Assembly: GCA_022813865.1 (NCBI GenBank)
Contig: JALDZX010000024.1
Location: forward strand, 124,001-188,000
From: Xylographa opegraphella
Lineage: Eukaryota
Direction of reading: 5' to 3'
Length of the DNA: 64,000 bases
Shown here: positions 1 to 64,000 of the stretch, piece by piece
How positions within the stretch are numbered: the stretch's first letter is position 1
Layout of the letters: every line of letters begins with the position of its first letter
Translations under genes and position numbers: made by a program
The notes under the pieces: model-generated
What the model was told of the DNA's origin: nothing
The model's input: only the letters and a program-made list of their open reading frames with translations
The model's database searches: none

Positions 1-3000
1 TGATACCCCCTCCTCACATCCTCCAACCTCCACACCCTCCTCCCCTCTCCCCCCCCCTCGCCCTCAACCAAAACCCACCCCCCCACAAGCACAAGCGCAT
101 TAATCGCAAGCAAATAATCCGCGAGCACATCCCCCCCCGCCTTCCCCTGCAGCCGCTGAAGCAACACAGCCGCGGCGCCGCGGAAATCGCCGCCACGCAG
201 CCGCCACGCGTAGAGGATGCGGTAAAAGGGCGTGGCGGACTCGGGGGCGAGGCACTCGCGGCGGGCGTGCTCGACGAGGAGGGCGTCGACGTCGGGCGCG
301 AGGGCGGTGAAGGGGAGGGCGAGCAGGGCGGCGACGGCGCCGCCGGCGGCCATGGCGGCGACGAGGCCGCGCAGCGCCTGCAGCTGCAGCGCACGGTCGG
401 TGTAGCGGGTGAGGGCCGAGTGGGCGGCGCCGTAGTCGGCGAGGGCGAGGGAGGAGGCGAAGAGGCGGCCGAGCAGGTCCGAGGCTTGCGCGGCGGGGGG
501 CGCGAACTGGAGCGCGCGGCGAGCGAAGCCTTGGATGTGGTGGTGCGCGCGCGCGGGCTCGAAGAGAGAGAGGACGTGTGCGTGGTAGTTGGCTGGGCCG
601 GAGGAGAGGTAGGAGGCGGCGAGGGGGGTGAGGAGGTGGGAGGAGGCGAGGGAGTAGTCGATTGTGGGGTTGGGGCGGGCTGTGTTGGGGGGGAGGGGGT
701 GGTCAGTTGGGGTTTGAGAGGTTGGAGGGGGAGGTGGGGATGCTTACAGAGGCTGTAGGCGGCTTTGTGGAAGAAGATGGTTGCTTCGGTGAATTCGTTA
801 CGGACGAGGAGGAGACGGGCGCGGATGTACGTTGCCCAGGCGGTGGAGGGCTGGAAGATCAGGAAGCTGGACGCGAGGTCGACGTTGTTGTTCTTGAGGA
901 GGTTGCATTGGATGTTGACCAGGACCCATTCCATGGTCACGGTCTGGTCGTTCCCGCCCGTCACCCACTTTAGGAGATCCTCGATGTTTCCTGTCACGGA
1001 CTCACTCTGGGTGATGGTGGTGTAGGCCTGTGGTCTGGTGTCTACCGCGAAGAGGTTTTCCAGAACGGTGGAGAGACGTCCAGGGGTATGTTGAGATGTA
1101 GGATTATCAAACGGCCGGCTTTCAGCCTTTCCGTGGGGATCCGGCCGTTTGGTCGTGGCTAGCCACTCGAGCATCTGATATTGCTTGAGCAGATTCGAAA
1201 CCTCGATGTATACCCGAGCGGCTTCGAAATTATCCAACTGGTGCTCTTCACGATCGAGCTCCATCTCAATAAAAACCACCAAAAGCAGAATATCGGTGAG
1301 AATCTGTTTATGCAGCGCGATCACTTCTTGGGCTCCTTTCACAAGCAATCCGAGGCCAAACTTGGTGGAGAGGAGGCCAGATACTTCTGTGGACATTGGC
1401 TGAAGAAACCTCTGGAGCAATTCCAGTATAAAATCAGTACCGAATGAATCAAGTCCTCCACCGGGCCTCAACGCGACCACAACGTCATCGTACTGTTTGT
1501 CGCTAATCTCATCGGTAAAATTGCAGCTTTCGTAGAAGGATTGAATCTGTATGGGCACAGAATATAGGCTGTCTCGCAAAAGCTCCTGCTGCACTGTATT
1601 GGCGCACTGTAGTTGAAGACCTTCGGAGAATGAGGCTCGAAATTGGGCTGCAACACCGACGAGAATCGCCAAGTCATCCGATTCCGTCTGAAAGGGCACA
1701 TTTGCAGACTCGATAGTACGTTCTGCTGTCTCGCGATCATGTACTATCAGGTCATACACCTTATTGTAAGCCATCTTCTCTACATCGCCGCACGCACGCA
1801 CAGCAGAGCACCCATCACCAAAGGTCAACCATGGCATTCCGGCAAACTCATCGAGAGCAAAGGAAAGTGGCTCCCATCGACTCTGATCCAAGTCGGATAC
1901 GATTGCCCAGAAATTCAGCCATTCGAGATGCGTTTGTTCGCGATATATGCCAGTATCGGCATTTGAAGCATCAAACTGGACCTGTGACCCGACACTGCGT
2001 GCGACCCGTTCCTGCAGGGAGCCTTTGGTGATCTTTTCGGAATCCAGATCTCGTGTACTGTTGTAAATTGTGAGTGCAGTTTCCAGGATGACATCGGACA
2101 CGCGACCTGGACAAAGAATAAAGTCAAGCCACTTTTCAGGGCTATCTTGAGGGTCAGTATCAGACAATTTGGCAGGAAGCTGGACGGGGTAATTTGGAAT
2201 TGCAGATCCAACCACAGCAAGGGACCAGCCCCGTGTCCAGGTCCTCGGAAGGTCCTCCAAGTCCGTTACTCTATGATACAGCTTATATCTGCGGTTCAAT
2301 CGCAGGAGAATCCAGATATCGATGTCACTAGAGCCTCGAACGGTCGTGATCCGGAAGTCAGCCATCATCCACAGGGCTCCGTCATCTGGATCTGGGACCT
2401 TAAGGACAACTTCCGAAAATAGATCTCGGATCCCTTTCTCAGCATGGTCTGCATCACGAACGCCCCAGAATTTGAAAATGCCGGATTGCTGTGGAGAAAA
2501 GGTGACGATATAGTATTGATCTCCACGAAGAGACGAGTGTGCTTCAAAGACTTGCATTACGGTTGAAATGCTTGGGTCTAGCATAATCTTCGGAATTTCT
2601 TGAGGTTCCCGCACCTTATCGAGGAGATCTTTGGTGAACGTGATTTTCCCTGTCTCTATATTCCACGCCTTGAGGGTATGATTCAGGCAAACCGCCAGTA
2701 TATGTCTCTTGTCTGGAGACGGATATGCGGACACAACCATATTTTGATCCAGGACTTGTCCGTCGTGCCGTACCGTCGCGGATCCCTGCCAACGAATAAA
2801 CCCACGTAGAGAAGCACCCCATTGCCCATCATTATATGCTGCCTCCTGCCATACGGAACCATCTTCACCAGCTCTCCGCGACAAGCGCATCAACCGACCA
2901 TCGCTCAGCGACACCAGTAGCTCCAGAGAACTATATGCCACCAATCGATGAGGCGTGCTGATGCTGAAAGAAGATGGTTTGAATATCTTGCACCATCTCT

Positions 3001-3517
3001 CAAGGTCGGCCGCGGACGCTTCCGGTCGGCAGAAAAATTCCGGACGCAAACTCAAGGTATAGATCTCATTGCTTTTCGTAACAACGAAGACATTGAGAAT
3101 GTCCTGATCCGTTGAGTCTGCCAGGGCCACACCACCATGTCGAATGGAACTTGGGAAGGCAATCCGCAATATCAGCCCCGCTTCTCTTTTCTCATGCTCG
3201 TCTTTACTCAGATCCCCAGATCGCAGCTCTAGCACGGAGTTTCCTTCCAGACATCTCCACAGATAAGTTCGTGGATATTTGTGCGACTTCCGGAAATACA
3301 GTGAGCTTGAGCTCGCGATATGCTGGTGTCTATAATCATCTTCTGTTTTGCTGGATGGCAGTGTGTTTAGGATGCGGCGTTGCGGTCGTGTGCTGCGCCC
3401 AAATGCGCTGTTGGATGGGAGCAGTATATGAACTACAGAGTTTTGCTCAATAGGATCAAGATCTATCCGTGTCTCCTTGTGAAGGCCAAGGGATGGCCTG
3501 AGAGGCCTGGACTCCAT
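1..3517 (-). CDS. NUP120: Nucleoporin Nup120/Nup160 family; C-terminus runs off the left edge of the window
   Basis: Long ORF from ATG 3517 with Nup120-like blocks (SSSSLYFRKSHKYPRTYLWR, AVCLNHTLKAWN, GIFKFW). Intron 747-680 (GTAAGC..CTGAC..CAG) shifts the frame to SRPNPTIDY...FYRILYAWRLRGGDFRGAAAVL, which stays open to position 1. Confidence 0.85.
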
Positions 3518-3925
3518 CAGAATTTGCAAAAACCCATGGCGAGCTCATGCCAAGCGCGTCAACAAAAGCCTCGCGAATTTGGAAAGTAGCTCTCAGCCCT
3601 ATATATTTAACAAATGAAGATCAGCCCTACAGCCACGGATTCGTTTTACCTACCAGGGCAACAAGTCACATAGCAGAGGGTATCGTGAAGGTAGAATTTA
3701 CGAACATTTACTAAAACAGAGCACACAGCAGAACCAAGGTCCAAACGCTAGATAGTTTAACCTTCACAGCTCAATAAAGTATCACCACAGCAGCACCATC
3801 ACAAGCCAAAACGAACGCATGATCACAAGGGCCAACCAGATCTTCCCCACCGTACCACTCAACTCCAACCTTCTGCCTCCCAACAGCCACAAACAATCAA
3901 TCAATCTGAGGCCCTATGTCGTAAA

Positions 3926-5249
3926 TCATCTCTTCGCGGCATCACACTCCGCGAGGAAACGGTAGATGCCTTCCACACCTTCATACCCACTCCCCGCACC
4001 CTTCTCTTCCCTGGCAGTTGTCATGCTGGGCACGGAGTCGCCCGAGGTGCTTTCGTAGCCTTCTGCCCATATATTGTGCCCCTCCAGAGATTGATCTTCG
4101 AAGTCATCCGCAGATGTCATTGAACGGGCTGAGAAAGCGGGTGAGTCGATGTGGAACGTAGGCTGTTGTGTTTGAATGGCGGGAGCGAACATGTCGGTGA
4201 TCGATTCGTTATTCAGACAAAGATCGGAAGGGGCGCAGGGGAAAAGTAAAGCCATTCTGACGTCCTTGTCGCCCTTCTGTTCCTCACCGTCGTCGACGAC
4301 CCATCCTTCATCCTCGACCACGTAACCTCGTCGCACCCCGACCTCGTCACAAAGCCCTTCGACTTGTTTTCCGTCACAGCCTGGAAAGCGTACGTTGACC
4401 CACCCGCCTGTCTCCCACTCAATCGGCAAGGCACCATAGGTCGACAAGCGTTGCAGATCAGCAAACACTGCAGCCAAGTCTTGTACGCCACGAGCAAAAT
4501 CTGCGGACAATTCGTCGAGAAGGCCTTCTGCTGTCAGATTTTGTGATTCGGTACTGCCTTTCATGCCAGTAAGGGCGGTGACCGTTGGCGCAACACGGAA
4601 ACGTATACTTGCTCCTCGTGTTGAATTATAGTCGGCTGCTTGGCGCATACGCTTGATGCCCGCATCTTGAGTCGTAGAGACCCTGGCGAAGCGCTTCTCG
4701 CCTGTCTTGAGATCCAAACCCGCGTAATGCGCTCTATGGCCTTCGAGCCAGAACGCCCGAAGTGCGGCCGAGACATTGCTAAGGACTTCGGCGTGGGAAA
4801 TGGGAGTGTGACTGAAGGATCGAACTCCACCCAACGTTGATCGCCCTAGTGTTCCAGTGATACCGGGACGTAGCGGAGAAACAAAGGGAGCATAACGATG
4901 ATGCTGGATAGACCTTGAAATGCGGGATACCGGCAGCGAAGAACGCAGAGGACGAGAGACAGGCTGGGAGGACTTCCGTGAAGCAGCCGTACCATACTGA
5001 CGGAACTGAGAGCGAGCTTGGCGCAGGAGAGCGAGTGGATGAGTGGGATGAGGAGAAGTCCGGATCGGAATCGGCTCGAGAGTCAGGCGCGCGGCCTGTT
5101 GCGAGGGCTTGAAGCGGAAGAGCGAGGTTGCCTTGGCGGCGGCGTATCTGGGAAAATATTAGTGCACAGATGCGACAACGGGTGAAAGGATCTTACTTGA
5201 AGACCTTGATAGCCTTCGGCAACAGGAGATGGCCGCTTGAAGGCGCCAT
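3926..5249 (-). CDS. Conserved fungal hypothetical protein (from recall, family often labelled 'casein kinase II beta 2 subunit'; no CK2-beta motifs seen)
   Basis: ATG 5249, a short first exon, a GTAAG..CTAAT..CAG intron (~5196-5148), then a continuous frame joining ORF 3926-4834 (RSFSHTP, NVRFPGCD, YEGVEGIYRFL). Confidence 0.75.
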
Positions 5250-6128
5250 GGTGTTTTACGATGTAGGAGTGTGAGCGTGTGTACTCAGCGAGTACGTGCG
5301 GATGTCAAAGAGGGGATCCAAGCGTGTCATGTGTGAGTGGCGAAAAAGCCGCTAAAGCAGCTTCCCGCTGATCGCCCGTGGCTTTGAGCCATATCTACCA
5401 GGGTTCCTACTACGGTAAGGTATGGTGGTATGTGACTGTGGTAGGTACCATATGCATAACAGTACTCAAGCCATCATTAAAGTCGACCACTGAACCAAAA
5501 CTTTTACAGCAAGCTGCACAAGGCAAGAGCTCAGCTTCTCCGTCGGTATTCATGTGCCAAACCAAGCGCTATCACAGAGGTACAGCCATAATGCCTCTGT
5601 CGAACGTCACGGCAGTACTCCACCGAGTATTAAACTACGAAACACACCTGGACCGGACATGGTTAAATATGATTTGTATTGATTCCAGCCAAGTATATGA
5701 CAAAGAAGTAGAACAGGAGCTTTCTGAAAGCTACAAAGGATATGGCCAGCCATGATGAGTGAAGCAGATATTAGGTAGAGCGCTCGGCCATATATCAGTC
5801 TGCTCTGCGCGCACAGAAACTCCCGGCAAATGAAAGGTATACGCGTAGAAATCCACTCCTGCAGAAGCAAGTCAAACACAGACATGTGTGAAATGAAAAA
5901 GTGAGCCAAAGCCCGTACCCAACCGTACAGCCCCAAACACCTCAACTGCCCCGCGCCTGTGCTATGAATTACTCAGAACTCGCATACAGCAACGCCGACA
6001 CGGCGACTGCCAAGGGGGTATCGTCGATAACTATCAAATGCCGTCTGAGCCGGTGGCCAGTAACCTTGGTGCCTAAAATAGCGTCCATGAAATGCAAGCT
6101 CTATGCAGTCTACCTCAATGTGTCCACA

Positions 6129-7817
6129 TCAATTCATCTCCATTCCAAACTCATCCTCTTCCTTCAGGCTGAAGCTGCCACGTCCACTGTTGGCATTGGT
6201 CCAGAATTGGGGTTGGCCATGTCCGCCGCTGTTGGCACCACTCCCGCCGGACTGCACGCCTGGACTCAGGCTTTGTGGAGAAAGGGTACCCATGTGGCCC
6301 GAACCATGGTGTCCGAGTGGCTCACCCGCAACATTGGTATGTTTAGGCACCCTGAGCCCAGAGCCGTGGCCACGAGTATAGTCGAATGAATCGGGATCAT
6401 TCTTTTCCATGGCATCCATGAGCTCGGTCCGCATACGCTTCTCGTCGTCATCCTCCGTGAACGGCCAGCTGCCGCCGAGGCTTCTGATAATACCCTCAAG
6501 CTCAGCCTCTTGTCGGTACTTGTTGTAGAGCGCCCACATGAGATCGCGCGTCCAACCAACAGATCCATTGAGAATGTCTCCCTTGTTCGGTCCTTTGTCT
6601 TTCTCTTCGATGGGAATGCCCATGGTGATGTTGCCGGCACCAGTTGCTCGGCGTCCGCCAGCGGCAAGAAGGGACGTCGCTTGCGGCGGACTCATGCCCG
6701 TGGCAGCAAGGGTCGGAGAAAGAGGCGAGTTATTGGCCAGATGTTTCCTGATCTTTTCATCCTCGAGTCGATGTTGCGGCACAAGGTGTGACAACTCCTG
6801 AATACGTTCGTTGATGTTGTCACGACGGCGTCGCTCAACCATGTTGTGAGACTCACGTCGTCGACGCCTCTTGGCTTCTTGTGACTGGTATGCTGGAGCA
6901 GGATGGTGACTTGTATCAACCTTGGCGGGCAATGAGGCAGGCTTACCAGATTTCAGGACTTCGGAGATTTGGGCGTGGTTCGCACCGTGCCCGATGGGCG
7001 AGGGCATGGGCGAATCAACATAGGAGCCAGAGTTGCTATCCCACTGGCCAGAGAGGCTTTTCTGGTGCCGATGCGGATTGAAGTTGGTGGCGTGTATGGG
7101 GTGTGAGAAATTGCCCGAGTCTGGTGTACCGCCAAGATTCAAGCCGCCCAGTGCCGGAGTCTTCGGAGTCAAAGGACTACGCGAATCCGAGGGTTTCCGA
7201 TCCATCCCATGGGGGATACTCGCCCTATGGCGCGCACTCATGTAGCTACTTTCCTCGGTCCGTCCTTGTCCAGGCCCGGAGACTGGACGCATATGGGGTG
7301 ACACATGCTGGGAGTATTGGTGTTGAGGACCAACGAACTGAGCATAATTGAAAGCCCCATTGATGAAAGGACTCTGGATAGGGCCTCCGTCCGGAGTGTT
7401 GGAGTAGATATGCTGCATCTGTTGCTGGCTGTTCACAACTCCCGGGTGACTCTGGTTTGAGAAGAAGCTCTGCATGTTGGTAGGGTCTTGGTGAAGATTA
7501 GCTTGGTTGTGCAACTGCCCGTGTGCTTTGGATGTGTCGTTCAGATCAAGATCCAGTAATTCGTCATCCCTGATTCCGGAATTTCCCATGTGAAAGCTTG
7601 AGGAAAGGTTCTGCTGGGATCCATAGGAGTATTGGCCGAAGGCGCCGTTCTGCATGGTAAGATTGGAAGGATCGACGCTTCCCGCAGCACCCTGTCCAAA
7701 GTGCTGATTCATTGGCAAATTGTAGCCCTGCTGGTCCGCCATGAAGTTGGTTGAGCTGAAGTTCCAGTCGTCTGGTTCGTCCTTGATGAAAGGACTGGAC
7801 GCACCCGTACCGGTCAT
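6129..7817 (-). CDS. bHLH transcription factor, Rtg3/MiT-TFE-like (Aspergillus 'GlcD gamma' type)
   Basis: 562-aa ORF. Basic region and helix 1: RRRRESHNMVERRRRDNINERIQELSHLVP. Helix 2: PNKGDILNGSVGW. Confidence 0.9.
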   Translation of the reverse strand: MTGTGASSPFIKDEPDDWNFSSTNFMADQQGYNLPMNQHFGQGAAGSVDPSNLTMQNGAFGQYSYGSQQNLSSSFHMGNSGIRDDELLDLDLNDTSKAHGQLHNQANLHQDPTNMQSFFSNQSHPGVVNSQQQMQHIYSNTPDGGPIQSPFINGAFNYAQFVGPQHQYSQHVSPHMRPVSGPGQGRTEESSYMSARHRASIPHGMDRKPSDSRSPLTPKTPALGGLNLGGTPDSGNFSHPIHATNFNPHRHQKSLSGQWDSNSGSYVDSPMPSPIGHGANHAQISEVLKSGKPASLPAKVDTSHHPAPAYQSQEAKRRRRRESHNMVERRRRDNINERIQELSHLVPQHRLEDEKIRKHLANNSPLSPTLAATGMSPPQATSLLAAGGRRATGAGNITMGIPIEEKDKGPNKGDILNGSVGWTRDLMWALYNKYRQEAELEGIIRSLGGSWPFTEDDDEKRMRTELMDAMEKNDPDSFDYTRGHGSGLRVPKHTNVAGEPLGHHGSGHMGTLSPQSLSPGVQSGGSGANSGGHGQPQFWTNANSGRGSFSLKEEDEFGMEMN

Positions 7818-10800
7818 GATACCACCGCCGTTGAAGATATCAAAATCGTCGTCCGAGTTTGGTCCTTGATGGATGTCGTGATTCCCAAGGTCGTGGTCAA
7901 GGTGGGGAATCGATGTAGGAGAGGGAAGATCAAGAATCTTTTCAGCTACTCAAAAAGTCAATAAGCTAACTGCCAAAAAGAAAAAACATGATCTGCGTTG
8001 ACGAAATCTGACCACAGCGTATTGGCGGCTCATATGGTGTCCGGAAAAGAGCAGTGCGGAAAGAGCATGCGTGAAGCGTCCAATAGGGAAGCAAGATGGC
8101 CAGTGGGACTTACTAGATACTAGCATTTCCCATTACCTTCTTGTAAAAACCGATCTAGTTGTGGTCGGGCGATATTCACCCTGTGCACTAAGGTCTTGCG
8201 CTAAGCCTCCTCGGAATACTTTTTTGTTACCGAGGTTGATTGCAGCAGACGCGATGGACAACAGCTTGCTTTGGCTGTAGCTGGTAAAGGCCGATTGATG
8301 GAAACAGATGCCAATTCGGGGGATGGGGACAATGGGAAGAAGCAAATGAATTGGCAGAGCGGCAGCTTGCGTCTTAGGCAGGCCAGGTGTTTTGGTATGA
8401 TTGGATAGCAGTGGCTCGAGTGCTACTGTGAGCTGCTAAAATTAGCAGATGGCCAAAGAAACGTAAGCTCAAATACAGAGCTTCGCTCAAAATCTTCGAA
8501 GCGAGTAGTGATGTTCTTCTTGAATAATGAAAATTTTCGGAAATGGCCCAAAGTGGAAGTGGGAGATCGTGACAAAGTCCGTAGATATGGTGTCCGAGGA
8601 ACTTGAGAAGAAGATCCTGCTTATATGTCGGTCTGAAACTGCGCAGAACTGTGGGACGAAGCGTCCATGGAAGAGCGATGATGATTCGATCGATTCCAGC
8701 ACCGACAACCCTGTCGTTGCCCGTTTGCTCCTCCTCCTTGCCCATCTTGAACGGATGCAGCAGCACAGAAAACTCGAGCAAGTGAAATGGCGCTTACCTG
8801 TCTCTCCGATATTCCTGATCAACTATGCGTAACTTCGATACGGTGTCACTAGTTGCACGTCAGCGCACCGTCGTCCGAACCACCTCCGTCAAACTCGAGA
8901 TCGATGTGACGAGTGGAAGAAATTGAAAGGGATGAGATGCAGCGCGTGGTCGGGAAATAAGCACATTGGTCCTAGAGGCAACAGAGACAAAAGGCCAAAG
9001 CCTCAAGGGAATCGGATTGTGACGCATAATGGCGCAGGTTGCCGCCCTTTGCTAGCTAGAACAAGGCAAGAAATGCCCTTGCCCCGGGAAGTTTGATGAC
9101 GAGGAAAACAACGATACATTGTCAATGTTCAGAACAGCGAGCGAGCGAGCGTACTGGCGCACGCGAGAGAATGCGAAGGTAGCAAACACACGAATTGAGG
9201 CTTACCGGTGATGACAATAGGCGGAGCGGAGGAGACCGGCGGTTCGCTCGTGGGGGATGCTGATGGCGGTGACGAAAGCACAGCGCGACAATATGATTGT
9301 CTGGTCCGACCGTAACTGCGAGAGAGAGGAAGGCAGGACGAGCAAACGGAAAGGGCAACTTATCCTGCTCGGGTTTGCTTGCTCGTGCAGCGATGAATGA
9401 TGGAGTTTAGCTTTGGAGACACACGATGGGTGGTGAATGGGCCGGGCGCCTGAGACCGAGCTAGAAGTGGGCGCGGGTGCGACGGTGGCCTCAAGCCCGA
9501 GGAGCTGCAGGTGAAGCGATCAGCGATCAAAGTTCAGCACGGCCGTTACAGTGCGACACAGTCGCAGCGATGGCGGAGGTTGGAATTGCGAGGGGGTTCG
9601 ATGGAGGAGCGAGGATGGCGGTGAGTCGACGACGGAGAGAGTTTGAGGAGGAGCTTCCTTTTTTCGTGCTTAGTCGCAGGAGTGAGAGTTTCTCACTTGT
9701 CGGGTACTGAGTAGTTTTATGAGGTGTGTGGGGGGGATGTGTGTAGGATAAGTGGGTTGTGGCCTCGGGGCGGTTGTGCTCCGGGGGGGTGATTGCGAAG
9801 GATTTATTGGCGGGACGGACTTTAGAGTTGGCGATCCTCGCTTCTCGCTTAGTCGTGTCTTGTTTCCGAGATCCGGCCGCGGCGGAGCGATCAGCCACGG
9901 GCCAAGGTTCAAGAATAGGCAAAGGTAAAGGTAAAGGTAAGGTAGTCAAGAATGGTCAGCAAGCCCAGAAAGCCCAGAAAGTCAGTCGAGCGTGGACGCA
10001 GTGGGTGGTGATCGAAGATGACTGGTCCGCAGCACGACGCGTCTCCGGCTGCTCGGGATGCAGATGATACGCACGAAGCTGATGGTGGATAGTGATGATG
10101 TCGGTTGACCGCTTTGATATCTGGTTTGGATATCTCGTCTGGATATCGTTCCCTGGCGGCGGAAGGGGCCAAGGCGGAGGATGATGTGGTCTTGCGGGGT
10201 GGTGTCGACACGAGCTGGAGGAGCAGAACGCGATCCGATGCGGTGAAAGCAGAAGAGATGGGATGAAATGGAGGATTGAGGAATGGCTCCGGCGCAGAAG
10301 GGCGCGTTCGATGGAGAGCGCGGAGATGGCGACGGACGAATGGTGTAGAAGTAGTCGACGGGCTAAGGACGCACACGAGATCGGATCGACGGTTGGCGGT
10401 GCGACGATGATGCTTTGCGGCACCTTGGGGAAATCTGAGGGTTGAAAATGGGTCGCGGGCTTGGAGGCTTTGGCGGGCGGCGGACGTCAGGTTTGGGTGA
10501 GGGCAGCGGTCGTTACGTTACTCCTTCAGGGTTGGCGACGGGTATGCACCTTGCTTTATGGACAGCTGCACCTCCCATTCGACACGGCCCCGGGTCACTC
10601 CCCCAAGTCATCCACGGTTTCACATCCAACCTCATCATTACTCCCTTAGTCCTACAAGTCTTACCCCGTACACGTCCCACCGCCTGCTGCGACGAGCAAC
10701 GTCAAAAGGGCATCGGGGCCAATGTGACTCATGTGTTTCTCAGGACGGGGGTCAGCCAGCGGACATGGGCAAAGGTCGAGAGGTGCATGTGCTGAGGGCA

Positions 10801-12245
10801 GCAAGGGGGGGAATGGGGGGGGGGAGGATGGAGGGTGCGCGCACAGTATCTGGCGTGGAGGTGGGCTACCTGATAGTAAGTACCGCGCAGGAGCAGGAGC
10901 AGGAGCAGCAACAGCAGTAGCAGCAATAATGTTCAGATACCTCGTGGACGCGAAAAGAAGTGGGGACCAAGGGGAGTCTGGTGTCTTGTGTCTGGATCGG
11001 AGGATGGCTTCCTGCCCACACCTGGACGGTGACCCTTTGCGCCTATATTTATATCGTATTACACCTATATCAACGTTTCGTCCCACTACCGTAGGCAGGA
11101 TCGTACGGTGTGGCGTCCGCGAAGGCAGAACGAACGTCGGTGAAACCTGTTTGGGAGCTTTGGACGCATCTGGCTTAGTGTTGGTGGGGGGGGGGGGAGC
11201 TTGGACGCAGAGGCTTTGGCTGCACACCTTCTTTTTCTTTTTCTTCCTCTTTGTGCTCACTCAGCTCACACCCTTCTGGGCCAACGAAGGAGCTGAACCC
11301 TTCCGACGACGGCGACCATCCCCGCTGTGGTCAGTGTGTACGCTGCTAGACTGGTCCGACCGTCGACCACCACGAAGGAGGTTCGAAGGCCAGGCGTCGT
11401 CGTACTCGTACTTGACCGTAGCTATAGTTAGTCCTTGGCTGAGAAACCAAGACGCCGTCCTTTCTCTGCTTCCCCCAAACACGCGGCCAATCACCGTCGC
11501 GACGCGCCATCCCCCCCCCTCAACCAATTCTAAAGTTGCACCAGTCGTTGCCTGCTTGCATCAAAAGAATCTTGATTCTGCCCCCTCGTTCTCTACGTTC
11601 TCGTGAAGTCCTTGGCTCCCATCGCCATCGTTCGTACATTTCCTCTCTATCGCTGTTGATTTCCACCCCCACTGCTCCGGTACTCACTATCACGAGTCGT
11701 GTGTCCTGCTCGAGGGGAAGCGCATGCCATTCCGCACCAATTGCTTCCGGCGGCCTAAGTTAGTGTGTCGCACCTGGTTCAACGGCATTCCAGTCTAGAT
11801 ACAGACCACCACCTCCACCACCCATCACTGACCACCCGTTGCTGATCATTGTCGCACGGCCTCCCTATCACCGATCGCTTGAGCCACACTTTACCCCAGA
11901 GCCAGAGGCAGCTGCACGTAATCTTCCGCCTTGCCGCCCGCCCATCTCTCGCGGACTTGCAGCACTAGTGGCTCGTGCATGCATCATCGCTCGAGCTTCT
12001 GGACGTCGACCGCTCATCGAAACAACTTGACTTTCGACCTTCCACCACGCGCCCACCGAACCCACGACGCCCACACTAGCGACGAATCCGTCCACGCCTT
12101 CCGCTTCTCGAACTTGCCACAGCTGCGCCCTCGGCAGAAGCGGCTGCGAACGGACTCTATTCTGATCGCTGATAGCTGCTTGCTGCTTGCTGCTTACTGA
12201 ATCCTGAACCCCTTCCCTGGCTCCAAAGCTTCGCACACCTGCTGC

Positions 12246-13785
12246 ATGGCTTCCACGACTTTTCGCGACTCCATGTCGTCCCTCGGGTGGAGCCGGCGCG
12301 ATCCGGACCTCCCCGTGAGCACGTCCGCCAACGGCACGCCTATCCTCTCGAGGCTCCAGTCGCTGAATCCCTTCGGCGATGGAGGCTATGTTAGGCTGCC
12401 GACTCAGGAGGAGGGACCCGGTGCCCCATTGCCTGCCCCCAGCCGGAGGGAAGAGGAGGAAGGCTTCTTTGCGTGTGAGTCAAGCTCTGCCTTCTTCCCA
12501 CTGCCCACTCGCTGTCCCTCGTTGCCCGGTGGGGAGCGCAAAGTCGGAGGGTCTCCTCGCACATCAAATACGGTGGTGACCGTTGGAGTTCCTGCGTGCC
12601 CGTTGCCGTCACACGCAGCGGGTCATGCAGCTTCCCGCCTTGCCTCGACCGCGTCCCTCGATGCGCCTGCCAGAAAGACCAGTGGCTAACATGACGCCCC
12701 CCCCCCAAACCGGGGGGAGGCGCGATAGTGAGCCGCTGGGATCGGCTGATGATATTCGGGGCCTGCAACCTGGCGGCGGTGATCTGCTTTGTTATCTGTT
12801 TCACCTTGTTCTTCGTCTTGGCCGCCGTGCCTCGGAAGTTTGCCATCTTGTACGTCGATGCCTATCCTTTCCTTTGCCTATCCTTTCCTTTGCCTATCCT
12901 TTCCTTTGCCTATCCTTTCCTTTTCCCTTCTCCTTGTCTCTTTCCCTTTCTCTTTCCCTTGTCCTTGCTCCTTGTCCTTGCCCTTGCCGACTTCTTCTGC
13001 ACCCATCCATGCGCGGTCGAGTCATATGCCTGGCTGCAATGTGGCGCACCCTGGTCGGAAGGCTTCCGATCCAACGGCCTCGGCACGCCTTGGCATCGTC
13101 AATCAACATGGCATGAGCCGGCCTCCTCCCGGTCCGCGCATGGGCCACACGCCTTGATGAGGCTCGTGCCTCGGGTAGATGCCGTCGTGGTCCAAGTTCG
13201 CCGTAGCACGTTCGTGTCGCGCCCGTTTCATTTCGCACTTCCTTCCCTCGAAGCAGGCAAAAAGCCTGGCATTGCCCCTCGCCCCCCGGGGGGTGGTTGG
13301 CTGACACTGACATACTGTTTTAGATGGTCGATGGGGTCGCTACTGTTCTTGTCGTCGTGGGCCGTCCTGCTCGGGCCCATCACCTACGGCAAACACCTTA
13401 TCTCGACGCCGCGCCTGCCCTTCACCGCCGTCTACTTCGGCTCCATCGCCTTGACGCTCTATTTCGCTATCGGGGTGAGTCGAATGACATCACCGTCTCT
13501 GTTCTTCTCGTGAAGAAGCTTAGCTTTTTCTTCCTTTTCCCACCCAAACCCTGCCATGAACCTCCTCCCCCCCACCCCAAACCCCCCCCACTCTCCGCGG
13601 GAATCTGCTGACCGGAGGGGTTCACATGACAGCTTCACAACACCCTCCTCACCCTGTTCTCGGCCCTTGTCCAGCTCGCATCGCTGCTCTGGTATCTGGT
13701 CAGCTATTTCCCCATGGGCGGCACTGGCCTGCGCTTCGCCGCCCGTTTCGGCACCAACAGAGTCGCGGCCTGGATGACCGACTGA
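12246..13785 (+). CDS. SFT2: Got1/Sft2-family vesicle transport membrane protein, 4 exons
   Basis: Spliced product: ...EEGFFALSRWDRLMIF...PRKFAILWSMGSLLFL...PRLPFTAVYFGSIALTLYFAIG...LLWYLVSYFPMGGTGLRF, with canonical GT-AG introns. Confidence 0.9.
12860..12925 (+). repeat. Tandem repeat of 16-nt GCCTATCCTTTCCTTT, ~4 copies, in SFT2 intron 2
   Basis: Seen directly; followed by degenerate CCTTGT/CCTTGC units. Confidence 0.9.
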
Positions 13786-14124
13786 AAACTCGGGCGCTGG
13801 GCTGCTGCCGAAACCGAGCGTCGTGTATCATAGCTTGTCTTTCTCGTTTTTTTCTGAGAGATCTAATACTACATATAGTGAGTGTGTGTGAGGTGGTCGA
13901 TGTCCGTTTTTTGGGCCGCGAGAAGAAGTGCGTCTGTCAGATAGGTACTGCCTGTGTCGTAGGCGTGCTGCTACTCTTCGCACCCTAGCCGTCCTCCGCT
14001 CCTGTCCCTCCCACATCCTGCGTCCTGCATCCCTCACGCTAGGGCTTTGCTTCAGCCACCACGACGGCCTTCCTTGCTGCGCGACCGACTGCCCGTAAGA
14101 GGTCTGGTCCGGGGCTGTCGTCGG

Positions 14125-14334
14125 ACGCGTTGCGTCGCTCCTCGATGGGCTTTGAGGTGTGCGAGAGCATAGATACGGCTGTTTCCGTGGATATGAAGCC
14201 GTTCGTGCGAGATGCTGCCTTGTGGGGGTGTACGCGTTGCATTGCTCCTCGATGGGCTTTGAGGTGTGCAAGAGCATAGATGCGGCTGCTGCCACGGTCC
14301 TAGCCTACGATCCCGGACGCGTTGCATCGCCCTC
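14125..14334 (+). repeat. Imperfect ~57-bp direct repeat (2 copies, period 107) plus a partial third copy
   Basis: ACGCGTTGCRTYGCTCCTCGATGGGCTTTGAGGTGTGCRAGAGCATAGATRCGGCTG at 14125 and 14232; partial copy at ~14317. Confidence 0.85.
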
Positions 14335-15020
14335 TCCCCCATCCCCTACGCACACGGAACCACAAACACACGACCGTCGCCCTGTACGTACGCATCCCCT
14401 CCCCACGCCNCCCCCCCCCCGTCCCTGAAGCCCCCAAAAACAACCAAATAAACACGAACCAAGCAAAACCAGCCCCACGAGCCGGCTGTGCGCCCGGACA
14501 GCCGAAAAGCCCGCCTTGCGAGATGCTGGGCGCTCTTGGTCGTCGTATGGGCGTCTTTTGTAGAGTTGTGGCATGGCATGAGAGGAGAGGAAGGGTGGCT
14601 GGCTGGCTGGCTGCCTTTCTAAGGTAAAAACGGGGACGGGGTTTTTTTTGGCTGTCTGGACCCGTTCTGCCAACCAGCGAAGTGGCGAAAGTAGATGTAT
14701 TAGATGTAGGTTACTTGTACTGGATAGCTTCTCTCTCTGTCTCTCTTTGATGAAGTAAAGGAAGGCGGTGCTGGTTTTCTGTGCCGTGGGGGTTGATGGT
14801 GAGGGAGGGTTGGATGTATGATGGTTTTGTTGTTGTTATTTTGCTTTCTTGCTTTTTTTTCTTTCTTTCTTGCGTTCCTACCTACCTCACCTCAACTGAT
14901 ACCCCGGTATGAGGTCGCCTCTGAGCGTGTGATATGCTCGCGTGTCGGTGAGGCGGTCTTTCTTCCGGGGGTTTGGTACGGTGCGTGTGTGTGGAGGTGT
15001 GTGGATGGATGTTGGGGACC

Positions 15021-15077
15021 GGGGGGGNNNNNNNNNNNNNNNNNNNNNNNNNNNNNNNNNNNNNNNNNNNNNNNNNN

Positions 15078-15138
<61 letters not shown>
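15021..15138. other. Assembly gap (50 N) flanked by poly-G
   Basis: N run at 15028-15077 followed by ~60 G. Confidence 0.95.
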
Positions 15139-15140
<2 letters not shown>

Positions 15141-15336
15141 TGTTCGTCGGGCTTGATGCGTGGGTGGGGGAGGAGATGAGAGCACTCGGTCGGAGCGGGG
15201 AGAGCTTTTTGTGGAGGTGATCACTTGGATTGCAGGGCTTGATGCCGGCGATGGTGGTGTATATACATCTTTTTTTTGCTTCTTTCTCCCAAGGAGCCAC
15301 TACTTCCACATGGCACCGTACAGCCAGACGTGCCGC

Positions 15337-16564
15337 TCACCCCGTAGCGACCTGCCGCGGCGAGTGCCCCAGCAGCGACGAAACCCCCTCCCGACCGTCC
15401 ACAGCCGTGTCCACATCCATCACCGTCCCCCTCCGCCGAGGGTCTTGCTGCTGCCGCCCCTCGCCCACCAGCCTGCCGACCCCCCTGACCAAACTATCCA
15501 CCTCCCCCGCTCCAGCCGGGCCGCTCCCCGCCCAGCGGATGCGGCACTCGCTGTCGACCAAGTACACGTACCCGACCTTCCCGTTCCGCACGCCGAGCGC
15601 CTCGCGGATCACGTCCGTCACGCCCCGCCGCACGAGGAAATAGCGCGCGTGCTGTGCCCGCGGCAGCTGGCGGCGCAGGCTGGGCATGAAGAGCCTGATC
15701 AGCACCGCTTTGAGCGCGTTGTCTTCCATGTTGATGTCTACGCGCTGCAGCACGTCCGCGTGGGCGGCGAGGAGGGGCGCCAGCGAGGGGTGCGGGGCCG
15801 GGGGGGAGCCGAGGAATGTTTGCGCTTGTCGTTCGGCCCAGGTGCCGCAGAAGAGGGCGACGAGGGAGGTCTTGCCGCGGAGGAGGGGGGTGGTGTCCGC
15901 AGAGGGGGAGAGGAGGGTGCGGCCGTGTAGGTTGGGGAAGTAGAGCGCTTTGGGGGCGCGGATGAGGGTGGGGGGGGAGATGAAGCTTTTGCCTGGGGGA
16001 GGGTGTTAGCTTTTGGTTGTGCGTTTTGTGGGAGAGGGGGCAATGGAATGGGGGAACTTTGGTTGTGGGTATTGGGGGGGGCATGAAAAGGGAATTGCCT
16101 TTGGAGTATTGCAGGTCGTTCCATTCGCGGAAGTACGGCTTCGCGACTTGTCTCGTCAGCGAGGCCCGCCGCTCGAGGTGCTTGTCGTAGTTGAGGAAGT
16201 CGTCGCGGCGCTGGCGCCAGGTACGGGGGTCGATGCCGGTGTTCTGGCCCGCGCTTGGGGGTTCGCGCAGGCCAAGGGGGGCGGAGAGCGGGCGCGGGGT
16301 GTGGTCGTCGGCGGCGGAGACATTTTTGGTGTTGCGGTCAACGGCTGTGTTGGTTTGGGACTTTGCTGGCGCTGCAGCAATGGCATTCGGGGCCGTGCCC
16401 GGCTGCGGTGTTCGAGACAGAGTTCGCGTTTTTGCAGGCCGAGTACTGCTGGCTGTGGATGCCGGCCGGCATGATCGCACCTGTTGCTGTGCCACTTTGC
16501 AGTGCAAGCTCAGCTGCAGGAGGAGGAGCCGCGAGCGGAAAGTGAGAGGGTTCTTCTGCAGCAT
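15337..16564 (-). CDS. ATP10: Mitochondrial ATP synthase assembly factor Atp10, 2 exons
   Basis: Arg/Ser/Leu-rich presequence; KPYFREW...KGKSFISP...ALYFPNLHGRTL...GYVYLVDSECRIRWAGSG. Requires a GC-AG intron at 16098-15993. Confidence 0.9.
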
Positions 16565-16816
16565 AGCAGTTCGGATGTCAAGTCGAAGAAAAGCCAACAT
16601 CCGCCATTGGAGGTATTTTCCGAACTGGGGCTAGTGCTCGTCACATGATTGCGTGGCATGCAAGGGTGTGGGGCTCCACAAGCGCTTCATTGTCGGCCAG
16701 ACGGACTGTGGTAGCATGGGATTAGGTTTGTGTGACAACGCAGCAGGTAGGAACTGGTGTCTTGTGCATTCCTCGTCTCCAAGTATGGATTCTTCAACGT
16801 TTTCCTTTGCTTCGTC

Positions 16817-19098
16817 ATGTCTGAGGAGGCCGTGGAGTCTAAGAAGTTGTTTTTTGAGTCACTCTACCGTCTCGATGAGGAGAGCACCGAAAGTGAGGAA
16901 GAGAATGTGATCGCCGTGATACTTGGTGCGTCGAGGAAGAGCAAGACTGTTTCGCCGATCACGCCGGAACAGAGGTTGGCTATCGGCTCACGCCAGCCCA
17001 CGGCAATGGGTAGAACGATGTCTTCGCCTGCGCCATCGACCCTTAACTCTGGTGCGACCTTGATGCGTGCAGAAAAGAGCCCACAGCGGGCAATGCCTCT
17101 GCAGCCTCCCAGAGAGCGAGTTATAAATGAATCCAAGTCAGTAGCTCCAAAGAATCCGAGGAAGAGGAAACGTGGTCAATCGCTGGAGCCCTTGCCGGAG
17201 TCTCAGCAGATCTTCAGAGGAAAGGTCTTTTGTGAGTGTCTTGGAACTTCCGCTACATATGTGATACTGATGCATTTCAGACTTTCTGCCGAACAATGAT
17301 ATCGCTCCTGCGCGCCGGTTTCGCATTCTTAAAGCGCAGGAACGCGGCGCTCTATGGGTCAAGGAGTGGCAAGAAAATGTAACGCATGTCATCGTCGATA
17401 ATACCTTGGGCTACAATGATGTCTTGAAATACCTGAAACTTAGTGCAATGCCAGTGAGTAAGTCGATTCATGCATGCGATCATGGCTCATTCCAGATAGC
17501 CCGGAGTGATACTGGTCAACGAGCATTATCCACCGGACTGCATGATGTACAAGTTCTTAGTGAACCCCACGCAACAAAGATATCAGCTCCAAGGTCAGCA
17601 ACTTGCCACCAAAGCACGTGAGATGCCTACCTCAACTGAGTCATCTTTGAAGTCGTTGCAGCTCAAGCCTGAGAAATCAAAGGCCCTGCCTCGAACCCCT
17701 TCGCGCACCGAAGGAAGTGATGAGACAGCGGCAATCCGTCAGATCGAGATTATTGCTCGTGACCAAGCCCTTAGAAGGGCACAAGAGGCAGCACGACTGC
17801 TGCAGACTGACAGACCAAAGGATGCGCTGGATGAAGTGATTGAAGAAGCAAAGGCAATCGAGGGACTCGTTAGTTTGTTCTGTTCGGTACGACTATATCA
17901 GTACTAATTGAATTTCCAGCCGCTTGACTCTGATGAGGACGAGACAGATGCGGGAGACATGCTCGACGATGCCAAAGAATCAGAGGGAGAGACAGCAACG
18001 AAGATGTCGACAAGATTGAGGGCATCGAAAGGGTCATCCGCCAGAATTCAGCAGGAGAACTTTAGTTGTATGCAGAAGCATGACGGCCTCAACAAGCAAG
18101 ACAATCCCAACAGCCGCACTATCGAGATACTCCAGAAGATGGCTGATTACTATGACCGGGCAAGGGATCATTGGCGCGTAACAGCATATCGGAAGGCTAT
18201 TGCATCCTTGAGAAGAGAGAGCTCTAAAATCACAACCAGATCGGAAGCACTTGTTCTGCCTTTTGTGGGTGCCCGTCTTGCAGATAAGATCGAGGAGATC
18301 GTCTGGAAAAACCGCCTCCGGCGTCTTGATAACGCTACGACTGCTGACCCTGATGCTGCTGCGCTTCAGCTCTTCCTCGGAGTCTATGGTGCTGGATTCA
18401 CTCAGGCCAGAACCTGGATATCGCAGGGTTATCAGACCCTCGAATCACTCTCTGCTTCTACTACGTTGACCACAAATCAAAAGATCGGCATCAAACACTA
18501 CGAACACTTCAGAAGTCGCATACCGAGGTCGGAAGTTGAGGCTCACGCCAGCTTTTTACGTGACTATGTTGCTGCTGTCTCCCCTGCCATTGAGGTTACA
18601 GTTGGGGGATCCTATCGCCGGGGCGCTGCCGACTGTGGCGACATCGACTTCCTTCTGACCAGCCCAACATTACCCATCTCTGCATTGCGCACCCTGGTTC
18701 TCGAGACTATCATTCCCCGCCTCTTTCTAGCTCGCTACCTGAAAGCGGCTCTCGCGACCACGGATCCCAACAGAGGCACAAAGTGGCATGGCGCTGCATG
18801 TCTGCCTTCATCTAAAGAGCAAGTCTGGCGCAGAGTGGATTTTCTGCTGGTTCCCTGGGAGGAGATGGGTGCTGCGCTCATATACTTCACCGGTAACGAT
18901 ATTTTCAACCGAAGCATGAGGCTCTTGGCATCTAGGAAAGGAATGCGGCTTAACCAGAGAGGGTTGTTTAGGCATGTGCTGCGCGGCATAGGACGCGTAA
19001 AGGCGACGGACGGGGAACTGGTAGAGGGGAAGAGTGAGAAAAAGATCTTTCAAATTTTGGGTGTACCTTGGAGGCCGCCGGAGCATAGGATATGTTGA
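16817..19098 (+). CDS. POL4: Family X DNA polymerase (Pol lambda/Pol4-like) with N-terminal BRCT-like region
   Basis: GGSYRRGAADCGDIDFL, RRVDFLLVPW, GAALIYFTGNDIFNRSMR and LGVPWRPPEHR motifs; BRCT-like VTHVIVD; three short introns. Confidence 0.9.
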
Positions 19099-19326
19099 TA
19101 AGCGGTAGTGCCCCTATAGAGGTGTTTAGTCTCACATGAACTCGCAACACTTGCAACAATACTAGATTGCAAATGATTCTGCAGCGACGAAGAAGCACAG
19201 CAGTACATGCCTTGATTTCCTTCCACCCGGCACACTTGTACCACGAACAGACTATAGTCTTACAGCCATACTCCCCGTCAACCTCCCAATGTCTGTCCAA
19301 CGCCGTGCACCTCGCACCCCCAGATA

Positions 19327-20129
19327 TCACCCCCAGAAGAACAGCACCAAAAAACACAATGCAATAAAACTCCCCAAAATGATCCCATCCCTCCTCTTCT
19401 TCGCCCCAATCCTCGCCATCAACCCATTGATCCCCGGCACCTGGCTCGCAGCGCCGACAATCCTGCGATTAATACTCGCGAGCGTCTCCCTCTGGACGCC
19501 AAAGCTCTCGTTCACAGCGTACGCCTGACTCAGCACGCTGTCCGCGATGCTATGGCTGTTGTCGATGCGCCGCCGCTCATCGAGCATGTAGTCGGCCTCG
19601 GCAGCCTCGGGGTTCGCGCTGCGGTAGGCGGAGATGTCGGAGCGAACGGTCGACAGCAGGTTGGCGCGGTCGCGGGCGGTGGCGATGGAGGCGCGCAGCC
19701 GCGCGAGCTCGCGCCGGTGGTCGAGCAGGATCTCGCGGTGGCGCGAGAGGTTGTTCTGCTTGAGGGCGGAGGCGGTGAGGTCGGAGGAGGAGGAGAGGAG
19801 GAGGGAGAGGCGCGAGGTGAGGGCTTCACGCTGGAGGAAGCAATGAATGTGTTAGTAGCTCTGCTGTAGGAGGCATGCGGGAGAGAGCGTACCCGTTCGA
19901 GGATGTCTTCGAGCTGGGCTTCAGTTTTCTTCTCCTCGTCTGTAGGCGTGGGGAATATGGTCGTCGGGGTGGAGAATTGGGAGTAGGTATGGAAGAGTGT
20001 TTCGGTCTGGGGTCCATTAGTACGGTATGCTTGCAGATGAACATTGAAGTTATGGAAGAGTACCTGGGTTTCTAATGAGCGGGCTTGCTGGCGGAGTTGG
20101 GCCCAGCCGGTGCCGGCTGTGGTGGACAT
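19327..20129 (-). CDS. GOS1: Golgi SNARE Gos1, 3 exons
   Basis: GWAQLRQQARSLETQTETLFHTYSQF, SALKQNNLSRHREIL, DYMLDERRRIDNSH and a C-terminal transmembrane anchor. Confidence 0.92.
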
Positions 20130-20421
20130 TTTGCTCCGTTGCAGAGACCGTAGTCATTCGTGTTGATCTTAATTGTACGCTACCTTGTTCTTCGCTCCAT
20201 AGTGCTGTGGAAGGAATAGGGGACGTCGATTTGAGTCTGGTGCTATGTATGCGTGGTATGGCAGTTACGGCCAGCGGCATGCAATCAATAGGGCTTAGTC
20301 GTCTTCGCTTAGCGGACACTAGCGCAAGAAAGCCCTAGCGGCCCACAGCGAGAAATCCATACTTCACGATAGCAAGAATCATTACGCGCAACACTTGTAA
20401 CTGCCTCCTACGGTCGCAAAA

Positions 20422-21046
20422 ATGGTATGGTCTATGAAATTCTTTCAGGACAGACGAAATCAGACTAATGATAACCCAGTCGACATCCAAGATTAAGACC
20501 GCCCAGCTCTGGTCGAAAGGCAAAGAAGACCTGAAGAAACAGCTCGTCGACCTGAAGACCGAGCTCGGCGCTCTGCGTACCCAGAAGATCACTGGAGGAG
20601 CAGCTTCGAAACTCACCAAAATGTACAGAAGTCCAGTCTTACGTTGCACCCACAAGCACTTCAACCTCCTCCCTCTATCAGTATCCAAAAGCAAGACTAA
20701 CGGTTTCATTTGATGGGACAGCCACGACATCCGCAAATCTATCGCCCGCGTCCTCACCGTCATCAATGCCAACCAGCGCACCCAGCTCCGTATATACTAC
20801 AAGAACAAGAAGTACCTGCCGTTGGATCTGCGTCCAAAGCAGACGAGGGCGATTCGGAGGCGGTTGAGCAAGAAGGAGGCGAGTCGGGTGACGGAGAAGC
20901 AGAAGAAGAAGACGATGCATTTCCCGATGCGGAAGTATGCTGTCAAGGTATGCGGAGCCTGATATCAAAATTTATTTAGGAAATGGACTGGAAGGAGAAA
21001 CTTGTTTGACAATTGAAGCTGACTTCTCGTATAGGCGGAGGTTTAG
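20422..21046 (+). CDS. RPL35: 60S ribosomal protein L35 (uL29), 4 exons
   Basis: ATG then an intron; [55 protein letters not shown]. Confidence 0.97.
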
Positions 21047-21460
21047 GGCAATAATTGTTTATGAAAATGCATACATGGTGAGGCTGAGCGGACCGGAGAT
21101 TGTGCTTCAGTAGCTACCAATGGATCTGATTGTTATCAATGCCAAGACGTTCTTCACCCGTGCCAATCTATGGATGTGTGAAATCGTCAAGAAACCCTTG
21201 CGATTGTGACCATTCTCTATAATCTGCTCTACCGCAATCCTCTACTGCTTGCGGAAATTCAAGCAGCTTCACTTTCAAGAATACATTCTGTATATCTGTG
21301 TTCTGGAATTCCAGAACATGTACCCGTTGACGAGTGTCTTGGACTTCTATGCTTTTCGACAGCACCGCACAGAAATCATGCCAACACGTCTTTAAGCGCC
21401 ACACCAAAGCAACAATAGCCGACGCTCCTCCTCCGCACCCATAACAGAACGTCCGGCTCC

Positions 21461-21862
21461 TCACCTATCACCCTCGCTCTCACTCCCGGGACCCCCTCGG
21501 TCACATTCCTCTTCCTCGCTTCCAGGCTCCGTTGCATACCATCCGATCTCCTCTGAGTCCCGGAACATCTCCTCCTCCGCCTCAAACGCGCCGTCATCCT
21601 CAAGGGGCACTCCCTCGCCAAATTGGGACGGGAAATCACTGTCCGAGTCTCCCTCGGTGCTCATCTCCCCCTGCTCTCCATCCTTCTTTCCCGGTCCCTC
21701 CCCCCCAACTTCCTCGCCATGATGTGGACCGCCAGTATCATCATTTATACTTCCCAGAGTATATTGGTTCGTTACTTCATATGCGTCTCCGCTTGCCATC
21801 TTGACGTCCCCATCGTACCCACTTTCTTTTCCTTCGTCTGAGCCAGTGAAGCCAGATGCCAT
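21461..21862 (-). CDS. Putative orphan acidic Gly/Asp/Glu-rich protein (~133 aa)
   Basis: ATG 21862, open frame to 21461, TATTTAAA ~75 bp upstream; no recognisable domain. Confidence 0.4.
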   Translation of the reverse strand: MASGFTGSDEGKESGYDGDVKMASGDAYEVTNQYTLGSINDDTGGPHHGEEVGGEGPGKKDGEQGEMSTEGDSDSDFPSQFGEGVPLEDDGAFEAEEEMFRDSEEIGWYATEPGSEEEECDRGGPGSESEGDR

Positions 21863-22396
21863 ATTCGAAATCAACCTGTCAAGCGTTTTGACAGTGCTCA
21901 AAGGGTGCGGAATTGATGGTTGAAGTTAGTCTGCTTTTTTTAAATAAGCCACTTGGAAGAGATTTGGTTAACCGTACTATGTCAGTCGAAAACCGTTGGC
22001 GGCCGTCCGTTTTATATCAATTAGGTAGGGTTGGAAGGATGTGTCTGGAAGCGCCTAGGCATGGTCAGACCGAGAAGCACGACGAAGGTCGACAGGTTTC
22101 ATGTACATTTAAGTGATTGATGGCAAGAAAGTACTGCTGGTGCGAAGTTGTGCGGCTTCTGGCTTATTAATGTAAACTGATGCAGCATGCACGTTGTGGT
22201 GACTTAGTGACAAGGATCGTCATTGTCCGAAGAAGTGAGTAGAAAAGTGTATATTGTATGATAGAAACCGCACATCCCGGCGTTATTCAGAATAAAGTCC
22301 TGTGAATCCAAAACCTGTCTGAGACTACATCCGACACTATATTGAGCATATTATGCGCGTTAAGACCCCGGCGTGGGTCACCCATCACACACACCT

Positions 22397-24931
22397 CTAC
22401 ACACCGTTCTCCTTCTTCCACCCCTTCAACGTCTCCAAGCCAGTTGTGATCTTCAGCCCGATGCGGGCATCCAGTTCGTATTTCTCCCAACTGCCCGCCT
22501 TCTGAATCCACTCCTCCGCCTCTTTCACTCTCTCCTTGTCTTTTTCGCTTCCATCTCTCTCCATCCACAAGTTGGCCCCCATCTCGTAATGCGCGGTCGG
22601 GCAAGTCCAGTCGTCCTTGAAATTATTCTTGAACAGCGCTCTATCGTGGCTGATGACCTGTTTCTTCAATAGCCCTCTTGCTACTTCGTGGTTCCCCTGG
22701 GCTCGGAAAATGGCTGCACGGAGAACGGCCAGGATGGCATGCTCGTCGAGGCCCTCGCGGTGGCCGTGCGGATTGAGGACCGTGTCTTCACTCCAAGCCA
22801 GAGCGGCGAGCGAGGCTTGCAGTTGGACGTCATCCATTCGCTTGTGGCCGTTCCAAAAGTACACCATTTCTTCGAATGGCGAGACGCCGATAGCGTCGAT
22901 GAATGAGATGTTCCATTCCTTAGCACGAGCCTCCCATTTGTTGAGCTTGCGGACGACGAAAATGTCAAACGGAAGTTGCCTGGCCATGAATTTCTTCTTC
23001 CCGGCATTTTCGCGCACCTTGTAAAGAAGCTTGGTAGCGCGTGAGGCTTGTTCCGCAGCAGATGAAGTGTCGTTAGCAGCTTTAGCACGGCGGTAGAGCT
23101 CGACATGTGCACTTCCAGCGATGTAGTAGTATAGAGCATGAGACCAGTTGTTGAGGTCGCAGCAGGTTATAAAAGATTGGGAGCACAGGTCGTAGCGGTG
23201 AGAGTACATTGCATTGAGGGATTTCTCAAACATTGACAGGGCCTCGATTTGTTTGAGTGGAGATCTATCGACGCCACTGAGAAGGTCGATAGCCGCGTCC
23301 AGGCGCTTTTTGGAAGCTACCATACGTGCTTCTTCAAGAAGCCAGAGGCGAGATTGTGGGTAACGTCTACGCATCTCGTGGAGAAGACCTTCAAGACGAT
23401 GAGTGGGATAGCCTTCAATGTTCTCAGTCGCCAAATCATTTACAGACACATTGGAGTCAGGAAGAATGTCGCAGAAACCTACTAGGCCATTGTAGTAGCC
23501 TAGAAGGATAAGTCCCGCCATGGCACCATTTATATTGTAAAACTTGGTGGCTTGCCAAAGCATGCGGATACCACGTGGTTTGTCACCTTTGAAGCCAATA
23601 ATAAACAAGAGCTTACTGAAAGCCGGCGGAATCATGGAAAGTAAAACAAGAAGGAGGCCGAAGCAGAGGTTCGCACCAGAATGAATGAAAGCATCAAGTG
23701 GATTTGAAAAAATTTCAGACTCCGGATCTTGTTCCAGCAGCAGATATGTGCTCTTTGTTGGTGACACTACGGAGAACGGAGTAGAAAGCTCTCGATGATT
23801 AGGCGTCTTTGGAGAGACTATCGTGGTATTTGCCAATCGTTCAGTGGCCGCAGCAACATCAACGTGCCCTGTGTAACTCGTTGGAATCTCAGGTGTTTCC
23901 AAGTTTTCCTCCGCATCCGCAAATTCATCGGAATCGTCGTCCTCGAGGTCAGTGTCGTGTACCGCACCCCAGATCGCAGCTTTATTCGCGCTGTTCTCCT
24001 GCGTATCTGGGAATGTTGGAGCATGATTCGTTGCTATGACTTTCGAAGTTTGACCTCCAAACCCCACTGGCATTTGCTTCACAGACCGTGCGGAGCCATT
24101 GGTTCCAAGAGAATCAAAGGAGTTTCTTTGGGTACCAAAACTGCTTGTTGAGTCTTTAGTCTGTGCGTACTTTCGCTCGGCTTCGAGTATAGCGTCAAGA
24201 TTTATGTAAGCTTTCCGTAATTTATAAAAGCCTTTTATGCCCTCCATTAGGTTTTCGTTGAGTATTCCAACCACTGCGCTCATAAGCTGGGACTGGGAGA
24301 GGCATAGACTGTATTCTGAGCCTGGCATGTATATTGAGGAATGAAATGATTGTGAATCTTTCTGCGCTCTTCGAAAGTCACTGGAAGCTGTAGACTCTGC
24401 ATCCGCTAATACTTCGGACGCTTTCATAAGGTAACGCATCAGTATCAAACATCGACGTAAAAACTTGCTATATTACCTTCACGTATTATTTCCGGTTCGA
24501 ATCCCAAGGTTGCTCTGAGAAAAGCGACTACGCCTTTACCTAACTGTAACCAGACAATATAACGACATCAGCCTAACTTTTCCATGTTCCAGACCTGACC
24601 CATCAGCCTCTTCAGCAGGGGATCTAGGAACATAGGTTTACTTACCTTATGGAAGCTCGAATTCCCTTCGCTCAGCTTGGCCTCAGCGGTTTCGAGATCG
24701 TCGTTCATGATATGCGTAACAGCTGCGAAGATTCGCTGATCAGCTTCATGGGCCCAGTGACATGAGGTGTCCAGGAGTACCCTTCAAAGCTGCTTCCACT
24801 GCATGGCACGTAAGTAGTTGTACACCAACTGGACACAGAAACATACATTCTTGCAGCTCCGCTGCAGAATTTAAAGAATGGGTCGACCCGTGGAGGGCCG
24901 CCCTCTTGTCCTTCACCCATCCTCGCAGCAT
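22397..24931 (-). CDS. IML2: Iml2/TTC39-family TPR-like protein, 5 exons
   Basis: Spliced N-terminus (HIMNDDLETAE, SSFHKLGKGVVAFLRATLGFE); SMIPPAFSKLLFIIGFKGD, NNWSHALYYY, KKFMARQLPFD, YELDARIGLKI. Confidence 0.9.
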
Positions 24932-25411
24932 TGCGCCCAGCAATGAATAAACCGAGTCAGAAACGTAAAAGCCTTTGGTATACAAAATAAGAATTGTCAA
25001 GACACGGACATAGTTTGATCGGCAAGCTACTTCTCACGGAAATAGGCACGGTCCTGTGATTTTGAATAAACATTTGTAATGATTAAACGTGGGGCGTTTT
25101 TGCTCATGACGTCCGAGGATCCTCCTCGCTGGATTCGTACCCCGTTCGCGACGTAAGCCTAGTCTACATACTCCATATAGTACTAACCACTTCTGGAATT
25201 AAATCCATTAGGATACCTTATCATATCATCTTGCGCAAATCTGCACTAGCCCTCGGCAGACTAACAATCCTTGCTTAGCAGCGAGGCTCAAAACACTAGC
25301 TCAAATTATTGGTAGCGTCCCAAGCAGCCCATCCTGCCAACAATCACAAGCAGTTACAACACCGCTCCCGAACGCTACATCTGGATCGCAAAAGTGCCGT
25401 CTACTATTGCA

Positions 25412-25823
25412 ATGTCCGCGCCGCAAGATAGCACTGCTGCCACTGGCAAAGTCGACCAGAAACTCACCGAGACGCCGAAAGAAATCCCAAAGCCCACCGC
25501 AGCTCTGGAGGAGGATGACGAGTTTGAAGACTTCCCCGTAGAAGGCAAGCTGCACTCCGATGCTGTCCTCCGGCTCTGGCGTTGGCGTTAAGATAGACTA
25601 ATGAGGCTCTGGGGCATTTAGATTGGCCACAAGAAGACGCAGAAATCCCTGGAGGAAATACACATTTGTGGGAGGAAAGCTGGGATGATGATGACACCAG
25701 CGAGGACTTTTCAAAGCAGCTAAAGTAAGCATCAACTTAATCTGCTTCATAGAGTGCCCTTCTGTAGATGCTGACTTGGATTCTGATAGGGAGGAGCTAG
25801 AGAAGGTTAAGGCCGGCAAATGA
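25412..25823 (+). CDS. SEM1: 26S proteasome subunit Sem1/DSS1, 3 exons
   Basis: LEEDDEFEDFPVEDW...HLWEESWDDDDTSEDFSKQLKEEL. Intron 1 is GC-AG (25545-25621). Confidence 0.95.
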
Positions 25824-26073
25824 GTATTGATACAGCATAGCATGGCGTTACGGGTTGCATAGAGGACACGTAATTTACAGGTCTCAACAAAACCCTGGGA
25901 GGAACTTTTTAAATGCTCCGCGGCCAAAATTACAGTGGAATTTCCCTGCCATCTATAGTCGTGTAAGGTCGTGCCTGAATGATGCTAACTTCTCTCTCTC
26001 TCCTGCTTTTCACAACCTAGAACCATTTCCTTAGACAGATCAGGATGCTCTAGGTTACGAAAAGGCTGCCCCT

Positions 26074-27444
26074 TTACTTACTCGAAAGCGCAGAAACACC
26101 GGGCAGATCTTTACCTTCCAAAAGTTCCAATGAGGCTCCTCCTCCTGTTGAGACGTGGCTGATCTTGTCTTCAACGCCATACTTGGCAGCAACGGTGGCA
26201 GTGTCCCCGCCACCTATGATGACGGTTTTCCCACTTTGCGCAGCTTCGACAGCAGCATCGAGAACAGCCTTTGTGCCCGTGGCGAAAGCATCGAATTCAA
26301 AGACACCTGGTGGACCGTTCCATAGGATAGTATTTGCCTTTGATATCGTTTTTTTGTACAGCTCTATGCTCTTCTTGCCAGCGTCCAAACCCATCCACCC
26401 GTCCGGAATGCCCTCCTCGTCAGTGGCAGTCCCCGATTTGGCATTCTTGTCAAACTTGTCCGCAGTTATATAGTCACACGGCAGGACAATCTCTACGCCG
26501 TTTTTTTTCGCTTTCTCCATTATATCACCTACGGTTTTGCTGCCAGCCTCGTCGAACAAACTGTTCCCAATCTTAACATGCTCCAGTGTTTTCTTGAAAG
26601 TGAAAGCCATTCCGCCGCAGATTATCAGGCTATTAACCTTGCCCAGCAGGTTGTCGATGAGCTGAATCTTGTCCGAAACCTTTGCACCCCCAAGAATTGC
26701 AAGGAAGGGACGTTTAGGGCTCTCGAGAGCTTGAGCGAAGTAGTCCAATTCTTTCTTCATCAGAAACCCAGAAGCTTTCTGTGGTAGCTCGACGCCAACC
26801 ATCGAACTGTGTGCGCGATGAGCGGTGCCAAACGCATCATCTAATCATGCTGTCAGCAGGTCCCGCCACATACGCGACTTGGTATAAGCTCCTCCTTACT
26901 GATATACACATCGCCTAGTGCAGTCAACCCTTTCCGGAATTCTTGCACTTTTTCCTTATCGGCTTTGACTTTCTTGCCCTCGGCATCTTTACTGCTGCCC
27001 TCCTCCTCAGCATGAAATCGCAAGTTCTCGAGCAGAATGATCTGCCCACCCGATGCGTGGTTCACCGTTTCTTCAACTTCCTTACCCACGCAATCATCTG
27101 TAAAAATGACCTTCTTTCCAAGCAGCTTCTCAAGTTCGGGAACTATAGGTTTCAGGGAATATTTTTCGACTCTTTTACCATCTGGCCGGCCGAGATGTGA
27201 CATGAGGATGATAGCTTTGGCGCCATGCTCGCCAGCATACTTGATTGTGGGAAGGGCGCCAACGATGCGCTGGTTATTGGTGATCTTTTTATCCCCGTCC
27301 AAGGGGACATTAAAGTCAACCTGAGGATCAATTGAGCTCTGAGCGCGAATGCATAATAGGTTATTGAAGCAGACTCACTCGGATCAAAACCCGCTTGTTC
27401 TTGAGGTCAACATCTGTGATTGCAAGTTTATTGGAAAGAGACAT
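26074..27444 (-). CDS. PGK1: Phosphoglycerate kinase, 3 exons
   Basis: [68 protein letters not shown]. Confidence 0.99.
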
Positions 27445-27932
27445 TGTAACACAGGCTGAAGGAAATTATCGTACAGGTATAGTCAATGTGCTGTGAAGGA
27501 TCCGAAGTGGTTATGAATGAAAGCGGTGCTTAGTGAGTGCTGCAATTGGGACTTGAATCTCTAGTGGGGTAGCTTGGGTTTTGGTGGTGGGGCCTGCGAT
27601 CAGTAACCTAAAACCAAACATGATAGCTGTCATGTGACATAACGTTATGAGGAAAGCACTTTGCCTGAGGATATATTTCTCTAGGTAGGAGATGCTGCAT
27701 CTAACTTTGTTGAGGTATGCCCACCCAAGAACAAGTAAGAACACTCTTATAATGCCGACGCTGTAACGGAGACGCAAACGCCAGTCCACTATGCCCAGGT
27801 GTTCCAACAACGCCTTACGATGCATTGGTGCAGCTTCGTAGTCAGATGCAAACTTCTCCTCCGTCCATTGTTGAGACACTGTTGCGCCCGGATTCATGCT
27901 ATGACAAAATAACTCCCGCTAACGACGTAATC

Positions 27933-29079
27933 TCATGCTTCCTCCGCTGAGTTGGTCAGCGACAAATAAGCCGTCCAAGCTATTCCAACTGTTGATACAA
28001 ACGGCTATAGAGACTATTAGTAGTGCTCCTGAAGAAGATATACAAATATTTACAATTTGAAACTGCAGGGGCATAAGCCGGAAGTTAAGTAATTGCACTG
28101 CTGGCCAAAGAATCCAGTTCGCCTTCAGGGCTGGCAGATAGACGTCCTGGAATTTTCGTGAAATCGCTCTCCTTCCGCCACCTTCTGCTACCGTCATGAA
28201 GGTAAAGAAGCATGCAAGACCTGTAGAGATCTGGATTAAGCTTGGTTGGATCGAAGTATGGGAGTGGAAGACTTTACTCACCCACAGGAGAGAACATGAG
28301 TTGATCGCATGCAACTCTCTTCAAGACAGAAGAAAACCCAGCGGTCTTTGTGATAGGGAATGACTTTGACAAGAAGGCGAACCAGTGATACTGTAAGGGA
28401 GACATGATGAAGCCATAAGCCATGAACCGTGTCAGCCGTTCGAAGTCAAACGGAGGTGGCAGATTCCGTGATGGTGGAACAAGCTCCATCGGAGACAGCG
28501 GGTTTTTCTTATCTAGCTCATGAATCTCGATCGAGATAAAGTCGTTCTTCTGGACACCGCCCGGTTGTCGTAGCGATTTTTGTCTTATCGTGGTCAACGT
28601 CTGTGCTACAGTGTCTGCAATGCCTCCAAGTATCTGCAACAACTCAGCCCCATAATCTTGCAACAAACATCGCACTGGTATTTATAGTTGAAAGTAGAGT
28701 TCGGATTTTGGAGAAAAGGACATACAGCATTCGTGATCATGATGGTAAGGACTGCCGCAATTAGCAAAGGCAGAATCCAACAGCAATGCCGGGCTTACCA
28801 GGTTTTTCTGCATAGTAGGAGTTGAACTTGGCGATCAGCCTTGATGTCAACATCATTTGAATAAAGAATACGATGGCATGTAACAGAGGCTAAAGGTGTG
28901 GAGTCATGAACAGTCAGCCCTGTGATGGAACATGAAATGAAGGCGGATTCCCGCTAACGGTTTTGTGAAGTCATCGTGAGTGTCATTCGGAAAGCACACA
29001 CCACTTTGCCATAGAGATACCCAGAATTGAGCCACGAGGACAGTTTCCTTCTATTGATCTCTAACATGGTCGAGCCCAT
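27933..29079 (-). CDS. Mpv17/PMP22-family membrane protein (Sym1-like), multi-exon
   Basis: TNAILGGIADTVAQ, PPFDFERLTRFMAYG, KRVACDQL, ALKANWILWPAVQLLNF. Start assigned from an in-frame spliced model (ATG 29079 or 29067). Confidence 0.88.
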
Positions 29080-29665
29080 TTCGATGCCTTGCAGTGCTTT
29101 GAATGTGTGGGCCTTGGGCGGCTTTGTAACTTATTCGACGAGTACCTGGCCGTGGCGCCCTATGCTCGCCAACCACGATAAAGCGCAGCTAGGACTCTCG
29201 TTGCGCGACAGAAGGCGGTAGTTCTAGCTCGAAAAAGACGGAAGGAGAACTCGACACTCGAACATGTGCTGATTGTTCGATGGTGTCAACTGGAATGCGT
29301 CAGCCACCTTCCCCCGCTAGTGATGGTGCGGATGCACACAAGCGGCGGCTCTATGGAAGCTTAGGAGCTTAACTTAGGCACTTTATCACTAATAATAATG
29401 GAAGGGAACAATATTTCATGCGCTAAATCTTTACTTTGCTCTATGTGTACTTGTCATTACTTTGTTCAGTTGGTCTTGGACCAAGGTAATGTACAGAGGA
29501 AACACATCGTGGGAGCATCTTTTCATTATGTAACTGTTCCAGGCTACTATAAGTCATTGACGATGACACGGAAGAGACATGGTGGACTTCACATTGGCAT
29601 TGCCATTGTTCTGCCTATGCCGTTCCTGATATGTATCTCTTCATTCCATTCTCTATCCAGTCTCT

Positions 29666-31600
29666 CTATTCGTCCGGCACCCTACTCAATGCGTGGATAT
29701 CCGGGAGGTCTCGTATATCCATTGATTCGTTTGTGCTGAGGTCTACAATGCGTGCTGTCTCAACATGCAGAAAGCCTCGAGCCAACGGTAGAAATTTGAC
29801 TTCCGTAACGTAACAGGAACCAGGACTCAGGGGGCTTGAGGTTCGTTAGCAATACTTGCTAAAGGAGAAAGCTCAACATACCCGATTTTGATCTCCGTCG
29901 TGAGACAGACCAACTGTACGCCTTCAGTACTTTGAGTCTTCATCACTGCATGTAACACATTTTCATCCACGACAGCGTCTGCAACGGAGCCACTCCTGCT
30001 CCCTTGATTCGACGACGAAGACGAGGGCCTTGACCCTACTTTTTTCCCTTCGCTTCGCTTCAATTTCGGCAGGACGAAAATTGCTAATCTCCGCGATTTT
30101 GTGGAACGATTAACGATAAAGATATCCCATGTGAAAGGTTCTCCAACATAGACATCTTCGGTTGCAGTGAAAGTTGCCGTAATTCCGATGTCAGCAATTG
30201 TGGTTGACGTCCTTCCAGAGCCTTCAGTGGAGTCTTTCCCTACATCGATGCCAGAGTCAGTCGGAATGTTGGCTTTCGGTATACTTGCTGCTGGCGCCGG
30301 AAGACTAATCGGACGATGATTTCGTTGCATTGATTGACCGGGCCTGCCAAAGTTAGGATTTAATGCTGTTGAGGTATCTACGTTCGCCCTCCATCTCATA
30401 TGGATCTTAGGATGACAAATTGTCGAAACTTGTACTTCACCGTCTATTGAAACCTCCAACACGGTGGCACTTAGAGCACTTGAACCTCTATCATTATCAA
30501 CGTCCGGGAATGTTAGACGGTACAGGAACCCAATATTATCCTTAGGCCTGCACTTTACAGGTAGCTTCAGGATATGCTCACGAATGAGATCCTCGGCTTC
30601 GCCCTCATTCAGATGCACATTAACCGATTGTAGGTCGACATCGTTGTTCGCAAAAACAGGAATCTCAATATCAAGTGATGCGATAATCGTTGACTTGCTT
30701 AGAGTATCGCTTGATTTATGGTACCTTATCCGCGCGCTTATTGCCGGTATAGTACGAATTGCCTTCTTAGAAATTGTCCGCAGTGGTAGCGTCTCAAGGG
30801 GAGTGGTAGGGGATATCACTGATTTCTGGGAGAGCTGGAACGCAGACAATCGTGAAGCAGAGCCATTCAAAGCCGGATCATCTTGTAAAGGCTGCAGCAG
30901 GTTTATGGGGAAAGGGACTCCACTAGGGAGGTAAGGGTCATATTCCTGGGGAGAATTGCCGGTCGTCTGAGGCTGTAATGATGCCGAAATCTTGAACATT
31001 ATAGCGGGAGATTGTATTCTTATCCTTGGCCGCGCTTCCACATGATCAGGAGCAGTCATATTGCATGAGAAACCAGGGAACTCACCGAGGAAAGCAGTCA
31101 GCCTCCAGATTACCAGAACAGCTTGGCCATCATCAATATCGTCCGATTCCTCCACGACGATGATTGGATCTTCTAAAACGTTGACCTTACCAGACCATAT
31201 TACATCTCTGAGTTGATTCATGGTCTGACCTTGATGCGAATCCCCCGTACGGGGTGCAGAAGTAGTTGCATGAGCTTCGAGCACGATTTGCAGTCTAGAA
31301 ATGTATCCTTTGAGCTGAGCTTCATTCTGATACGGAGTTCGCAGCACGACGTATATCGAGAGCTTTTCATCTATATCCGACCTAACGATGAGTAAGACAT
31401 TGTACCATGTTATAATTGTGTGAACTCGTACCGAAGAACAATAGACTCCTTTGTGGCACAGATGTGATAAGCGCAGTATCATCCTCATCTCTGGTGGTCT
31501 CCGATGAAGCAAGAGCCTCTTCAATATCCACTGATGAAGCCTCTGGTATCAGAACGTCGACGACCGAGGTTTCAGCAAACTCGCTACTATTGCGTGACAT
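29666..31600 (-). CDS. TRS65: TRAPP-II complex subunit Trs65
   Basis: VPQRSLLFFDEKL at the N-terminus; VYVGEPFTWDIFIVNRS, ADAVVDEN, IGPLSPGSCYVTEVKFLPL; three introns. Confidence 0.85.
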
Positions 31601-31834
31601 GACTCTGAATTGGTTTCAAGTACTGTGACAGCATTGATTACATATACGAGGAATTATGTCGTATTCGGCAGAGGGAGAGAGCTTGACACGAGCTCGTTTG
31701 TGAGCAGAACTGCACACAATTGTTTGAAACGATAAAAGATTCCCTCTTCCTAGTCCTACCTAGTTACCCAAAATATTAGAAATGCACGGAGCACATGAAT
31801 GTGAATTGGGGCTCTGCGGCGCCGGGAAATCTCC

Positions 31835-31856
31835 TAAACTAAAATTTTAGCGAAAC
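31835..31856 (+). promoter_or_regulatory. RRPE-like AAAATTTTAGCGA element in the TRS65/PRP40 divergent promoter
   Basis: A near-identical reverse-complement copy (TCGCTAAATTTT) lies upstream of PUF6 at ~61900. Confidence 0.35.
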
Positions 31857-31952
31857 CCGAAGTCACGGTCGCTGAAAGTCCATCCTTTGGTACGAAGTAA
31901 GTCACAGCTTGAAGGTTCATGCACAATTCTTTTGTTCATAGCTCCCCACATA

Positions 31953-34355
31953 ATGAGTGGTACCAATGGTATCGCCGGACCTCCAGGTCTATGGAGCGAG
32001 GCTCGTAACGCTGAAGGCCGCGTCTATTATTACAACACACAGACAAAAGCAACTCAATGGACCAAACCAGTAGAGCTCATGAGCGTGGCAGAAGTGAGTC
32101 TTTGAGTTCTCTGCGATGAAGCCAGCTAATTTGTTCTTAGCGTGCTTTACTTGATCAGCCATGGAAAGAATATACTGCCGAAGGGGGACGGAAGTATTGG
32201 TACAATGCGGAGACGAAGTCGAGTTCATGGGAGATGCCAGAAGTCTACAAGAATGCTCTGGCACAGACTCAGCCGCCAAGTCTTCCTGCTGCACCGTATG
32301 AACAATCTTGCACTACGCTTACATTCACTGACATTACGTAGAGCTCAGCAGTTCGTTGCCGGAGGCACAGCGTCATTTTCTTCATATCCTCAGCAGCGAG
32401 ATCGCGACGACTACGGAGAGCGTGCTGGTACGGATCGACAGATAGGTTATGGACAGAACGATACAAATGGATTGCGTGCACCAACGTTTCAGGCTCAGTC
32501 GACCGATCCGGATTATTCGACATTTGAGGAAGGCGAAGCCGCATTCATCAAATTACTACGACGCGCAAATGTACAGCCTGACTGGACATGGGAGCAAACG
32601 ATGCGAGCCACGATCAAAGATCCTCAATACCGAGCTCTAAAGGATCCGAAGGACCGAAAAGCAGCTTTCGAAAAATATGCAGTGGAGGTGCGACTACACG
32701 AAAAAGATCGCGCAAAGGAGAGGCTAGCTAAGCTTCGTGCGGACTTTGGTACTATGCTGAAGAGTCACCCAGAGATCAAGCATTATACCAGGTGGAAGAC
32801 TGCGAGGCCGATTATCGAGCGTGAGACGATTTTCCGATCAACCAACGATGATACCGAGCGGCGTCAGCTTTTCGAAGAGTACATAATTGAGCTTAAGAAA
32901 TCAAATGTCGAGCGTGAGGCTATCACTAGGAAGTCAGCTATGGACGAGCTAGTAAGTATCCTGAAGGGACTGGATCTAGAGCCATATACTAGATGGTCAG
33001 AAGCACATTCGATCATTCAATCACACGAGAGGTTCTCGACAGACGACAAATTCCAAACCCTCAGTAAATCTGATATATTGACTGCTTTTGAAAATCACAT
33101 CAAGTCTCTCGAACGCACTTTCAATGACGAACGCCAGCGAGAGAAGACATCTAAAGCTCGAAAGGAGAGACTGAATAGGGATCGGTTTCTGGATCTCCTT
33201 CAAGAGTTGAAAGTAGCCGGCAAGGTCAAAGCTGGGGCAAAATGGATGAATATTCTTCCTGAGATAGAAAGCGATACCCGTTATACTGCCCTCCTTGGTC
33301 AACCTGGCTCTACTCCCCTTGACCTTTTCTGGGACTTGGTTGAAGACGAAGAGCGCGCTCTTCGTTTGGTGAGAAACGATGTCTACGATGTGCTGGAGGA
33401 CAAACGCTTTGAGATAACTCCCAAATCCACATTGCCCGAATTCTTAGAACTCATGTCTACGGACCGTCGCACAGGCCCCATACCGAAAGATACACTATCA
33501 TTGATATTCGACCGGCTGCTCGAGAAGGTCATGCGCCGCGCTGAAGAAGATAAGCATGCTTCTGAGCGCCATCAACGTCGCCTTATTGATGCTCTACGGT
33601 CCAAGATAAAGCATCTCGACAATCCACCTGTCCACGCTTCCTCATCATGGGACTCCATACGTCCGCAAATCAGTAACCTCGAGGAATACAAAGCTCTAGA
33701 ATCCGATGACCTTCGGCGACAGGCTTTCGACAAAGTTATCCGTCGCCTCAAGGAGAAGGAAGACGACGTCGACAAAGAGCGAGAGAAAGATAGGGGTGCC
33801 AAACGTGACCATCGCGAACGTGATAAGGATCGAGACCGAGAAAGAGACCGTGATATTCGTAACGGGCACTCCGAGCGACGTCGTGAACCTAAAGGGCGTG
33901 CAAGTCGTACACCAGAGCCAGATGCTTACGAAGCCGATCGCCGCAAAGCAATGGCGGACCGTGAGCGCCAATATCGAAAGTCGAGCACTACCGGTTTGTC
34001 TCCGCCAAGGGAAAGAGCGGAGAGGGATCGGCATGAGCGGATCTCGAGCAGGCACGCGGAAGGGAGGTTGGGAGGATATGATCGTGATAGGCGGGACAGA
34101 GAGGAGGAGCGGGAGAGGCTGTATAGGACACGTGGAGACCCAAGAGGAAGCAGAGACGAGTTGGATTATGGAGGTGGAGGTAGGAGAAGGAGAGGTGGAG
34201 ATAGCGACGGCGAGAGCGTGGGAAGCCGGAAGCGGGCAAGGAGGGAAAAAAGCGAGGGATTGAAGCGAAAAAGTCGCACGCCACCACCGCCGGTCAAGGA
34301 GGAGATTGCAGTGCATTCGGGAAGTGAGGAAGGGGAGATGGTGGAGGAGGAGTGA
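31953..34355 (+). CDS. PRP40: U1 snRNP-associated splicing factor Prp40 (two WW domains plus FF repeats)
   Basis: WSEARNAEGRVYYYNTQTKATQWTKP and WKEYTAEGGRKYWYN..SSWEMP; FF repeats; Arg/Asp/Glu-rich tail; two introns. Confidence 0.93.
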
Positions 34356-35037
34356 GATTAAGAGAGTGCGTACGACGATGCTGGTGCAGTGGTGAACGTG
34401 GACGTGTCAAGGGAGTGCTTGAGGTCAGTACAATCATTTTGACCTTGTACAACGCTACTCTAGTCTAGTCCGCGACGGCACCCTGGGCGAAGTGGGTGGA
34501 TTGCTTTTCTGACAGGCGGATGTAGCGGGTTGTGGGTAAACAAAACAGGTACGTGACCATATGATTCGAGGACACTGCGAATTAATAAGTGACTCTCGCC
34601 ATGCACTGCCTACTATACCAGTAGGGATTCTTATTCATAGCCAGTGACGCGGCTTCCGTGCTTCGAATTTGTTCCTCAATATACTATGTAAGCAGTATGT
34701 AGAATAACTTCATCACCAATGCCATAAAGTCATGAAACCCATGAATATGGCTGACGGCAGTCACCTAGCTTAACCCATCAATTGCTTGATCCAACTTATG
34801 TGCAGAAGGCTATGCGAGAGCTCTGAAGAGCTATTCTTTTAGATGCAATGAAATTGACAGGAGGTCAACTGCCGTCGCCTCGGTATATCGTCGTCGTCGT
34901 CCTCATCAGCACGTGTCTCATCATCCGGGAGACCTGCTAGGCGCTTACCAGCGCTTTTACCAACGCCGGTAGATGCTGCAACGCCTGTGTCTAATGCTTG
35001 TCTCTTGTGCAAATGCTTTTCATTAGGGACACCATCT

Positions 35038-37228
35038 TTAGCTATCATCTTCCAAAAAGAACTGCGCAATGAGTTAATGCCTTATATACGGTACATGTAT
35101 ACTTAGTGAAAACTTACGTAATTCCCATTGAGCTTCTGTTCTTGATCTAGTTGACTTTTGTCCTTGTTTATACGTGGTCGGAAGCTGTTAGGATCTCTCC
35201 TGAACGTGACATCAAGGTTTTTGAGGAACTTATTGCATCCAGTCAAAAGACTCTCAGGCTTGTTGGCTCTAGCATCCACCGAAGGTTTGCCATCGAATAC
35301 AATCACTCGATCCGCAAGGTAAGTGGCCATGATGAAATCATGCTCGACAACAAATGCTGTCTTCTTGGCGTGCATGATAAAGCGTTTTATCACACGAGCG
35401 GCGATAATCCGCTGTTCTGAGTCAAGATAGGCGCTGGGCTCGTCGATGAGGTAGACGTCTGCAGGGAGACCTAACGCTAGGACGATTGCAACACGTTGTA
35501 GTTCACCACCTGATAAATTCTGAACCTCTTGGTCAATGAAGTCGTCCAGCTTCAAAGGCTTGTAGACATCGGTCTGAAACTGCGGATTCAAAAAGGATGC
35601 CTTGATTCTTTTGAAGAATAGTTGTCGTACAGTACCAGTAAATTTTGGTGTAATCTTCTGCGGCTTCATTGATACTACTAACGGAGGGATAGACCTGTTT
35701 CCATCGGGCTTCTCCGCGCCAGCTAGCATCCGGATGAATGTAGTCTTACCTGTCCCATTTTCTCCCATCATGACAATAATTTCGGAGTCAGTGAAGTCAC
35801 CTTCTTCGACCTTCAGATGGAATCCTCCTAAAGTCTTCTCCATTGATGGATAATGAAAAGCTCGAGCTTTATCTACCATGAACTCATCGCCTGCTTCGGC
35901 GATACGAAATGTCAACGATTCCTCACGGAAACGGAGATTTTCAGTAGGAATATTCCCATCCAGGAAAATGTTGATACCCTCACGCACGGAGGCAGGCAAG
36001 GTCACCACACCATAAACAGCTGGTCTGCCATAGAGTACACAAATGAAGTCAGAGAGATAGTCAAGCACTGACAGATCGTGCTCAACTACAATCACGTAGT
36101 CATCGGGACGAAGTAAACTGCGGATGATCCGTGCCGCATTAAGACGCTGCTTGACATCAAGGTACGATGAAGGCTCATCAAACATATACCTACTCAGACA
36201 GTCAGGTAACGTTGAAAAGCGGACGAATAGTTTCGTACACATCAGCTTGTTGAACACAAACTATACCGATAGCAAACCTCTGCAATTCTCCTCCCGAGAG
36301 TTTCTCGATGTCTCGGTCAAGGACCTGTTCAAGTTCTGGAATAGATCAGCCACAAACTTAAATATCCTAGAGGGCATAACAACCTAGAACGTCAAGAATT
36401 TGCTGCAAATTATCCATCTGGGAACGTGTAGTAATGAGCGTTTCGACAGTTCGATCAGCTCCCTTAACAGCTTTTGGTATCTGATCAACATATTGAGGTT
36501 TTACAACCGCCTTCAGATCGTCTTCCAGAACTTTTGTAAAGTAATCTAGTTATTGTCAGTCTAGTTCTATATACTGATCCTTCCAGCCTACTCTGTAGTT
36601 CGGAACCCCTGAAATATTTCAAGATTTCTTCCCAGTCTGGCGGGTTATCATATCTGCCAAGATTTGGCTTGAGCTTGCCACTGAGTATCTTCAATGCAGT
36701 ACTCTTCCCAATACCGTTTGTACCAACAAGACCTAGGACTTGACCCGGACGGGGCATAGGAAGCCGATGAAGCTTGAAGCTATTGGCAGAGTATCGATGT
36801 GTGACTTGAGATTCGAGATTCGTTGGCAAGTTTATGATATTGATGGCACTGAATGGGCATTTTTTCACACAGATGCCGCATCCGATACATAGTCGTTCAG
36901 AGATGAAGGCGATCTTCGATTCTGGGGTGACCTCGATACAAAGCTTGCCTGTTCGAACAACGGGGCATGATTTCTTACACTCTTGCCGGCATTTCTACTT
37001 ATTGTAAGACATCGACTTTGGTTCTCAGTCTGTGATTGGCACTTACCTTTGGCTTACACTTCGAGACGTCAAAACATCAGCCTAATCAAAGCATTTTGGA
37101 AGCAGAGTCGCATGTTGGAGCGGTGACTGTACCTTGTCGTTGTTTACAATGGCAATTCTGCGAGGGTTGTCAGTACTTTGATATTTTCATGCATCGAGCC
37201 TAACAGACCGCGTCAACTTGTCTGACAT
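35038..37228 (-). CDS. RLI1: ABCE1/Rli1 ribosome recycling factor (Fe-S domain plus two ABC domains)
   Basis: Spliced [55 protein letters not shown]. Last exon 35061-35038 encodes FFLEDDS*. Confidence 0.98.
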
Positions 37229-38073
37229 GGTGATTCAAGTATCTGGCGAACAGCGCCACTTTTACTTTTGATCGACTGTTGCAAAACGAATAGCTTTCGG
37301 TTATTGTAGAGAGCCCCTTCTGAGAAATATGAGTTCATTCACGTTCTGTGTATGAGTTGACACAATTGGTAGAAAGCCTATGTGAATAGGCTTCCGAATA
37401 ATGCCGTGAAGAATAAGAGCAGCGGACGGATTTTTGGTTCTGACTGTTATACAATTGATAGTGGGGAGCAAGCGCTATTGTAACGGCGCTAATCTAGTGT
37501 GTTACCTTATGCTTACCGGCATTTCTGTAGACCACTCCTCCATCAACTTGTCTGAACAGACTTATTCCCCAAACTTCCAACATACGACAACGGCGTTCAG
37601 CTACTCAAGATAGGCACTCTTAGCCATGGCTTGTAAGTACAACGATCCTGAACTTGCAGCAATGCGAAGTACTGGTCCACCGCCAAATGTCTGCCATTTC
37701 CCTCAGTGCAGAGCCCCATCTCCAAGGCGTTACCTGATGTGTACAACATTTGTTTGTTCTCAATTGTCTCTTGTAACCTGCTACTACCTGATAGATTGTT
37801 ATCTGCTGTATTGCATCGTCTGAAGAGGGTCGGACAGGCTGCACCGTCTTGTCCGAGCAATGTCCCCGCCATCAATTTTATCACCGATACAGATCATTTT
37901 ATCTGCGTTCTACGATTGTTCATCATTGATGGGCCGTACATGCTCCTATGAGATGTTTCTGGGTCGCGTATTCAGGCGCTATCGTCTACACTACTCTGAG
38001 CACTGGGCGACAGATCTTCGTTATCATATGCTAACTGCTCTGTCTTCCAGCGAGTAGCCTAGTACTCCCTTCG

Positions 38074-41000
38074 ATGTCTCAAACACCAGGAAGCCATCTT
38101 TATACAAACGGACATTTGTCGCCACCTAGGGCGGACTACGAAAACGGTCCCAGGGCACCCAGCAGTGAGAGCGACTTATCCGAAGTTATCGATCCCCCCA
38201 AACCTACATCGCCATATCCTCAGGGGTCACACAAGAACTCTACAAATAGCTACCACAGTCCTGAAGATTCTCTCTCGTCACAGGATGAAGATGCAGTTGG
38301 TTCTGATGATGCAGACTACGAAATGGAATCTCCTCTCCCGCCTACAATACAAGTCACCAACGAGGCATTATCATCCTCCGATGATTCACGAAGACCGTCA
38401 AAACGAAAATCAGGAATTGAGGAAGACGAGCACATCATGAACAACCCGGAACTATATGGCATACGACGAAGCGTTAGTATCCACTTCCCAGACCTTCAAT
38501 GCTAGGCTTAACTCATTTTAAGGCTCGTGCTCGTCCATCGCATCGAATTGTACGCTCTTCTTGCTTCCCTTAACATTGAGCTCTCTGACAATGAACACGT
38601 AGATCGAGAGCGGATCGGAAGACGAAGCCTCGGATTCTGATATCCAGACCAATCCAAGAAAACGGAGGAAGCATACATCTCAACAAGGTAAGGGCTGGAT
38701 GTGCAGCCCCTAACGCGCGGCTTTTCTTGAACATATCACTGGAACGCCGGCTAACGTGACCTGAACAGCAACCTTCAAGCAGCCTTCACCATCAGCTAAG
38801 TCAGCTTCTGGCTCTGGATCCGAGTCCGATGTCTACGGAGCATCCCGTCGACGAACTACTAGCAAGAAACAACGCCGCCACTTAGTACAAGGGGGTAGTG
38901 ACTCTGGACCAGCACATGGTGAGGTGAGGTTCTCGACTCGAAAAGCGGCAAAGGTCTCGAATTACAACGAGGATGAAGAAGATATGTTTGAGGAAGACGA
39001 TGCTGAGATGCTAACGCCCAACTACTGGACAACGACGGCGGATGAAAATGTAGCAGCCATAGATGCCATTCTCAATCATCGAATGCGACAGGACATACGT
39101 ATGATATATTGTCTTAAAATTAGCGCATCTACTGACAATTTGTAGACAAGGACCTTGATAACCTCGGTAGGGATGACTTTGAATACTATGTAAGTTAACT
39201 CTTCATGACAAATCCTTATAGCACCTGATTATGCCACTGACTGTGGTCTACTGTAGGTCAAATGGCAAGGCAAAGCACACTATCACGCTACCTGGGAGAA
39301 TAATGCCACCCTAGCCTCGTGTCGTGGCGTTCGACGTCTGGAGAATTACTTCCGGAAGGTTGTTCTAGAAGACATCCGGATGACACATGATGAGGATGTT
39401 CCTCCAGAGGAGAAAGAGAAGTGGAGTCTTGATAGAGAACGAGATGCAGATGCATTGACGGACTACATGAAGGTTGAGAGAGTCATTAACACACGGGAGG
39501 GTGACGACGGTGATACCGAATATCTTGTCAAATGTAAATCATTCTCTTCGTGAATGTCGTCCGAGACACTTACCAGATATAGGGAAGGGGCTCTACTACG
39601 AGTCATGCACGTGGGAGCATGCATCCATGGTTAGCTCCATTGCACAGACAGAGATAGACCGGTATCTAGATCGGACATCCAAACTCCCTGCATCCGATAA
39701 GCACGAATCGAATCCGAACACTCGTAAGCCATTTGTTCGTTTCATCGATCAGCCATCTTACATCAAGAATGGGACACTACGAGAGTTCCAGATCCGTGGA
39801 CTCAACTTCCTTGCGTACAATTGGTGTAAAAGCAACAATGTCATCCTTGCGGACGAAATGGGTTTGGGAAAGACCGTACAAACCGTAGCCTTCATGAATT
39901 GGTTAAGGCATGATAGACAACAGCAAGGACCATTTATCGTTGTGGTTCCCCTCTCAACTATGCCATCATGGGCGGAGACGTTTGATAATTGGACGCCAGA
40001 TGTTAACTATGTTGTCTACAATGGCAATGAAGCTTCAAGGACTATCATCAAGGAGAATGAGCTGTTGGTCAACGGCAATGTTCAGAAAGCCAAATTCCAC
40101 GTTCTGCTCACCACTTACGAATACATTCTGGCCGATTCTTCTTTCCTTTCGCAGATCAAATGGCAATTTATGGCGATTGATGAAGCCCATCGACTGAAAA
40201 ATCGAGAGTCTCAATTATATGCCAAGCTCCTGGACTTTAAGGCTCCAAGTCGACTGCTGATTACTGGTACGCCAATGCAGAACACTCTCGGAGAACTATC
40301 TGCCTTGATGGACTTTTTGATGCCTGGCAAGATTAATATTGAAGATAATATGGATTTGCAATCAGAGGAAGCTGGTCGGAAGATTGCAGAACTCACAACT
40401 GCAATTCAACCTTATATGCTCCGCCGAACGAAGAACAAGGTCGAGAATGACCTACCACCGAAGACAGAGAAAATCATCCGTGTCGAACTCTCAGATGTTC
40501 AGCTAGAGTACTATAAAAACATCCTCACACGCAATTATGCGGCACTCAACCAAGGTGCAAAAGGTCAGAAGCAATCTCTTTTGAACATAATGATGGAGCT
40601 GAAGAAAGCTTCGAACCACCCGTTTATGTTCCCCAATGCAGAAGACCGCATTCTAGGAGGGAGTGAGAGGCGTGAGGATGTACTCAAGGGGTTGATTACA
40701 AGCAGTGGCAAAATGATGCTCCTTGATCAACTTCTTACCAAATTGAAAAAAGACAACCATCGTGTACTGATTTTCAGTCAAATGGTCAAGATGCTCGACA
40801 TTTTAAGTGATTATCTACGTCTGCGTGGTTACCAATTCCAACGCCTTGATGGAACCATAGCAGCCGGTCCTCGACGTATGGCTATTGACCACTTCAATGC
40901 CCCTGAAAGCAACGACTTCTGCTTCCTGTTGTCTACAAGAGCGGGGGGGCTTGGGATCAACCTCATGACGGCGGATACAGTGGTCTTATTTGATTCGGAT

Positions 41001-43127
41001 TGGAATCCTCAAGCTGATTTGCAAGCCATGGCTCGCGCCCACCGCATTGGACAAACGAAACCAGTCAGTATATATAGGCTAGTGTCAAAGGAGACCGTGG
41101 AAGAAGAGGTTCTTGAACGTGCTCGCAATAAGCTGATGCTAGAATTCATCACCATCCAGCGTGGCGTAACCGATAAAGATGCCAAGGAGATTACAGATAA
41201 AATGGCTCGCGTTGGGAAAAGCGTTGTTGAGCCTACTTCCTCTGAAGACATATCCCGTATTTTGAAGCGAAGAGGCCAGAAGATGTTCGAACAATCAGGT
41301 AACCAGAAGAAGCTTGAGGAACTCGACATTGATGCTGTTCTTGAGAATGCGGAGGAACACCAAACCGATCAACCGGAAGGAATTGCGGCTGATGGTGGGG
41401 AAGAGTTCTTGAAGAGCTTTGAATACATGGATGTCAAAATCGACCTCGAGTGGGATCAAATCATTCCCAGGGAACAGCTTGAAGATATCAAAGCTGAGGA
41501 GAAGCGAAAAGCCGATGAGAAATATCTTGCCGACGTAATCGAACAAAATGCACCTCGGAAGAGGAAGCAGGCTGATGAAGATCGTGAGGAGCGTGCAGCC
41601 AAGAAGCGGGCGAGAGATCTTGCCGCCATCGAAGCCGCTGCTGAAGAGTCCGATCAGCGTCCTGGCCAAGATCCTAGCAGGCCTATGACCGAGAGGGAAG
41701 TGCGCAATCTCATCCGTGGCTACCTTCGTTATGGTTCTCTCGATGACCGTGGTGACGAGCTTGTTCAAGAAGCTCGACTTGTCAACCGTGACCGCAATGT
41801 GCTTAAGAGTACTCTGGATGAAATTATCGCCATGGCAAGAAAATTATTGAAGGAGGAACAAGATCGAGTTGATGCTTTGGAGCGGGCCCAGAATAAAACT
41901 GTCACGAAAAAGGATCGCAAAGCTGTTCTGTTTGACTATCGTGGCGTCAAACGGGTCAACGCCGAGACCATCATCGAGCGGCCAGGAGAAATGCGAATGT
42001 TGAAAGAAGTCACTGAGCAGTCTCCAGATCCAAAAAATTTCCGGATTCCAGAAGCCTCAAAGGGTGCGACATATACAACCGATTGGGGTGCCCGAGAAGA
42101 TGGTATGCTCTGTGTTGGCATTGTCAGGCATGGCTACGGTGCTTGGGTACAAATCCGAGATGACCCAGATCTTGCTTTGGCAGATAAATTCTTTCTCGAA
42201 GAGCATCGTGTTGAAAAAAAGGAAGAGCGAAGTAAACAGGAAGGAAAGAGTGTCAATTCACCAGGCGCTGTTCACCTTGTCCGCCGTGCTGATTACTTGC
42301 TGTCGGTATTGAAAGAGAAGACAAGCAATGGGACCAATCTAGCTGCAAAGCGTGCCGTCGAAAACCACCACCGGAACAATAAGAAGAACACATTCCCGAA
42401 GCATTCCGAGGGTCGCGCTAGTGTTTCCGCTTCACCTGCTCCATCAACAATGCGGAAGGGGCATAGAGAATCCGAAAAGTATCGGCATCGTAATAGTACA
42501 GAACGTCGCTTTTCCAACGGAGAACGCAACGCAGGAACCTCGAATGCTGATGCTCGTCCCAAACTCGGAAGCGATAATAAGTCTGAGAACCGTCGTCAAC
42601 AAGCACAACACCAGCACCGCAAGAGCAACGACAACCTCAGCAACGGGGGTGCTGGTGGGGCCAAAAGTCATGCTTTGATGCGACTGGTGTTCAAGAACGT
42701 TGAAAAAAGCTTGATTTCTGTAAGAGGCGCCACAAAGGACAAGGTACCTGACAAGAAACAACGGGCCGATATCCTGAGGGTTGAACTTGTCAAAATTGGG
42801 GATTTCGTAAAGAATGTGATTGAAATTGACGCTGGCAATGCAGATGGTGCGACCTTGGAGGCTGATCTATGGTAAGTATCCTCGACTATGAATTACTCTA
42901 CATCGTAAACGTCTGACAATGGCAACAGGGATTTCGTCGCCACTTATTGGCCTCAGGGAAACACACCTGGTGACAAAGTGAGAAACATGTTTAGCAGGAT
43001 CAAGGCCGCAGAAGAAGCCCTGCTCAAAGATGCAAAAGATGCAACGGATGCAAAGGATGCACCGGCTGATATGGGACTGTCCAAAACCAATGGAGCGACG
43101 AACGGCGTTGAAGTGAACCAGGAATAG
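38074..43127 (+). CDS. CHD1: Chd1/Hrp3 chromodomain SNF2-family chromatin remodeller, ~8 exons
   Basis: Tandem chromodomains ([29 protein letters not shown]), [37 protein letters not shown]. Exact start uncertain. Confidence 0.96.
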
Positions 43128-43677
43128 GTGTGTTGTTTGGATTAATGACTTGACGCTGGCAGCATTCAGCGGACGGAGTTCATCGACGCTTGTGGCATCG
43201 ACGGCTATTGAGGTCCGCCAGAGGCCGTTTGTTTTATATATATAGAGGCGTCGCATTGGGACATCATTTTGCAAGGCGTTCGGATCGGAATACCTGATGG
43301 AGGTTTAAAATTGCTGCCCACAGCATGGCTTTGTAGGCAAGGCGGAATCTACGATGCGAAGAAAGGCATGACGCCACAGAGATGCATTGCGATTTCTACT
43401 GTACGATATAAGTGATAGATAAATTGAGAATCGATTTGCGTCTCTGTCAAAAAGACATGTCGTCCTGGGTATGGCCATGATACATTTCTGAGGACAATCT
43501 GATCGGATATCAACCGAGCCTACGTGATGACCACGACGATGGCGCCGATACGATACCGCGGAGACTCTTGAAGAATCACCACTTCCCAGGCCGAGCACTA
43601 TCGTCCGAAGCCCATCATCATTCGTCAACTCCGTCACTGTAGAGCAACGGTGCTCGCATCCTTTTCACCCCAACTCC

Positions 43678-44089
43678 CTAGTGGCTCTTTTTCCTCGCAT
43701 CAAACCAGCCATCGAAGAAGACGATGCCCAGAATCATGATGCACAGCATGGCCACCATGACGGTCGCAGCGACGATGCCACACATCCGCTTCTCATGCTG
43801 CCGCCTGTCCCTCGCGTCCTGGCGCTGATCGCACGCTTCGCAGTGGGCATGGCCCGTCCCGTTCAGGTCTCGCAGCGGCGTGTGCGATTCGGTAGGGCCG
43901 GAGGTTTCGGGGTCGTCGTCGAGGGGGACGGGTGCATACTGCGAACGGTTAGACGTTGTTGATGAGATATTGAGGGGGTGAGAACGGGGGACTTACGGCT
44001 GAGGTTGAGCCGGAGGGCGGGTGCTGGTTGACCGGGTGGTTGTGGTAGAGCTCTTCGTAAGCGGGTGCCGAGTCGGTGGCTTTGGCCAT
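43678..44089 (-). CDS. Small (117 aa) C-terminally anchored membrane protein with HxHCxxC motif, 2 exons
   Basis: ATG 44089, intron 43996-43939 (GTAAGT..CTAAC..CAG), in-frame join and TAG at 43678; one hydrophobic segment GIVAATVMVAMLCIMILGIVFF. Confidence 0.8.
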
Positions 44090-45270
44090 GTTGAGGGGGG
44101 TCGCAGTGGCTGCTCGAGGCCGGGGTTTGGGAAGTCAATAACAGATCAGATCACCCTCTGCGTGTGATGGTCTATTCGTTTAAGTCGATTGAGGGTTCGG
44201 CTTCCATACAAATAGAGGTTGAAGGGCAGGGCTGGGAGCTCAGCCGCAGCGCCCAAGGCTTGCATGACGCGGCCCGCAGGTATAGGTAAGGTATTCACGG
44301 GCTGGTCAATCAAGCCTCGCAATTGGTCGTTGTGTCTTGTGGTTTTCAACATGCACAGAATGCTCGTTCAGCGTTGTCGAACACGACGTCTCCAGCAACG
44401 CTTCTCAAGGCAAGATCGGGCTCGAAATAGTGGCTCGACTCTGCCTTCATTCTAGGATACCGTACTGCAGTTGAGTCGACTCTGCTATCTTCACAGTGGT
44501 CAGGGACGATTACTAGTGGATGAAATCGGAAGCCGGGTACTGGTTGTTGATGAATGCAGCCTGCTGGGGCTGTCACCAGCTTCGGGAATAACCTCATTTG
44601 AAGCGGAACCTTTGCTTTAGGGAGATATCTGCATCAGTAGCCACGCCTTGTAACGGAGGGGATCGACTCCCTCGAAACCGCCTAGCCTTTAGTGGCCGAT
44701 TAGGTGACTTGGAGGGGAACTCGGGGGCTTCGGTGGGGAAGGGCAGCAATACGTTGATGCGTGCATGCTGCATTCCTGCAACAACGCGATGGATACAGTC
44801 ACTTTGTGAAGGCGCCGTATGAATTCCTTAGGTCGCAAATGAAGTCGTTGACAATGCCATCATGAGTGATCGTGCCTCCCGGCTGTGTTCTGTGTCCTGT
44901 GCCCTGTGCCCTGTGCAATAATGATGAAGCAACGGTCCGTCGTTGGCCCTTATCGATATGCGATTGGGACTGCGCTTATTCGCTGGCCGAAGCAGCTTTC
45001 GCACACACACCAATGCACCGCAGGGGTTGCTTTGCGGCGAATCAAACCTCGTGACTACATTCTGCTCCCCTTACTCCGGCTCTCACCTCGATTTTTGTCC
45101 ATCTTGCTAGATAACACGATATCATTCCTCAAGTCACTTACTTGGGAGGTGTTGTTGCTCTTTCCTCTCTCTCGCCCCTGTTTCCTGTGCGGAAACATCG
45201 TTTGCCACTCTCACTGCAATTGCTTCGATGAGCTCATATCACACGTCGTCAGTCAGTAAACAGTGCCACA

Positions 45271-48200
45271 ATGGCAGCAACGCATGCCGAGTCACGCTTC
45301 GAAGACCTCCACGACAGCCGCGACCGAGAGACCTTCCAATCGATGACGGATTCGGATGACAATCGTGGGCACAACTCGGATCTTATTCCCATGAGCTTGG
45401 CGAGGCGGTGTGATAGCTTCTGCAGGAAGCGGGATGCCGGTTGCGCAGAGTCACCGCCAACCTCGAGCTGGGTAGGACGTTTACCTTTCTTTGCAAACCA
45501 CGTCCCTCCATTGTCTAGTTCTGCGCACCAAGATTCATCATGGATCGAGAGGTGCAGCACGCCAGCCTCTTCTACCGCCGCTAGTCCAATCAAGAGAAAC
45601 CTGTCTAACATGTTCAGCAACTGAATCCAGCGGCGTCGCTGTTGGGCAAGCATGCGTCGCGCATCGTCCTTGTCGAACTTGCAGAGCAGACTCCTCCACC
45701 ATACGGTACTCCTCCTCCAACGTATCTCGAAGCCACCCTCGACGAACCGCCAGACTATTCTAGTTCCGAAACCCTAGCGCAAGCCCGACCCCTCCTACAA
45801 GACGCCCCGCAGCCCATTCTTGTTGTTCACCCTACTCAACCGCACATAATCCTTGATCCCATTTGGTCTATGACGCCGCCCAAAGTTGACTTCGGAGACA
45901 CTTCCACTTTCACTTCCCATAAGGGCAAAAAAGCAAAGCAGGCTGAAAAGACTGCCAACAAGGCAAAGTGGGGAGGCTCTGATGACGAAGGGAATAACAA
46001 TGGGGATGGAGGTGAGCCTGCTGATGCGAATGGGGGAGATGGCGGAGCTGGAGGAGGAGATGCGGGCGGAGGCAATGGTGGCGGCGACGAGAAAGGAGAT
46101 GGAGGTGAGGATTGGGGAGAGGATTGGAATGGAGGTGGTGGTAAGAAAAAGAAGAAAGGGAAAAGGGGAAAGGGTGGCGCAGATGATGAAGAGGAGAAGC
46201 GGAAACAGGAGGAAGAAGCCAACCGGAAAGCCGAAGAGGAAGCCGCGACAGCCAATGCCGATGCTTCGTTGGGCTGGACGGAGGATGCATTTGCCAATGC
46301 AGACGACAATCATGGATATACGGCTGCCAAAGTGAAAAAGGGCAAGAAGGGAAAGGTGTGTATGCCCCAAGCCTGGTGTACCTTTGACGTACTAACTGTA
46401 TACTTAACAGAATGAAAGTAGCTCCGCGGCTGCAAATGCAACGAACACTAGTGCATTCGAGAACATAAATCTATTGGACGATGCGCCTAAGATTGAGCTA
46501 TCCTTTGGCGACATTGGTACGAAAGAACCAACTTCATCCGCTTTTGCCTTTGGAACTGGTGCATGGACAGGTGCATGGAGTGGTGGCGAGGGTGGTGGAG
46601 GGGGCGCGGCTTCGAAGCCGTCTACGGACTGGAGTTTCGCCGGAATCGACTCCACCAACACGGATGTAACAGATAGCAAGAACTCGAAGACAACAAAACC
46701 CACTTCTACCGCCTCAGAGAACCAACATTGGTCATTCGGTGGAAACAAGAGTAATAAGAAGAAGACGACAACTAGCGGATTCGATTTCGGGGATTTTGGC
46801 GCCCTGGATGAGGAAGAGGAACAGCCGCAGTCGGAAGATCCCGATGTCGCTGAGGATATTGTAGACGATACTTGGGGAGGTTTCACGTCTGTGAATAAGG
46901 ATAGTAAGAAAAAGAAGAAAGGCGGCGTTGATGATGGGCCTAAACCCGTCGAGCATGTGGTGGATACTTTGCCGAAAACAGCGGATGGAGGGGTCACTGA
47001 TGCTTCCTGGAACACAGGATGGGGGTCTGGAAAGAAGGATAAGAAGGCCAAGGGGGCAGATGAACCTTCAACAACGTCCCCACCGCCTACTGCATTGACC
47101 GAAACCGTGGCAGACGATGGATGGAGTTTCAATAAAACTACTAAGAAGAAAGGCAAGGGAACAGAAAACCCTCTTCCAGCACCCGCAGCTCCCGTTGAAG
47201 GCGTGACTGAGGATACCTGGCCTTCCTTTGGAACGAAAAAAGAAAAAGATAAGAAAAAGAATAGGAAATTTGGCATTGACGAGGTGTCCTCAGATCCTAT
47301 TGATGGGAAGTCTCCTGCGGTGGCGGTCGTTCCGGATACCACAGTTGACGATGAATTGGATAGCTTTGCGTCAAGGAAAGACAAAAAGAAAGCTAAGAAA
47401 AACGCGGTGACTGACTACTCTCCTTCTACCGAAGATCCATCAGCCACGATGGTGGTTGTTCCGGTAGTCGAAGCGGACACAGCCTGGGAAGGAGTTTCTA
47501 CTAAAAAGGATAAAAAGAGGGGCAAGAAAACTGCTCCAGAAATGACACCAACTAATGATTCTGCAATCGTCGTTGTACCTGAATCTAAGCCAAACGTAGA
47601 ACCGGCCTGGGCTGCTACAGTGTCACAAAAGAACAAGAAAAAAGGGAAAAAGGGTGCCGAGGAAGTTACGAAGGTTGAGGAATCCGCTGATTCCGTGCTT
47701 GAGACACTCCACGCGCCAAAAAATGATACCTGGAATAAATGGGACACGGGAGGATCCAAAACCGACAAGAAGAACAAGAACGACTTCTTTTCTCAGGACG
47801 AAGAGAACCAGACAGCGACGGCTGAGCCTACCACCGGATTTGAAGATGGCACTGCCGCCGTCGATGACAATTGGATGGATTCTGGATGGGGCTCGACCAA
47901 GAAGAAGGACAAGAAGAAGACTGGTGGCTCGAAAGAAGCAAAAGCTGAGGAAGCCTTGCCCCCACCCCCGCCCCCACCCCCGTCACCGCCACCTGTGACT
48001 ACCAGTTTTCTGGACACTTCGAAAGCTGACACATCACCGAAGAGTACTAAAGATAAAAAAGGGAAGAAGAGTAAGATTGCTGATCCTGGGCCTACAAATA
48101 CAGTTGTGGACGTACCAGACGTACACGAGACTGAGGCCGAACTTGTGGTCGAGGATTGGGGGGCAGATACATGGGCTGCACCTGTATCAAGTAAATCTAA

Positions 48201-51200
48201 AAATAAGAAGGACAAAACAGTGGTAGTGGCGGCGGAGAGGGAACAAGAGGAGAAGAGGTTAGAGGATGAGCGAATTAAAGAGGAGGCAACGTGGGCGGAA
48301 ACTGACAAGAAGAAACTCGGCAAGAAAGGTGCTTCCAGTAATTCCGCGGCTTCGAAAACGAAGGATCTGCTGCTTGGCTCAGTGGCAGACACAGCGCCAG
48401 CCGCTGAAGAGAATGCGTGGGCCCCCTGGGAAAGCAAATCAAAAAAGAAAGGCGCATCGAAGGCCATGGAGTTCGACGTCCCCCCTGCTGCCCCAACCCC
48501 CCCGGCTATGGGGTTGACACCGGAACCTGAGGACGTTGGTGGAGAAGATCTATACTCATTTCCAACTACAAAGTCTAAGGGTAAGAAAGAAACTAAGGCA
48601 ACTGGCGTGACACGCACAACATCTGCCTCGAAGGGCTTGGATGGGAAGAATTCCAAGGCGAGCGCCAAAGATTCTGCCGAGAAAGGGCTTGACTCGCTAT
48701 CTACCTTGGATGACTATTCTACCGAGAAGTCTGGCACCAAAACGGAGGTCGTAAAGGAAGATACGCCTGTGAAAGCAGGCAGAAGCTTCTGGGGGAGTAT
48801 TGGGGTAGGAACAACAACGTCTAAGTCCAAGAGCGCCAAAGAAAAAGAGAAAGAGGAGGCAAAAGCCAGGGAGGAAGAAAAAGCCAGGGAGGAAGAAAAA
48901 TCCAGGGAGGAGGAAAAAGCCAAGGAGGATGCCGATATTGACGCGCTGCTTGATCTTGTTGATGAGGAAGATGAACCGGAGAAACTCGAGGAGCCTATCA
49001 TTCCTCCACCGAAAAGCGCAAGCAAATCGAACAGCAAGCTTGCGCGGACGAATTCCAAAGGTAGTGACAAAGCAGGCAAAGTCGACAAGAAAAAGATCGA
49101 GAGCGAAGCGCTAGTGGATATCGTTGAGGAAACCAGCAAGGATGTGTACGATAGCCAAGCCAAGGCAGCAGTAACGAACGACAAGGAGGGCAAAGATGAT
49201 GGTTGGGGCTTCTTTGGGGCGACGAAGAAGACAGGTGTCAAGAAGGGAGATGAGTTGACCAAGGAGATTACCAAGGGAAATCTGACCAATCAGAAGGCTT
49301 CGCTAAACAAAGCCTCGAATGAGCCAGAAGCTGCCGTGGCTGACGAAGCAAATGAGACGAAGCAACCTTCAAAAACATCCAAGATGTCGGCAACGAAATC
49401 AGCATTACTGACGACTTCAAAAGCAGCGGGTGCCTCGAGTATCGCGGAGAAGATCAAGGCGTTTGAGAAGGACAAGGGCAAGAAACCGGAAGCGAAAGCG
49501 ACGCCACCTGCGCCGCCTGCAGCTCCTCAGCCACAGCCGAAGGACGACAAATCAAAACTTTCCAGAACTCTAACATCATCATCAAAGAAGAAGGATCTGT
49601 CTCCCACTACAACCAAAGACGACCCGCTCAAATCATCAAAGGATTCTGTACCGGGTAGTTTTCCATCTGAAGGCGCGGACGACGATATCATCGACATAGT
49701 AGATTTCTCACCGACAAACAAAAAGTCCAAGGGTAAGAGCGCGAAAGCAAAGACCGACTTTACTATGGATGCTATGATGGTAGAAGCTCCTGCTCCCCCC
49801 ACCAACCCACTTACTCCTCCGCCTGAACCTGTATCTAAAACAGCCAAGAAAGATCGCGCGCGCGTTGTCCGTGATGAAGGCGCGTCTTCTTGGGGCTTCT
49901 GGGGCTCTGCTACGAAGAAGGATGCCGTCAAGGAGAAGAGATCGAAGGATGATGCCGATGTCAACCCAACGTCTCCCAAGGACAAGTCTGTAGCACCAGG
50001 GCTGAGTAGATCTAAATCAACTAAAACCCCCAAGGAAAAAGAAAAGGAAGAAATCTCTCGATCTTCCGGCTCTGACAAGAGTAAGACCGCAGAGACGCGT
50101 CCCAGTGTAAGAACACGCGGCACAGGTCTTTCTTCACTTTTTGGAAGCGGAGCATCTCCTGCAAGAGCGAAGTCAACTCGAAGGGCTAGCAGTGCTGCCA
50201 TGCCCAAGAGCACTTCACGTCGAGAATCGATGATTGCGGGTGGATCAGGCATGCCGTCACCTCCATTGGATGACGTGCCAGAGATGAACTCTAAAGCTGC
50301 AAAGTTAATGGGCATGGGGTCGGAGAAGCTGTCACGTAACGCGTCTACTAAAGGGAAGCAGAAGGCTAGAGGTAGTTTAAAGTCCATGGCTCAGAAAGCC
50401 AAAAGGCTCCCTGCTGACGATGCGGTAGCTGTACCTGATCCTTATGCTATTGACGATGACGATATGGTCTTGGTGAATGGGTTGGAAGACCCTATCATCA
50501 ATGCACCGATAGCGAAGAAAGTCTCGTCCAAAGACTCCCCTAGAGACAAGCTCTCAAGAAGCAAGTCGAAGCGAGAGGTAAGCTCACAGCGTGTATATCC
50601 ACTACCCGCAGAAGATATAGCCGCGCGGAATCAGACCAGAGCTTTCATGGATAATCCTGACAATGTAACGAGAGCTAATGCTAAATCTCGCAAGCAGTCC
50701 AAACAAGCGCCTGACGACGACATTGTCATGGTCGAAGCTGGTCCATCTACCGACAGTCCAGAAGTTATCACTGGTCCAGATGATATTGCATTTGTCGAAA
50801 AGTCGCGTGAGCCACCACAATTAAAGCGATCTGCAACCAGCGCCAAGAAGTCCGATGGTCTTAAGGGATTGTTCGGAGTGTTCGGCAAGACTCGCCGAAT
50901 ATCTGATACGGCTGATCGTCCGAAGACCAAAGCTGTCTATGTCGATGAAGAGAGTACTTCACGACGTAAACGTACTGTAGCTGGAGGTGATGAGGATGCA
51001 AAACGTCCTCGCAGGGATGATCGAAAGAGCCGCCGATCTACTAGACCGGACAACGAGATCGATGGCGGTTTCGCAACTGATGTTGCACCGGCTGGTGGGG
51101 CTTGGACGGAGGCTGAAGACGCCGAAGCTCGTCGTGAAGCCAGGCGCGCTAGAAAAGCAGAGAAGGAGCAAGCTGAGAGAGCTGCAAGACGAGCCGAATT

Positions 51201-52071
51201 GAAGGAGCTAGAGGAGCGGAAGGCCAGAAGGCAGCTGAATGATAAGGCTGCTACTGAGGCAAGGAAAGCCAAAATCAGAGAGCTGAGAGAGAGAAAGGCG
51301 CGAGAGGATGAAGAACGAGAGGGCAGGAAGCGGAGTCAAGAAGTCAGAGATGGAGGAGAAGAGGGTGTGCTCGAAGAACTCGACGAAGCACCTCGAGATC
51401 TTGACCCACAGCCTACAGAGCGACGTAGCAAGCACCGGTCAAGGAATGCCGAGGATTCTACGTCTCGTCCAAGATCAGATCGTCGTCGCTCACATCTGGA
51501 TGGACCTCTACCTACACGCACAGCCACCGAAGAGGCTGACCGTCGCGCCAGACGCGAAGATCGACGATCCCGCCGTACTCCGACCGAAAAGCCAAGCAAT
51601 ACTCGTCGTAAATCAGCTCCGGTGCAAGACTATTTTGACCCTCGAAATGCATCGAAAGGTACCCCTGCCGGTGGTGATCCATACCTTACGACAAATGGAG
51701 CCAATGATCACACTTCGAGCTGGGTCAATAGCCAAATTATTGAACCACCTCCTCCACCACCAATCGAGCCCACCGTCATCGAGCCTCCACCTATTCTTGG
51801 GGATGGAGTTGGATTCGATGATGACGACGAGGGGATCAGACGGTCAAAGCGGAAGTCTTCACGCCGACGCTCCAAGTATCTGGATGCAGCGGTGGAGGGT
51901 GTCGACGACACAAAACGGCGCAGGGAGAGGCGCGAGAAGGAGCCCAGCAGTGAAGGCAGTGCCGGTGACCGGTATGCACGGCGTAAGAGCGACTACGCAT
52001 CACCAAGGGCAGTGAATACCGATGCGGGCGGGAAGCGAGCGAGCTGGTTCAAGAAGATCACGAACTTGTAA
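45271..52071 (+). CDS. Very large (~2140-2200 aa) low-complexity Lys/Asp/Ser-rich hypothetical protein
   Basis: ORFs at 45271, 45642 and 46474 join in frame via introns 45472-45617 and 46356-46410. The first exon is less certain (alternative ATG 45870). Confidence 0.8.
48861..48927 (+). repeat. 18-nt coding tandem repeat (KAREEE-like, ~4 copies)
   Basis: AAAGCCAGGGAGGAAGAA repeated with minor variation. Confidence 0.85.
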
Positions 52072-52944
52072 TTCGTCGAATGGGCTCAGGGGAAGAGGAA
52101 CTCGGTTGTTGACCAGAAATTTTTTCTCAGAGTGCATATTTACAAAAGTTTGCGGTCAGGTAGCATTGCATCGGGATATTGTTTGGAACCCTGCATCGGG
52201 TGATCTGTGCGTTGTCTCACCAGAGCGAATTTCTCAATTGTCTTGCATTTTTCCGAGGATGGCAGTCGGGGCGGGGGAACGGGATGGTGATTCTCTTCGC
52301 ATTTTCTGAGATACCCTTCGCGGCGAGCCTGAGGGCTTTTTGGGGGGGTGTGTTGGGTTTCGTGTGGGTGGCTTGGCGGAAGGTTTTTAATTTTTTTCGA
52401 ATGTTGTTGTGGAGGGGAATCTGTTTTAATCTAATTCACTCGTTCAGAAGCAGACGATGAAGATGCAGAAGAAGAAATCAAAAGTGTCGTATCGACGTGC
52501 TTGCTGTGAATCTCATGCTGCGCGAACCGTGATTGTGGAATATGTCGAATTTGGCCAGATATGTTCCGCTTCCCTTTCGTCTTCGAGGTGGCAAGCGAAA
52601 TACTTCTTATACTTCATCCGGCCAAGGACGAGATGGTTATGCTCCGCTGGGCGATGCGTATATTTACGGACCGAGGAATTCTCAGAAGCGTCCGTACAGT
52701 AACCAGCTATTTGCAAGACAGTCAACATTAGATGTTCAACTGATAGCTATATGATATGTGCTATACATCGTTCAGACCGATCCCGCCCGGTATCTAATGC
52801 AATCCATACGTGTCATGCCCAAAACCCAGCAAAAGAGCTCCCTCCAGCACCGAGTAAATGCAACGCTTCCTCGAACCCGCATAAGATATCCACTCCCCCC
52901 AACCCCCCGCAACTCCAGCCTTTTTGAGCAGAACAGCGTCTCCA

Positions 52945-54147
52945 CTAGTCCTTCTCCAGATCCTTGGGACTCGGGTCCCCAATGCCGTCGGCGTTGATGG
53001 CGAACAGACAGTCGCTCTCCGGGAGACACGGACTGTCGTAGATCTTGCATATCCTCGTCTCTCCCCTCCCCTTTTTCAAGCTCAGCCTGGTGGTGCTGGC
53101 GTGTGCGATGATGTTGCCACCTATCGGCTTCTTCGGGTCGGGATTGAACATCGCACTCGGTCCACCGTCTACCTGCGCCACCACCTGGTTTGTGATTACC
53201 ACCGCAATGCCGAACTCGTCTGCGAGACGCTGCAACGTCCGCATGAACTTGGCCAGGTGCGTCTGCCGGGACGATAATTCGCCTCGGCCAGCAAAGTCAG
53301 TGCGGTATAATGACGTTGCGGAGTCGACGATCAGCAGCGAGAATCGTGTCTCGCACATCATCTGGCTGGCCTGGTTGAGTAGCTGCAGCTGATGGTCGGA
53401 ATTGTACGCTCTGGCGTATGCCACATTGTCAAGAACCTCTTCACCCGCCAAGCCGTATCTTTGCGCCACAGCCAGGCAGCGCGCGGGCCGAAATGTGCCT
53501 TCGGTGTCAATGTACAGGCATTTGCCTTCACCGCCGCCCATATCGAAGGGCAGCTGACAGGTGACGGCAAGGGTATGGCAGATTTGGGATTTGCCGGTGC
53601 GGAATTCGCCGAAGATCTCAGTTATGGAGCCGGTTTCGATGCCGCCGGCCAGAAGCGTGTCGAGCTGTTTGGAGCCGGTGGTGATGGATATGAGTTCGGA
53701 ACGACGTTGATGCATTTCGGTGGCGGTTGTGAAGCCCATGGGGACAATCTTGCAGGCTGAAGAGAATGCGTGAGCTGCAGCACTCCAGCAATCGTACTAT
53801 GACGCACCTTCGAGCAGAACTTTCGTTGCCTTCTGCTCCGATATGCCTTTGATCTGTTCGAGTACTCTTTTGGGTCTGCGCCTTCATTTAGCATCAATCC
53901 CGCCTTATCGCTGTCTCGAACCCACGTATATGCTACCGATTCCACCGTGTTGAAACCACCCTCGATGATGAGCCCAATATCTCGCTTTGTCAGTCCATTG
54001 ACTCCCTAGCACTGTATCAGTAAGTCCTAGACCAAGGAGTAATTTCGAATGTACCTCAAGAGCCGAGAGTGGAGTAGGTGCGCCAGGTCCGCCAGGTGCC
54101 GAATCTTCGTATCCCGCCTGGGACTCGTCCGCTTCAACGGCGCTCAT
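52945..54147 (-). CDS. RAD51: DNA recombinase Rad51, 4 exons
   Basis: GEFRTGKSQ Walker A, LLIVDS Walker [35 protein letters not shown]. Confidence 0.98.
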
Positions 54148-54269
54148 TGTGACAGAACGAGGAGAACTCCGGAGTATTGGGGCAGAATGCGGTGAACGAA
54201 GGGGCAGATAGATATGCTTGAGGTTGTCGCTGTAAAGTGGCAAATACTTCCACGAGGTGTAGTGTGAGA

Positions 54270-54306
54270 ACGCGTTGTGGAGATAACAATCGCGAAATCA
54301 CATGAT
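54270..54306. promoter_or_regulatory. MCB (ACGCGT), SCB-like (CGCGAAA) and E-box (TCACATGA) cluster upstream of RAD51
   Basis: ACGCGT at 54270, CGCGAAA at 54291 and TCACATGA at 54298, 120-160 bp upstream of the ATG. RAD51 is an MBF target in budding yeast. Confidence 0.5.
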
Positions 54307-54865
54307 CACTTTATCCTACACCACAACAATGTCCAATGGCATGTTTGGAGCTTCGCCCAAGGATACGAACACCATCATGAAGACACACTGACATTTAGCA
54401 TACTACGCTTCATCGCAAGTCACACCACAAGCTCAAAGTTGCACACCTCACTGGGAAACACCATGGCATTGTAGGCTTTATGCAATTAAAAAGCACTAGA
54501 TTTGCTCTACACGACCAGCCAAATGATCAAACTATGTGTCGAGTAGGTTGGTATTAAGTGGGCGGTCAACAAGTCCCGAGCTCGATGCAAGCTATGTCTT
54601 CTATCTATTGAAACAAGTTCTGCATGAGCGCCAAGCGATGGGTGTGATAAGCCATGGCTCCTCGAGTGAGGATAGGCCGTGCGAAGCGAGAAGCAAAGCA
54701 AAGCCAGTACACAAATCGGTGAAGGTCTCCACCATTCCCTTGTGTGCAGCGAGGCAGGCTTGTAAGACCATATATACAACGCCATGCTGGTGGCAGAGCT
54801 AACGCGTGGCAACTGCTGTGTGATGTAGCGCCGCCTCTGTATTTCGCCGGAAATCAAGGACGTGG

Positions 54866-56470
54866 TCAAGTTGAGCGCTTGAGTTGTCCATACAGGCTTG
54901 GACAATCCTCAGCCAACTGCGACTTTCTCCCTGTGGTTGACTCGGATTGGGTTTTCCGATGAGACTTCTGTACTGGTTTTTGAGTGCGGATACTGGTACT
55001 GTCGCTGCTGTTCTTGCGTGTCCCGAGCGTGCCGGGTCGCAGAACTTCGAAACCCGAATTGACTTTGCGCATGACATCTTGCTGCCTCAGCTGTCTGTTG
55101 GCATCAGTGCTTCGCAAAGGGTGCCCTTTCTCTGCTGTGTCATCTCTTCCAACATCATTGAGAAGTGGAAGCGTATGCCGCTTCGCATCAAGTGATTCTG
55201 AGTCGAGGAAGCTCTGAAAGATAGGTGGATTTCCGATCGTAGAGACAATGGTAGAACGATTGGCGGTCTTGAAGTATTCCTTCGACGATCCAGAGACCTG
55301 CTTGGGGCTGTCATCGGCGTTATATTCTTTGTCACTGGAGCTTGACATCAAGGATGTCCAATCTCCGCTTCCACCGTTGCTGACTTGAATGCGAGGCAGA
55401 ATCTGACCGATCTCCGCTGCGTGGGAGCGACGATGACTGGCGAGAGAATCCATATCCCCTATACTATGTCGAGAGAATGGTGCTTGATCAATAGTGCTTT
55501 GAAATATCGAAGAAGAGTAGACAGAGGAAGACGTGGACATATGACCCAAGCGTTGTGGTGTGTAATAGGGCAGATTTCTATCAGAATCGAGAGACGTTCG
55601 TGAGGTATGCTGAGTCTTGCGCTGTTCTATTGACATAGTATAGGTATCAGTATCAGCTAAGCCATTTTAGTAACCCATTCAAGTGCTCTTGTTTCTGACT
55701 TACCATAGGAGCTCAACGCTGATCCTTCTTGTTGGTGGTCCTTCTCATCCGGAACTGTAAGACTGTCGAATATGTCTCCGCTGCTGAACCGAAGGTGCGA
55801 GGATTGCCTTGGCTGGTAACTGGGTCGGATACGAATCTTGATAGTGTCTGGAGATACACCACCCAGACTTGAAAACCTGTCTGCAGCAATACTCTTCTCG
55901 TGCTGTCTATTTGGCGACCGCGAAGGTGAGGTAGAACTGCTTCCAGGTCGCCCTGAATATGGGGACATCGGCTGAGGCATAACCAGCTTTGGTATTGAGG
56001 TCGTGTTCTGAGCATATGGCTCACTTTGAGTAGGGCTTGTGTCTCCAATGGGAGATGATACAGGACTTCCTTGATTGCTTGATACTGGTGTATTAGATCT
56101 TGAAATCCAGACACCTTCCACTTCAATGCCGTTCTCGATGGCACGAACGCCGAATGGTATATCTGGCGCCCCAGTTGCCGGAACGGACGAGGCCTGTTGC
56201 ATTTGTTGCTCTTCAACCTGGCTGGCTGCGATAGCTGTATGCCTCCGAAGCTCAAAGTGCTTGTAGATCAGCTTAACACAGCCGGCGATAATTGTAAGAA
56301 CCTTGACCCGTTAGCTGTGCATTTCAGTACAGTCGTTCAGAATGCTTTACAATACCGCAAGCCAGCACCTAAGATCAATTAGCTCGAGGATCATATCAGG
56401 AGGAGTGGTATTAACGTACAAAGCATAGCTTCTCCCATAGCGCCCACGAGCTGAAGAAGCTAGTAGCCAT
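54866..56470 (-). CDS. Conserved fungal hypothetical protein: N-terminal transmembrane segment plus disordered Ser-rich tail
   Basis: Spliced MATSFFSSWALWEKLCF|VLACGI|VLTIIAGC... (18-nt microexon), then DIPFGVRAIENGIEVEGVWISRSNTP; joins ORFs 55657-56202 and 54866-55636. Confidence 0.78.
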
Positions 56471-57956
56471 CGCACGGGTATCACCACAAGACTGGCAACT
56501 CAATGCATGGCCAAAGGAGGCAGAAAGAAAGGTGGATTATCCTTAAGGTATGAAAGAATGAACGTGTGACGATGGGCTAGAAAAAGGTCCGAGGTCAGGA
56601 GATCGTAGAGGGGTTAAGTGTGAAGGTCGCGTCCAGTCAAAGTGACTGTTTCTTCACCACTTAAAGACGCGACTCAAATAATCGCGGCTGCGCCTTCTCT
56701 GCCGTTAACCGTTTGACCTTAGGGTTAGCTATGAACCTCAGGCTCCAAAGCATATCTGAGTGACGCTTCCGAGGAACGACAATCTGTTATGTTTTACTGA
56801 CTTGGAAGCTTCGCATCATGATAATGTGAACCTAATACTAATTGGAAGTGATTGAGAAAGCCATCTCCAATGGAACACTGCAATCTTGATCAAGTTAAGA
56901 CAGCATGGGAAGATAAAGGAGAGGAAACTGCTGAGAAATATGTATTCAATCGGAAATGTCCATACGTTTCTCCTACTGCAGCGCATTCACGATTACATCA
57001 ACGGAATGAAAAAGTTTATGTGCATCGGGCGCATGGCTGCATACATCATGTAGGATATATGTACGTTTGCTGCAGCCGCATCGGACTGAAACTGGCTGGT
57101 TGGAGCCCACTGCATTATATCTTGGGCAACGAAATACCGGGACGGAGAGACGCGGCCCTCTTCCAGTGTCCCTGGTTCGGAGTGGGGAGGTGTCGCCACA
57201 GGCCCAATCCTTCACTTGCGCACCATTCACCCTGCCCATGTCAGTACACGAGAAGGCAAGGAGGCCTAGCTTCCAAGGCTAGCAGACAAGGACATCCAGG
57301 GCCGACGGTGATGAGATGGCCTTGTCTCACGCAACATGCCAGAAGCCTGCAGAATGCATGCTCTTTGGAGTCAACAAGGAAAAATGCCCATCAATTAACT
57401 TCATGATCAGAGAGCGTCGTCAATGAAGAGGGAGATCTCCCACAAGAGGCTAAGAAAACCAAGGGGCTTCGGAGTTCTATCGGCCCGACCACGCCGCTTG
57501 ACGGTCCAGAAGATCGTCACTTCGTGGAAGGAGCCTCACATAATCCAGAACATCTATGCAAGAATGGTATAACCTATGACTGGTTGACACTGTTATTAAG
57601 AGGTTTCAGGTCACAGGAATTGCTGCAGCTGATGGATTATGAACGATCAACAGTGCCCGGCTTGTATAGGATATGTAATGCGACAAGGCGTAGAAACCTC
57701 TGACAAGGCAAGGGGAATGCCTCATGGTGGCCGACCACTAAATATAAGATCAGCTGTGGAGCCTAGAATAAAATATTCCCTATAAATCGTCCGTGATTTA
57801 TGTTACCATTCTTCACTCATAAATGAATACCTGCAATGGCACCACAGGATGTGAGGATCTTATACTCCAACGACAATTCTAAGCTTGGTGCTGATCCATT
57901 GATAGATCTCCGACGGTGCTCCTCTACAGTCATGGTTGGAAAATCGTATCACTGGG

Positions 57957-58928
57957 ATGTCGCTGGACGCAGCCGGATTGGTCGCGCTGGCCGATCTTAA
58001 GATAATCGAAGAACGCACTGCCCTCACTGGATCATCAACGTACCTCGATACGTTTGTACTCTGCCCTGGTATGCATCGTCAACAACACGCAACCGGATTG
58101 AACTTTTCCGAGTTTCCTGCTGTAGCTGCTTTGACCTCTGGCTACGTGTTCCGGGTCGAGAATCCGGCTACTGTTTTCTTCCTCCAAAAAATTGGCAAAA
58201 CTGGCCATCTGGTTAACGCGGAGGTGTTACAAGTATCGAGTACTAAATCTGTGTTGACGCAATTTCGAAGTGCTTGGTGGTCTCCAAACCCGTCCTTTGC
58301 ATCGTCAACATCATATTTGGCTACAGTTTCTCTGACCATGTTGGCTATTGGGTTCATGATATTGATAGGCGATTGGTGGGCATTGGCATTTCTGACAACT
58401 TTAATGCTTTCACGTTCCTGCAACATCGTTATTGTGCGCAGACGAAGTCAGGTCGGTTGGAAAGGCGCTCCAGAACCTGGTGTAAAGGGAGATTTGCTTG
58501 TGCTGCTGAGCCAGGATCGCTGGATAAGAATGAAAGGGAATGTTGATGATCTAAAGGCTGTTCTCTCCGGACAGTGGATGCGAGATATGACCTTTACCGA
58601 GCGCTCAATGGCAGCGATCGCTACGATGCTGGTGTATATTGACGCTGCACTAGCCAGTAACGCGCAACAAACCGGCAAGATCGTCCTGATGGTACTGCTT
58701 CTGGTTTCAGCCGGTTTGCTAAGTTTTAGCAATGACCAAATAAAGACATTGCAGATGTTTAGCCATTCTATCAGAGCCGTAGGTCCGGCAAAGGCGTACA
58801 AACGACGCCGAGACCTTGCGGACGAACTCATCAAAGAGACCGGGCGGGAAGATTGGGCAGTCCGGCTGGGAATGATCAATACGGGTTCTGGCTCCAAAAC
58901 TGATCAAGGTGTACAGGTCATGATGTAG
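57957..58928 (+). CDS. Hypothetical multi-pass membrane protein
   Basis: ~323-aa ORF with four hydrophobic segments and GAPEPGVKGDLLVLLSQDRWIRM. A short upstream exon from ATG 57836 is possible. Confidence 0.75.
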   Translation: MSLDAAGLVALADLKIIEERTALTGSSTYLDTFVLCPGMHRQQHATGLNFSEFPAVAALTSGYVFRVENPATVFFLQKIGKTGHLVNAEVLQVSSTKSVLTQFRSAWWSPNPSFASSTSYLATVSLTMLAIGFMILIGDWWALAFLTTLMLSRSCNIVIVRRRSQVGWKGAPEPGVKGDLLVLLSQDRWIRMKGNVDDLKAVLSGQWMRDMTFTERSMAAIATMLVYIDAALASNAQQTGKIVLMVLLLVSAGLLSFSNDQIKTLQMFSHSIRAVGPAKAYKRRRDLADELIKETGREDWAVRLGMINTGSGSKTDQGVQVMM

Positions 58929-59202
58929 ATCGGTCTGTTAAAGTTAGAACTGTTTGAATCGATGAATGACCGCATGAAGCGAATTGACGTAACAAGCGAG
59001 CCCTAGCTCGACGGAGTGGACAATCACGGTTCTTTTCTATAGACACATTGAAAACTTTCTATGATCAATATATTCGGATTCGCGCAGAGAGGTTACAGTG
59101 TACTTACAATCGCAACGAAAGTCTCACTTCACCCAAGCACTTCCTCTACCCTCCTTCCTCCATCCACATCAAGCTTCCCGTCTCCACTCCCGTGCCTTTA
59201 CC

Positions 59203-60097
59203 ATGTCCTCCTCTGCCCAATCCCCGAAAATCCGGCGTATCTCGCCTCTTTCCGCCTCGGAAGCTAAATGGACCCAGCTCAATAAGATCGAATGGACGGA
59301 CCAGACAGGTCGCGAGCGCATCTGGGAGGCCGCCTCGCGCAAGACCCGCGGCAAAACGGGCATCGACGCCGTCGCCATCGCGCCCATCCTGCGGCACCCC
59401 TCGCGGCCGGCGTCCACGCTGTTGATCCTGCAGTATAGACCGCCGGTGCAGGCAATGTGCGTCGAGTTCCCGGCCGGCTTGATCGACGAGGGGGAGAGCC
59501 CGGAGCAGGCGGCCGTGAGGGAGCTGAAGGAGGAGACCGGGTATGAGGGGAAGGTGCTGGACTGTAGCCCGACGATTGTGGCGGATCCGGGGTTGACGGA
59601 TGCGAATATGCAGGTTGGTGGTTTTTGTTTTTTTCCTTTTTGCCGATTTGAATGAAGACTGAAGAATGTTGAAGAGGATGACTCATTTGCTACTGTTTTC
59701 CTGGGCGTCTCATGGGGATTGAACTACTACTTGAGAGGACGTGCTTATTCTTGCGTAGATGGTCACGATAGAGGTCAACCTCAAAGAAGGCGACAAGGAG
59801 CCGGAGCAGCACCTCGACGAGGGCGAGCATATTCAAAGAGTCATAGTGCCATTGACAGAACTCTACGACAAGTTGCAAGGTAGGTCTTCCTCTTCAATTC
59901 TTCCTTTGCCCCTTTCGAAGCAAAGGCCGACTGGGCGGAACAGCATTCTCTAAAGAAGAAGGCAAGATTGTCGATGCCAGGTAAGTTCTCCTCTCAGTCC
60001 ATTCTCTATAAAGTAAAGAAGAGGCTAAGCTAGGAGTAGATTGTATCACTGGTCGCTTGGGCTTCACTGGAGCAAGCAATTGGGCATGAGCGGCTGA
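59203..60097 (+). CDS. YSA1: Nudix hydrolase, ADP-ribose pyrophosphatase (Ysa1/NUDT5-like), 4 exons
   Basis: Nudix box GLIDEGESPEQAAVRELKEETGY; QYRPPV, EFPAGLID, VDARLY. Confidence 0.88.
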
Positions 60098-60674
60098 CCT
60101 GAGTGCCGAGAAGATTATGCCGCGAATGAATATCTGCTCGATTGGTGCTTGGCATTTTGGGCGTATGGGCTCCATCAGGGGCGGACACTGCATTTGCTGT
60201 AGTGCTGCGGGAGGAGTGTATGACTAGCAGCCCGGAGGGTCTCGCTCCTGAGGATGACGACTTTTCAGAAGTGGGAGGATATGGCAGATAGTTCATTCGA
60301 GGCACGATTGCCATAAACGGCTGCGATATTGGCAATTATCTGCGGGGATAGTGTGTATAGTTAATGCTTGAAGTCTAAAACCCAAATGCGCTTGAGGTAA
60401 TAAAATTGTCATTGTTCAAAGTACTGACAATCTGTGTGGCAATGCTCATTAGTTCTTATTCATTATATATTATAGGCCTGAAGGCCTTCCTATAGCGATA
60501 GTGATTTGGCTCATGCGGCTCTCCGCTGCTTGCCCGTGGCAGCTGCCTCCCATGATTACCTGATGCCGGTTTCGATAGCATCTAAAACATAATATTTACA
60601 ATCGTCTCTCGTCCTTTCATAGTACCATAATGCAAATCCGCATCTCGCCGAATGGTCGATCTCTTTAGGTTCGA

Positions 60675-61629
60675 TCACCTAGTCACTCCATCATCAGCTC
60701 CTCTGGCTACATGTGGTGTTGCCTTGTTTGGAAGCGGTGTCGTGCCATTCGGGTTCGCCCCGTTGATATTGCTAAGTTCGGAACCTTGTCCGCTTTGTCC
60801 TCGCTTTCTACCTGGGATATGGAATTTATGGCTGGAATTTGGTCTTGAGGTATCTTCACTCGTCACTGAGTCGCCGGAGTGCTCAAAGCGGGAGAAGATA
60901 CCCCGTCTTTTGGGCTTAACATCATCGTTCAATCCCACTTCTTCAAACCCTTCTTCGTCGGTTGGTTGTGGACGCTCGAATCGACCTGAACCATTGATCG
61001 CGGACCTTGGCGTGCGTGGACTTCTTGAGTCAAGGCTCTGTCGGGTGGAGGGGGTTTCCGAATAAGAAATTGGCGAGCGGGCTGAAATATCCTAAGGAAT
61101 GAACTTCAGCATTGTGAGGTTAGATGGAGTCTTGGCTATCCTCACAAATGATCGTCGGTAAGAATCAAACGACTCGCGCGATATAGAGAAGGGTTCGTTT
61201 TCGCTCAACGCGCTCCTATGGGATGAGGTGGTAGTGGATGTAGGAGTTCTTCTCCAAAAGCTCTTCTTGTCTGGTGGTGAGGGCTGATACATGAATGTCA
61301 GTTGAGTTAAGCCAGTTTATTGGGAGAAACATACTGGCAAGTATACTCCGCTATCATTGACCACTGCACAGAGCGAATATTAGTCAAGACAACCTCTTTT
61401 TTGAATTAACAGGTAAGAAAAGCATACCACTAAGCTTGAACTCATTAGGCTCTTCCTTGTTGGGTTTGATACTCAAAGCTGACGATGTCCTCGAGCCTGA
61501 AAGGTGATTACTTCGTGAATTGTCCTCTGCTCCGTTGGTTGCCGTTGCGAGAGGGCTCTCATCTTGACTGATGGGAGTCCCGCTGACGGGTGGAACTTTT
61601 CGACCGAACGGATTACGGAACGGAGGCAT
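60675..61629 (-). CDS. Conserved fungal hypothetical Ser-rich protein, 4 exons
   Basis: Spliced MPPFRNPFGRK...FKLSVVNDSGVYLPPSPPDKKSFW...ENEPFSISRESFDSYRRSFDISARSPI...FEEVGLNDD. Confidence 0.8.
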
Positions 61630-61970
61630 AACGAAAGTTCCACACCACAGTTGAGAATATAACCAGAATTTTGTTGTGCAATGCTGAGAATAAAATGCGA
61701 CTGTGGAAATGCGTGTAAAGTCAACAGTGCTAATTCTATGCGACAACCGCCAGCAACTGATCTCAACAGTCAGCGTCGGGGAATTGACTTATATGACGTT
61801 ACACATGGCCTCGGGCAGGTACGATTCCGGGGTCACTGGACCCTTTTCGGCTAACGCCCCGCTAGGGAAGCCCTATCGATACGGGGACATTTTGAAAAGT
61901 CGCTAAATTTTCGTTAAGCTTGAAACCGGCAGTGCATATATACCTATTGATCGATTGACGCCCAACAATT

Positions 61971-64000
61971 ATGGCTGGGGTGAAGCGCAAGGAATATCCT
62001 CAGACAGGCGGACGTGCCAGAGAGACTACCAAGAAAGTGAAGACTGAGTCCCGAAAGAAAGTCCGTCCTATCACACCACCCTCAGACTTAGAGGCTCAGA
62101 CAGATTCGGATCCTATTGTCGAATCGGACACAACGGAGCATAGCGGAGATGACGATGGAGTGAGCTGGCCTTCGGATGATGAGGAGACTGTTATTCCTGT
62201 GATCAAAACCGGCATAAAAAATGTTGACGATGGCACAAAAACATCAAATCACTCAAAAGGTATAGAAAAGGTTGCAGGACCGGGAGGTAGGTCCAATGGC
62301 CCCCACAACCGTGAGTTGATCCTGCTTAGTTGATCCCGCTGTTGCTAATATCCTTCGAAGCTACTGCGTCTAAAGAAGCACACGCAAAACAAAAGGCGCT
62401 CGCTCAGGAACGCAAGGCCGCCAAGCCAAACGCGGATTCAATAGCTCGCGCCAAACAGTTATGGGAAAAGCTACGGATTCAATCCAAGGTTCCTTTGGAA
62501 GAGCGAAAGCAATTGATTGCTGAGTTATTTGACATAATAACGGGACGGGTGAAAGACTTTGTGCTGAAACATGACTCTGGGAGAGTTATACAGACTGCAT
62601 TGAAGTATGGCAATCTCGACCAGAGAAAGATGATAGCAAAAGAGCTCAAAGGTGAATATCGTGGTCTCGCAGAAAGCCGGTATGCCAAGTTCATGATTGG
62701 CAAGCTCTTGGTACATGGGGACGACGAGATCAGAGACCTAGTGATTCCAGAATTCTATGGTCACGTTCGGCGGATGATCAAACATCCTGAAGCGGCTTGG
62801 ATCCTAGACGACGTGTATCGAGGGGCCGCAACGCCAAAGCAGAAAGCTATACTGCTGCGAGAGTGGTATGGAGCAGAATTTGCCATTTTCCGGTCGGAAA
62901 AGGACTACAAACCTCAAAGTGATCTTAAACTTCTTCTCACGGAGAATCCTGAGAAGAGAGCACCAATATTGCGCTCCTTGTTCGAGCTTATCAACCAGCT
63001 TGTACAAAAGAAAACCATTGCTTTTAGCATGTTGCACGATGCCATGTTGCAGTATTACCTGAATGTGGTGCCCGGAAGCGAAGAAGCAACGGAATTCGTC
63101 GAGTTACTGAAAGGCGACGAAGAAGGGGATCTGTTGAAGAACCTCGCTTTCACTAAGTCAGGCTCTCGCCTCGTTTCTTTGGCTCTAGCATATAGCAGCG
63201 CCAAAGACCGGAAGCTATTATTGAAGACCTACAAGAATACGATCGAGACGTTAGCATTTGATGCACACGGGCACCAGGTTCTCCTAGCCGCCTACGATGT
63301 CATTGATGATACCGTCCTCACTGCCAAGTCTATCTTCAGCGAATTCCCTACGAAAGAATCGAAACAAAGTGAAAGCGAGCAGCACGCAGATCTGTTTACT
63401 TATGTCACAAGTCTCAATGCACGAATACCTATCCTTTATCTTTTCGTCAGTAAGCCAAGTTCAATACTGCCAGCAGACGACATCAGTCTTTTGAAGGAGA
63501 TCCATGGTATACGATCCACAACCTCGAAAAAAGATCCGGACATAAGACGTAAGGAACTTGTGAAAGCCCTCTCGCCAAGTTTATTGTCTTACATTGCCAA
63601 AAACGCCGAAGCACTTCTGCAGAACAGCTTCGGATGTCAGTTCGTCAGCGAAGTCCTGCTTAACGCTGAAGGCGACAAAAGCGAAGCCTTGGGCGCCATT
63701 ACGAGTCTCACTGAAAGCAATGGAGAGACTCCAGACTATTTGCAATCTCCTGCAGCAAGTAGAATGCTCAAATCTCTGGCCTTAGGTGGCCGTTTCAACC
63801 CGAAGACCAAGGCTATCGACCTCGCAGATCCGCCTCTGAAGTTTAACGACATGCTGTACAATAAGCTGGGATCTTACATTGTAGCATGGATGAGGGGGCC
63901 AAATGCATTCGTCATCGTTGGACTGCTGGAGTCTGTAGATTTTAGCCATAAGGACGAGCTCAAAGCGCTGATCAAAAAACACCGCAACGAATTGCAAAAC
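61971..64000 (+). CDS. PUF6: Pumilio-family nucleolar RNA-binding protein Puf6, truncated by the window end
   Basis: Intron 62311-62360, then SKEAHAKQKALAQERKAAKPNAD, FVLKHDSGRVIQTALKYG, LAESRYAKF, TSKKDPDIRRKEL; open to 64000. Confidence 0.92.

Follow-up and report, generated by a model that had tools for sequence, protein, structure and literature searches.

The RLI1 3' end and an open reading frame across its stop codon

The analysed window, a 64,000-nt stretch of Xylographa opegraphella DNA, carries a gene for RLI1/ABCE1 on its minus strand. A 135-residue segment of the RLI1 model P0005 (NCBI, Xylographa carneopallida) is 99.3% identical to the window by tblastn, and the Pfam matches on P0005 (Fer4_RLI, Fer4 and two ABC_tran domains) make up the domain set of RLI1/ABCE1. 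The exon preceding the last intron ends ...AAT GGG AAT TAC. A short open reading frame (ORF), here called the trailer ORF, overlaps the RLI1 stop codon, and an RNA hairpin lies behind its coding part. The features are as follows.

35038..37228, minus strand: RLI1/ABCE1 gene, with ATG at 37228-37226, stop TAA at 35040-35038 and several introns (from the sequence).
35062..35117, minus strand: last RLI1 intron, 56 nt, phase 0, GTAAGT...TTAAC...GCGCAG (from the sequence).
35038..35061, minus strand: last RLI1 exon, TTC TTT TTG GAA GAT GAT AGC TAA, encoding FFLEDDS followed by TAA (from the sequence).
34884..35048, minus strand: conserved coding part of the trailer ORF, codons 1-55, comprising MIAK-DGVP, a variable hydrophilic linker and GVGKSAGKRLAGLPDDETRADEDDDDDI (from conservation in 53 peptides, codon-position pattern and codon usage).
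34884..34967, minus strand: core motif GVGK.AGKR.AGLPD[DE]E..[AS]DEDDDEDD(I); no part of the ORF is better conserved, and synonymous sites are kept here too.
34839..34883, minus strand: codons 56-69 and stop of the window ORF, free of peptide constraint and overlapping the 5' arm of the hairpin.
34753..34876, minus strand: long RNA hairpin in the RLI1 3'UTR, about 125 nt, conserved, with a variable distal part (from the alignment with the relative L001 and z-scores).
34876-34852, minus strand: 5' arm of the hairpin, GACGGCAGTTGACCTCCTGTCAATT.
34783-34753, minus strand: 3' arm of the hairpin, AATTGATGGGTTAAGCTAGGTGACTGCCGTC, with a 7-nt bulge inside.

The first-pass annotation had placed an ATG at 35048 on the minus strand, in the +1 frame and 8 nt ahead of the RLI1 TAA, and the sequence confirms it. 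This ATG opens exactly the 69-residue peptide that had been quoted, with its stop at 34841..34839. The ORF begins about 600 codons into the RLI1 mRNA and overlaps the final 8 nt of RLI1 and its stop codon. Its ATG is built from the terminal RLI1 codons (GAT G) and is forced by the RLI1 ending ...[DN][DE]S-stop, so its presence is not independent evidence. A random 69-codon frame stays open with a probability of (61/64)^68, about 0.04, and the window sequence alone does not lift the ORF beyond chance. It is raised above chance by its conservation in relatives, by coding-type substitutions relative to the related RLI1 locus L001, and by gene-like codon usage. No plus-strand ORF of at least 40 aa lies under the element in the window, which leaves no antisense coding there at that length.

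Conservation of the peptide among relatives

Lack of conservation of the peptide was among the outcomes named in the first-pass annotation as counting against the proposal; a profile search instead places it in 50 diverged clusters. The first search returned three small ORFs that are 65-82% identical to the peptide, and a profile built from four sequences retrieved 50 cluster representatives among 1.84 billion at E ≤ 1e-3, 12 of them at ≤ 1e-10. All 50 clusters are small ORFs of 34-142 aa, and no pair is more than 50% identical. The peptide consists of an N-terminal anchor, ..[EK]G[VI]P, a hydrophilic linker variable in both sequence and length, and the C-terminal motif GVGK.AGKR.AGLPD[DE]EAC.DEDDDEDD(I), in which the G, L, P, E and D columns are nearly invariant.

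On manual reading of the matches, 41 of 53 peptides have the anchor and the motif in one frame despite the varying linker length, a fraction biased towards intact ORFs because protein searches see only the open frames that gene callers report. Methionine stands at the anchor in 29 of these 41, is shifted by at most four codons in three and is absent in nine (also by manual reading). The acidic block varies between D and E only, which implies variation at third codon positions. Thirteen of the 53 peptides are extended upstream by the +1 reading of the RLI1 FFLE codons (SSSWK/SSFWK-type). Two NCBI RLI1 models, from Xylographa carneopallida (Ostropomycetidae) and Pseudocyphellaria aurata (Lecanoromycetidae), are fused to the peptide; these species belong to two subclasses of Lecanoromycetes.

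Conservation of a different kind begins past the acidic block. There, one conserved nucleotide block is read in one frame by 21 peptides, in a second by 6 and in the third by 7, while 16 further peptides end within five residues after the acidic block. Hydrophobic residues make up 0.21 of the sequence ahead of this block and 0.38 of that behind it. The strings PRRRQSTSCQ and LMGQVR, considered as conserved protein, were rejected, as they correspond to the hairpin arms and are read by relatives in three frames.

Four trailer peptides matched no Pfam family at E ≤ 0.1; the best match in a PDB profile search had an E-value of 0.6 and was to acidic low-complexity stretches, giving no solved structure; and the ESM Atlas returned no usable match. 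A predicted complex of Rli1 (P0005, residues 1-607) with the peptide scored 0.00 in a run that had no controls, a value that speaks neither for nor against binding. The acidic motif may have a counterpart in acidic C-terminal tails such as that of eIF1A.

Codon usage

The ORF has a log-odds codon-usage score of 0.122 per codon, which compares with a mean of 0.116 (sd 0.128) for 139 reference windows taken from the large ORFs of the window. Other stop-free stretches (n = 205) average -0.07, and only 7 of the 205 reach the score of the ORF. The remaining five frames all score negative. By segment, codons 1-27 score +0.136, codons 28-55 +0.37 and codons 56-69 -0.399. Gene-like codon usage in the window is thus confined to codons 1-55 and to the frame of the ORF. 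By these measures, only codons 1-55 of the 69-codon ORF behave as coding sequence, and codons 56-69 correspond to the 5' arm of the hairpin.

Comparison with the RLI1 locus of a relative

A metagenome scan with a 4-sequence alignment found no relative, and one with a 12-sequence subset found L001, the sole relative with DNA, so that the substitution tests below rest on one pair. RLI1 in L001 ends ...AAG TAT TTC TTC CTG GAG AAT GAG AGT TGA (...YFFLENES and TGA) and does not have the last intron. As in the window, an ATG lies 8 nt ahead of the stop; it opens 55 codons ending ...AGLPNEEACADEDDDEDD. A purine occupies position -3 of the ATG at both loci. Across 296 RLI1 codons the two loci are identical at 0.89, 0.94 and 0.40 of first, second and third positions, and pS is 0.87; on this comparison, RLI1 synonymous sites are saturated.

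Within the ORF, 34, 40 and 26 of 55 bases are identical at the three codon positions, a pattern matched by 212 of 20000 shuffles; the substitutions are thus of the coding type. The signal is clearest in codons 5-27, which lie past the RLI1 stop and outside the blocks of nucleotide conservation. Here 12, 13 and 4 of 23 bases are identical (Fisher p 0.004), and all five codons for the same residue differ synonymously from L001. The core motif retains 19, 25 and 19 of 28 bases per position and the same amino acid at 16 of 28, with identical codons in 13 of the 16. Because synonymous sites are kept as well, conservation of the core motif is partly at the RNA level. The perfect nucleotide blocks common to the two loci are GCAGGTCTCCC, GTGCTGATGA, ACCTCCTGTCAATT and AATTGATGGGT.AAGCTAGGTGA. 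The final 19 or so RLI1 codons have no extra synonymous conservation, with 8 of 19 third positions identical by manual count versus 0.40 exon-wide.

The gene downstream is an FF-domain gene in the window versus an unrelated 488-aa ORF in L001. Ownership of the element by the convergent neighbour was rejected on this ground, and on the evidence of these two loci the trailer ORF and hairpin accompany RLI1, not the downstream gene.

The 3'UTR hairpin of RLI1

The hairpin begins about 165 nt after the RLI1 stop and directly follows the coding part of the trailer ORF. Four compensatory pairs distinguish the window from L001 in the alignment. On the RLI1 sense strand its z-scores are -3.65 in the window and -5.79 in L001, versus -1.22 and -3.17 on the antisense strand, and its 3' arm has stop codons in all three frames. 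The first-pass annotation had overlooked both the non-coding nature of the last 14 codons and the conserved hairpin behind them.

Rfam 15, which includes SECIS elements and ribozymes, has no match at E ≤ 1 in window positions 34000-35400, and in L001 gives just an unrelated sub-threshold Hammerhead_II match at 4000-4066. Exact-pattern scans of genome contigs and viral contigs found neither the 3' block of the hairpin nor both arms together.

Routes of access to the ORF

Three routes into the ORF had been suggested initially: reinitiation after termination, alternative AAG acceptors of the last intron, and +1 slippage on TTC-TTT-TTG. Both in-phase acceptors exist in the window. The AAG at 35051-35049 would give an exon start at 35048, and the AAG at 35006-35004, with CTAAT at 35026-35022, an exon start at 35003. 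As a general route, however, splicing at these sites is not supported, since an isoform of this kind requires the intron in every carrier of the tail and L001 has the ORF and is intronless there. The junction in P0005, ...NGNY/KMIVEK, is impossible in the window, where the preceding dinucleotide is GG, not AG. Slippage on the T-run is not supported as a general route either: L001 reads TTC TTC CTG, and SSSW rather than S(S)FW is found in 9 of the 13 upstream-extended peptides. Judged across these relatives, neither the alternative-acceptor route nor T-run slippage is conserved.

The +1 frame is open across the RLI1 stop in the window, in L001 and in the 13 upstream-extended peptides. No conserved +1 shift site, whether a slippery or a hungry-codon heptamer, was found in the window and L001. 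The two loci, two DNA sequences only, have AGY-stop in common; neither AGT (12.2 per 1000) nor AGC (14.5 per 1000) is a rare codon here, which speaks against a hungry AGY codon. No stimulatory structure adjoins the RLI1 stop, the only conserved structure being that about 165 nt downstream. A candidate TURBS-like UGGGA (AAT GGG AAT) occurs in the window, with CGGGA at the corresponding place in L001.

Discussion

We tentatively favour, at a little under even confidence, the reading that codons 1 to about 55 are a genuine conserved trailer ORF of lichen-forming ascomycetes of the class Lecanoromycetes, entered by ribosomes at the RLI1 stop, and a candidate sensor of ribosome recycling. Rli1/ABCE1 splits ribosomes after termination. 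That the ORF would be translated by ribosomes just reaching the RLI1 stop is suggested by its position about 600 codons into the mRNA, by an ATG made of RLI1 codons, and by the lack of this ATG in some lineages. Entry could occur by either of two routes. Unrecycled post-termination ribosomes may reinitiate in the trailer ORF, or stalled termination may let ribosomes move into the +1 frame at ...AGY-stop. By either route, more of the peptide would be made whenever termination or recycling, the task of Rli1 itself, is limiting. Ribosomes that read the ORF to its end would necessarily meet the hairpin, at its base or in its 5' arm, and this encounter could tie translation of the trailer to what becomes of the RLI1 mRNA and so act as a feedback sensor. 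In this reading the ORF with its true end, its conservation and coding signature, and the hairpin are shown by the sequences; the access route, the feedback role and any function of the acidic peptide are proposed.

A more specific form of this reading, which we consider unlikely, resembles an attenuator. At low Rli1, unsplit ribosomes would enter the +1 trailer ORF and make the acidic peptide, on its own or attached to the C-terminus of Rli1. They would also unzip the hairpin, which would change how stable the RLI1 mRNA is or how well it is translated and so close a feedback loop. If this form is true, no earlier case would be known in nature of 3'UTR translation that follows failed recycling having been put to use by selection.

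Alternatively, the roughly 300 nt after the RLI1 stop could be a conserved and structured part of the 3'UTR that serves stability, localisation or formation of the 3' end, with a frame that is never translated and is open as a by-product of T-poor, GA-rich sequence. The perfect nucleotide blocks shared with L001 in spite of saturated synonymous divergence in RLI1, the compensatory pairs and strong z-scores of the hairpin, and the identical codons at 13 of 16 same-residue positions of the core motif are all features expected of such an element, and conservation of the tail (PRRRQSTSCQ, LMGQVR) is demonstrably at the RNA level, given the three frames used by relatives. An untranslated element does not account for the 12/13/4 pattern of codons 5-27, where conserved residues differ synonymously only, or for codon usage that is gene-like solely in the ORF frame and solely to codon 55. 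Nor does it explain why the frame is held over a variable linker in 41 of 53 peptides and scrambled just after the acidic block, or the third-position changes implied by D/E-only variation in that block. We therefore regard a purely RNA-level explanation as improbable.

We assign a similarly low probability to an independent small gene, in which an acidic peptide of about 55 aa would be produced constitutively, either from a short transcript of its own or through cap-independent entry, and would be unrelated to recycling. Such a gene would fit equally well with the coding signature, with the conserved motif of the peptide, with the methionine found at the anchor in 29 of 41 peptides, and within four codons of it in three more, and with the purine at -3 of the ATG in the window and L001. 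The ATG is nevertheless dictated by the last codons of RLI1 and missing in 9 of 41, and the start of the ORF is locked 8 nt from the RLI1 stop at both DNA loci. A promoter for the gene would sit within the RLI1 coding sequence, the last 19 or so codons of which carry no extra synonymous conservation.

An alternative C-terminal isoform of Rli1, in which the last intron is spliced to an acceptor further downstream (giving an exon start at 35048 or 35003) and FFLEDDS is replaced by the acidic tail, appears very unlikely. In-phase AAG sites are present in the window, and the automated models of Xylographa carneopallida and Pseudocyphellaria aurata join ...NGNY straight to the tail; judged from their junctions, these fusion models appear to be unreviewed predictions, and that of P0005 (NGNY/KMIV) is preceded by GG in the window. 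L001 has the ORF but not the intron, and the peptides P0023, P0032, P0034 and P0053 run from the +1 frame of ...NGN[YF]FFLE and are probably intronless as well. The isoform would also lose the FFLE motif that is kept at both DNA loci. Finally, a chance open frame in the 3'UTR, which a p of about 0.04 for one 69-codon frame might allow, is already refuted by a frame common to 50 diverged clusters, coding-type substitutions and gene-like codon usage, and its probability is negligible. That the ORF is tied to events at the RLI1 stop codon, be it termination or recycling, remains the best reading of the sequences.

The behaviour of ribosomes when recycling fails offers a precedent for entry at this stop. 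On ABCE1 knock-down, ribosomes stall at stop codons and then go on translating, both in frame and out of it, as stated in a report by Annibaldis et al. 2020 (PMC7544199). According to a passage of the review PMC5972666, which cites Young et al. 2015, 80S ribosomes in yeast depleted of Rli1 reinitiate within 3'UTRs, without scanning and in each of the three frames, and the same source names the purpose of the 3'UTR peptides made when Rli1/ABCE1 is short as an explicit open question. Reinitiation as these sources describe it, beside the stop, in any frame and with no need for an AUG, would reach an overlapping +1 ORF such as the trailer ORF. It differs from the case here in being a genome-wide phenomenon whose products are regarded as noise, whereas one frame of the RLI1 3'UTR is conserved as coding throughout a fungal class and followed by a conserved hairpin, and a use of the route is proposed.

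Autoregulation by +1 frameshifting is known from bacterial RF2 (prfB) and from antizyme. Plant eRF1 has been described as part of an autoregulatory circuit of readthrough and NMD (in a passage of PMC5397192). Like these systems, which involve a factor acting at stop codons or a metabolite sensor, RLI1 would have a recoding site at a stop codon in the factor's own mRNA, where events at the stop report the activity of the factor. In those systems, unlike RLI1, the product is the factor itself or sensitivity to NMD shifts, and the shift site and its stimulators are defined; the 0-frame product of RLI1 is already complete Rli1, and neither a conserved heptamer nor an adjacent stimulator was found.

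Viral termination-reinitiation is exemplified by the TURBS of caliciviruses and by the stop/restart sites of fungal hypoviruses and victoriviruses. The trailer ORF resembles these in that its start codon overlaps or nears an upstream stop, with AUG N5 UAA/UGA in the window and L001. It differs in having no conserved upstream 18S-complementary motif that we could see, in lacking the AUG in 9 of 41 lineages, and in belonging to a cellular mRNA with a 600-codon upstream ORF.

In bacterial leader-peptide attenuators, a hairpin folds or not depending on translation of the short ORF next to it. A regulatory 3'UTR hairpin acting with Edc3 is described for yeast RPS28B in a section of PMC3814365. As in these cases, a conserved hairpin lies in the mRNA of a component of translation; unlike them, it has no sequence or family relation to a described element (no Rfam match). 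Full-text literature searches returned no report of an ORF-plus-hairpin unit behind the main ORF of a eukaryotic mRNA.

For annotation, two public RLI1 models of lichen fungi that fuse the trailer ORF and drop the FFLE ending probably need correction. A frame that is locked to the stop, conserved as coding sequence and followed by a hairpin would be a testable candidate for selected 3'UTR translation and for autoregulation of ABCE1.

A trailer ORF at the RLI1 stop codon

The 3′ end of RLI1, the gene for the ribosome-recycling factor Rli1/ABCE1, and the trailer ORF, a small +1-frame ORF overlapping its stop, comprise the following features.

Features at the 3′ end of RLI1
37228, minus strand: ATG of the RLI1 gene, which has several introns
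35117-35062, minus strand: last intron of RLI1, read from the sequence
35061-35038, minus strand: last exon of RLI1, TTC TTT TTG GAA GAT GAT AGC TAA
35048 (ATG) to 34841-34839 (stop), minus strand: trailer ORF, 69 codons, +1 frame relative to RLI1
34876-34753, minus strand: long hairpin, arms formed by codons 57-69 and the block AATTGATGGGTTAAGCTAGGTGACTGCCGTC

The trailer ATG lies 8 nt ahead of the RLI1 TAA. The first-pass annotation had quoted a 69-codon ORF in the +1 frame from ATG 35048, and we recovered the same codons with the stop at 34841-34839; its two in-phase AAG sites and CTAAT motif also agreed in position with the window sequence. By our own arithmetic, one open frame of 69 codons has a chance probability of ~0.04, and the window sequence alone is therefore no proof for the ORF. 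The convergent neighbour of RLI1 (32142-34355, plus strand) is an ORF of ~737 aa with five FF domains and an FF_PRPF40A domain, a PRP40-like splicing factor with a long Arg/Asp/Glu-rich C-terminal tail. The window contains an assembly gap, a run of 50 N at 15028-15077, and a single N at 14410.

Protein relatives of the trailer peptide

A word-based search returned three small ORFs (P0002-P0004) with 65-82% identity to the trailer peptide. The same query against longer proteins returned one NCBI model, RLI1 of Xylographa carneopallida (P0005, 682 aa), where ...QKLNGNY runs directly into KMIVEKGVPNEE..., i.e. the trailer peptide is fused to RLI1. Conservation of the peptide, one of the checks named in the first-pass annotation, was borne out by a profile built from four sequences and scored against 1.84 billion cluster representatives, which matched 50 proteins at the cut-off of E ≤ 1e-3 (12 at ≤ 1e-10), all of 34-142 aa. 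A profile search among long proteins gave a second fused NCBI model, P0055 of Pseudocyphellaria aurata; the two species belong to separate subclasses within Lecanoromycetes. A 135-residue segment of window RLI1 matches the Xylographa protein at 99.3% identity.

The aligned relatives share an N-terminal anchor, M-[IRK]-[VA]-[EK]-x-G-[VI]-P, a hydrophilic linker variable in length and sequence, and a C-terminal core motif, GVGK.AGKR.AGLPD[DE]EAC.DEDDDEDD(I), which includes an acidic block. Of the 53 peptides in the analysis, 13 begin further upstream, with SSSWK/SSFWK-type residues that correspond to RLI1's FFLE read in the +1 frame; these extended peptides thus also lie behind RLI1.

In both fused models ...NGNY is followed at once by the trailer peptide, and FFLE..., which the two DNA loci retain, is missing. 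In P0055 the N-terminal Fe-S domain is absent too. From their junctions, we read both models as unreviewed predictions with probably mis-predicted last exons.

Coding evidence from a distant relative

A second metagenome scan produced L001, the single relative with DNA, and all nucleotide-level tests compare this one pair, window versus L001. RLI1 of L001 is intronless and ends ...AAG TAT TTC TTC CTG GAG AAT GAG AGT TGA; its trailer ATG likewise lies 8 nt ahead of the RLI1 stop and opens 55 codons (MRVEEGIPK...AGLPNEEACADEDDDEDD). Over 296 aligned RLI1 codons, the fraction of identical bases at positions 1/2/3 is 0.89/0.94/0.40, and with pS 0.87 the synonymous sites are saturated. Judged from the alignment, the two species are far apart. 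Their 3′ regions are alignable for ~300 nt past the stop, to ...GGTGAYYGCCGTC (window 34753), and no further. The gene 3′ of RLI1 is the FF-domain PRP40-like gene in the window versus an unrelated 488-aa ORF in L001; therefore the conserved element belongs to RLI1, and synteny around RLI1 is lost. The 488-aa ORF (L001 3340-4806, minus strand) is opposite to RLI1 and is not an FF-domain gene. A sub-threshold Hammerhead_II match at L001 4000-4066 (minus strand; 21.9 bits versus a gathering score of 37, E 0.5) is most likely due to chance.

Across the 55 trailer codons of this pair, identical bases number 34/40/26 by codon position, a contrast reached in 212 of 20000 shuffles, and NG86 gives dN 0.44 and dS 1.22 (ratio 0.36). 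Codons 5-27, which lie past the RLI1 stop and overlap no conserved nucleotide block, have 12/13/4 identical bases of 23 (Fisher p 0.004) and differ synonymously at 5/5 same-residue codons. For core codons 28-55 the counts are 19/25/19 of 28, and the codon itself is unchanged at 13 of the 16 same-residue positions, so synonymous sites are also constrained in the core. RNAalifold places a small hairpin within the core motif (window 34967-34884, minus strand; L001 2582-2665; AGCGC..GUCUC-loop-GAGAC..GUGCU), which could be a reason for this constraint; comparing the two sequences shows every pair either unchanged or altered on one side alone, which neither supports nor refutes the small hairpin.

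The codon-usage score was trained with 10298 codons taken from 20 large ORFs within the window.

Codon-usage score per codon
Trailer ORF, whole: 0.122
Trailer codons 1-27: +0.136
Trailer codons 28-55: +0.37
Trailer codons 56-69: -0.399
139 windows out of large ORFs: mean 0.116 (sd 0.128)
205 other stop-free stretches: mean -0.07

Just 7 of these 205 stretches scored at least as high as the trailer ORF, and all five other frames scored negative. On manual reading of the peptide listing, the anchor is in frame with the motif in 41/53 peptides despite differing linker lengths, a count biased by the visibility of called open frames alone, with motif-only ORFs detectable yet a minority; the peptides beginning within the linker or motif number 12/53. 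We consider it likely that the trailer ORF is conserved and coding.

One and the same conserved nucleotide block 3′ of the acidic block yields three different readings: ..RRQSTSC.. (21 peptides), ..GGLSPV.. (6) and ..AAVDLL.. (7). The ORFs of 16 peptides end ≤5 residues past the acidic block (3 more are unclear), and the hydrophobic fraction is 0.21 ahead of that block versus 0.38 past it. Given the three-frame reading, early stops and hydrophobic shift, the selected peptide ends at the acidic block; window codons 56-69 are free of peptide constraint. The ORF of the first-pass annotation is real and conserved, but frame scatter and codon usage place its coding part at 55 codons, not 69.

Access to the trailer ORF

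The remaining route would use ribosomes that have arrived at the RLI1 stop, by nearby reinitiation or a +1 shift, and we give this even chances. Residues 1-4, M-[IR]-[VA]-[EK], come from the RLI1 ending ...[DN][DE]-S-stop (GAT GAT AGC TAA in the window, AAT GAG AGT TGA in L001) read in the +1 frame, and the trailer ATG is therefore a by-product. Manual reading of the 41 anchor-bearing peptides found this ATG at the exact position in 29, shifted by ≤4 codons in 3 and absent from 9. Neither AGT nor AGC is a rare codon in the window. With limiting ABCE1, ribosomes stall at stops and then resume in and out of frame, as reported in PMC7544199; according to section 18 of a review (PMC5972666), which summarises Young et al. 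2015, 80S ribosomes of yeast depleted of Rli1 reinitiate in any of the three frames and do so without scanning. Nearby reinitiation and a shift of frame at the stop are both reported effects of limiting Rli1/ABCE1.

Slippage by +1 on TTC-TTT-TTG, also proposed in the first pass, fails as a conserved route: L001 has TTC TTC CTG in place of the T-run, and 9/13 upstream-extended peptides read SSSW, not S(S)FW. Alternative AAG acceptors of the last intron, likewise from the first pass, cannot be the conserved route, since L001 is intronless yet has the trailer ORF, four peptides appear contiguous with the +1 frame of ...NGN[YF]FFLE, and the dinucleotide preceding the Xylographa model junction is GG in the window.

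A conserved 3′ UTR hairpin

L001 folds like the window hairpin. The main stem has two adjacent covarying pairs (A-U/G-C to G-C/A-U), and the distal part has two more. On the sense strand of RLI1, the window folds with a z-score of -3.65 and L001 with one of -5.79; the antisense values are -1.22 and -3.17. G-U pairs are conserved in both, which points to a hairpin acting as RNA rather than DNA. An Rfam search with both sequences gave no family match, and pattern scans of genome and viral contig collections for the 3′ block, or for both arms, were also negative.

The 3′ arm (window 34783-34753, minus strand; L001 2766-2796) begins exactly 265 nt past the ATG in each species, even though internal indels separate the two, and carries stop codons in all three frames at the same offsets from the ATG (TGA 268, TAG 281, TGA 285), identities noticed post hoc. 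A ribosome completing the trailer ORF, in whichever frame, would stop at the hairpin base or inside the hairpin.

Proposed role in RLI1 expression

The comparisons show a conserved, probably coding trailer ORF whose position is fixed relative to the RLI1 stop, ending at the acidic block and directly followed by a conserved hairpin. The original ORF observation is confirmed, corrected in extent and enlarged by the hairpin; with conservation and a coding signature, support for the ORF is much better than from sequence alone. The acidic peptide matched no Pfam family and no PDB entry, and full-text literature searches found no earlier description of such a trailer ORF.

We propose that trailer translation would scale with how far termination and recycling fail or slow down at the stop of RLI1 itself, that this translation would open the hairpin, and that the trailer-hairpin unit would feed back on RLI1 expression. 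This whole reading, a conserved coding trailer entered from the RLI1 stop with a feedback unit, is tentative, at slightly less than even odds. That the unit is a feedback sensor is, taken by itself, rather unlikely; a candidate sensor of recycling nevertheless remains the leading hypothesis.
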